Part shown: in pieces, positions 1-35,880 of the stretch
Position numbering within the stretch: the stretch's first letter is position 1
Layout: each line of letters begins with the position of its first letter
Translations under genes and position numbers: made by a program
Notes under the pieces: model-generated
Told to the model about the DNA's origin: nothing
Databases searched by the model: none
Seen by the model: the letters and a program-made list of their open reading frames with translations, nothing else
Origin: Candidatus Fimenecus sp.
GTDB taxonomy: Bacteria > Bacillota > Clostridia > Oscillospirales > Acutalibacteraceae
Reading direction: 5' to 3'
Assembly (NCBI GenBank): GCA_051881415.1
Contig: JBJEPV010000127.1
Location: 1 to 35,880 of the forward strand
DNA: 35,880 nt

Positions 1-1144
1 AACCGTTTCCGAGAAATATATCGAGGAATTTTGGACGGATGTGAAGGGCATGAACATCCGCGAGGCGACCGTGCACCCGAAAGCCACCGAAAATATCGAC
101 GAGATTATTTCGATTATTTCCACCCTTGTGGAAAAAGGCTATGCCTATCCCGTGGAAAACGGCGATGTGTATTTCAGCCCCAAAAAGTTTAAGGAGTACG
201 GCAAACTGTCGCACCAGCCGCTCGAAGATTTGGAGGCTGGCGCGCGCATCAACATCGGCGAGCTCAAAAAAGAGCCGATGGATTTTGCCCTTTGGAAAGG
301 CGCAAAGCCCGGCGAGCCCGCGTGGGATTCCCCGTGGGGCAAGGGCAGACCCGGCTGGCACATTGAGTGCTCGGCAATGGTGCGCCGCTATCTCGGCAAC
401 ACGATTGACATTCACTGCGGCGGGCAGGATTTGATTTTCCCGCACCACGAAAACGAAATCGCGCAAAGCGAGTGCTGTAACGGTGTGCCGTTCGCAAAAT
501 ATTGGATGCACAACGGCTATATCAATGTGGATAATGTCAAAATGTCCAAATCCTTGGGCAATTTCTTCACCGTGCGCGATGTCGCCGAAAAATACGGCTA
601 TGAGCCGATTCGCTATTTGATGATTTCTTCGCAGTACCGTAGCCCCATCAATTACAGCGTGGATATTATCGAGCAGTGCAAAGCGTCGCTTGTTCGCCTT
701 TACACCTGCCGCGACAGTTTGGATTTTGCCTTGCAAAACGCGGGCGACACCGTGCCCGACAATGCAGACGAAATCAAAAAACAACTGGACAGCCGCCGCG
801 AGCAGTTCTGCCGCGCGATGGATGATGACTTAAACACCGCCGACGGCATTGCCGCCGTATTTGAATTGGTGCGCGACATCAATGTTTCGGTGTTGGAGTC
901 CGGTTCCAAAGACCTTGTGGCGTATGCAATCAAACTGTTTGATGAGTTGACGGGTGTTTTGGGGCTTGTTTATAACCGTAAAGCCGAAGCCCTTGACAGC
1001 GAAATCGAAGCCTTAATCGAGGCGCGTCAGGCGGCACGCAAGGCAAAAAACTGGGCGGAGGCGGACCGCATCCGCGACGAGTTAAAAGCACAGGGCATTG
1101 TTTTGGAGGATACGCCGCAGGGCGTGAAATGGCATCGCGCGTAA
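1..1144 (+). CDS. cysS: cysteine--tRNA ligase, C-terminal ~380 aa (5' end lies upstream of the window)
   Basis: Frame 2 is open from base 2 ([18 protein letters not shown]...), so the ORF-track Met at 41 is internal. Class I aaRS KMSKS loop ([10 protein letters not shown]) and the WHIECSAM / [13 protein letters not shown] block typical of CysRS are present. Stop at 1142-1144. Confidence 0.93.
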
Positions 1145-1175
1145 GCGGCGGTGATCGAAAAATAAGGAGGATATT

Positions 1176-2177
1176 ATGGAAGTTTTAAACCGAGCCGCGA
1201 TTAAAGCGGACGCACGCAATTTTATCGGGCAAAACCGCCGCTGGCTTTCTATGGCGCTGGCCTGTTTGCCGCTGTTTTTGTTGCAGGGCGCGATTTCCGG
1301 CGGAATTACGGTGTTGCAACAGGTTGCGCAGGACGGCGATACGCAGTATACCGCTTCTGTCGGCACCAATGCCATTACATGGTTGCTTATTCCCTTTACC
1401 GTGGCGATGGCAGGGTATTATTTAAACCAAATCCGCGGCTTTAATCCTGCATGGCAAAGTCTTTACAAAGAGGGCTTAGACCGTTACGGCAAATATTTTA
1501 CCGTTGGATTTGTCACGCAGATTATCATTGCACTGTGGTCGCTGTTGCTGTTTGTTCCCGGGATTATCAAATCCTATGAATACCGCTTTGTACACAATGT
1601 GATTCACGACAATCCGAATCTGTCGCAAAGCCAGGCGCGCGATTTGAGCCGCCGCATGACAGACGGCTTTAAAAGCGACATCTTCGTGTTGGATTTGAGT
1701 TTTGTTTTGTGGTATATGCTGACGGGCATTACCTTCGGGCTTGCGGCATTCTATGTTGTGCCGTATGTGCAAACCACACAGGCCATGTATTATGAAAATT
1801 TAAAGAATTACGCGATTGCGCAGGGCAAAGCCGCGCCCGCGGAATTCGGGTTGATGCCCGTGCCGCCGTACGGCGCACAGCCGCCCGTTTCGGGGCAACC
1901 CTACGCGCAAAATCCGCAGGCACCGTATCAAGCCAATCCCTATGCGGCAAACCCCTATGCACAGCAAGCGCCTAATGCGGCAAATCCGTATGCGCAAAAT
2001 GCACCGTACACGCCGCCGCAAGCACCTTATGCGGACCCGAATGTGCAAGCGCAAAGCGCACAACCCTTTACCCCGCCTGCACCCGAAAGCACCTTTGTAC
2101 CCGGCGGGGAAACCCCAACTGCGGACAAAACCGTTTTCAACGGTGATGAAGCGGACAACGATAAACAAGACTTTTAA
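1176..2177 (+). CDS. DUF975-family integral membrane protein with a Pro/Ala/Gln/Tyr-rich C-terminal tail
   Basis: AAGGAGG RBS 8 nt upstream of the ATG. The layout is typical of DUF975: N-terminal IKADARNFIGQNRRW, several hydrophobic spans, and LFVPGIIKSYEYRF...HDNPNLSQSQA...LSFVLWY...PYVQTTQAMYYENL. The last ~100 aa are low complexity. Confidence 0.75.
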   Translation: MEVLNRAAIKADARNFIGQNRRWLSMALACLPLFLLQGAISGGITVLQQVAQDGDTQYTASVGTNAITWLLIPFTVAMAGYYLNQIRGFNPAWQSLYKEGLDRYGKYFTVGFVTQIIIALWSLLLFVPGIIKSYEYRFVHNVIHDNPNLSQSQARDLSRRMTDGFKSDIFVLDLSFVLWYMLTGITFGLAAFYVVPYVQTTQAMYYENLKNYAIAQGKAAPAEFGLMPVPPYGAQPPVSGQPYAQNPQAPYQANPYAANPYAQQAPNAANPYAQNAPYTPPQAPYADPNVQAQSAQPFTPPAPESTFVPGGETPTADKTVFNGDEADNDKQDF

Positions 2178-2195
2178 AATGCGGAGGCATTCCCA

Positions 2196-3410
2196 ATGAA
2201 ATATGTAGTGGTATTATGTGACGGTATGGCGGACTATCCTGTGCCCGCCCTGGGGGGCAAAACCCCGATGATGTGCGCTGACAAGCCGCATATCGACGCG
2301 CTCGCCCAAAAAGGCGAGGTCGGGCTTGTACGCACGGTTGCCGCGGGGTTAAAGCCCGGCAGTGATGTTGCCAATATGAGCGTTTTGGGCTTTGACCCGA
2401 AAAAATACTATACGGGGCGTTCGCCGTTGGAGGCGGCAAGCATCGGTGTGGATTTGAAAGATACCGATGTGACCTTGCGCACCAATCTTGTCACATTGTC
2501 CGACGCGCCGAATTATGAAGACAAAACCATGGTGGACTATTGCGCGGGCGATATTTCCACGGCAGAAGCCGCCGAGATTATGCAAGATGTCGAAGCACAC
2601 TTCGGCAACGAAATGTTCAAGTTTTATGCGGGCGTCAGTTACCGCCACTGTTTGGTTTGGTCGAACGGCACAACCGACCTCGGCAATATGACGCCGCCGC
2701 ACGATATTTCGGGGCGCGTGGTCGGCGAATATCTTTCCGAATCCGAAAATGCCAAGCCGTTAATTCAAATGATGAAAGACAGTTACGCGTTTTTGTCCGA
2801 ACACCCCGTCAACAAAAAGCGTGTTGCCGAGGGCAAACGCCCCGCAAACTCCATTTGGATGTGGGGCGAGGGCAAAAAGCCGATGTTGCCCGCGTTTTCC
2901 GATGTGTACGGCAAAAAAGGCGCAATCGTTTCGGCGGTTGACCTGTTAAAAGGCATTGCCAAATGTGCCAAAATGGAAGCCCCCGAGGTCGAGGGCGCGA
3001 CCGGCTATATCGACACGAATTTCGAGGGCAAGGCGCACGCCGCAGTGGACGCGCTCAAAAACGGCTGTGACTTTGTGTATATCCATTTGGAAGCGCCCGA
3101 CGAGTGCGGACATCGCAACGAGCCCGAAAACAAGGTGAAAGCCATTGAAATGATTGACAGCCGCGTATTGCCGATTGTGCTGGACGGCTTACAGGAAATC
3201 GGGGAGGACTATAAAATTATGGTCTTGCCCGACCACCCCACACCGATTGTCACGCAAACCCACGCCGCCGACCCCGTGCCGTATTTGATTTATCACAAGG
3301 CGAACGAAAAACAGGGCGTGGACAGTATCAACGAAGAAACCGCAAAAAATACGGGCATTTTCATTGAAAACGGCCCCGATATTATGCGTAAATTTTTGGA
3401 GGAAGCATAA
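2196..3410 (+). CDS. cofactor-independent phosphoglycerate mutase family metalloenzyme (ApgM-like; same family as the proposed alternative homoserine kinase)
   Basis: GGAGG RBS. N-terminal VVVLCDGMADYP, central MTPPHDISG, and C-terminal HLEAPDECGHRNE and VLPDHPTP metal-binding blocks are characteristic of the archaeal-type iPGM/ApgM fold. Confidence 0.82.
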   Translation: MKYVVVLCDGMADYPVPALGGKTPMMCADKPHIDALAQKGEVGLVRTVAAGLKPGSDVANMSVLGFDPKKYYTGRSPLEAASIGVDLKDTDVTLRTNLVTLSDAPNYEDKTMVDYCAGDISTAEAAEIMQDVEAHFGNEMFKFYAGVSYRHCLVWSNGTTDLGNMTPPHDISGRVVGEYLSESENAKPLIQMMKDSYAFLSEHPVNKKRVAEGKRPANSIWMWGEGKKPMLPAFSDVYGKKGAIVSAVDLLKGIAKCAKMEAPEVEGATGYIDTNFEGKAHAAVDALKNGCDFVYIHLEAPDECGHRNEPENKVKAIEMIDSRVLPIVLDGLQEIGEDYKIMVLPDHPTPIVTQTHAADPVPYLIYHKANEKQGVDSINEETAKNTGIFIENGPDIMRKFLEEA

Positions 3411-4685
3411 ATGCAGGATTACGCGCTTGAAACCAAATGCGTGCAGTGCGGGTACAGCCCCAAAAACGGCGAACCGCGCGTACTGCCGATTTACCAAAGT
3501 ACAACTTATAAATACGATACCAGCGAAGCGATGGCAAAGCTGTTCGATTTAGAGCCGGGGTATATGTATACCCGCCTTGCCAACCCCACCAATGACGCCG
3601 TTGCCGCAAAAATCACCGCGCTCGAAGGCGGCGTTGCGGGCGTGCTGACTTCTTCGGGGCAGTCGGCGAATTTCTTTGCGCTGATTAACATTCTCGGCGC
3701 AGGCGACCATTTGGTTTCCGCCGCAACCATTTACGGCGGCACATTTAATCTGTTCAATGTGACCATGCGTAAAATCGGCATCGAGGTTACCTTTGTTGAC
3801 CCGAATGCAAGTGAGGAAGAACTGGCGGCGGCGTTCCGCCCCAATACAAAGGCGATGTTCGGCGAAACGATTGCAAATCCCTCTTTGGATATTCTCGATA
3901 TTGAAAAATTTGCCCGCGTTGCCCACGCGCACGGTGTGCCGCTCATAGTGGACAACACCTTCCCTACACCGATTAACTGCCGCCCGTTCGAGTACGGCGC
4001 GGATATTGTCACCCACTCCACCACCAAATATATGGAGGGGCACGCCACCACCATCGGCGGCGCGGTCATTGACAGCGGCAATTTCGATTGGGAACAAAAC
4101 GACAAATTTCCGGGGCTTACCACGCCCGATGAAAGTTATCACGGCGCGGTGTATACCCGTGATTTCGGCAAAGCGGGGTACATCACCAAAATCGTCGCCC
4201 AGCTTTTGCGCGATTACGGCTCTACACCGTCACCGCAAAACAGTTTTTATCTGAATTTGGGGTTGGAAACGCTCGCTCTGCGCGTCGAGCGCCACTGCGA
4301 AAATGCGCAAACCGTTGCCGAGTATCTCGCCAAGAATGACAAAATTTCGTGGGTGAATTACCCGGGGCTTCCTGACAACAAATACCATGCGCTCGCCCAA
4401 AAGTATATGCCGAAAGGCACCTGCGGCGTGATTTCGTTTGGCGTGAAAGGCGGCAGAGAAGCGGCAGAGAAATTTATGAATTCTTTGAAACTTGCCGCGA
4501 TTGTCACACACGTTGCCGACGCGCGCACCTGTGTACTGCACCCCGCATCGTCCACACACCGCCAACTTTCCGACAAGGAATTGGTGGAGTGCGGCGTAAC
4601 ACCCGATTTAATCCGTCTGTCGGTCGGCATTGAAAATGTCAACGATATTTTGGCGGATATTGAACAGGCGTTGCAGACGTTGTAA
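3411..4685 (+). CDS. metY: O-acetylhomoserine aminocarboxypropyltransferase / sulfhydrylase (PLP-dependent, Cys/Met metabolism family)
   Basis: ATG immediately follows the stop of the upstream gene (TAAATG). Family blocks present: YTRLANPT, SSGQSA, VDNTF, PLP-lysine context HSTTKYMEGH, and C-terminal LIRLSVGIE. Confidence 0.9.
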   Translation: MQDYALETKCVQCGYSPKNGEPRVLPIYQSTTYKYDTSEAMAKLFDLEPGYMYTRLANPTNDAVAAKITALEGGVAGVLTSSGQSANFFALINILGAGDHLVSAATIYGGTFNLFNVTMRKIGIEVTFVDPNASEEELAAAFRPNTKAMFGETIANPSLDILDIEKFARVAHAHGVPLIVDNTFPTPINCRPFEYGADIVTHSTTKYMEGHATTIGGAVIDSGNFDWEQNDKFPGLTTPDESYHGAVYTRDFGKAGYITKIVAQLLRDYGSTPSPQNSFYLNLGLETLALRVERHCENAQTVAEYLAKNDKISWVNYPGLPDNKYHALAQKYMPKGTCGVISFGVKGGREAAEKFMNSLKLAAIVTHVADARTCVLHPASSTHRQLSDKELVECGVTPDLIRLSVGIENVNDILADIEQALQTL

Positions 4686-4707
4686 CGCCGAAAGAGGGGG
4701 AGAAAGA

Positions 4708-5862
4708 ATGCGCAAAACCAAGAAAAATATTATCAAAGCCCTGGCGATTGTGCTGGCGGTTTTGCTGACAGCGGCTATCGCGTTCGGGATTTGGGCTTTT
4801 CCCGTCAAGGGCAAGGCAAACAGCGAATTTTGGCTGTCAAGCGACACTTACCGTTTAGAAGATACGGTTGTTTTGCAAAAAGAACCGGGCAAGGACTTTA
4901 AAATCCTGAACCTTGCCGATATTCAGTACGATGATTGGTACGACATCGGGCAGAGAAAATATACCGAGGAAACCATTCGTCAACTTGTCAAGGAAACACA
5001 ACCCGATTTAATCACGATGACGGGCGACCAGGTTTGGGCACCATTCCAAAAGCACTCGCAAAAACAACTCATCAAGTTTATGGATTCGTTCGGGATTCCG
5101 TGGGCGCCTGTGTTCGGCAACCACGACGGCGAGGGCAATGCCGACAAAAATTGGTTGGCTGACCGCTATATGGAGTCCGAATACTGCCTGTTCAAAAAAG
5201 GCCCGAACAACATCGGCGGTGTCGGCAATTATGTCATCAACATTATGGAGGGTGACAAAATCGTGCAGTCGCTGATTATGATGGACTCGGGCGCTTGGCG
5301 CGGGTATGAAAATATGCCCGAGGAGCGCAAAATGATTGCCGACGCGATTGACAACGACACGCAGGAATACATATTCAATGCAGACGGTACGCGCAAGCAA
5401 GACGCATTCGGCACAGGCTATGAATTTATCAGCGAAAGCCAAATTGCGTGGTACAAATGGGCTGTGGAGGGTGCAAAACAGGTGAACGGCGGCGAAACGC
5501 CCGAGTCGGTATTGTTCTTCCATATCGCGTTGCCCGAATACTACAACGCATATCTGCAATGGAAAGACAGCGGCTATGACAGCGCAATGGGCTTCGGTGA
5601 AAAGCGCGAAACGGTTTGTTGCCCGAGCGTAAATTCGGGAATGTTCTCGGTGATAAAAGACCTCGGCAGTACCAAAAATGTGGTGGTCGGGCACGACCAT
5701 GTGAACAACTATTCCGTGCTGTATGAGGGCGTGCGCTTAACTTACGGTATGAAAACGGGCGACCGTTGCTATGCCGACGGTGACATGAACGGCGGCACAC
5801 TGCTCACCGTGACCGACAACGGCGTTTTGACCGAGCATCAATATGTAACGGTTGAAAAATAA
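4708..5862 (+). CDS. membrane-anchored calcineurin-like metallophosphoesterase
   Basis: The preferred start is ATG 4708, preceded by GAGGGGGAG, rather than the ORF-track start 4630, which overlaps metY. N-terminal TM helix (ALAIVLAVLLTAAIAFGIWAF). Phosphoesterase motifs GDQVW, GNHDGEGN and VVGHDHVN. Confidence 0.8.
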   Translation: MRKTKKNIIKALAIVLAVLLTAAIAFGIWAFPVKGKANSEFWLSSDTYRLEDTVVLQKEPGKDFKILNLADIQYDDWYDIGQRKYTEETIRQLVKETQPDLITMTGDQVWAPFQKHSQKQLIKFMDSFGIPWAPVFGNHDGEGNADKNWLADRYMESEYCLFKKGPNNIGGVGNYVINIMEGDKIVQSLIMMDSGAWRGYENMPEERKMIADAIDNDTQEYIFNADGTRKQDAFGTGYEFISESQIAWYKWAVEGAKQVNGGETPESVLFFHIALPEYYNAYLQWKDSGYDSAMGFGEKRETVCCPSVNSGMFSVIKDLGSTKNVVVGHDHVNNYSVLYEGVRLTYGMKTGDRCYADGDMNGGTLLTVTDNGVLTEHQYVTVEK

Positions 5863-5874
5863 ACCAAAAACGAG

Positions 5875-5910
5875 AGGCGGGGTGTATATGCCCGCCTTTT
5901 TCGTGCTTTT
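5875..5910 (+). terminator. rho-independent terminator after the cysS-to-phosphoesterase block
   Basis: 7-bp GC-rich stem AGGCGGG / CCCGCCT (5875-5881 / 5891-5897) with a 9-nt loop, followed by TTTTCGTGCTTTTTT. Confidence 0.7.
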
Positions 5911-5934
5911 TTCTTTCTTTTTCACAAATAAACC

Positions 5935-5963
5935 TTGCAAATTTCAGCCTATGCGCATAAAAT
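5935..5963 (+). promoter_or_regulatory. sigma-A-like promoter upstream of the RAYT gene (and possibly ilvD)
   Basis: TTGCAA (5935-5940), 17-nt spacer, TAAAAT (5958-5963). Confidence 0.45.
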
Positions 5964-6008
5964 AGTAAATAATTCGTTCTGAGTATGCTGTAAGTTCAGC
6001 GTGTTTGT

Positions 6009-6033
6009 GTAGGGAACGGTCTTGACCGTTCCG
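6009..6033 (+). repeat. REP-like element, GTAGGG head plus 9-bp hairpin (GTAGGGAACGGTC-TT-GACCGTTCCG)
   Basis: Identical 25-mer at 35234-35258 (+) and 6349-6373 (-). Lies 27 nt upstream of the RAYT-like ORF. Confidence 0.75.
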
Positions 6034-6059
6034 AAAAAAGGAAAAGTCAACCGCGGGAA

Positions 6060-6569
6060 ATGGGTGAAACTATGAATTTGCCAAACAGAAAATTACCGCG
6101 TTTAAAAGACTATGATTATGCCGCACAAGTGTATTATTACCTCACGGTTTGTACGCATAATAAGGAAAACATATTTGGTTGTGTAGGGAACGGTCAAGAC
6201 CGTTCCGCCGTGCATCTCACAAAAATCGGAAAAATCGCCGAAGCAGAACTCTTAAAAATTCCAACTCGCTATAACGGTGTTCGGATTGACGATTACATCG
6301 TTATGCCGAATCATATTCATCTGATTTTGATTTTGGGCTGTGACCTTGCGGAACGGTCAAGACCGTTCCCTACGGTATCGGAAATCATCGGGCTTTACAA
6401 ATCGGGCGTGAGCCGACGGATACACGCGGAAACAGAGTATCAAAACCCGATTTGGCAGAAATCATTTTATGATACCGTTTTGACAAACGAACAGCAGTAC
6501 CTTTCCGTTCGAGAATACATTGCCTATAATCCTATTAAATGGAAACAGGGAAAAGGAACGGATTTTTAA
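6060..6569 (+). CDS. REP-associated tyrosine transposase-like protein (IS200/IS605 Y1 HUH superfamily, RAYT-like)
   Basis: HUH motif in [13 protein letters not shown]. The C-terminal block [30 protein letters not shown] parallels, from memory, the E. coli RayT/YafM block WQPRFWEHAIRN..DY...VDYIYINPVKHG that carries the catalytic Tyr. Cognate-looking GTAG-headed hairpins are adjacent and internal. The start (6060 vs 6072) is uncertain. Confidence 0.75.
6183..6207 (+). repeat. intragenic REP-like copy (GTAGGGAACGGTC-AA-GACCGTTCCG)
   Basis: Same head and stem as 6009-6033, but the loop dinucleotide is AA instead of TT. Read in frame as VGNGQDRSA inside the RAYT ORF. Confidence 0.7.
6349..6373 (-). 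repeat. intragenic REP-like copy, inverted orientation
   Basis: The reverse complement of 6349-6373 is exactly GTAGGGAACGGTCTTGACCGTTCCG. Read in frame on the plus strand as AERSRPFPT, immediately after the HUH strand. Confidence 0.7.
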
Positions 6570-6613
6570 AGTATGCATTTTATTTTGTTATATCACTTCC
6601 GGGAGGCAAAAAT

Positions 6614-8281
6614 ATGAAATTACGCAGTGACAACATTTTAAACGGCGTGGAACGCGCGCCGAACCGCAGTCTGTTTTATGCAATGGGCTATACAAAGGAA
6701 GAACTCGAACGCCCGTTAATCGGCATTGTTTCCGCGCACAGCGAAATTGTGCCCGGGCATTTTCATTTGGATAAACTCACCGAAGCGGTCAAAGCGGGCG
6801 TGCGTATGGCGGGCGGCACACCGATTATGGTGCCGGCTATCGGCGTTTGCGACGGCATTGCCATGGGGCATATCGGGATGAAATACTCTCTGCCCTCGCG
6901 CGAATTGATTGCCGACAGCGTCGAGACGATGGCAATGGCGCACGGCTTTGACGGGCTTGTGCTCGTGCCGAACTGCGACAAAATCGTGCCCGGTATGCTG
7001 TTGGGCGCGCTTCGCATCAATATTCCGACCGTGGTTTGCTCGGGCGGCCCGATGATGTCCGGCCTTGTGGACGGCGTGGAAACCTCGCTTTCCAAAATGT
7101 TTGAAGCCGTCGGTGCGCGCAAAGCAAATATGATTGATGACGCAAAACTTTGCGAATTTGAAAACAACACCTGCCCGGGCTGCGGCTCGTGCTCGGGTAT
7201 GTATACCGCCAACAGTATGAACTGCCTTTGCGAATCTTTGGGCATTGCCCTCCCCGGTAACGGCACCATTCCCGCCGTGCACGCGGGCAGAACGCAACTT
7301 GCGAAACACGCCGGTATGGCGATTATGCATTTGGTCGAAAATGACATCAAAGCGCGCGATATTGTCAACGAAAAATCCTTGCGCAACGCTTTGGCGTGCG
7401 ATATGGCGCTTGGCTGTTCGTCCAATTCCGTATTGCATTTGTTGGCGATTGCCAAAGAGGCGGGTTGCCCGATGGATTTAAAGACCTTTAACGAAATGAG
7501 TGCGAAAGTGCCGAATCTTTGCCACTTGGCGCCCGCAGGCCCCACCCATATGCACGACCTCAATAACGCGGGCGGCGTGCCTGCCGTACAGGCGGAACTT
7601 GCGAAAAAGGGGCTGCTCGATTTGTCGCTTTTGACCGTTACGGGCAAAACCGTCGGCGAAAATATCGAAGGCGCGTATATTAAAAATACCGACGCCATTC
7701 GTCCGATTGACAATCCGTACAGCGAAACGGGCGGCATCGCCATTTTGTGGGGCAATATTGCCAAAGACGGCTGTGTTGTCAAACGCAGTGCCGTCGCGCC
7801 CGAAATGCTGGTGCATTCCGGCCCTGCACGCGTGTTTGACAGTGAGGACGAGGCGATTGCTTCGATTTACGAAGGCAAAATCAAAGACGGCGATGTTGTG
7901 GTGATCCGTTACGAAGGCCCTGTCGGCGGCCCCGGTATGCGCGAAATGCTCAACCCGACCTCGGCTTTGGCGGGTATGAAACTCGACAAAACCGTGGCGC
8001 TCATTACCGACGGGCGTTTCTCGGGTGCGTCGCGCGGCGCGTCCATCGGGCACGTTGCGCCCGAGGCGGCTTGCGGCGGTGAAATCGGTTTGATTGAAGA
8101 AGGGGATATGATTGACATTGATATTCCGAATGCTTCCGTCAATGTTCGCGTTTCCGATGAGGAATTGGCAAAGCGCAAAGAGCGTTATGTGCCGCACGAA
8201 CCGAAAATCAAGAGCGGTTGGCTTGCGCGTTACACCGCGATGGTTTCCTCTGCCAAAGACGGCGCAGTTATGAAAATCTGA
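6614..8281 (+). CDS. ilvD: dihydroxy-acid dehydratase
   Basis: Preferred start is ATG 6614 with a GGGAGG RBS at 6601-6606 (the ORF-track start 6539 overlaps the RAYT gene). Blocks present: [61 protein letters not shown], and C-terminal [11 protein letters not shown]. Confidence 0.95.
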
Positions 8282-8306
8282 TTTTCTATGATTTGAACAC
8301 CATACG

Positions 8307-8345
8307 AAAAGCCCTCTGCCAAACGGCAGAGGGCTTGCTTTTGTG
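8307..8345. terminator. bidirectional rho-independent terminator between convergent ilvD and the beta-galactosidase gene
   Basis: Perfect 12-bp stem AAGCCCTCTGCC / GGCAGAGGGCTT (8309-8320 / 8325-8336) with loop AAAC. A-run upstream and T-rich run downstream. Confidence 0.75.
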
Positions 8346-8355
8346 TGTTTACAAA

Positions 8356-11300
8356 TCAGCGAATGGGGGACATCGTAAAGGTGTAGGCGTATTCGCGGTT
8401 GCCGTGCAAAATATACGGCTCGCGCACATGCGCGTCACCCGGCATATCGCCGCCCACGCCGAGCTGTGCCAAGTCAAAGTTGAATGTGGTAATATCGCGG
8501 TGCTTCAATTCGTGAATATGCGTGGCTTTTTCGAGTTCATTCTGCGAATAATGCCAAGCGGAGAATTGTAACGGCGTGCCGGCTTCGGCTTCAAAGCGCA
8601 ACCCCTTGCCGTCCTTGTCGGTCAATTCCACAAACCGCACATCGGTGCGGTTGCCGTTTTCCTGCGGACGCATATAGTGGTGCTCTAAATCGGTGACAGT
8701 CATTTCGTGCAAACTGATGCGTGCACCCGTTTTGCGGTCACAGTAGGTTTCTTGCGGCCCTCTGCCGTACCATTTCACATATTCCAAATCGCCCGAGAAC
8801 GCCATTTGCGTGCCGAAGCGGGTGAGGGTATGCGTCGGCGTGCCTTTGTGGAAAATTGAGATGGCACCGTCGGGGTACACGGTAATCAAAGACGAAACAT
8901 TCTTCATACCGCCCACAGTCCATTTGACTTCGATTTTTGCACTGCCGTCCGCCTGCACAGCCGCGCTGGCAATATTGCCTTTTAAGCCGTTTGTCGCGCG
9001 TTGCCAAGCGTAATACGGGTGGAACGGAATTAAGAACGGCACAAAGTTCGTGTTTGACAGGTCGTTGTCCGTGACCGCACGGAAGTAGTTGGGGCGTACA
9101 TTGTCTTTGAGCATTTCTTTGCCGTCATATTGGAGCGACACAATCTGCCCGCCTGCAATACGCACCGCGAAGTTTTCGCCGCTTACCGAAACGGTATTTG
9201 CGCCGTTTGTTAAGGTGACGGGTGCACCGTCGTGTAAGACGGGGGTGCTTGCCGCCTCTTGCAACACGAATTGGTCAAAGCCCTGTTCAAAGCCCTGCTC
9301 GCACCAGCGCTTTTCGGTTTTGTTGCGGAACGAAACGGTCAAAACGCATTCTTTGCCCGCCGGGAATTTCTCTTTGGAATAGGGAACGGTGAAATCGCTT
9401 TCCGACAGCGGCGCGGCGTTGACATTTTCGCAGACACCGCTTTCGATTTCCACGCCCTCGGCTTCGACTTTCCAGCAGAAGTCAAAATCGGAAAGGTCTG
9501 TGAACAACTGCTTGTTTTTAACGGTGAAAATCTGTTTTTCGCGGTCTTTTTCGGTGACTTTGATTTCGCAGTAGACCTTTTTCACCTCGTAATAGGACGG
9601 ATGGGGCTTGCGGTCGGCAGCGATAATGCCGTTTGCGCAGAAATAGGTGTTACTGCCCGTCATAGCCGTGGTATTCGGCAACTGCAACGGGCGGCGCGGC
9701 TCGGATTTTTCAAAGTCCGTACCGTACAGCCAATGGTCGCCGTCGGGCGTTTTCAGGCGTAAGGATTGGTCAACAAAGTCCCAAATATAGCCACCGCACA
9801 TATGGTCGTGCGCCTCAAAATCGTCCATATATTCTTGGAAGTTGCCGAGGCTGTTTTCCATCGCGTGTGCATATTCGCAAAGAATAACGGGTTTTGTGTA
9901 TGCCTCTTTCGGAATGGGTTTGGAGTCCGCCGCCAACTGATTGGCAATGTTGTCATACAGCGTAATGGTGATGGCTTCTTTGTTGCAAAGTTTATCCATG
10001 GTGTCTTTTAAGGGGTACATTCTCGAAATGACATCGGATTTCGTCAAATCAAAGTCGCCCTCGTAGTGGAACTGACGGGTTTTGTCGAGCGCCAGTGCGG
10101 CTTCTTTCATTTTGGTGAAGTTTGTGCCGTCGCCCGCCTCGTTGCCCAACGACCACATAAATACGCACGCGTGGTTGCGGTCGCGCAAGACCATACGCTC
10201 CATTTTGTCCACAACCGCGTTTGTCCAAACGGGGTTGTCTCCCGGCACGCCCTTGCGGCGCACGCCGTGGCTTTCCATATCGCATTCGTCCATCACATAA
10301 AAACCGTATTCGTCGCACAAATCATAGAAGAACGGGTCATCGGGATAGTGCGAGGTGCGAATGGAATTGATGTTGGCGCGTTTCATCAAATCCAAGTCTT
10401 GATAATAGCGCTCTTTCGGTACTGCCCAGCCGCAGTCGGGGTCGAAATCGTGACGGTTTACGCCGCGCAGCAGCATCGGCTGTCCGTTAAAGAGAATGCG
10501 CTCGCCGACGATTTCCACCTTTTTAAAGCCGAATCGGATTGCCTTGTAGGTTTTTACGCCGTCTGCTTCCAAAGTGAGCAACAGGGTATACAAATTCGGG
10601 GTTTCCGCTGACCATTTCAGCGGATTTTTCACCGTTTTGCGGATGTTAACCGTTGTACTGCCTGCTACGGCATCAAATTCGAGCGCGCCGAGCTTTTGCT
10701 TTTTGCCGTCCGCCCCGATGATTTCGGCGGTGACGGTTGCCGATTTTGTCTCTTTCGTATAATTGTTTACGGTGATTTCGACATTGGTGTCGCTGTCCTT
10801 GTATTCCGCGTCCAAATCGGTGGTCACAAAGAAGTCGCGCAGGCAAACCTTTTCCTCGCAGAACAAATACACCTCGCGGTAAATGCCGCAAAGCCACCAC
10901 ATATCCTGGTCCTCAATGTAGGTCGCGTCGCTGTAACGGTAGACTTTGGCGCATACCAAGTTTTCACCGGGCTTTATGTATTTGGTCACATCGAATTCGT
11001 GCGGGGTCATAGAGCCTTGCGAATAGCCGACAAATTCACCGTTGACATAGACTTCCAACGCCGATTTCACCGCGCCGAAGTGCAAAAAGATTTCCTTGCC
11101 CTCGAAGTTTTCGGGCAAATTGAAATACCGGCGGTAGTGGCCGATTTCCTGCATATCGTGGTCAATCGAGGGGATTTTCCCTTTACTTCTCGAAATGGCA
11201 CGGGGGAAGGTGCTCGCGTAATAATACGGCACACTGCCCGTTTTTTGCGTCTGCCAAACAGACGGCACAGGAATGGTGCGCCAATGCTCGTCGTTAAAAT

Positions 11301-11505
11301 CCGTTCTGTAAAAATCGGTCGGCTCGTTTCTAAGCCCTCTTTGCCAATGGAATTTCCAATCGCCGTTCAAGGTGATTTTGGTGTCGGGCGCTTCGCGGCG
11401 CACCGCCTTTTTCGCGTCCGCGAACGCAAAGGCAATGGTGTGCCCGTCCTCTTTGTTGCGTTTGATAACGGCGGGATTTTCCCAATCATGTAGTGCTTCT
11501 CTCAT
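8356..11505 (-). CDS. lacZ: glycoside hydrolase family 2 beta-galactosidase
   Basis: 1049 aa with a GAGAGGA RBS. N-terminal WENP...LNGDWKF, acid/base region WSLGNEAG, nucleophile region ILCEYAHAMENS, and a C-terminal small-chain-like domain. Size and order match LacZ-type GH2 enzymes. Confidence 0.92.
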   Translation of the reverse strand: MREALHDWENPAVIKRNKEDGHTIAFAFADAKKAVRREAPDTKITLNGDWKFHWQRGLRNEPTDFYRTDFNDEHWRTIPVPSVWQTQKTGSVPYYYASTFPRAISRSKGKIPSIDHDMQEIGHYRRYFNLPENFEGKEIFLHFGAVKSALEVYVNGEFVGYSQGSMTPHEFDVTKYIKPGENLVCAKVYRYSDATYIEDQDMWWLCGIYREVYLFCEEKVCLRDFFVTTDLDAEYKDSDTNVEITVNNYTKETKSATVTAEIIGADGKKQKLGALEFDAVAGSTTVNIRKTVKNPLKWSAETPNLYTLLLTLEADGVKTYKAIRFGFKKVEIVGERILFNGQPMLLRGVNRHDFDPDCGWAVPKERYYQDLDLMKRANINSIRTSHYPDDPFFYDLCDEYGFYVMDECDMESHGVRRKGVPGDNPVWTNAVVDKMERMVLRDRNHACVFMWSLGNEAGDGTNFTKMKEAALALDKTRQFHYEGDFDLTKSDVISRMYPLKDTMDKLCNKEAITITLYDNIANQLAADSKPIPKEAYTKPVILCEYAHAMENSLGNFQEYMDDFEAHDHMCGGYIWDFVDQSLRLKTPDGDHWLYGTDFEKSEPRRPLQLPNTTAMTGSNTYFCANGIIAADRKPHPSYYEVKKVYCEIKVTEKDREKQIFTVKNKQLFTDLSDFDFCWKVEAEGVEIESGVCENVNAAPLSESDFTVPYSKEKFPAGKECVLTVSFRNKTEKRWCEQGFEQGFDQFVLQEAASTPVLHDGAPVTLTNGANTVSVSGENFAVRIAGGQIVSLQYDGKEMLKDNVRPNYFRAVTDNDLSNTNFVPFLIPFHPYYAWQRATNGLKGNIASAAVQADGSAKIEVKWTVGGMKNVSSLITVYPDGAISIFHKGTPTHTLTRFGTQMAFSGDLEYVKWYGRGPQETYCDRKTGARISLHEMTVTDLEHHYMRPQENGNRTDVRFVELTDKDGKGLRFEAEAGTPLQFSAWHYSQNELEKATHIHELKHRDITTFNFDLAQLGVGGDMPGDAHVREPYILHGNREYAYTFTMSPIR

Positions 11506-11547
11506 AGTTTTCCTCTCAGTTTTTGCCGTGCGGCATAGTAAATATAT

Positions 11548-11574
11548 AGTATACCATTATATACCAAAAGTCAA
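11548..11574 (-). promoter_or_regulatory. possible promoter for the beta-galactosidase gene
   Basis: On the minus strand: TTGACT (11574-11569), 15-nt spacer, TGG-TATACT (extended -10; hexamer 11553-11548). The short spacer keeps confidence low. Confidence 0.3.
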
Positions 11575-12771
11575 TTATACTTCGTGGCTTGCCGTATACG
11601 CGAGGTATTCAATAAACTGTTTTGCCGTGCGGGGGCTTCTGCCGCCGCTTCTGAGCGCGTGTGCCTCCGCTTTTAGGAACAGCTCGTCCTCGGGCATTTC
11701 AATATGATACTGCTTTGCCAAGTCGCGCACGATGCTCTCATACAGTTTTTTGTCCGGCTTTGAAAAGGTAACTTTTAACCCAAAGCGCGCCGAAAGGCTG
11801 GTCAATTCCTGAATGGTGTCCTGCATATGCAGGTCATCGCCCTCGCGGTCGGACAGCCGCTCTTTCACCAAATGGCGGCGGTTGGAGGTGGCGTATATTG
11901 CAATATTCCGGCTTCTGCCCGACACACTTCCCTCCAAAATGGCTTTGAGCGCGCCGAAATCGCTGTCGTCGGCGGCAAAACTTAAATCGTCAATAAAAAT
12001 AATGAATTTTAAAGGATTCTTGGCAAGCGAATCCAAAATATCGGGCAAATAAAACAGTTCGTTTTTCTTGACCTCAATCAGCCGCAAGCCCTCGTCTTTA
12101 TATTCGTTGACAATCGCCTTCACGGTACTGCTTTTCCCTGAACCTGCGTCGCCGTACAGCAAAACATTGTTGCAGGGGCACCCGCCGAGCAACGCTTTTG
12201 TGTTGGCAATAATGCGGCTTCGTTCGAGTTCATAGCCCGAAAAATCCGCAAGGCGTTGGGGGTCGGGGTGGCGAACGGGCGTTATTTTCCCGTCTTTTAA
12301 ACTGAACATATGGTATTTTGCAAACATACCGTAGCCGATTTTCGCAATGTTTTCGATGCGCTGTGTGTAAACGGCGCGCAAGTCAATCGGTGTGTTTTGC
12401 CATACGGGCAGGGGAATCGAAAGCCCCGTAAAGGTTTGAAACGCCTCGGCGGTCAAATCGCAAAAGTCCTGCAAAACGGCAAGCTCGGTTTGCAATGTAC
12501 GCTCGTAATTTTCCGTAAGCCTCCCTTCGGCGGCACGGCGTATGTAGGCGTTTTCGTCCTCGAATACCAAATCGGCGATATAGTCGCTTAAATTATCGCC
12601 CGTTCTGTAAAGCGCCGCAATAAATTCGCCGGCGCGGGCGGCGGCGTCTTCTGTCCCGACTTCCGCCTGTCGCCTGACGCGCAAAAAAGCAGAAACCGCG
12701 CCGTCTTGTAACAGGGCGCGGAACAGCACGAGCGTACAGAGTCGGTTTTGCAGCATGGATACATCTTGCAT
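11575..12771 (-). CDS. DUF815-type AAA/P-loop ATPase with ~170-aa N-terminal extension
   Basis: Walker A LLYGDAGSGKSS, Walker B FIIFIDDLSF, then IYATSNRRHLV, as in DUF815 proteins. ATG 12771 (MQDVSML) has GGAGA 8 nt upstream. The ORF-track start 12822 is an alternative. Confidence 0.8.
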   Translation of the reverse strand: MQDVSMLQNRLCTLVLFRALLQDGAVSAFLRVRRQAEVGTEDAAARAGEFIAALYRTGDNLSDYIADLVFEDENAYIRRAAEGRLTENYERTLQTELAVLQDFCDLTAEAFQTFTGLSIPLPVWQNTPIDLRAVYTQRIENIAKIGYGMFAKYHMFSLKDGKITPVRHPDPQRLADFSGYELERSRIIANTKALLGGCPCNNVLLYGDAGSGKSSTVKAIVNEYKDEGLRLIEVKKNELFYLPDILDSLAKNPLKFIIFIDDLSFAADDSDFGALKAILEGSVSGRSRNIAIYATSNRRHLVKERLSDREGDDLHMQDTIQELTSLSARFGLKVTFSKPDKKLYESIVRDLAKQYHIEMPEDELFLKAEAHALRSGGRSPRTAKQFIEYLAYTASHEV

Positions 12772-12841
12772 GGGGAACATCTCCGAAAAAAGAATAGCAC
12801 TTCGCAATGCGCTGAAAAACACAGCAATTTATAAAAAACGC

Positions 12842-12870
12842 TTGACATATAGACTTGACAGGTGTAGAAT
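12842..12870 (+). promoter_or_regulatory. sigma-A-like promoter for rpoBC
   Basis: TTGACA (12842-12847), 17-nt spacer, TAGAAT (12865-12870). A second TTGACA lies at 12855-12860. About 170 nt of leader precede rpoB. Confidence 0.55.
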
Positions 12871-13042
12871 ATTAAACTGCTATTAAAGTGGTAAGGTGTG
12901 CTCTTGCGCATTTTAAAGCATAGGTAGTTTACCATAAAAAATGCCGAAAAGCAACCCTTACGCCTATGATTTCTTGTAGGAATCTCCAAGTCCCGTTTCG
13001 GGGCTTTGTTGAACAAATATAGAACGGAGAGTGATAAGCCCT

Positions 13043-16000
13043 ATGGTGAATGTCAAACCTGTCAAACTCGGAAGAAACACCCGTATGAGCTTCTCGAAAA
13101 TCAATGAGGTTATGGATATGCCCAACCTTATCGAAATTCAGAAGAATTCGTATCAGTGGTTTTTAGACGAGGGATTAAAAGAGGTATTCCGTGATGTGGC
13201 AGACATTACGGACTATTCGGGGAACCTGGTTTTAAGTTTTGTCGGGTACCGAATGGATGACACCCCCAAATACACCGTAAAAGAGTGCAAGGAGCGCGAC
13301 GCGACCTATGCGGCGCCTTTGCGCGTGACCGCACGTCTTTTAAATAAGGAAACGGGCGAAATCAAAGAAAACGAAGTATATATGGGCGATTTCCCGCTGA
13401 TGACCGACAGCGGTACATTCGTCATCAACGGCGCAGAGCGCGTGATTATTTCACAGCTTGTGCGTTCGCCGAGCGTCTATTACGGTATGACGCATGATAA
13501 AAACGGTAAAGAGCTGTATACCGCTACCGTCATTCCGAACCGCGGCGCTTGGCTCGAATACGAGACCGACCAGAACGATTTGTTCTATGTCCGTATCGAC
13601 AAAAACCGCAAAATCTTCATCACGACCTTTATCCGCGCTTTGGGCTTGAGCACGAATCAGGAAATCTTGGAGTTCTTCGGCTATGATGAGCGCATCAAAG
13701 CAACCTTGGAAAAGGATACCACCATCAACACCGAGCAGGCGCTTATTGAAGTGTATAAAAAACTGCGCCCCGGTGAACCGCCGACACTCGAAACCGCACA
13801 GGCGCATTTGGACGGGCTGTTCTTTGACCCGCACCGCTATGACCTGTCGCGCGTCGGTCGCTATAAATACAATAAAAAGCTCGGCATTTCCGCACGCATT
13901 GCGGGCTTTAAAGCGAAAGAGCCGATTATCAGCAACTTAACCGGCGAAATCCTCGCCGACGAGGGCGACTATATTTCGTCCGAGCTTGCCTACCGTATCG
14001 AGCAGGAGGGCGTCAATGTCGCCGTGATTGACAACGAGGGCGACGAGGTCAAGGTGTTCTCCAACGGTATGGTGGATATTGCGGAGTATGTCCCGATGTT
14101 TACCGAGGAAGAGTTGGAAGAACTCGGTATCAATGAAAAGGTCAGCTTCTCGGTGCTTCGCGAAGTGCTTGACAAATGCGGCGATGACAAGGCGGCGCTT
14201 TCCGAAGAACTCGCCGCACGCTGTGATGACCTCATTCCGAAGCACATCACCATTGACGATATTTTCGCAACCATCAACTATCTCAACTGCTTAGGCCACG
14301 GCGTCGGCACCACCGACGACATCGACCACTTGGGCAACCGCCGTATCCGTTCGGTCGGCGAACTGTTGCAGAACCAATTCCGCATCGGCTTCTCCCGTAT
14401 GGAGCGCGTGGTCAAAGAGCGTATGACTTTGCAGGCACAGGAGCCCGACAAGGTTACGCCCGCGGCGCTGATTAACATTCGCCCCGTGATGGCGGCTATC
14501 AAAGAATTTTTCGGTTCTTCGCCGCTGTCGCAGTTTATGGACCAGAACAACCCGCTTGCCGAATTGACGCACAAACGCCGTCTGTCGGCATTGGGCCCCG
14601 GCGGTTTGTCGCGTGACCGCGCCGGGTTCGAGGTTCGTGACGTGCATTACAGCCACTACGGCCGTATGTGCCCCGTGGAAACGCCCGAAGGTCCGAACAT
14701 CGGCTTGATTTCCTATCTCGCCACCTTCGCACGCATCAATAAATACGGCTTTATTGAAGCGCCCTTCCGCCGTATCGACAAGGAAACCGGCGTGGTGCTC
14801 GATGAAGTGACCTATATGACCGCAGATGTCGAGGACGATTACAAGGTTGCGCAGGCGAATGAGCCGCTCGACGAAAACAACCGTTTCGTCCGCAAAAAGG
14901 TCAATGTCCGTTACCGCGACGAGTTTATGGAAGTCGAAGCGGGCGAAGCGGACTATATGGATGTCTCCCCGAGAATGATGGTTTCCGTCGCCACCGCGAT
15001 GATTCCGTTCTTAGAAAACGACGACGCGAACCGTGCATTGATGGGCGCGAACATGCAGCGTCAGGCTGTGCCGCTTTTAAAAACCGAGTCGCCGATTGTC
15101 GGTACCGGTATGGAATATCAGGCGGCGGTCGATTCGGGCACGGTTGTGCTTGCCAAGCGCGCCGGTACGGTGACCAAGGCCACCGCGGATGTGATTGAGA
15201 TTACCGCTGCGGACGGCACGGTAGACCATTATGACTTAATCAAATTTATGCGTTCCAATCAGGGCACATGTGTCAACCAGCGACCGATTGTTTCGGAGGG
15301 ACAAACCGTTGCGGAAAAAGAGGTCATCGCGGACGGCCCCGCAACCTCCAACGGGGAAATCTCGCTCGGGAAAAACGCCTTAATCGGCTTTATGACCTGG
15401 GAAGGTTACAACTACGAGGACGCCGTGCTCATCAACGAAAAATTGGTGCGCGACGATGTGTATACCTCGGTGCATATTGAAGAATACGAACTCGAATCCC
15501 GCGAAACCAAACTCGGGCCGGAAGAAATCACCCGCGATATTCCGAATGTCGGTGAGGATGCGCTTGCAAACCTGGACGAAAACGGGATTATCCGCATCGG
15601 TGCAGAGGTGCACTCCGGCGATATTTTGGTCGGTAAGGTCACCCCGAAGGGCGAAACCGAACTGACTGCCGAGGAACGCCTGTTGCGCGCCATCTTCGGC
15701 GAGAAAGCGCGCGAGGTGCGCGACACCTCTTTGCGCGTGCCGCACGGCGAATACGGTATCGTTGTGGATGTGGAAATTTTCACCCGCGAAAACAGCGACG
15801 AATTGAGCCCCGGCGTGAACAAGGTTGTCCGTTGCTATATCGCGCAGAAGCGGAAAATCTCCGTCGGCGATAAAATGGCGGGCCGCCACGGCAACAAGGG
15901 CGTTGTTTCCCGCATCTTGCCGCAGGAGGATATGCCGTTCTTGGATGACGGTACGCCGCTGGACATCGTGCTCAATCCCTTGGGTGTTCCCTCCCGTATG

Positions 16001-16780
16001 AATATCGGTCAGGTTTTGGAAGTGCATTTGGGCTTTGCTTACCGCAAGCTCGGGCAAAAGATTGCCACGCCCGTTTTTGACGGCGCACACGAAGCGGATA
16101 TCCGCGAAGCGCTCAAAGAAGCCGGCTACCGTGAGGACGGCAAATCTATTTTGACCGACGGCAGAACGGGTCTCAAATTCGACAACCCGATTACGGTCGG
16201 CGTGATGTACTTCTTAAAACTCCACCACTTGGTTGACGATAAGATTCACGCCAGAAGCACAGGCCCGTACTCCCTCGTTACGCAGCAGCCGTTGGGCGGT
16301 AAAGCACAGTTCGGCGGTCAGCGTTTCGGTGAAATGGAAGTTTGGGCGTTGGAGGCTTACGGCGCGGCGTATACCTTGCAGGAAATTCTGACCATCAAAT
16401 CCGACGATATTGTCGGCCGTGTCAAGACCTATGAATCCATTGTTAAGGGCTTGAATGTGCCGCAGCCGGGTATCCCCGAATCGTTCAAGGTGTTGATTAA
16501 GGAATTGCAATCCTTGGCACTGGATGTGAAGGTGCTCGATAAAGACGGCGAGGAAATCGACCTGCGCCAGACCTTCGAGGACGAGGCGGGCGATGTCGGT
16601 GCGGTCATCAACGAAGATGAAACTTTGAATACCGATGTTGTGAACGATGTCACGCTCGATGACGGGTATGTGACGGATGAAGATGCGGAAAAAGAGCTCG
16701 GCGACGATGCGTTCAATGACTATTTGGACGACGAAGAGGAAGATTTCCCCGGCGACGAGTTGATGGATGAAGAATTCTAA
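13043..16780 (+). CDS. rpoB: DNA-directed RNA polymerase subunit beta
   Basis: [20 protein letters not shown] start region (GTG 13031 is an alternative). Rif-cluster [27 protein letters not shown] (wild-type-looking). [17 protein letters not shown] block. ~80-aa acidic C-terminal tail. Confidence 0.97.
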
Positions 16781-16830
16781 CCGTTCGCAGCTTTGTTTCG
16801 TGCATTGATTAAGGAAGAAGGTACTGACAG

Positions 16831-19800
16831 ATGGAAAATATATCGTTTGAATCAATCAAAATCGGTCTTGCCTCGCCCGACCAGATTCGTGAATGGTCTT
16901 ACGGCGAAGTCAAAAAGCCCGAAACCATAAACTACCGTACTTTGAAACCCGAGCGCGACGGTCTTTACTGCGAACGCATTTTCGGGCCGACAAAGGACTG
17001 GGAGTGCCACTGCGGCAAATATAAGCGGATTCGCTACAAAGGCAAGGTCTGCGAGCGTTGCGGCGTGGAAATTACAAAATCCAAAGTGCGCCGTGAACGC
17101 ATGGGGCACATTGAATTGGTTGCGCCCGTTTCGCACATTTGGTATTTCAAGGGCATTCCGTCGAGAATGGGTCTGATTTTGGACATTTCTCCGCGTGACC
17201 TTGAAAAAGTGCTGTATTTTGCGAAATATATTGTCACTGACCCCGGCGACACGGAATTGACCAAAATGCAGATTCTTTCCGAGAAAGAATACCTCGATAT
17301 GCGTGAAAAATACGAGGACGATTTCAAAGCGGGTATGGGCGCAGAAGCGATTAAAACCCTGCTTGAAGAAATTGATGTGGACGCGCTCAGCGCACAGCTT
17401 CGCGAGGAGCTTGCCGACGCCACAGGGCAAAAGAAAACCCGTATTCTCAAACGCTTGGAGGTTGCCGAAGCATTCAAGCAGTCGGGCAACCGCCCCGAAT
17501 GGATGATTTTGGATGTTCTGCCGGTCATTCCGCCCGATATTCGCCCGATGGTACAGCTCGACGGCGGCCGTTTTGCGACTTCGGACTTAAACGACCTTTA
17601 CCGCCGCGTGATTAACCGCAACAACCGTTTGAAAAGACTGTTGGAGTTAAACGCGCCCGAAATCATTATCCGTAACGAAAAAAGAATGTTGCAGGAAGCG
17701 GTTGACGCGTTGATTGACAACGGCAGACGCGGCAGACCGGTGACCGGTCCCAATAACCGCGCGTTAAAATCGCTTTCCGATATGCTCAAAGGCAAACAAG
17801 GCCGTTTCCGTCAAAACCTTTTAGGTAAGCGTGTTGACTATTCCGGCCGTTCGGTTATCGTGGTCGGCCCCGAACTGAAAATCTATCAGTGCGGCTTGCC
17901 GAAAGAAATGGCATTGGAGCTCTTCAAGCCCTTTGTGATGAAGCGTTTGGTGGAAACCGGCGTCGCCGGCAACATCAAATCCGCCCGTAAAATGGTGGAA
18001 CGCTCCAAAACCGAGGTTTGGGACGCTTTGGAAGTGGTCATCAAAGACCACCCCGTTATGCTGAACCGTGCGCCGACCTTGCACAGACTCGGTATTCAGG
18101 CATTTGAGCCTGTTTTGGTCGAGGGCAGAGCCATTAAGCTTCACCCGCTGTGCTGTACCGCGTTTAACGCCGACTTCGACGGCGACCAAATGGCGGTGCA
18201 CGTGCCGCTTTCGGCAGAAGCGCAGGCAGAAGCCAGACTGTTGATGCTGGCCGCCAACAACCTGTTAAAGCCGTCCGACGGGAAACCCGTTGCCGTGCCG
18301 ACGCAGGATATGATTCTTGGTTCGTATTATCTGACGATGGATAAAGACGACGACCCGGGCAACGGCAAGGTATTTACGGGCTTTGACGAAGCGGTGATGG
18401 CTTATGATGAGGGCTACATCGGCTTGCACTCCAAAATCAAGGTGCGTATGACGAAAGAGATTGACGGCGAAACCCGTTCCCAGCTTCTCGATACCACCCT
18501 CGGTAAAATTATTTTCAACAATCCCATTCCGCAGGATTTGGGCTTTGTGGACAGAAGCGACCCTGCCAATGCGTTTAAATTAGAGGTGGATTTCCTCGTC
18601 AACAAAAAGACGCTCGGGCAGATTATTGACAAGTGCATTAAGGTGCACGGCGTAACCGTCGCCGCCGAAATGCTGGATAAAATTAAGGCGCAGGGCTATA
18701 AGTATTCCACCAAGAGCGGCATCACCGTCGCGGTTTGCGACGCGACCATTCCGCCGCAGAAGGGCGAATTGCTTGAAAAGGCGGAGGAACGCGTCGATGC
18801 GATTACAGCCAACTACAAAATGGGCTTGATGAGCAACGCCGAACGCTCCAAATCCGTTATCAAGGTTTGGGAAGAATGCACCAATAAAGTTGCGCAGGGC
18901 TTGAAAGACAACCTCGGCAAAGAGAACCCGATTTATATGATGGTCGATTCCGGCGCCCGTGGTTCGGAAAGCCAGTTGCGTCAGCTTGCCGGTATGCGCG
19001 GCCTTATCGCAAACACGGCAGGTAAAACGATTGAAGTTCCGATTCGTGCAAACTACCGCGAGGGCTTGAATGTTCTCGAATACTTCATTTCTTCGCGCGG
19101 CGCGCGGAAAGGCTTGGCGGATACCGCCCTTCGTACCGCGGACTCCGGTTACTTGACCAGACGTTTGGTCGATGTTTCGCAGGATGTGATTATCCGCGAA
19201 GAGGATTGCCACTGCCATGACGGCATTGAGGTTTATGACATCACCGACGGCAAGGAAATGATTGAGCCTTTGAAAGAGCGCTTGACCGGCCGTTATCTGT
19301 TGGAGGATTTCGTCGATGAAGCCACCGGCGAGTTGATTCACTCCAAAGACGAAATGGTGACCGAGGATGCCGCTGAAAAAATTGCGGATATGGTCAATGC
19401 CCGCGAAAATCCGGCGGATCGCCGCATCAAGATTCGTTCGCTGCTCACTTGCGAATCCGAGCACGGCGTCTGCATTAAGTGCTACGGCTCGAACCTGGCA
19501 ACCGGCGAGCCTGTCACCGTCGGCGAAGCGGTCGGCATTATCGCCGCACAGTCCATCGGTGAACCCGGTACACAGTTGACGATGCGTACCTTCCATACCG
19601 GCGGTATCGCATCGAGCCAGGACATCACACAAGGTTTGCCGCGTGTTGAAGAACTGTTTGAAGCAAGAAAGCCGAAAACACTCGCCATTCTTGCCGAAAT
19701 CGACGGTAAACTTTCGTTCCGTGAAATCAAAAAGAACGAGCATATCGTGATTACCAACGAAGAAACCGCAGACGAGAGAAGTTATCTGATTCCGTACGGC

Positions 19801-20418
19801 TTCCGCAAACGGTTCAATACCGAAACCGATGCCGACGGCAACCCGATTTATGTGAAGAAGGGGACAGCGCTCACCGAGGGCTCGCCCAATCCGCACGATA
19901 TTCTCGCCATCAACGGGGTCAACGCCGTACACGATTATTTGATTAAAGAAGTACAGCGTACCTACCGTATGCAGGGTGTTGACATCAACGATAAGCACAT
20001 TGAGGTTATCGTTCGCCAGATGATGCGCAAGCTCAAAGTTGACGAACCCGGCACAACCTCGCTTTTGCCCGGTGCAACCGTGGAAAAGAACGAGTTTGCC
20101 CACGCCAACCGCGAAGCGGAAGCCTATGCGCAAGAGCACGGAACGGACTTCGTGCCCGCGACTTGCTCGCCGGTGTTGCTCGGTATCACCAAAGCCTCTT
20201 TGGCGACCGATTCGTTCCTGTCGGCGGCCTCCTTCCAGGAGACCACCCGCGTGCTGACCGACGCCGCCATTAAGGGCAAGGTTGACCCGCTGATGGGCCT
20301 CAAAGAAAATGTTATCATCGGTAAGCTGTTGCCGTCCGGTACGGGTATGAAATGTTACAGCAATGTGGAATTAGAGCCCGTTACCGAAGGAAACGACGGC
20401 GAAGAGGTTACTGCGTAA
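16831..20418 (+). CDS. rpoC: DNA-directed RNA polymerase subunit beta'
   Basis: Zn-finger [20 protein letters not shown], catalytic [16 protein letters not shown], and trigger-loop and bridge-helix regions. 1195 aa. Confidence 0.97.
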
Positions 20419-20436
20419 CAATTTTTGTAAAAAGAC

Positions 20437-20466
20437 TTGACAAGGTAAGGTTTTCAGTGCTAAAAT
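20437..20466 (+). promoter_or_regulatory. sigma-A-like promoter with extended -10 upstream of rpsL
   Basis: TTGACA (20437-20442), 18-nt spacer ending in TGC, TAAAAT (20461-20466). A-tract AAAAAG immediately upstream. Confidence 0.6.
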
Positions 20467-20479
20467 CTTACCTTGTGTG

Positions 20480-20522
20480 AGCAAAGCGAACATCTTTTTT
20501 GAAAAGAGATGTCCGCTTTGCT
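20480..20522 (+). promoter_or_regulatory. large stem-loop in the rpsL 5' leader
   Basis: AGCAAAGCGAACATCTTTT... pairs with ...AAAGAGATGTCCGCTTTGCT (about 18 bp with one mismatch and one bulge). No U-tract follows, so it is not an obvious terminator. Confidence 0.4.
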
Positions 20523-20565
20523 GACACGCTGTGTCAAAAATTATTTTAAAAAGGAGGAAAATGAC

Positions 20566-20988
20566 TTGCCAACCTTTAACCAACTTGTTCGCAACGGCAG
20601 ACAGACACTCGAAAAGAAATCGAAGGCTCCGGCACTCGGGAAAGGTCTTAACTCGAAAAAGAATGTTATGACCGACAACGCTTCTCCGCAAAAGCGCGGC
20701 GTTTGCACCGTCGTCAAAACCGACACACCGAAAAAGCCGAACTCTGCACTTCGTAAACTTGCCAGAGTGCGTCTTACGAACGGAATTGAAGTTTCCGCTT
20801 ACATTCCGGGCGTAGGTCACAATCTGCAAGAACACAGTGTTGTGCTCATCAGAGGCGGCCGTGTTAAGGACCTTCCCGGTGTGCGTTACCACATCATTCG
20901 CGGTACGCTGGACACCCAGGGCGTTAACGGCAGAATGCAGGCCCGTTCCAAATACGGTGCAAAGCGTCCGAAGAGCGCAAAGAAATAA
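20566..20988 (+). CDS. rpsL: 30S ribosomal protein S12
   Basis: TTG start 8 nt after AAGGAGG gives (M)[11 protein letters not shown]..., the canonical S12 N-terminus. [11 protein letters not shown] and [14 protein letters not shown] blocks are present. The ORF-track Met at 20509 is an upstream in-frame artefact. Confidence 0.93.
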
Positions 20989-21029
20989 GACTTTTTCGTA
21001 AGTCTTACCCAAAAAACGACAGAATCTAC

Positions 21030-21060
21030 TTGCAAAGGTTTACCGATGCAGGGTTATACT
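21030..21060 (+). promoter_or_regulatory. possible internal promoter in the rpsL-rpsG spacer
   Basis: TTGCAA (21030-21035), 19-nt spacer, TATACT (21055-21060) followed by ATATATA. The spacer is long, so confidence is low. Confidence 0.3.
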
Positions 21061-21068
21061 ATATATAG

Positions 21069-21617
<549 letters not shown>

Positions 21618-21650
21618 TTACAGCCGTTTTAGTAAGGTTTGGAGGATGTT

Positions 21651-23729
21651 ATGCCGAGAAAGGTATCTCTTGAAAAAACAAGAAATATTGGTATTATGGC
21701 GCACATCGACGCCGGTAAAACGACAACCACTGAGCGTATTTTGTTTTACACGGGTGTAAACCATAAAATCGGTGAAACCCACGACGGCGATGCCACCATG
21801 GACTGGATGGCGCAGGAGCAGGAGAGAGGTATTACCATCACCTCCGCTGCGACCACCTGTTTCTGGAAAGAGCACCGTATCAATATTATCGACACGCCCG
21901 GCCACGTTGACTTCACCGTTGAAGTGCAGCGTTCGCTTCGTGTTTTGGACGGTTCCGTTACCGTTCTTTGCGCAAAGGGCGGCGTTGAGCCGCAGTCTGA
22001 AACCGTTTGGCGTCAGGCTGACGAATACCATGTTCCGCGTATGATTTATGTCAATAAAATGGACATTATGGGCGCGGACTTCTACCGCGTGCTGGATATG
22101 GTCAATGAGCGTTTCCAGTGCAACCCCGTTCCGATTCAGTTGCCCATCGGCTGTGAGGACACCTTTAAGGGCATTGTCGACTTGGTCGAAATGGATGCAG
22201 AAATCTATTATGACGACCTGGGCAAGGATGTCCGCCGTGAGCCCATCCCCGACGATATGAAAGAGCTGGCACAGAAATACCGTGACCAACTTATCGAGCA
22301 TGTCGCCGAGCAGGACGATGAACTGATGGAAAAATACTTCAACGGCGAAGAACTCACCGTCGAAGAGATTAAAAGAACCATTCGCAAATCGACGATTGAG
22401 AACACCATGGTGCCGATTACCTGCGGTACTTCTTACCGCAATAAGGGCGTTCAGCCGCTTCTCGACGCGATTGTCGATTATATGCCCGCCCCCACCGATG
22501 TTGAGGCAATTAAGGGCATTAACCCCGATACCGATGAAGAAGAAGTCCGTCATTCTTCCGACGACGAGCCGTTCTCCGCGCTCGCATTCAAGATTGCAAC
22601 CGACCCCTATGTCGGTAAAATCTGCTTCTTCCGCGTGTATTCGGGTACGGTTGAAGCCGGCGCGAGTGTGTATAACTCCGTGAAGGACAACCGTGAAAGA
22701 ATGGGCCGTATTCTGCAAATGCACGCAAATCACCGTGAAGACATCGAAGTCTGCTATTCGGGCGATATTGCGGCGGCAGTAGGTCTCAAAAACACCACTA
22801 CGGGTGATACCCTCTGCGACGAGAAACACCCCATTATCTTGGAGTCGATGAACTTCCCCGAGCCGGTTATTCGTGTTGCGATTGAACCGAAAACCAAGGC
22901 CGGTCAGGAGAAAATGGGTATTGGTCTGCAAAAGCTTGCCGAAGAAGACCCGACCTTTAAGTGCTATACCGATGAAGAAACCGGTCAGACCATTATCGCA
23001 GGTATGGGCGAGCTCCACCTCGAAATCATCGTGGACCGTTTGCTTCGCGAATTCAAGGTAGAAGCCAATGTCGGTAAGCCGCAGGTTGCTTACCGCGAAA
23101 CCATCCGCAAGCCCGCGTCTTCCGATACGAAGTACGCGCGTCAGTCGGGCGGTAAAGGTCAGTACGGTCATGTTAAGATTAACATTGAGCCGAATCCCGA
23201 TAAGGGTTACGAATTCGTCAACAACATCGTCGGCGGTGCCATTCCGAAAGAATACATCGGGCCGGTTGACGCAGGTATTCAGGGCGCAATGCAGTCCGGC
23301 GTACTTGCAGGCTATTCGATGGTCGATGTGAAAGTCACGCTGTACGACGGTTCTTATCACGAGGTTGACTCTTCGGAAATGGCGTTTAAGATTGCCGGTT
23401 CTATGGCTTTCAAAGATGCCGCAAGAAAAGCAGACCCCGTGCTGTTAGAGCCGATTATGAAGGTTGTTGTCATCGTGCCCGAAGAATATATGGGCGATGT
23501 TATCGGCGACCTGAACTCCCGCCGCGGCGAAATTCAGGGCTTTGAGGACAGAACCGGCGTCAAGCAGATTAACGCGCATGTGCCGCTGTCCGAAATGTTC
23601 GGTTACGCCACAGACCTGCGCTCAAAGAGCCAGGGTCGCGGGCAGTATGTCATGGAACCCGACGGATACAAAGAGGTTCCGAAGTCTATCGCAGAGAAAA
23701 TTATTTCCGAGCGTACAAAGAAAGACTAA
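21651..23729 (+). CDS. fusA: elongation factor G
   Basis: ATG 21651 lies 5 nt after [44 protein letters not shown] and NKMD GTPase motifs. ~692 aa. Confidence 0.96.
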
Positions 23730-23743
23730 TTTCAGAAAAAGAC

Positions 23744-23772
23744 TTGAAATTTTGCCTGATTATTGGTAAAAT
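23744..23772 (+). promoter_or_regulatory. sigma-A-like promoter with extended -10 upstream of tuf
   Basis: TTGAAA (23744-23749), 17-nt spacer ending in TGG, TAAAAT (23767-23772). Same AAAAAGACTTGA context as the rpsL promoter. Confidence 0.55.
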
Positions 23773-23826
23773 ACAAGCACATAGCATTTTGTAAAATATT
23801 TGCGCTAAATAAAGGAGGAAATTCCA

Positions 23827-25029
23827 ATGGCAAAGGAAAAATTTAACCGTAGCAAACCGCACGTTAACATTGGTACCATCGGCCACGTTGACCATGGTAA
23901 AACCACGTTGACCGCTGCAATCACCAAGACGCTCGCTATGAAGGGTTATGCAAAGTTCGAAGCATATGACATGATCGACAAGGCTCCCGAAGAGAGAGAG
24001 CGCGGCATCACCATCAACACCGCACACGTTGAGTATGAAACCGATACTCGTCACTATGCGCACGTTGACTGCCCCGGCCATGCTGACTATATCAAGAACA
24101 TGATTACCGGTGCTGCACAGATGGACGGTGCTATCCTTGTTATCGCTGCTACCGACGGCCCGATGGCACAGACCAAAGAGCACTTGTTGCTTGCTCGCCA
24201 GGTTGGTGTTCCTTACATCATCGTTTTCCTGAACAAAGCTGACCAGGTTGACGATCCGGAACTCCTTGAACTCGTTGAAATGGAAGTCCGTGAAACCCTT
24301 TCCGAGTATGGCTTCCCGGGCGACGACACCCCGATTATCGTTGGCTCCGCACTCAAAGCACTTGAATACAGCGGCAGCGATATGGACGCTCCTGAACTCA
24401 AACCGATTTGGGATTTGATGGAAGCGGTTGATACCTATATCCCGACTCCCGACCGTAAAGCTGACCTTCCCTTCTTGATGCCCATCGAAGATGTTATGAC
24501 CATCTCCGGCCGTGGTACTGTTGTTACCGGCCGTGTGGAGCGTGGCCAGCTCAAGACCGGCGAAGAAGTTGAAATCGTTGGTTTGTCCGATGAGAAGAAA
24601 AAGACCGTTGTTACCGGTATCGAAATGTTCAGAAAAACTCTGGACTATGCAGAAGCAGGCGACAACATCGGTGCTCTTCTTCGTGGTATTCAGAGAACCG
24701 AAGTGGAACGCGGTCAGGTTCTTTCCAAACCCGGTTCCATTCATCCCTACACCAAGTTCAAAGGTCAGGTTTATGTCCTGAATAAAGATGAAGGCGGCCG
24801 TCATACGCCGTTCTTCAACAACTATCGTCCGCAGTTCTATTTCAGAACCACCGACGTTACCGGCATCATCTCCCTTCCCGAAGGCACCGAGATGTGCATG
24901 CCCGGCGACAACGTCGAAATGGATGTTGAATTGATTACCCCCATCGCAATTGAAGAGGGTCTTCGCTTCGCTATCCGTGAAGGCGGCCGTACCGTTGGTT
25001 CGGGTGTTGTTGTTGCGGTTTCCGACTAA
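23827..25029 (+). CDS. tuf: elongation factor Tu
   Basis: [47 protein letters not shown] and NKAD motifs. 400 aa. Confidence 0.98.
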
Positions 25030-25059
25030 TCACAACCCTGTCTGATTGACAAAATTGTT

Positions 25060-25100
25060 CCCCCGAAGTTCGTTCACACGAAGTTCGGGGGATTTCTTCT
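25060..25100 (+). terminator. rho-independent terminator after tuf
   Basis: 13-bp stem CCCCCGAAGTTCG / CGAAGTTCGGGGG (one internal mismatch), 6-nt loop, then ATTTCTTCTT. Confidence 0.8.
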
Positions 25101-25111
25101 TGCAAAGCAGT

Positions 25112-25145
25112 AAAAAAGAGCGAATTTTCAAATTCGCTCTTTTTC
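25112..25145. terminator. bidirectional terminator (serves the minus-strand ABC operon; backup for tuf)
   Basis: GAGCGAATTT-TC-AAATTCGCTC perfect 10-bp stem, flanked by an A6 run upstream and a T5 run downstream. Confidence 0.7.
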
Positions 25146-25158
25146 TATATTTTTCAGT

Positions 25159-26889
25159 TTATTCCGCTTTTGCAAATTGGCTTTGATACAAATCATAGTA
25201 AAATCCGCGTTGGGCAAGCAGGTCTTGGTGCGTGCCTTGCTCTATGATTTGCCCGTCGCGCATCACCAAAATGACATCGGCGTTTTGTATCGTCGAAAGG
25301 CGGTGTGCCACAATAAAGCTCGTGCGCCCTTCCATCAACTTTTGGAATGCCTTTTGAATGCGGATTTCCGTGCGCGTGTCGATGTTGCTGGTTGCTTCGT
25401 CTAAAATCAGCATCGGCGGTTTTTTGAGCATTACCCGCGCAATGGCGAGTAACTGCCGCTGTCCCTCGGAAATATTGCCGCCGTTTTCAGAAAGCACCGT
25501 GTCATAGCCTTTGGGCAAACGCTTAATAAAACTGTGCGCGTGCGCTGCTTTTGCCGCCTCGATAATTTCTTCGTCGCTTGCGTTCGGTGCGCCGTAGGCG
25601 ATGTTTTCCCGCACCGTTCCGCGAAACAGCCAAGTGTCTTGCAACACCATACCGAACGCACTGCGCAGGCTGTCACGCGTGACCTCCGCCGTGTTTTGCC
25701 CGTCCACCGTGATTTTGCCGCTGTTTAAATCATAAAATCGCATCAGCAAATTGATAAGCGTTGTTTTACCGCACCCCGTCGGGCCGACAATCGCCACGGT
25801 CTGCCCGGGTTTCACCGAGAGGGAGAAATCTCGAATCAGCGGCTTGTCGGATACATAAGAGAACGAAATATTTTGAAAGTCCACCGCGCCGTTTTCCACC
25901 TGTAAGGCAGGCAGTGCGCTGTCATCGGGTTCGTCCTTGGCGTCTAACAACCGGAATACGCGCGCCGCGCCCGAAAGAGCGTTTTGAAATTCCGCCACCA
26001 CGCCCGAAATTTCGTTAAACGGCTTTGTGTATTGCGAACAGTAGGCGAGGAACGAAGTCAGTTCCCCGACGGAAAGACTGCCGCGCACACAAAGGATTGC
26101 ACCTACGGTTGCCACACCTGCATACACCGTCGCGTTGACAAACCGCGTGCAGGGATTGGAAAGTGCCGAGTAAAAATGCGCGATGACGCCCACTTTTTGC
26201 ATATCCGTATTCATTTTTTCAAAATTTTCGGCGTTGACGGCTTCCATCGCAAACGATTTGACAACCGTTTCGTTTTCAATCATTTCCGAGGCAAATCCCG
26301 TAAGTTTGCCGCGCAGTTTTGCTTGTTCGCGGTATTTGTCGTGCGTGTGCCGCGCAATAAAGGACGATACAAAGAACGATAGCGGCGTCAGCACTACCAC
26401 AACCAGCGCAATCCACGGATTTAACACGAACATAAATACCAGCGTGCCGAGAATGGTGACCACGCCCGAAAACACTTGCGTAAATCCCTGCAAAAGTCCC
26501 GTGCCGACAATGTCAATGTCCGTGACAGCGGTGCTTAAAATATCCCCGTGCGCATTGCGGTCAATGTAGGAAAGCGGCACGCGCCCGAGTTTTGCAAACA
26601 CATCGTTGCGCAGTTTTTCCACCGTATAATACGAGAGTTTGTTGCTGTGGTAGGTCATAATCCATTGAAACAGCGCCGACAGCAACACAATGCCCGCGAG
26701 CGCGCCGCCGATTTTATAAAGCCGCGGAAAATCCACTTCGCCCGCCGTGACCATGGTGTCTACCGCAAGCCCGATGAATACGGGGACCAAAAGGGAAAGC
26801 ACAATGCCCACAAAAGCCGACACAACCGCGGCGACCAAGTTCTTTTTAAACGGGCGAATATACGAAAGTAAACGCTTTAAGGTCTGCAT
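25159..26889 (-). CDS. ABC exporter half-transporter (TMD-NBD), consensus-NBD partner
   Basis: Six-helix TMD followed by an NBD. Walker A GPTGCGKTTL, Walker B MLILDEATSNID, H-loop FIVAHRLSTI, but a non-canonical signature ISEGQRQ. Its start overlaps the stop of the upstream gene by 1 nt (TAATG). Confidence 0.9.
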   Translation of the reverse strand: MQTLKRLLSYIRPFKKNLVAAVVSAFVGIVLSLLVPVFIGLAVDTMVTAGEVDFPRLYKIGGALAGIVLLSALFQWIMTYHSNKLSYYTVEKLRNDVFAKLGRVPLSYIDRNAHGDILSTAVTDIDIVGTGLLQGFTQVFSGVVTILGTLVFMFVLNPWIALVVVVLTPLSFFVSSFIARHTHDKYREQAKLRGKLTGFASEMIENETVVKSFAMEAVNAENFEKMNTDMQKVGVIAHFYSALSNPCTRFVNATVYAGVATVGAILCVRGSLSVGELTSFLAYCSQYTKPFNEISGVVAEFQNALSGAARVFRLLDAKDEPDDSALPALQVENGAVDFQNISFSYVSDKPLIRDFSLSVKPGQTVAIVGPTGCGKTTLINLLMRFYDLNSGKITVDGQNTAEVTRDSLRSAFGMVLQDTWLFRGTVRENIAYGAPNASDEEIIEAAKAAHAHSFIKRLPKGYDTVLSENGGNISEGQRQLLAIARVMLKKPPMLILDEATSNIDTRTEIRIQKAFQKLMEGRTSFIVAHRLSTIQNADVILVMRDGQIIEQGTHQDLLAQRGFYYDLYQSQFAKAE

Positions 26890-28610
26890 TATGCGCCCAC
26901 CTCGCTTCCTTGGGCTTGCGAGCGACAGGTTTCGCGGTACAGCTCGTTATCACGGTATAATTCCTCGTGCGTACCCACGCCGCACAAAACGCCGTCGTCC
27001 AACAGCAGAATTTTATCCGCCGATTTTACACTGCTCACGCGCTGTGAAACCCAAATCACGGTTTTGTCTTTATAGGTTTCCTGCAATGCGCGCCGCAGTT
27101 TTAGGTCGGTGGCAAAATCAAGTGCGCTCGACGCGTCGTCAAAAATCAAAATTTCGGGATTGCCCACAAGCGCTCTTGCAATCGTCAAGCGCTGGCGTTG
27201 CCCGCCCGAAAAATTCTTGCCGCCCTCCTCCACGGGAGCGTCCAAGCCTTCGGGCAGTTGCCGCACGAATTCCGATGCTTGTGAAATGCGCAGGGCATCG
27301 GCAATTTCTTCGTTCGTTACATCGGTTTTGCCGCACAGCAAATTGTCGCGCACCGTGCCTTTAAACAGCGCACCGCCCTGCGGCACACTGTGCACGGTAT
27401 TACGAAGGGCTTGGTAGGTGTAGTTTTTCACATCCTTGCCGAACACCGAAACCGTGCCGCTGTCCGCATCATACAGCCGCCAAATCAGGTTGATAAGCGC
27501 CGATTTCCCCGCGCCCGTGCCGCCGATAATGCCGACGGTCTGCCCGCGCTCGATGGTAAACGATATATCGCTTAACACCTTTTCCTCGGCAATATGAAAT
27601 GAGAAATCCACCTTATCAAAGCATACGGCGGTTTTTTCTGCGGTATTTACGGTTTCCGTTTTGCCCTCGTGCATGGTCGGCTCGGTTTCCAAAACTGCTT
27701 TCACACGGTCCATACTTGCCGCCGCTTTGGTAAAAATCACAATGACATTGGCAAAAACGATAATAGACAGCAGAATTTGCGTCATATAATTGGTAAAGGC
27801 AATCACTTCGCCTTGCGTAAGATTGCCGACATACACATTTTTGCCGCCGAAATACAAAACCGCGACAATGCCTAAGTTCATCACGGCAAAGGTGAGGGGA
27901 TTTAAAAACGCATTCAAACGCCCGACGCGCACCTGTATGCGTGTGAAATCCTCATTTTCCTTTGAAAAGCGTTCGCGTTCCGCCTTGGTCTTTTGAAATG
28001 CGCGAATGACGCGCACGCCGGAAAGATTTTCGTTGACCACGCGCGCGAGCACATCTAACTTGTTTTGGATTTTTTTGTAAATCGGCAATGAACGGCTTAA
28101 AATGATATACATAATCACGCTGACAAGCGCGCCCGCAATCAAAAAGATGACAGACATTTTCAGGTCCAGCGCCATCGCCATAATGAGCGACCCCGCAATC
28201 AAAAACGGGGAACGGAACATCAAGCGAATGAGCATGGCCACGCCCGATTGGATTTGGTTAATATCGTTGGTTAAGCGTGTGACGAGCGTTGCGTTGGAAA
28301 ATTTTGCGCGGTCTGCGGCGGAAAGCGCGTGAATTTTTGCAAATACATCGCGGCGCAAATCCGTGCCGACGCCTTGCTGGGCAACCGCCGCCGAATATTG
28401 GCAGATAATTGCAAACAGCAACCCCACCGCGCCGAGTGCGAACATCAGCGCCCCCATTTTGAGAATATACGCGGTGTCGCCGTTTTTCACCCCGACATCA
28501 ATAATTTTGGACATCACAATGGGCACAAACAGCTCCAAAATCGCCTCTGCCAGCTTAAATGCAGGCCCCATAATGAATTGCAACTTGTATTTTTGAAAGT
28601 ACTTTTTCAT
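26889..28610 (-). CDS. ABC exporter half-transporter (TMD-NBD), degenerate-NBD partner
   Basis: GGTGGAGA RBS. Walker A GGTGAGKSAL and canonical signature FSGGQRQRL. Walker B is ILIFDDASSALD (Asp where the catalytic Glu is expected), and the H-loop position reads VSQRVSS (Gln instead of His). Confidence 0.9.
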   Translation of the reverse strand: MKKYFQKYKLQFIMGPAFKLAEAILELFVPIVMSKIIDVGVKNGDTAYILKMGALMFALGAVGLLFAIICQYSAAVAQQGVGTDLRRDVFAKIHALSAADRAKFSNATLVTRLTNDINQIQSGVAMLIRLMFRSPFLIAGSLIMAMALDLKMSVIFLIAGALVSVIMYIILSRSLPIYKKIQNKLDVLARVVNENLSGVRVIRAFQKTKAERERFSKENEDFTRIQVRVGRLNAFLNPLTFAVMNLGIVAVLYFGGKNVYVGNLTQGEVIAFTNYMTQILLSIIVFANVIVIFTKAAASMDRVKAVLETEPTMHEGKTETVNTAEKTAVCFDKVDFSFHIAEEKVLSDISFTIERGQTVGIIGGTGAGKSALINLIWRLYDADSGTVSVFGKDVKNYTYQALRNTVHSVPQGGALFKGTVRDNLLCGKTDVTNEEIADALRISQASEFVRQLPEGLDAPVEEGGKNFSGGQRQRLTIARALVGNPEILIFDDASSALDFATDLKLRRALQETYKDKTVIWVSQRVSSVKSADKILLLDDGVLCGVGTHEELYRDNELYRETCRSQAQGSEVGA

Positions 28611-28643
28611 CTGAAATTCTCCACCGATAAAAGCATTTTATAT

Positions 28644-28671
28644 AGTATACCATTTTTTCTGTATTTTTCAA
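28644..28671 (-). promoter_or_regulatory. sigma-A-like promoter with extended -10 for the ABC exporter operon
   Basis: On the minus strand: TTGAAA (28671-28666), 16-nt spacer ending in TGG, TATACT (28649-28644), about 35 nt upstream of the ATG at 28610. Confidence 0.5.
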
Positions 28672-28703
28672 TACAACAGCATAAAAACCAAGGGGGCATT
28701 GCT

Positions 28704-29060
28704 TTGCAAAAATGCAAAAAAACAGCCGCTGCCGTTTTGACAGCGGTGCTTTGTATGTTGGGTGTGCTGTATGCGTGCATCACCTTTGAAATTACCCTGC
28801 AAACCACGGGGGAGGGGGCGCTCTACGCCGAAAAACAGCGCGTGCATCTGTGCGAGAGTGTAAAAATTCGGATTGTGCCAAGCAACGCGCCGACGCCGTC
28901 CGTGCTCAAAAGCATTACCGTCAACGGCGAGGATTGCACAAAGTCCGTGCATTTGCAAGCCTTAAAAATCAGCCGCGTGCACAGGGATATTGTCGTCACA
29001 GCCGAATTTGAAAGCGCGGCAGGGAAAGCGGTGCCCGCGAATGCGCCCGTATTTGTTTAA
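28704..29060 (+). CDS. small hypothetical secreted or membrane-anchored protein (~118 aa)
   Basis: Only the distal third of ORF 28329..29060 lies outside the ABC gene. A TTG at 28704 sits 7 nt after AGGGGG. It encodes a basic N-terminus plus a hydrophobic span (KKTAAAVLTAVLCMLGVLYAC) and then a beta-rich region. No family recognised. Confidence 0.4.
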   Translation: MQKCKKTAAAVLTAVLCMLGVLYACITFEITLQTTGEGALYAEKQRVHLCESVKIRIVPSNAPTPSVLKSITVNGEDCTKSVHLQALKISRVHRDIVVTAEFESAAGKAVPANAPVFV

Positions 29061-30304
29061 TTTGTTCCCGAACGGCAAAATTTTCGCCACAGCGGGATGC
29101 AAAGCACCGAGACCAAAACCGCCGTCAGCGCCAACACAATCCACAGCAGGAACAGCGCATTCCAACCGCTGTTCGTTTCCAATAACTTACCCGCCAACAG
29201 GTTTAACACGCCGCAACCGATATACGCCACGGCGTTTAACAGCCCGCCAATGGTGCTCACGCGCCCGGTTTTGGAAAAACGGAGCGGCACTAAGGTAATG
29301 AGCATCACATTGACTGCAAACATACAGTTGGTAACCGCCGCCATGGAGATAAGCGACAGCACCATACTTTTGGTGCCGCACAGCCGCAGAACCAGCAAAA
29401 AGGCCATCGAAATCCCGAAAAACACCGTCGAGGTGGCGATTTCATTTTGCAACCGCCGATTGAGCGCTTTGGCAAGATACGCGCCCGTGACATTGACAAT
29501 CGGCAAAAGCATCGTCAACAGCAAAGAAAACGAAGTACCCGAGCCGAAGGTGCCTGCAAAAAACGAGGGTACCCATTGGGTAACGCTGTCCTTTAATGTA
29601 CCTTGTATCACAATCGGAATCATCAACAGCAAAACGCCGCTTTGCAAGGTGAGCTTGGCAATTTGCCGTGCAGGCATCGGCGGCACGGCGTTTTCGGACA
29701 CCGTTTTCGGGGATTTGGTTTGAAATTTTCCCTTGGTGGAAACGCCCCAAAGCACGGCGACCGCCAATTCAAACAACCCGCAGGTCAAAAAGACAAAGTG
29801 CCACGGCAAAAATGCGAGCGTCAACAGGCTGATTAGGTAACTGAGCAGTGTACCGACAGGAACGGTCGTGGACAAATCAATCCCGAATTTTGTGCGGGTG
29901 GGCGCGTCAAAATTCAACGAGCCGATTTTCAAAATCGGCGACCAAACCATAGATTGCACCGCACCGTTGAGCGCCCACAGGATAAGCAGTACCGCATAGG
30001 TGTGCACACAGAATATCCCGATATTGCAAAGCGCAGAAATAAACAATCCCCAAAAGACCATTTTGCGTGTGTCAAAATGGTCGCCGACAAGCCCGCTTAC
30101 AAACTGCCCGATGCCGTAGCAGATGAAAAATACCGAGGAAACCGCCGCAATGCGTGTTTCCGAAAACACATTTCCCGCCTGCAATTCCGGAATGACCGCG
30201 GAATAATTTAAGCGGCAGACATAGGTGGAAAAATAGCCCACCCAACAAATCAAAAAGGTAAAAAATGCGCTTTTGGACTTGTAACCGTAATACTTTTGTG
30301 TCAT
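29057..30304 (-). CDS. MFS transporter, organophosphate:phosphate antiporter (GlpT/UhpT)-like
   Basis: 12 predicted hydrophobic spans. N-terminal CRLNYSAVIPEL and ALNGAVQSMVWSPILK resemble the OPA-family R-x-N-x-x-x-A-x-P and LNG..Q..GWP blocks. ATG 30304 is preferred over the ORF-track TTG at 30352. Confidence 0.8.
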   Translation of the reverse strand: MTQKYYGYKSKSAFFTFLICWVGYFSTYVCRLNYSAVIPELQAGNVFSETRIAAVSSVFFICYGIGQFVSGLVGDHFDTRKMVFWGLFISALCNIGIFCVHTYAVLLILWALNGAVQSMVWSPILKIGSLNFDAPTRTKFGIDLSTTVPVGTLLSYLISLLTLAFLPWHFVFLTCGLFELAVAVLWGVSTKGKFQTKSPKTVSENAVPPMPARQIAKLTLQSGVLLLMIPIVIQGTLKDSVTQWVPSFFAGTFGSGTSFSLLLTMLLPIVNVTGAYLAKALNRRLQNEIATSTVFFGISMAFLLVLRLCGTKSMVLSLISMAAVTNCMFAVNVMLITLVPLRFSKTGRVSTIGGLLNAVAYIGCGVLNLLAGKLLETNSGWNALFLLWIVLALTAVLVSVLCIPLWRKFCRSGTN

Positions 30305-30342
30305 AATGGAAAAAACCTCTTTTTGAGAAAGGATTTGTTTTT

Positions 30343-31233
30343 GTGTTTGCAAAAAAAGCCGAACGCGCCTATTTGAATACCCTCAATACCCCGGGCATTT
30401 TTCAGAATACCACCGATACCGCTTTGCCGCAAACCGCGGTCGCAAAAGCGGTGCAACAGCATTTCGCAAAAGAAACCGACAAGGTGAAAAAAGCGTTGCT
30501 TATCGGCTTTGACGGCGCGCGGGCGGACAGTATGCATTTGCTTTGTGAAAGCGAAAACAAAGCGGTCACAGGCAATCTGTTTTGTTCGGCATACAGCGCC
30601 GTCAATGCGCTGAAAGCAGAGGGCGGGCTGTATTTGAGTTTTGCGGGCGGCGTGCCTTCTAATCCGCAGGAAACCTCCACCGCACAAGGCTGGTCGGCAA
30701 TCTTAACCGGCGTTTGGGGCGATGACAACGGCGTCAAACAGCACAAGCCCTTGCGCCGCGACTGCCCGACCGTACTGCGCGCACTCGCAGAAAACGGCAA
30801 ATCCACCGCCTTTTTGGCAGAGTGGCCCGACCATTTTACTGTTACCTATAAAGACGAAATCGAAATTGCAAAGCACGAAAACTTGCCGCTGTTGTTTGAA
30901 AAATTTGAAGATGACCGCGCGCTTTTGCAGGGATTTTTACGCGAGATTGCGGCGGGAAAGGATTGCATTTTCGGTATTTTTGAAGCGCCCGACTGCAACG
31001 GCCACAGCACAGGGTTTTCAAATGTTAATCCGCGGTACGCCGCAGGCGTGTGCCGGCTGGACAATGTCGCGTTTCGTTTGCTCGAAGCCGTCAAAGCTCG
31101 CCCGACCTATGCAAGGGAGGATTGGCTGATTCTCATCACCTCCGACCATGGCGGGCACGCGCGTAGGCACGGCACACAAAAGCCGTATGACCGTATGACC
31201 TTTATCGCATCGAACAAAGAAATCTCCGAATAA
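30343..31233 (+). CDS. alkaline-phosphatase-superfamily protein (type I phosphodiesterase / nucleotide pyrophosphatase-like), apparently cytoplasmic
   Basis: Core metal and nucleophile blocks LLIGFDGARADS, ETSTAQGWSAILTG, FEAPDCNGHSTG and LITSDHGGH. No signal peptide. The start is uncertain: GTG 30343 (AAAGGA 9 nt upstream) or in-frame GTG 30484 just before the conserved core. Confidence 0.72.
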   Translation: MFAKKAERAYLNTLNTPGIFQNTTDTALPQTAVAKAVQQHFAKETDKVKKALLIGFDGARADSMHLLCESENKAVTGNLFCSAYSAVNALKAEGGLYLSFAGGVPSNPQETSTAQGWSAILTGVWGDDNGVKQHKPLRRDCPTVLRALAENGKSTAFLAEWPDHFTVTYKDEIEIAKHENLPLLFEKFEDDRALLQGFLREIAAGKDCIFGIFEAPDCNGHSTGFSNVNPRYAAGVCRLDNVAFRLLEAVKARPTYAREDWLILITSDHGGHARRHGTQKPYDRMTFIASNKEISE

Positions 31234-31240
31234 CACGAAC

Positions 31241-31268
31241 AAAAACGCACCGAACACGGTGCGTTTTT
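31241..31268. terminator. bidirectional rho-independent terminator between the convergent phosphodiesterase and LicD genes
   Basis: AAAAA-CGCACCG-AACA-CGGTGCG-TTTTT, a perfect 7-bp stem with A and T runs on either side. Confidence 0.75.
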
Positions 31269-31270
31269 AT

Positions 31271-32134
31271 TTATTCTGTCGGAAAGACCAATTCAATCGG
31301 CGCGTGGTTAATTTGCTTTTCCGGCGGCGGAATTTGCATATAGTCACCATACACCCTGCGCAGTTCTGCATCGTTGTTCCTGAGCAAATGAATAGTCGTT
31401 GTTTCAAACGGGACTTCCGTCAGCGGGAACATATCTGCCTTTTTAAACATTTTCCGAAGCGCCGTCGGTTGCCCGAAGTCGGTGATATATTCGGTTCCTA
31501 TCCCGTTATATTTGGTAGATTGCTTTTCAAACTGCCGAAAGATAAACTGCGGCGAGATGTGCAGAATTTTCAACGCATAATGCGTGACAAAGCAGACCGC
31601 CGCCGCCAATTCGCCGACCAACCCTTTTAAGGGAATAATCGGGTACGGCGTGCCGCACAAATACAAAAGGCGGTCTAAAAATACGGTCTTTTTCAGTTGG
31701 CGCTGCTGCGATTTTGCGTCGGGCGCAACATTGTCAAACGGAAAAATATCCATAAAAATGCATTGCGGGCATTTGGCGTTTGCGTTTAATGCGGAAACAA
31801 ATTTGGTGCCGCGTAACATCAATTTGATGACGTTTGATGTACAGCGCTTGTCCGTATTTGGGGAGAGGATAAAATATTTTTCGCCCAATTCCGCGTCGGC
31901 GATTTCTAAAAAACGGTCAAAATCCGCACGGAGCATACCGACATCAATATCATCGTCCCACGGAATAAACCCTTTGTGGCGCACCGCGCCGATGGCTGTG
32001 CCGTACAGCGCGAAATAGGGGAGGTTGTGCTTTTCGCAAACGGCTTTAAAATCGTTCAAGATTTCAATATGTACGGTGTGCAGTTTTTCAAGCACATCGG
32101 GTGCATAGGGTTTTGCGGTATCAAACTTTTTCAT
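31271..32134 (-). CDS. LicD-family phosphotransferase (phosphocholine / polyol-phosphate transferase family)
   Basis: The N-terminal third matches the LicD signature region: LQ/HxxxLEILxxFxxVCEKHNLPYFALYGTAIGAVRHKGFIPWDDDIDVGMLRADFDRF. AAAGGGG RBS. Starts 18 nt downstream of the preceding gene. Confidence 0.87.
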   Translation of the reverse strand: MKKFDTAKPYAPDVLEKLHTVHIEILNDFKAVCEKHNLPYFALYGTAIGAVRHKGFIPWDDDIDVGMLRADFDRFLEIADAELGEKYFILSPNTDKRCTSNVIKLMLRGTKFVSALNANAKCPQCIFMDIFPFDNVAPDAKSQQRQLKKTVFLDRLLYLCGTPYPIIPLKGLVGELAAAVCFVTHYALKILHISPQFIFRQFEKQSTKYNGIGTEYITDFGQPTALRKMFKKADMFPLTEVPFETTTIHLLRNNDAELRRVYGDYMQIPPPEKQINHAPIELVFPTE

Positions 32135-32152
32135 CGGGCAGCCCCTTTCAGT

Positions 32153-33268
32153 TTATTGCATATAAAATTCTGCGATTTTTTCTGTATTGCAAAGCCCGCA
32201 GTTTTGCGGCAGGGGAAGCGTTGACAGGTCTTTTCCGTCAAATCCGTTTTCCGTGTAATATTGCACGCCCATAAACTGCGCATACCATTGCAGAACAAGG
32301 TCAATGTTCGGGCAAGGCACTTCTGCAATACGGCAAAAACTTCTGATGATACACAGACCGTACGGAAAATCCTCTAAAAAATAGCGGGAGGAGAGATCCG
32401 GAACAAAGCCGTCTTTTTGCGCGACCATGGGGGAAAGTATGCCTTGAAACGCAGGGATACCGCTGATTTTTTTTGTCATTTTTTCTGCTGTATCCGACTC
32501 ATAGTGAATTTTCAGGGAAATTACCTCGGATAAGTTCAGCGGCAAAGTATTGCAAAGCGTCTGTAATTCCGCGTCACAGGCAATGAGCATCTCGGAGGAG
32601 GGCATATCCCACTGGGCATAAAACAAAATGTTGCGCGGATACTGCATACCGTCATGATAGTCGCGGAACATCGAATACAGCCGCGTGGTGTGTAAAATCG
32701 GATTGGACGGCGTGAGCGTGACGGCCAAATAATTGTCCAGCGCACGGCAAGGCATATGCAAAAGCGAACAGAGCGTTTCGGCAATTTTTACGGTATTTGC
32801 CCGCGGAATGGCGGCAACGGTAATTTCCTTTTTGCGGCTGAGGGCATATACGCTTTTGCCGTATTCTTTCACTCTGGCAATGCAATGCACGCGTTGCAAG
32901 CCGCAAAATACACAGCCTTTTTCAATCAGCGGACGGCAAACAAATTCCGCCCCGCCGCTGCCGGGAACAACACATATGACAGTGCCTTTTTGTATATGCG
33001 GCAAAATCCGTTGCACGATGGCGGGCAGAGCGTTTGACGGAACGGTAATGAAAATCAAATCCGCCTTTGCCGTCACTGCGGCGTCGTTTGTGATTTCGGC
33101 AAGTTCTCCGCAAACCGTCTCGCCGGTTTCGGAGTAAATGACTTCAATTTTTTTCTGCCAAGCGTCAGGCTTGGAAGTCAGCAGAGAAACGCGATTTTGT
33201 TTGTCCGCGGAAAGTTCACCCAAAAGTACGGTGCCGATGTTTCCGCCGCCGATGACAGTAATATTCAT
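32153..33268 (-). CDS. NAD(P)-dependent octopine/nopaline (opine) dehydrogenase-family protein
   Basis: N-terminal Rossmann ITVIGGGNIGTVL, plus the C-terminal domain with SRYFLEDFPYGLCIIRS typical of the opine dehydrogenase family. AAGGGG RBS. Confidence 0.82.
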   Translation of the reverse strand: MNITVIGGGNIGTVLLGELSADKQNRVSLLTSKPDAWQKKIEVIYSETGETVCGELAEITNDAAVTAKADLIFITVPSNALPAIVQRILPHIQKGTVICVVPGSGGAEFVCRPLIEKGCVFCGLQRVHCIARVKEYGKSVYALSRKKEITVAAIPRANTVKIAETLCSLLHMPCRALDNYLAVTLTPSNPILHTTRLYSMFRDYHDGMQYPRNILFYAQWDMPSSEMLIACDAELQTLCNTLPLNLSEVISLKIHYESDTAEKMTKKISGIPAFQGILSPMVAQKDGFVPDLSSRYFLEDFPYGLCIIRSFCRIAEVPCPNIDLVLQWYAQFMGVQYYTENGFDGKDLSTLPLPQNCGLCNTEKIAEFYMQ

Positions 33269-33335
33269 AAAAACCCCTTAGACAAAGCAATCTGACAGTT
33301 TTTCGTTCCCGATTGTGCGCGGAGAATATGCGGTT

Positions 33336-33364
33336 AGTTTAGCATATTTTGCGGTGAATTGCAA
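33336..33364 (-). promoter_or_regulatory. sigma-A-like promoter with extended -10 for the opine-DH-like / LicD operon
   Basis: On the minus strand: TTGCAA (33364-33359), 17-nt spacer ending in TGC, TAAACT (33341-33336). The -35 is embedded in the palindrome GCAATATATTGC. Confidence 0.5.
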
Positions 33365-33381
33365 TATATTGCGATTTTCTG

Positions 33382-34725
33382 TCAGCCATTTCCTGTCTTT
33401 GCCGCCGCGTATATGCATTTTCGTAAAGCGTCTTTTTCGTTTTCGCATTGTTCCGTAATGACAAGTTCCAACAGCCGATTTAAAGCGTCACGGATTTCTT
33501 TTCCGTCCGGAATGCCCGCCGCTTTCAGGTCATCGCCGTTTACGGCGAGTCCGCGCAAATCGTAACATTCCTTGTTTTCGAGGATTTCTGCAAGAAAATC
33601 TTCCATCCGCCGCAGTTTGTCGTCAATCGCGTGGGGCTGTGCCTTCCCGCGGTTGTCCGCGCGTTTGATTTTTATCAGCGCACGGTAATTTTCAACCCCG
33701 ATTTCTGACAACAGCTGTTTTGCCTCGATTTTGGTTTTCGGGGATTTCAGGTCGTGTATGGCAATCCACCTCGTGACATCTTTTACGGTGTTGTTGTCAT
33801 AGCGCAATCGCTTTAAAATCGGCTCAACAATTTCCGCGCCGACCTTTTGGTGCCCTTTAAAATGGTCTGTGCCGTTTTGGTCAGTTTTACGGCAGACGGG
33901 TTTGCCGAAATCGTGAAAAAACATACAAAGCCGTAATTTTTCGGTCGGTTCGGTATTTTCAAGCGCGGCGAGTGTGTGGCGGTAAACATCAAAGCAGTGG
34001 TATACCGTGTTTTGCGGGCAGTCGAACAGCGCGCGCACTTCGGGGATAAACACGGCAATCACCTCGCGGTAACGGTCAAGCACCGCGGCGGCATTTTTGC
34101 CGCACAACAATTTCGAAAACTCCACACGAATCCGCTCGGCGGCGACCTTAGATAATAATTGTCTATTGCGTAAAATGCTTTCCGCGGTTTCTGCTTCTAT
34201 CGTAAATCCGAGTACCGAGGCAAAGCGAATGCCGCGCAAAATCCGCAACGCGTCCTCCGAAAAACGGCAGTCGGGGTTGCCTACCGCGCGCAGAATGCCG
34301 TTTTGCAAATCCGCAAGACCGCCGCACAAATCGACCACACCGTCCTGCTCGTTCCAGCAAAGCGTGTTGACCGTGAAATCGCGGCGCAGTAAATCTTCTT
34401 TCAAATTGCGCGTAAAGGAGACGCTTTCGGGGTGGCGCGCGTCAAGATAGTCGCCGTCCACGCGAAAGGTGGTAATTTCCAACGGCAACCCGTCTGAAAG
34501 TACCGTGACCGTGCCGTGCTGTAAGCCCGTTTCAATCAGGCGGCAATCCGCAAAAACGCGCTCGGTTTCTTCGGGGCGCGCGTCGGTGGTAATGTCCCAA
34601 TCCAAAGGCGTTTTGCCAAGCAGACTGTCGCGCACACAGCCGCCGACAGCGTAGGCTGCAAAGCCGTTTTCGTGCAAACGGCGCAGAGCGGCTTTTACTT
34701 GTTCGGGTGCGAGAATTTCGGGCAT
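33382..34725 (-). CDS. cca: CCA-adding tRNA nucleotidyltransferase with HD domain
   Basis: ATG 34725 lies 7 nt after AAAGGAGA (the ORF-track start 34782 is upstream and in frame). Head-domain AVGGCVRDSLLGK...DWDITT, RRDFTVN, and HD motif FFHDFGKP...GHQKVGA. Confidence 0.88.
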   Translation of the reverse strand: MPEILAPEQVKAALRRLHENGFAAYAVGGCVRDSLLGKTPLDWDITTDARPEETERVFADCRLIETGLQHGTVTVLSDGLPLEITTFRVDGDYLDARHPESVSFTRNLKEDLLRRDFTVNTLCWNEQDGVVDLCGGLADLQNGILRAVGNPDCRFSEDALRILRGIRFASVLGFTIEAETAESILRNRQLLSKVAAERIRVEFSKLLCGKNAAAVLDRYREVIAVFIPEVRALFDCPQNTVYHCFDVYRHTLAALENTEPTEKLRLCMFFHDFGKPVCRKTDQNGTDHFKGHQKVGAEIVEPILKRLRYDNNTVKDVTRWIAIHDLKSPKTKIEAKQLLSEIGVENYRALIKIKRADNRGKAQPHAIDDKLRRMEDFLAEILENKECYDLRGLAVNGDDLKAAGIPDGKEIRDALNRLLELVITEQCENEKDALRKCIYAAAKTGNG

Positions 34726-34762
34726 GGTGCGGTCTCCTTTTTTGCGGTGTACTGTTATTCCT

Positions 34763-34792
34763 ATTCTACCACAACCCGACACCTATTTACAA
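34763..34792 (-). promoter_or_regulatory. sigma-A-like promoter with extended -10 for cca
   Basis: On the minus strand: TTGTAA (34792-34787), 18-nt spacer ending in TGG, TAGAAT (34768-34763). Confidence 0.45.
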
Positions 34793-34837
34793 GAAAAAAG
34801 AAATACGATATAATAATATGGATTTATACCTTATATT

Positions 34838-34945
34838 CCTCCCTCCGTGAGGGAGGTGGCATTTTCGCTTGCGAAAATGACGGAGGAAGTTTGCCGCGTA
34901 TATTGCATACTTCCTGCAAGCGGGAGGTGGCACGGCGTAGCCGTG
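34838..34945. repeat. block of four short hairpins without a 5' GTAGGG head
   Basis: Four stems: CCTCCCTC-CGT-GAGGGAGG (34838-34856); CATTTTCGC-TT-GCGAAAATG (34860-34879); AGGAAGT...ACTTCCT (34884-34915); CACGG-CGTAG-CCGTG (34931-34945). GGGAGGTGGC is duplicated at 34851 and 34922. Confidence 0.6.
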
Positions 34946-34956
34946 ACGGCGGGCGC

Positions 34957-34983
34957 GTAGGGACGGGCGTCCTCGCCCGTCCG
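34957..34983 (+). repeat. REP-like element (GTAGGGACGGGCG-TCCT-CGCCCGTCCG)
   Basis: GTAGGG head followed by a perfect 9-bp GC-rich stem with a 4-nt loop. Confidence 0.7.
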
Positions 34984-35018
34984 CAAAAATTCATCCAATT
35001 TCCGCGGGCGAACGCCGC

Positions 35019-35149
35019 GTAGGGACGGGTGATTCCCCTGATAGGGGAAATGTTTGCGAAGCAAACAAAAGGGTGCCAGAATTCGGAGAATTTGCTCCCG
35101 ACGCAAGGTGCCCGTTTTCGGAGAAAATCCTCGCCCGTCCGCCCCCTAC
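35019..35149. repeat. composite REPIN-like unit bounded by inverted GTAGGG heads
   Basis: Left end is GTAGGGACGGG (35019, +). Right end is CCTCGCCCGTCCGCCCCCTAC (to 35149; reverse complement GTAGGGGGCGGACGGGCGAGG), which repeats the 3' arm of the 34957 element. The interior carries its own hairpins, TTCCCCT/AGGGGAA and TGTTTGC/GCAAACA. Confidence 0.55.
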
Positions 35150-35154
35150 GAATT

Positions 35155-35181
35155 GTAGGGAACAACCTTAGTGTTGTTCCG
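35155..35181 (+). repeat. REP-like element (GTAGGGAACAAC-CTTAGT-GTTGTTCCG)
   Basis: Same GTAGGGAAC...GTTCCG frame as the RAYT-linked element but a different stem core. Confidence 0.7.
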
Positions 35182-35201
35182 TAAAATCGCATTAAAATTC
35201 A

Positions 35202-35228
35202 CGGGCGGCCGAGGTCGTCCGCCCCTAC
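35202..35228 (-). repeat. REP-like element, inverted (GTAGGGGCGGACGACCTCGGCCGCCCG on the minus strand)
   Basis: GTAGGG head on the minus strand with a GGGCGG/CCGCCC stem. Paired tail-to-tail (hairpin ends adjacent, heads outward) with the 35155 element across a 20-nt AT-rich linker. Confidence 0.65.
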
Positions 35229-35233
35229 CATAT

Positions 35234-35258
35234 GTAGGGAACGGTCTTGACCGTTCCG
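35234..35258 (+). repeat. REP-like element identical to the RAYT-proximal copy
   Basis: 25/25 identity with 6009-6033 and with the reverse complement of 6349-6373. Confidence 0.8.
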
Positions 35259-35278
35259 TAAATTCATATCAAAATTGA

Positions 35279-35304
35279 CGGGCGACAAGTGAATTGCCCC
35301 TGTA
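35279..35304 (-). repeat. degenerate inverted REP partner
   Basis: CGGGCGACAAGTGAATTGCCCCTGTA parallels CGGGCGGCCGAGGTCGTCCGCCCCTAC of the previous unit, after a similar linker (TAAATTCATATCAAAATTGA vs TAAAATCGCATTAAAATTCA). The head is decayed to CCCCTGTA. Confidence 0.4.
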
Positions 35305-35325
35305 ATCGGAAAGGATTTTGTATCA

Positions 35326-35532
35326 ATGAACCAACAAAAAATCGACCGTATCAATTTTTTGGCGAAAAAGAGCAAAACGCCCGAGGGGTTAACCGACGCC
35401 GAGCGCGCCGAACAGCACGCCTTGCGGCAGGAATATCTTGCGGGATTTCGCCGCAATTTACACGCGCAACTCGATAATATCTATCTGGTTGACGAAAACG
35501 GCAACAAACGGAAATTGGAGAAAAAGCAATGA
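35326..35532 (+). CDS. DUF896 (UPF0291 / YnzC-like) small protein
   Basis: 68 aa. KIDRINFLAKKSKTPEGLTDAERAEQHALRQEYLAGFRRNL closely parallels, from memory, the B. subtilis YnzC pattern (IARINELA.KAK...T.EE..EQ..LRQEYL.GFR). Confidence 0.85.
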   Translation: MNQQKIDRINFLAKKSKTPEGLTDAERAEQHALRQEYLAGFRRNLHAQLDNIYLVDENGNKRKLEKKQ

Positions 35533-35749
35533 GCGAAACCGTAAAATGCGGAAGATACCGCCACTTTAAAGGCAACGAATATGAGGTTTTGGGCACGGCA
35601 ACCCATTCCGAAACTTTGGAAGAATTGGTTGTGTACCGTGCGCTCTAAGGTGAGGGGAGTTGAACACAATATGCCGAAAATTTGATATTACGGCGTATTT
35701 TCACTTTTTCACCGTTGTCGGGCGTCAGCCCGCCTGCCGCTTCAAAAGC
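35529..35749 (+). pseudogene. DUF1653-like gene, apparently disrupted (premature TAA, then a frame change)
   Basis: The ATG at 35529 overlaps the DUF896 stop (ATGA), with GGAGA 7 nt upstream. It encodes MSETVKCGRYRHFKGNEYEVLGTATHSETLEELVVYRAL and stops at 35646-35648, exactly where DUF1653 proteins have the Tyr of YRALYG. The next residues are GEG. A C-terminal-like stretch (FFTVVGRQPACRF, compare F.ETVEVDG..VPRF) continues in another frame from 35654, across a GGGG run. Confidence 0.45.
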
Positions 35750-35880
35750 AAAAATCCATCCGTACTCTCTGCATTTTCGGTGCAGAGCAGTTTAAAACGA
35801 GGAGATTTTTGCTTGAACAAGGCACAAAATCGCCGCCATACTGCCGTATGGCAAGATTTTTAACGCAGTTCAGGCGAAAA

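Follow-up and report, generated by a model that had tools for sequence, protein, structure and literature searches.

A RAYT-like transposase gene with GTAG-headed REP hairpins just upstream of and inside its coding sequence

The transposase gene and its repeat units

The window, by which we mean the whole stretch of DNA analysed here, comprises 35,880 nt of contig JBJEPV010000127.1 (assembly GCA_051881415.1) from Candidatus Fimenecus sp. It contains a gene for a Y1-type transposase and several copies of a short hairpin, two of which lie within the gene. The features of the region are as follows.

5935-5963, plus strand: promoter-like site (TTGCAA, 17 nt, TAAAAT), a match to the consensus only
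6009-6033, plus strand: upstream REP copy, exact match, GTAG head on the plus strand, loop TT
6060-6569, plus strand: ORF of 169 aa for a RAYT/TnpAREP-like Y1 HUH transposase, with Pfam, NCBIfam and 4ER8 matches
6183-6207, plus strand: internal REP copy 1 (loop 1), exact match, head on the plus strand, loop AA, translated VGNGQDRSA
6187-6369, plus strand: direct-repeat interval GGAACGGTCAAGACCGTTCC, with 20-nt repeats at 6187-6206 and 6350-6369
6349-6373, minus strand: internal REP copy 2 (post-HUH loop), exact match, head on the minus strand, translated (A)ERSRPFPT
34957-35228: other GTAGGG-headed hairpins with different stems, at 34957 (+), about 35019 (+, split), 35155 (+) and 35203 (-)
35234-35258, plus strand: extragenic REP copy, exact match, 29 kb from the gene

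A preceding sequence-only reading of this DNA had reported a 25-nt element at four sites, and our search for GTAGGGAACGGTC-NN-GACCGTTCCG returned exact matches at all four (6009, 6183, 6349 and 35234), the number of chance matches in dinucleotide-preserving shuffles being 0.00. The loop bases given in that reading, TT (6009), AA (6183), TT (6349) and TT (35234) on the head-bearing strand, are correct, while the distance from the upstream copy to the ATG at 6060 is 26 nt and not 27 nt. The repeat unit consists of GTAG, a 9-bp stem and a 2-nt loop, adding up to 24 nt (GTAG + 9 + 2 + 9), and it conforms to the description of a REP as a palindromic stem-loop of 20-40 nt with a 5′ GTAG. The proposed in-frame translation of the internal copies was borne out (residues 42-50 and 97-105), as was their position on either side of 141 nt (6208-6348) encoding MPNHIHL. 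Because the stem is palindromic, the two internal copies double as a 20-nt direct repeat (stem-loop-stem) on the plus strand. The REP at 35234 and the hairpins of 34957-35228 make up a BIME-like array with four different stems (window 34957-35260). An Rfam scan of the whole window gave zero families at the gathering threshold, so the hairpins do not correspond to a described RNA family. It was also noticed that the hairpin near 35019 is apparently interrupted by some 105 nt of inserted sequence bearing the TTTGCGAAGCAAA hairpin, and that 'GCGAAGC' hairpin modules akin to this insert are located between REPs in loci L010 and L028; these modules may represent a second small repeat family targeting REPs.

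Assignment of the gene product to the RAYT-like Y1 transposases, as had been suggested, is supported by Pfam, by a match to a solved structure and by the predicted fold. The protein scored 27.7 bits with Pfam Y1_Tnp, above the cut-off of 23, and the best NCBIfam model was REP_Tyr_transpos (64.5 bits), compared with 23.3 bits versus a cut-off of 55 for the IS200 model; that REP_Tyr_transpos, an equivalog model, was matched under its 80-bit cut-off counts against the RAYT/REPtron explanation developed below. The closest solved structure in the PDB sequence match was 4ER8, the TnpAREP of E. coli. The AlphaFold2 model (pLDDT 83.8) has the Y1 transposase fold expected of a RAYT/TnpAREP, the Foldseek matches being the Y1 transposases ISDra2, IS608 and 4ER8, the last with TMq 0.59 and E = 1.4e-6. 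Both the HUH and the Tyr motif of this class are present: H85-I86-H87 (nt 6312-6320) within MPNHIHL (residues 82-88), and EYIAYNP, whose Y153 is the predicted catalytic Tyr and which aligns to the DYIYINP segment of 4ER8; the corresponding tyrosine of the E. coli enzyme is catalytic. Both REP-encoded peptides sit in lower-confidence connecting segments of the model. The loop-1 copy is located between two short strands, E40-42 and E51-53 (mean pLDDT 76 for the block of residues 41-50), and the post-HUH copy in the loop joining the HUH strand (85-92) to helix 106-124 (mean pLDDT 69 for the block of residues 91-100). The ORF begins at 6060, and the start of most homologues corresponds to the second ATG, 6072 (MNLPNRK); judging from this alignment, the true start is probably the ATG at 6072, the annotated one being 12 nt too early. 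Upstream of the gene, a terminator-like site of the preceding gene was found at 5880-5893, and the promoter-like site at 5935-5963, if used, would place the upstream REP in the 5′UTR.

The gene order Cys_Met_Meta_PP or Metallophos, followed by the RAYT gene and ilvD, is common to loci L197, L209, L213 and L116. The common neighbours in four related genomes indicate a resident chromosomal gene, as RAYTs are, and no hopping insertion sequence; judged from the synteny in these loci, the gene is single-copy, vertically inherited and housekeeping-like. It is also flanked by a GTAG palindrome (6009) that is found elsewhere (35234), with the same arrangement in homologues, and the upstream copy at 6009-6033 is kept in the orthologues L213, L209 and L116. 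Two of the five orthologous genes are dead (L209:2890-3560 and L116:6440-6900, orthologous to window 5960-6620). In L209 there is a +1 frameshift, together with one disrupting point mutation in each of the upstream and loop-1 REP stems, the post-HUH copy being intact, and in L116 a 163-nt deletion matches exactly the interval between the direct repeats GGAACGGTCAAGACCGTTCC, HUH codons included, and leaves a 62-aa stub. In addition, half-genes that end at a REP were seen in L020 and L065. The loop of the loop-1 copy is AA in the window and TT in the orthologues L213, L209 and L197, the AA being what conversion by the post-HUH copy would produce. On the evidence of the aligned loci, the internal copies do recombine. 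Deletion or inversion of the HUH segment had been raised as a possibility; the deletion is found in L116, and inversion of 6208-6348 was seen at none of the five orthologous loci, where the L116 deletion and the L209 frameshift were the only such changes.

The internal copies in homologues and the repeat in other genomes

Homologues without the loop-1 copy are shorter by exactly 8 codons (24 nt). It had been argued that simple insertion could not preserve the frame since 25 nt is not a multiple of 3, an objection that falls away with a unit of 24 nt. About 13% of close homologues have the copy, sporadically, and its patchy distribution requires at least six changes on a rough tree; in the lineage of the window it has been retained since the split from L197 (66% identity). 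It is reversed in L203, and loop 1 of L198 contains two exact copies and several degenerate tandem copies. These results show that loop 1, a permissive loop on the protein surface, gained its copy later, when a single 24-nt REP unit was inserted in frame, and that such insertions have recurred among family members, with the unit in one or the other orientation and at times in tandem. The earlier idea of REP capture into surface loops fits this first copy; it does not extend to the two copies as equivalents, since the post-HUH one occurs in 109 of 121 close homologues versus about 13% for loop 1.

In the post-HUH loop, the peptide ERSRPFPT is near-invariant in the alignment of homologues otherwise about 50% identical, the figure of 109 of 121 including close variants of it. 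For nine homologues of 48-66% protein identity, which were picked by protein only, all with the peptide, and for which the DNA was fetched afterwards, the coding sequence was identical in every case (GGAACGGTCAAGACCGTTCCCTAC, 24 nt), with zero synonymous differences among the 13,824 synonymous codings that by our own count are possible for the peptide. In a second subclade, with proteins about 30-35% identical to that of the window, the identical DNA lies in the same loop and is read in another frame, giving VGNGRDRSL in L096, L077 and L065, and L016 (Calditrichia), the protein of which is 34% identical to that of the window, reads the hairpin as NGRDRSL; in all four the hairpin is of the double-headed form with loop GC. 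Since one DNA is read in two frames, the conserved thing is the nucleic acid and not the peptide. The post-HUH copy is thus an old dual-coding segment, in which the hairpin with its CTAC/GTAG head is under selection and the peptide is a by-product.

The same loop was examined in a distant set of 80 metagenome homologues of 30-40% identity, 81 loci together with the window. A perfect stem of at least 7 bp was found in the 105 nt after the HUH motif in 65% of the 81 loci, compared with 2.5% for a C-terminal and 5% for a mid-gene control region, and in codon shuffles the best stem averaged 4.4 bp. The hairpin usually ends with CCCTAC, the reverse complement of the GTAGGG head, which is read as Pro-Thr at a fixed distance ahead of the next helix, the Pro codon preceding the anchor Thr being CCT in 36 of 41. 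Among 12 anchored sequences, 94.8% of the cells were paired and 17 cells had changed on both sides, a result equalled by 0 of 500 shuffles, with slid controls pairing at 38-54%. The lineage-specific stems give peptides such as GRMISAPT, GRAMRAPT and VGAIHESPLQ. As to orientation, post-HUH loops had the CTAC head only in 24 cases, both heads in 17 and GTAG only in 4, and the loop-1 hairpins had GTAG only in 16 and CTAC only in 0. Partial tandem duplications are present in some post-HUH loops, e.g., L165, L173, L175 and L179. Some homologues have no insert whatever in this loop, e.g., L183 and L125, which indicates that the peptide is dispensable for the fold, and the lack of the hairpin in about one third of the homologues means that it is not obligatory.

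Comparison of internal with extragenic hairpins, which had been proposed as a check, revealed that the hairpins carried at the nucleotide level in the loops of homologues have matching extragenic counterparts close to the same gene: in 18 of 53 own loci the inner 8 bp of the internal hairpin, together with its loop, were found again outside the gene, versus 9 of 2756 cross-locus pairs. In L200, L204, L206 and L208 the called start is preceded, at a distance of 41-164 nt, by a plus-strand copy; in L202 such a copy adjoins the start, and in L205 a stem variant is located at -47. All 10 loci with the post-HUH copy also have, no more than about 300 nt away, a partner in the opposite orientation. 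This partner is in the 5′UTR, in loop 1 or at the 3′ end, and its variable place argues against one fixed architecture or regulatory design. L205 was also seen to contain two Y1_Tnp genes 2 kb apart (437-817 and 3011-3463), the second of which is without a post-HUH hairpin and is preceded by hairpin variants in tandem whose stems differ in a compensatory way (GGAACGGGC/GCCCGTTCC and GGAATGGGC/ATCCATTCC).

An exact-pattern scan for the 24-mer, with one genome per species, detected it in at least 116 stretches from at least 79 assemblies. Among the matches listed, most were from gut Oscillospirales and had loop TT, the double-headed form with loop GC occurred in many environmental phyla, several contigs per assembly carried the 24-mer, and a RAYT homologue was present in only 10 of 116 stretches. 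A stop-free frame of at least 150 codons covered 26% of the REP sites listed versus 83% of random sites, in keeping with the view in the sequence-only reading that the GTAG-headed repeat is genuine, dispersed and for the most part extragenic. Head-outward doublets with spacers of 25-65 nt, as in REPINs and BIMEs, were found in L022, L048, L050, L072, L073 and L099, and mixed clusters with other GTAGGG-headed hairpins in L010, L069, L115 and the window (34957-35260). Being dispersed, avoiding long ORFs and occurring in doublets and clusters, the unit is in these respects a bona fide GTAG-type REP. The spacers of the six doublets, inspected by eye as possible shrunken RAYT fragments, had no obvious resemblance to the gene. 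In the flanks of the protein-selected loci, about 180 kb, nearly all copies were within 600 nt of the gene, and this concentration suggests that the REP family may be low-copy. The scan also yielded a perfect 28-nt double-headed palindrome, GTAGGGAACGGTCGCGACCGTTCCCTAC, in loci such as L007, L011, L013, L015, L018, L056 and L066; its dispersed copies belong to Planctomycetales, Smithellaceae, Elusimicrobia, Ignavibacteriales and further environmental phyla. For one REP sequence to be common to several phyla is unusual.

Possible roles of the internal copies

We lean, by a modest degree, toward regarding the ORF as a single-copy, vertically inherited RAYT gene inside its own REPtron, with REPs of the cognate type just upstream of and within the coding sequence. 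The internal copies would then be putative substrates or binding sites of the RAYT on single-stranded DNA, and RAYT-mediated or recombinational exchange could keep them identical to the extragenic REPs. The post-HUH copy would act as an unlosable resident copy by which the transposase and its cognate REP are co-inherited. Against this explanation stand the possibly low copy number of the REP family, the homologues that have no post-HUH hairpin and the changing place of the partner copy. Recombination of the internal copies would be the cost, to which the flipped loop sequence in the window and the deleted HUH segment in a relative could be attributed; loss of the catalytic segment is promoted by the internal repeats, and this may drive RAYT decay.

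A further proposal, put forward tentatively and with the balance on the doubtful side, is that the post-HUH loop is the master copy of the cognate REP, from which the extragenic REPs have been seeded or to which they are re-registered by the enzyme. If it is true, transposase and repeat are physically inseparable, and the proposal would explain why one 24-nt hairpin accompanies proteins about 34% identical in different phyla. In TnpAREP of E. coli the hairpin is contacted by R78 and K82 (PMC3479197), the equivalents of which would, according to the 4ER8 alignment, lie just after the post-HUH loop. With the post-HUH peptide just before a helix of this R78/K82 type, the peptide that the REP encodes may be close to the bound DNA, and we speculate that the REP encodes part of its own recognition surface.

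The internal copies might instead limit expression of the gene at the mRNA level, the upstream or loop-1 copy pairing with the inverted post-HUH copy in a perfect duplex of about 26 bp. Such a duplex would enclose the start codon and the first 100 codons, so that reduced translation or cleavage by a double-strand-specific RNase would keep the transposase low. The RNA fold of 6000-6385 does predict this long-range duplex (z = -4.9 versus shuffles), although a fold of this kind is predicted for any perfect inverted repeat; the upstream copy would belong to the 5′UTR if transcription began from the promoter-like site, and IS200 is known to be repressed by a 5′UTR structure (PMC3733652). The opposite copy within about 300 nt in all ten post-HUH loci is also as expected, but its placement in the 5′UTR, in loop 1 or at the 3′ end provides no constant geometry relative to the ribosome-binding site. 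Since, in addition, neither the dispersal of the hairpin elsewhere in the genome nor the retention of the GTAG/CTAC head is explained in this way, we consider self-limitation through the mRNA unlikely as the explanation.

To a similarly low degree of probability we hold that the internal copies are tolerated junk, i.e., that a cis-acting enzyme preferentially drops REPs near and in its own gene and that in-frame hits in two permissive loops survive without function. The loop-1 copy, which is patchy, occurs in both orientations and shows tandem and partial duplications, agrees well with this, as do the partial tandem duplications in the post-HUH loops, the one third of homologues without a hairpin and the in-frame REPs known in other genes (PMC3733652). 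Neutral inserts should decay, however, yet 24 of 24 nt of the post-HUH copy are identical over nine lineages with 48-66% protein identity, and the DNA persists through a change of reading frame between subclades. The fixed codon position of the CCCTAC head ahead of the next helix and the strong orientation bias are likewise against a lack of function.

A programmed DNA switch, in which the RAYT would catalyse inversion or excision of the HUH segment at the REP copies and thereby turn the gene off and on, appears very improbable. L116 is without exactly the interval between the internal copies, and the half-genes of L020 and L065 end at a REP; however, the 163-nt deletion of L116 is out of frame and irreversible, with a 62-aa stub, it is explained by recombination or slippage between the 20-nt direct repeats, and there were zero inversions among the five orthologous loci. 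Finally, that ERSRPFPT and VGNG.DRS are conserved as peptides, with the likeness to the repeat secondary, can practically be dismissed in spite of the near-invariance of ERSRPFPT in the protein alignment, for protein constraint is ruled out by the identical codons in 9 of 9 homologues and by the reading of identical DNA in another frame in the second subclade, and in distant homologues the peptide changes freely along with the stem, the pairing of the bases being preserved.

The findings bear on two open questions in the field, the basis of the lasting match between a RAYT and its REPs and the origin of REP families; RAYTs and REPs have been studied mainly in Proteobacteria, in which the REPs flank the gene. 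The clade with a REP in the ORF offers a built-in marker of cognate specificity that can be read from the gene alone, as well as a natural dual-coding test in which hairpin, head and protein loop are constrained jointly, and it is accessible to direct experiments, among them synonymous recoding and cleavage assays on the strands of the gene itself. The REP in the ORF also accounts for the recurrent annotated peptides 'VG....RP', 'GR...APT' and 'ERSRPFPT'.

Comparison with known systems

REPtrons, i.e., tnpAREP/RAYT genes flanked by REPs or BIMEs, have been described in E. coli, Stenotrophomonas and Marinomonas (PMC3333891, PMC8266576, PMC3479197). The locus described here resembles them in the Y1 HUH fold and motifs, in the gene being single-copy (by synteny) at a conserved chromosomal position, and in having GTAG-headed perfect palindromes by the gene in inverted orientations with others dispersed; as in group 3 REPs, GTAG stands immediately before a perfect stem with a short loop. 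It differs from REPtrons in that one REP is inside the ORF right after the HUH strand, conserved and dual-coding, with a second in another loop, and in that the REP sequence of the window type is unusually conserved across phyla. Short palindromes inserted in frame, namely intragenic REPs and Rickettsia palindromic elements, lengthen otherwise conserved proteins by 8-30 residues at the surface, the reported host genes being mostly those for DNA replication and repair and the inserts species-specific (PMC3733652). The loop-1 copy fits this pattern exactly, whereas here the host is the transposase itself and the post-HUH copy is orthologous and nucleotide-invariant family-wide.

REPINs are inverted REP doublets (PMC3116915), and the head-outward pairs in related genomes are like them, the upstream/post-HUH and loop-1/post-HUH pairs being oriented likewise; unlike in REPINs, functional coding sequence of 141-315 nt fills the spacer in the present pairs, and there is no sign of the large unit being copied. 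With IS200/IS605 elements the locus shares a homologous transposase, sub-terminal hairpins and a 5′ tetranucleotide guide, but the gene is not present in several identical copies and has kept its synteny across species, and the hairpins are on opposite strands. An autonomous IS200/IS605 element is ruled out by the single syntenic locus and the opposite hairpin orientations. No report of a REP inside a RAYT ORF was found in the portions of the main RAYT, REP, REPIN and HUH literature covered by our search. REPtrons, REPINs and in-frame intragenic REPs are all known already.

Follow-up and report, generated by a model that had tools for sequence, protein, structure and literature searches.

The repeats at positions 34957-35304 of the window (the whole stretch of DNA analysed, 35,880 nt, from the 2.06-Mb MAG of an uncultured gut Candidatus Fimenecus) very probably constitute a BIME-like array of GTAG-tagged REP hairpins whose stem classes are served by their own RAYT paralogues. 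The array is one among many in this genome and holds no special position as a growth point. To our knowledge, work on REP/BIME elements and RAYTs has been confined almost entirely to Proteobacteria. A limited search of the REP/RAYT literature turned up no account of REP families from Clostridia, which are mentioned there solely as a further host group of RAYTs from group 1 and subclass 1.1; the locus is a known element type (REP/BIME) in a host group for which a description was not found. Approximately 700 REPs, at least ten stem classes and at least eight RAYT paralogues are packed into this one 2-Mb gut Clostridium.

The locus at 34957-35304 contains seven GTAGGG heads, six of them intact and one decayed, and a GC-rich hairpin follows every one. 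The intact heads stand exactly where the initial annotation had placed them (34957, 35019, 35155 and 35234 on the plus strand; 35149 and 35228 on the minus strand), and the decayed minus-strand head that it had claimed at 35304 corresponds to CCCCTGTAA at about 35297-35305. GTAGGG is observed 12 times in the window compared with 6.1 +/- 2.5 times in shuffled sequence, none of 100 shuffles reaching 12, while the six heads of the 348-nt locus compare with 0.16 expected from the genome-wide rate (Poisson P ~2e-8). Each of the stems listed previously was found at the locus, but their number, given as at least four, is in fact six to seven classes. When folded as single-stranded DNA, every REP arm at the locus forms its own hairpin independently.

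The array opens on the plus strand with a GGAC-type REP (34957-34984; GTAG + GGACGGGCG / TCCT / CGCCCGTCC; fold -13.1 kcal/mol, z -4.8) that differs by one base from a REP embedded in the RAYT gene at C161:2151-1612. It is followed by an intra-doublet linker (34985-35004) and by CGGGCGAACGC (35005-35015), a truncated minus-strand class C REP arm recognised as such against intact GGAC x GGGCGAAC doublets, e.g., at C149:2509. The alternation of plus and minus members described earlier holds only when this remnant is counted. Beyond a 131-nt element at 35019-35149, considered below, the spacer GAATT (35150-35154; GAATT itself was found 5 times) separates the heads of adjacent units and leads into a plus-strand convergent doublet (35155-35228) composed of a class F REP (GGAACAAC / CTTAGT / GTTGTTCC), a 21-nt linker (35181-35201) and an inverted GGGCGGACGA-type REP. 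A second such spacer, CATAT (35229-35233), precedes another plus-strand convergent doublet (35234-35305), in which a class B REP (GGAACGGTC / TT / GACCGTTCC) is joined by a 21-nt linker (35258-35278) to a decayed, inverted class I-like REP, the head of which is mutated to CTGTAA. These two doublets recur at a period of 77-79 nt, their linkers, rightly described as similar, share 84% identity over 32 nt, and the folding of each whole doublet gives z values of -3.2 and -2.6. The doublets at 34957-35304 fold as two independent hairpins and not as one long hairpin; only AxA doublets could form a single long hairpin of the REPIN type.

Analysis of the entire genome demonstrates that these characteristics are widespread. 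A hairpin follows GTAGGG at 703 of 949 sites (74%), whereas 14 control hexamers gave 17-47%, most of them about 20%, and the dispersal of the stems beyond this locus is likewise confirmed: when counted as 12-mers made up of the head and the 8 stem bases next to it, GGAACGGTC is present in 108 copies and GGAACAAC in 33, with the two other intact stems of the locus being rare at 3-4 genome copies each. At least ten stem classes exceed 20 copies apiece, all of them having in common GTAGGG and a closing CC-G, and the GGAAC and GGGCG superclasses number 199 copies each, with variation inside a superclass leaving the proximal stem and loop constant. The 703 head-plus-hairpin sites are spread over 304 clusters on the contigs of the genome, 164 clusters being multi-head and 17 holding at least six heads. 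GTAGGG hairpins are predominantly extragenic, as only 30% of heads fall in ORFs of at least 150 aa, though such ORFs span 89.6% of the genome under a crude stop-to-stop mask.

Neighbouring heads no more than 200 nt apart are arranged +- in 176 cases, -+ in 137, ++ in 70 and -- in 58. The initial annotation had proposed checking for fixed orientation pairs with shared linkers; these take the form of 111 convergent doublets, 60-80 nt long, in which certain arm combinations recur, for example BxD (19), BxC (17), ExD (14) and AxA (17). The linker inside doublets is about 21 nt, and neighbouring doublets show preferred head-to-head spacings of 4-5 nt or 20-22 nt, CCCTAC-N-GTAGGG at 4-5 nt being found in 51 cases. 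In having differing REP types, alternating orientation and conserved linkers, patterns that recur at many loci, the array is aptly called a BIME-like mosaic. Among 84 doublet sequences 76 are distinct and the few identical copies sit inside larger repeated arrays; this diversity gives no sign of a recent burst. On a practical level, REP repeats break short-read assemblies, with 101 of 494 contig ends located no more than 150 nt from a REP head.

Examination of the candidate enzymes likewise reveals a family. The initial annotation had proposed a single RAYT or a small RAYT family; the latter stands and the former does not, the genome containing at least eight RAYT genes (six full-length paralogues, and three fragments cut by contig ends). 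The motifs HIHLIL (HUH) and Y..YI.YNP (Tyr) are conserved across the full-length paralogues. The class B RAYT locus lies in the window on the plus strand (6009-6569) and consists of an ORF (6060-6569) preceded by a class B REP (6009-6033), to which the REP at 35234-35258 of the array is, as had been stated, identical at 25 of 25 positions. The best PDB match of this RAYT is E. coli TnpA-REP (4ER8, E 2.2e-8), and its score against NCBIfam NF047646 is 64.5 bits, under the 80-bit equivalog cut-off. Two further class B REPs lie in frame inside the ORF, at 6183-6206 on the plus strand and 6350-6373 on the minus strand. In-frame REPs are in fact present inside all six full-length paralogues as well as the N-terminal fragment on C2, each with a different class of its own, and upstream REPs are found beside the RAYT genes at C127, C14 and C188. 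The other paralogues include those for class E at C14:12730-12239, for the GGAC type at C161:2151-1612 and for class A at C188:17191-16682, and the three fragments lie on C2, C106 and C194. Similarly, of the 23 congener RAYT genes examined, 21 contain or adjoin a stem class of their own, stems of class C, I, H and D-like type among them.

Consistent with such pairing, GTAGGGAACGGTC (class B) is present in 106, 83 and 66 copies in three of 41 genomes and in at most 13 copies in the others, and those three are exactly the genomes, among the 41, in which RAYT 6060-6569 has a counterpart of 72% or higher identity; the reversed control pattern gives 0 copies in all 41. The link between class A repeats, which occur in 29 of the 41 genomes, and a class A RAYT is looser and is not counted as support. 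In two congeners rich in class B, the cognate RAYT is without its HUH core while 66-83 REPs remain, demonstrating that the abundance of these repeats needs no currently active enzyme. These sister species represent natural RAYT knock-outs, the HUH core being deleted and the cognate REPs persisting, and, together with this genome, provide a compact natural system with which to analyze enzyme-hairpin specificity and the decay of a repeat population after enzyme loss.

The same data bear on the notion that one promiscuous RAYT reads the shared GTAGGG head and serves all classes, the other paralogues being irrelevant or inactive. The presence of GTAGGG and the closing CC-G in every class agrees with this idea, as do in vitro results in which group 3 enzymes depended chiefly on GTAG (PMC8266576) and the fact that this fragmented assembly contains no complete RAYT for several classes, namely C, F, G, H, I and J. 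We nevertheless consider it very improbable, given that the six full-length paralogues and the C2 fragment each carry a different class, that congener RAYTs do likewise, and that class B abundance follows one specific paralogue over 41 genomes. Furthermore, the constancy of proximal stem and loop within a superclass suggests that those parts are also read. A milder version of the single-RAYT idea holds up, in that near-variant stems with compensated pairs and the same proximal stem and loop, such as GGAACGAC and GGAACAAC or the GGAC-type variants, may share one enzyme.

The pair of heads at 35019 and 35149, both present as claimed, is not a plain pair of opposed REPs but a 131-nt nested composite (folding z -3.9). 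The composite opens on the plus strand with GTAG + GGACGGGTG (35019-35031) and continues through hairpin 1 (35033-35049), hairpin 2 (35052-35066) followed by AAAAGGGTGCC, hairpin 3a (35079-35093), the class A 3' arm GCTCCCGAC (35094-35102), hairpin 3b (35114-35128) and the closing arm TCGCCCGTCC (35131-35140) to the minus-strand head GCCCCCTAC (35141-35149). A three-hairpin module occurs in 37 copies in the genome, all 37 inside REP loops; in an alignment of these copies 97% of cells are paired and 5 pairs are changed on both sides. The module has also been found outside any REP in congeners without RAYT, and modules from these RAYT-free congeners gave no Rfam match. As the composite aligns with the inner part of an intact triple nest on C222, it is best interpreted as a deletion derivative of nested REP hairpins with the three-hairpin module in their loops. 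One could take this further and envisage a modular system in which single-stranded hairpin loops are the insertion targets, REPs and module having apparently entered each other's loops in the manner of Russian dolls (with the nest on C222 intact and that at 35019-35149 collapsed), and in which the predominant heterotypic doublets need two RAYT paralogues, one per strand; we put this forward only tentatively and regard it as rather unlikely. Under such a scheme, a 2-Mb genome would house at least eight RAYT-REP lineages that act in combination with one another.

The surroundings of the array permit comparison between species. On one side lies the minus-strand gene for CCA tRNA nucleotidyltransferase (33382-34725; NF009814, 298.8 bits, above cut-off), which served as the anchor for comparing the site, and on the other the plus-strand gene of a DUF896-family protein (35326-35532; NF002711, E 3e-19). 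Directed towards the latter is a promoter-like TTTACA-17-TATAAT motif (34786-34814, plus strand; 11 of 12 consensus matches) that is kept in congeners whose site is empty. Between this motif and the array, and abutting the latter, are two plus-strand units of a head-less hairpin family (34835-34956; CCTCCCTC..GAGGGAGGTGGCA-hairpin-TGACGGAGG; z -5.8), within which nearly all of the 28 genome sites of GGAGGTGGCA fall and which shows a weak Rfam match to whalefall-1 (24.6 bits, cut-off 37). An Rfam scan of 34700-35880 returned for the array itself only a chance-level CRISPR-DR29 match (34957-34987; 22 bits vs 39, E 0.078). A CRISPR array was ruled out because the units are unlike and alternate in orientation, whereas CRISPR arrays have identical direct repeats, and a stack of terminators was ruled out by a terminator scan of the array that gave no terminator-like site.

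The orthologous site is empty (about 125 nt) in L015, L017, L018 and L019, emptiness going with a CCA enzyme identity of 80% or less among the congeners, while in L012, L016, L013, L014 and L010 it is filled with 2, 3, 6 or 7 heads of differing classes. Individual doublets at these sites are held in common piecewise with 34957-35304. The doublet at 35155-35228 has an orthologous copy, 93% identical, in L010 and L014, where it sits beside a different B doublet, and L016 has only the BxI' doublet, with a decayed head there too. An assembly artefact was ruled out, as single doublets and their junctions are common to independent MAGs, with about 93% identity. Sites that are empty in distant congeners and occupied by different units in closer ones indicate that units are gained and lost; the earlier suggestion of a growth point is upheld in this sense, between species, but not in the sense of a special status for what is one array among many.

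Such gains could instead reflect mainly local events, namely tandem duplication and slippage, or exchange between dispersed arrays through recombination or gene conversion, without transposase insertion. The regular period and similar linkers of the two right-hand doublets are in keeping with this, as are the 7 tandem copies of a 66-nt head-less unit that L013 has in the same place as 34835-34956, the deletions between repeated hairpins seen both in the 131-nt element and in two congeners' RAYT genes, and the recurrence of multi-doublet blocks together with their flanking linkers. That adjacent doublets carry arms of different dispersed classes (the 25 of 25 identity of class B among them), that the two doublets are separate in L016 and in L010 and L014, and that first units must have come from elsewhere to reach a site empty in distant congeners nonetheless render mainly local growth improbable.

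If the promoter-like site is used, the whole repeat array would form part of a 5' leader and would probably be transcribed as such. Its placement between a near-consensus promoter-like site and a gene, its strong folding, and the effects on mRNA reported for E. coli REPs (PMC3733652) raise the prospect of a host-selected regulatory leader of the DUF896 operon (an attenuator, RNA stabiliser or protein-binding site) in place of selfish or neutral DNA. We judge this extremely improbable: the array is missing in congeners where this promoter-like site and this gene are both present, its composition is different in every species, no Rfam match beyond the chance-level one nor any terminator-like site was found within it, and identical units reside at hundreds of unrelated sites.

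Returning to the RAYT-served array that we favor, its basic unit would be a 24-30-nt GC-rich hairpin with GTAG in front, and its usual unit a convergent doublet of ~70 nt with heads outward, made up of a GGAAC- or GGAC-type REP, a conserved AT-rich linker of ~21 nt and an inverted GGGCG-type REP. Arrays would arise where doublets stand side by side at fixed head-to-head spacings, with REPs and the separate three-hairpin module nested within hairpin loops. The most likely arrangement is one RAYT paralogue for each stem class and its near variants, the hairpins being read as folded single-stranded DNA; by analogy, these TnpA-REP-like HUH/Y1 enzymes are predicted to cut beside the hairpin and rejoin strands. 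TnpA-REP enzymes are known to bind and cleave cognate single-stranded REPs in a GTAG-dependent manner and to have co-evolved with them (PMC8266576, PMC3333891, PMC3479197). Units would in this way have accumulated between the promoter-like site and the ribosome-binding region of the DUF896 gene, their make-up varying by species. We infer that RAYTs catalyse the spread and that the doublet is the mobile unit; the reading of just one of the two strands of a REP by TnpA-REP tells to some extent against the movement of a heterotypic doublet as a unit.

Comparison with known systems places the Fimenecus repeats closest to elements of the GTAG-tagged REP superfamily as defined by Di Nocera (2013), being GTAG-ended, GC-rich palindromes of 20-40 bp that are high in copy number, dispersed and extragenic. 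Firstly, they resemble E. coli BIMEs (REP Y/Z) and the TnpA-REP/RayT "REPtron" in their GTAG-headed hairpins and extragenic clusters (PMC3333891, PMC3479197), in the alternating orientation of REP types joined by conserved linkers, and in an HUH/Y1 enzyme related to PDB 4ER8. They differ in that the stems are short perfect palindromes while those of E. coli are bulged, in the presence of at least ten classes and at least eight RAYT genes where E. coli has one, and, compared also with published REPtrons, in the location of cognate REPs inside RAYT ORFs and in a Clostridium as host. The BIMEs of E. coli are in addition bound by the host proteins IHF, gyrase and Pol I.

Secondly, Stenotrophomonas maltophilia and Pseudomonas fluorescens share with Fimenecus short perfect GTAG-tagged palindromes (Nunvar 2010, PMC2817692; Di Nocera 2013, PMC3733652; RAYT group 3, PMC8266576) and the coexistence in one genome of several REP classes that have their respective cognate RAYTs and form homodimers, heterodimers and hybrid dimers. 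Heterotypic doublets make up about 90 of 111 in this genome, in contrast to about 10% hybrids in S. maltophilia, and the different phylum, the 2-Mb genome and the three-hairpin module in REP loops set Fimenecus apart from both species. Thirdly, Pseudomonas REPINs are similarly composed of two inverted REPs with a short spacer, RAYT association and diverged copies (Bertels and Rainey, 2011, PMC3116915), but most Fimenecus doublets have non-complementary arms that form two separate hairpins. Finally, recognition of a single-stranded hairpin by a Y1 HUH transposase, as predicted for Fimenecus, recalls IS200/IS605 elements and their hairpin-ended miniature derivatives; unlike in that system, the IS200-like TnpA of this genome (on C72; 135.9 bits, PF01797) has no GTAGGG hairpins nearby, and the Fimenecus RAYTs are closer to TnpA-REP than to ISDra2 TnpA.

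The arrangement of GTAGGG-headed REP hairpins between 34957 and 35304 is as the initial annotation described it: intact heads lie at 34957 (+), 35019 (+), 35149 (-), 35155 (+), 35228 (-) and 35234 (+), a decayed head, CCCCTGTAA, is found at approximately 35297-35305, and a GC-rich palindrome follows every head of the array. As had likewise been reported, the class B REP at 35234 is a 25/25 match to another at 6009, which lies upstream of the window's gene for a REP-associated tyrosine transposase (RAYT). Six heads within 348 nt compare with 0.16 expected from the genome-wide rate (Poisson P ~2e-8), while the window as a whole contains 12 GTAGGG sites versus 6.1 +/- 2.5 in shuffled sequences. 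The REP arms fold singly as ssDNA (the lone REP at 34957 has a z of -4.8); the two doublets (convergent REP pairs), each folded as a whole, yield z values of -3.2 and -2.6, and their AT-rich linkers are 84% identical. When 12-mers are counted across the genome, the class B (108 copies) and class F (33 copies) stems of the locus are abundant, and its GGACGGGCG and GGGCGGACGA stems are rare (3-4 copies).

The array is flanked by the cca gene, encoding the CCA enzyme (33382-34725, minus strand), and by a DUF896 gene (35326-35532). Upstream of the array, at 34786-34814, is a promoter-like site close to consensus, TTTACA-17-TATAAT; nothing resembling a terminator lies between this site and the DUF896 gene, and the array may be transcribed as the leader of that gene. 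Adjacent to the array, at 34835-34956, is a second, head-less hairpin family of the form CCTCCCTC..GAGGGAGGTGGCA-hairpin-TGACGGAGGGAG, within which nearly all of the 28 genomic GGAGGTGGCA sites fall and for which the Rfam match, whalefall-1, is sub-threshold (24.6 bits versus 37). A DUF1653-like ORF (35529-35648) overlaps the DUF896 stop codon (ATGA) and, stopping after 39 codons, appears truncated.

Neighbors of the CCA enzyme place the window, which is one entire contig (C127), in Candidatus Fimenecus, Clostridia, and the scan was extended to the whole 2.06-Mb MAG (247 contigs). A hairpin, defined as a stem of 6 bp or more starting within 4 nt of the head, follows 703 (74%) of the 949 GTAGGG sites; for 14 control hexamers the figure is 17-47%, in most cases about 20%. 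The sequence behind the heads is strongly skewed towards families. Given this excess over the controls and the dispersal of the stem families, the stems are not confined to this locus, nor is their link to the head absent, the two outcomes against which the initial annotation had set its proposal. Counted by 9-mer, the stem classes comprise A (GGCGGGGGC, 101 copies), B (GGAACGGTC, 100), C (GGGCGAAC, 55), D (GGGCGGG with an 8-nt loop, 77), E (GGAACGAC, 39), F (GGAACAAC, 29), G (GGGCGTGC, 29), H (GGGTCGGCG, 25), I (GGGCGATTC, 23) and J (GGAACGGGC, 14), in addition to minor groups of the GGAC and GGGGC types. Members of one superclass share the same proximal stem and loop and differ, by compensated changes, in their distal stem pairs. 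Heads avoid genes: only 30% lie in ORFs of at least 150 aa, though such ORFs make up 89.6% of the genome. A REP head is found within 150 nt of 101 of the 494 contig ends, and genomes of the genus rich in RAYT matches tend to be the most fragmented; REP repeats evidently break short-read assemblies.

Neighboring heads are arranged convergently (176) or divergently (137) more often than in the same direction (70 and 58), and there are 111 convergent pairs with a length of 60-80 nt. About 90 of these doublets are heterotypic, joining a GGAAC- or GGAC-type arm to an inverted GGGCG-type arm through a linker close to GCRAAATCACATCAAAATYCAC; the recurring combinations are BxD (19), BxC (17), ExD (14), BxI (7), FxD (4) and FxC (3). 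Some 20 doublets are homotypic (AxA), with a different linker. The GGAAC...GTTCC and GGGCG...CGCCC superclasses are equally numerous genome-wide (199 each), as expected if they are nearly always partners in heterotypic doublets. Adjacent doublets are separated, head to head, by 4-5 nt (51 cases) or by 20-22 nt (83 cases), the longer spacer being itself a conserved sequence. The doublet may be the mobile unit. Because 76 of 84 doublet sequences are distinct, and the few identical copies sit within larger repeated blocks, the doublet population looks old. Heads form 304 clusters, of which 140 have a single head and 164 two or more; since 17 clusters have at least six heads and the largest have nine, the window's locus is a typical, fairly large BIME-like array rather than a unique one.

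A search with the PF01797 profile and tblastn identified six full-length RAYT genes, about 40% identical to one another, on contigs C127 (the window), C14, C161 (two genes), C188 and C52. Fragments at contig ends, one N-terminal (C2) and two different C-terminal (C106, C194), bring the total to at least eight. The HUH motif and tyrosine are retained in the full-length paralogues, and the RAYT profile is closer to TnpA-REP of E. coli (4ER8, E 2e-8) than to ISDra2 TnpA; the window's RAYT scores 64.5 bits against the NCBIfam REP-associated tyrosine transposase model, below the 80-bit cut-off. No GTAGGG hairpins were found near the IS200-like TnpA on contig C72. Within every RAYT paralogue's ORF, hairpins of the gene's own stem class sit in frame at one or two homologous positions, and there is often one more upstream: class B on C127, E on C14, GGGGCGACGA and GGACAGGCG in the first and second genes of C161, A on both C188 and C52, and D on C2. 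In the window's RAYT (6060-6569), class B REPs at 6183-6206 (+) and 6350-6373 (-) are in frame and flank the HUH motif. One or both of these positions are occupied by an embedded hairpin in all six full-length paralogues and, by a GTAG hairpin, in 21 of 23 congener RAYT genes, each gene having its own stem; among the congener genes are ones with stems of class C (L108), class I (L110), class H (L112) and a D-like type (L109). With at least eight RAYT genes, and with stem classes carried by the six full-length ones and the C2 fragment, the small RAYT family envisaged in the initial annotation is favored over its other option, a single RAYT.

In a set of 41 genomes from the genus, the class B pattern GTAGGGAACGGTC occurs 106 times in the present genome, 83 times in G023 and 66 times in G019, 13 and 2 times in two further genomes and not at all in the other 36; its reversed control has no copies in any of the 41. 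Only G019 and G023 have a gene sharing 72% identity or more with the window's RAYT. Class B therefore tracks a single paralogue, in support of each class having its own enzyme. In both orthologues (L121 on C29 of G019; L122 on C29 of G023) the HUH-coding core is deleted, and the deletions differ, one being fused at the embedded REP and the other spanning 185 nt. That the 66 and 83 class B REPs nonetheless remain shows that the repeats persist after loss of the enzyme. Class A, present in 29 of 41 genomes, is loosely linked to its own RAYT and is not counted as support.

Comparison of the locus in relatives, as the initial annotation had suggested, revealed differences of whole units between species. 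Where the CCA enzyme is at most 80% identical (L015, L017, L018, L019), the same promoter-like motif is followed by a gap of ~125 nt without repeats. Closer congeners vary by whole units, with two heads in L012 and L016, three in L013, six in L014 and seven in L010; at the same site, L013 has seven tandem copies of the neighboring 66-nt hairpin unit (34835-34956 family). The window's last doublet, including the decayed head, is common to L016, and its F doublet to L010 and L014 (93% identity), while the left part of the array is common to no compared congener, the flanking cca being 93% identical (DNA). Empty, differing and piecewise-shared orthologous sites thus indicate that units are gained and lost between species.

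The element at 35019-35149 (131 nt) did not hold up as a simple REP pair, as it contains a three-hairpin module composed of GATTCCCCTGnnAGGGGAA, GTCyGCGAAnGCrGAC, AAAAGGGTGCC and then a third hairpin. All 37 genomic copies are nested in REP loops, the host REP being of class A, D or H or of the GGAC type. Across 17 copies, 97% of cells are paired, versus 35-57% with partners slid, and five pairs have changes on both sides. An intact triple nest is present on contig C222, where a D REP loop encloses a module, the module an inserted A REP, and the A loop a further module. The 35019-35149 element can be aligned with the inner portion of this nest and resembles the product of a collapse between its two repeated first hairpins; it may also lie within the loop of a truncated class C arm at 35005-35015, a reading that is ambiguous. 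In module variants at C29:170, C85:4537, C183:1027, C233:13289 and other places, hairpin 2 is replaced by TGTTATAATAAA and a complete class A REP; TGTTATAAT is similar to a promoter element of the extended -10 type. A 22-nt pattern detected the first hairpin in 8 of 41 genomes, including three in which the profile search found no RAYT: G013 (18 copies), G039 and G001. In G039 the module lies within a D-type GTAG REP; in G013 and G001 (L131-L136) the first two hairpins and the following AAAAGGGT belong to another dispersed repeat, one that lacks a GTAG head and for which no Rfam family was matched.

TnpA-REP enzymes, which have co-evolved with their REPs, bind one strand of the cognate REP as a folded hairpin, require GTAG, and cut beside the hairpin and rejoin strands (PMC3333891, PMC3479197, PMC8266576); the Fimenecus REPs would have spread by comparable RAYT activity. 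In the part of the REP/RAYT literature covered, no description of REP families in Clostridia was found, the only statement on Clostridia being that some RAYT groups occur there. The value of the system lies in its density and diversity, and in the natural RAYT deletions of sister species, rather than in this array. Multiple REP classes occur together with multiple RAYTs and with hybrid dimers in genomes of Stenotrophomonas and Pseudomonas (PMC2817692, PMC3733652), a pattern that the Fimenecus system fits in anatomy and gene content. In the features tested it agrees with GTAG REPs and BIMEs, and it differs from REPINs in one feature, namely that most doublets do not form a single long hairpin.
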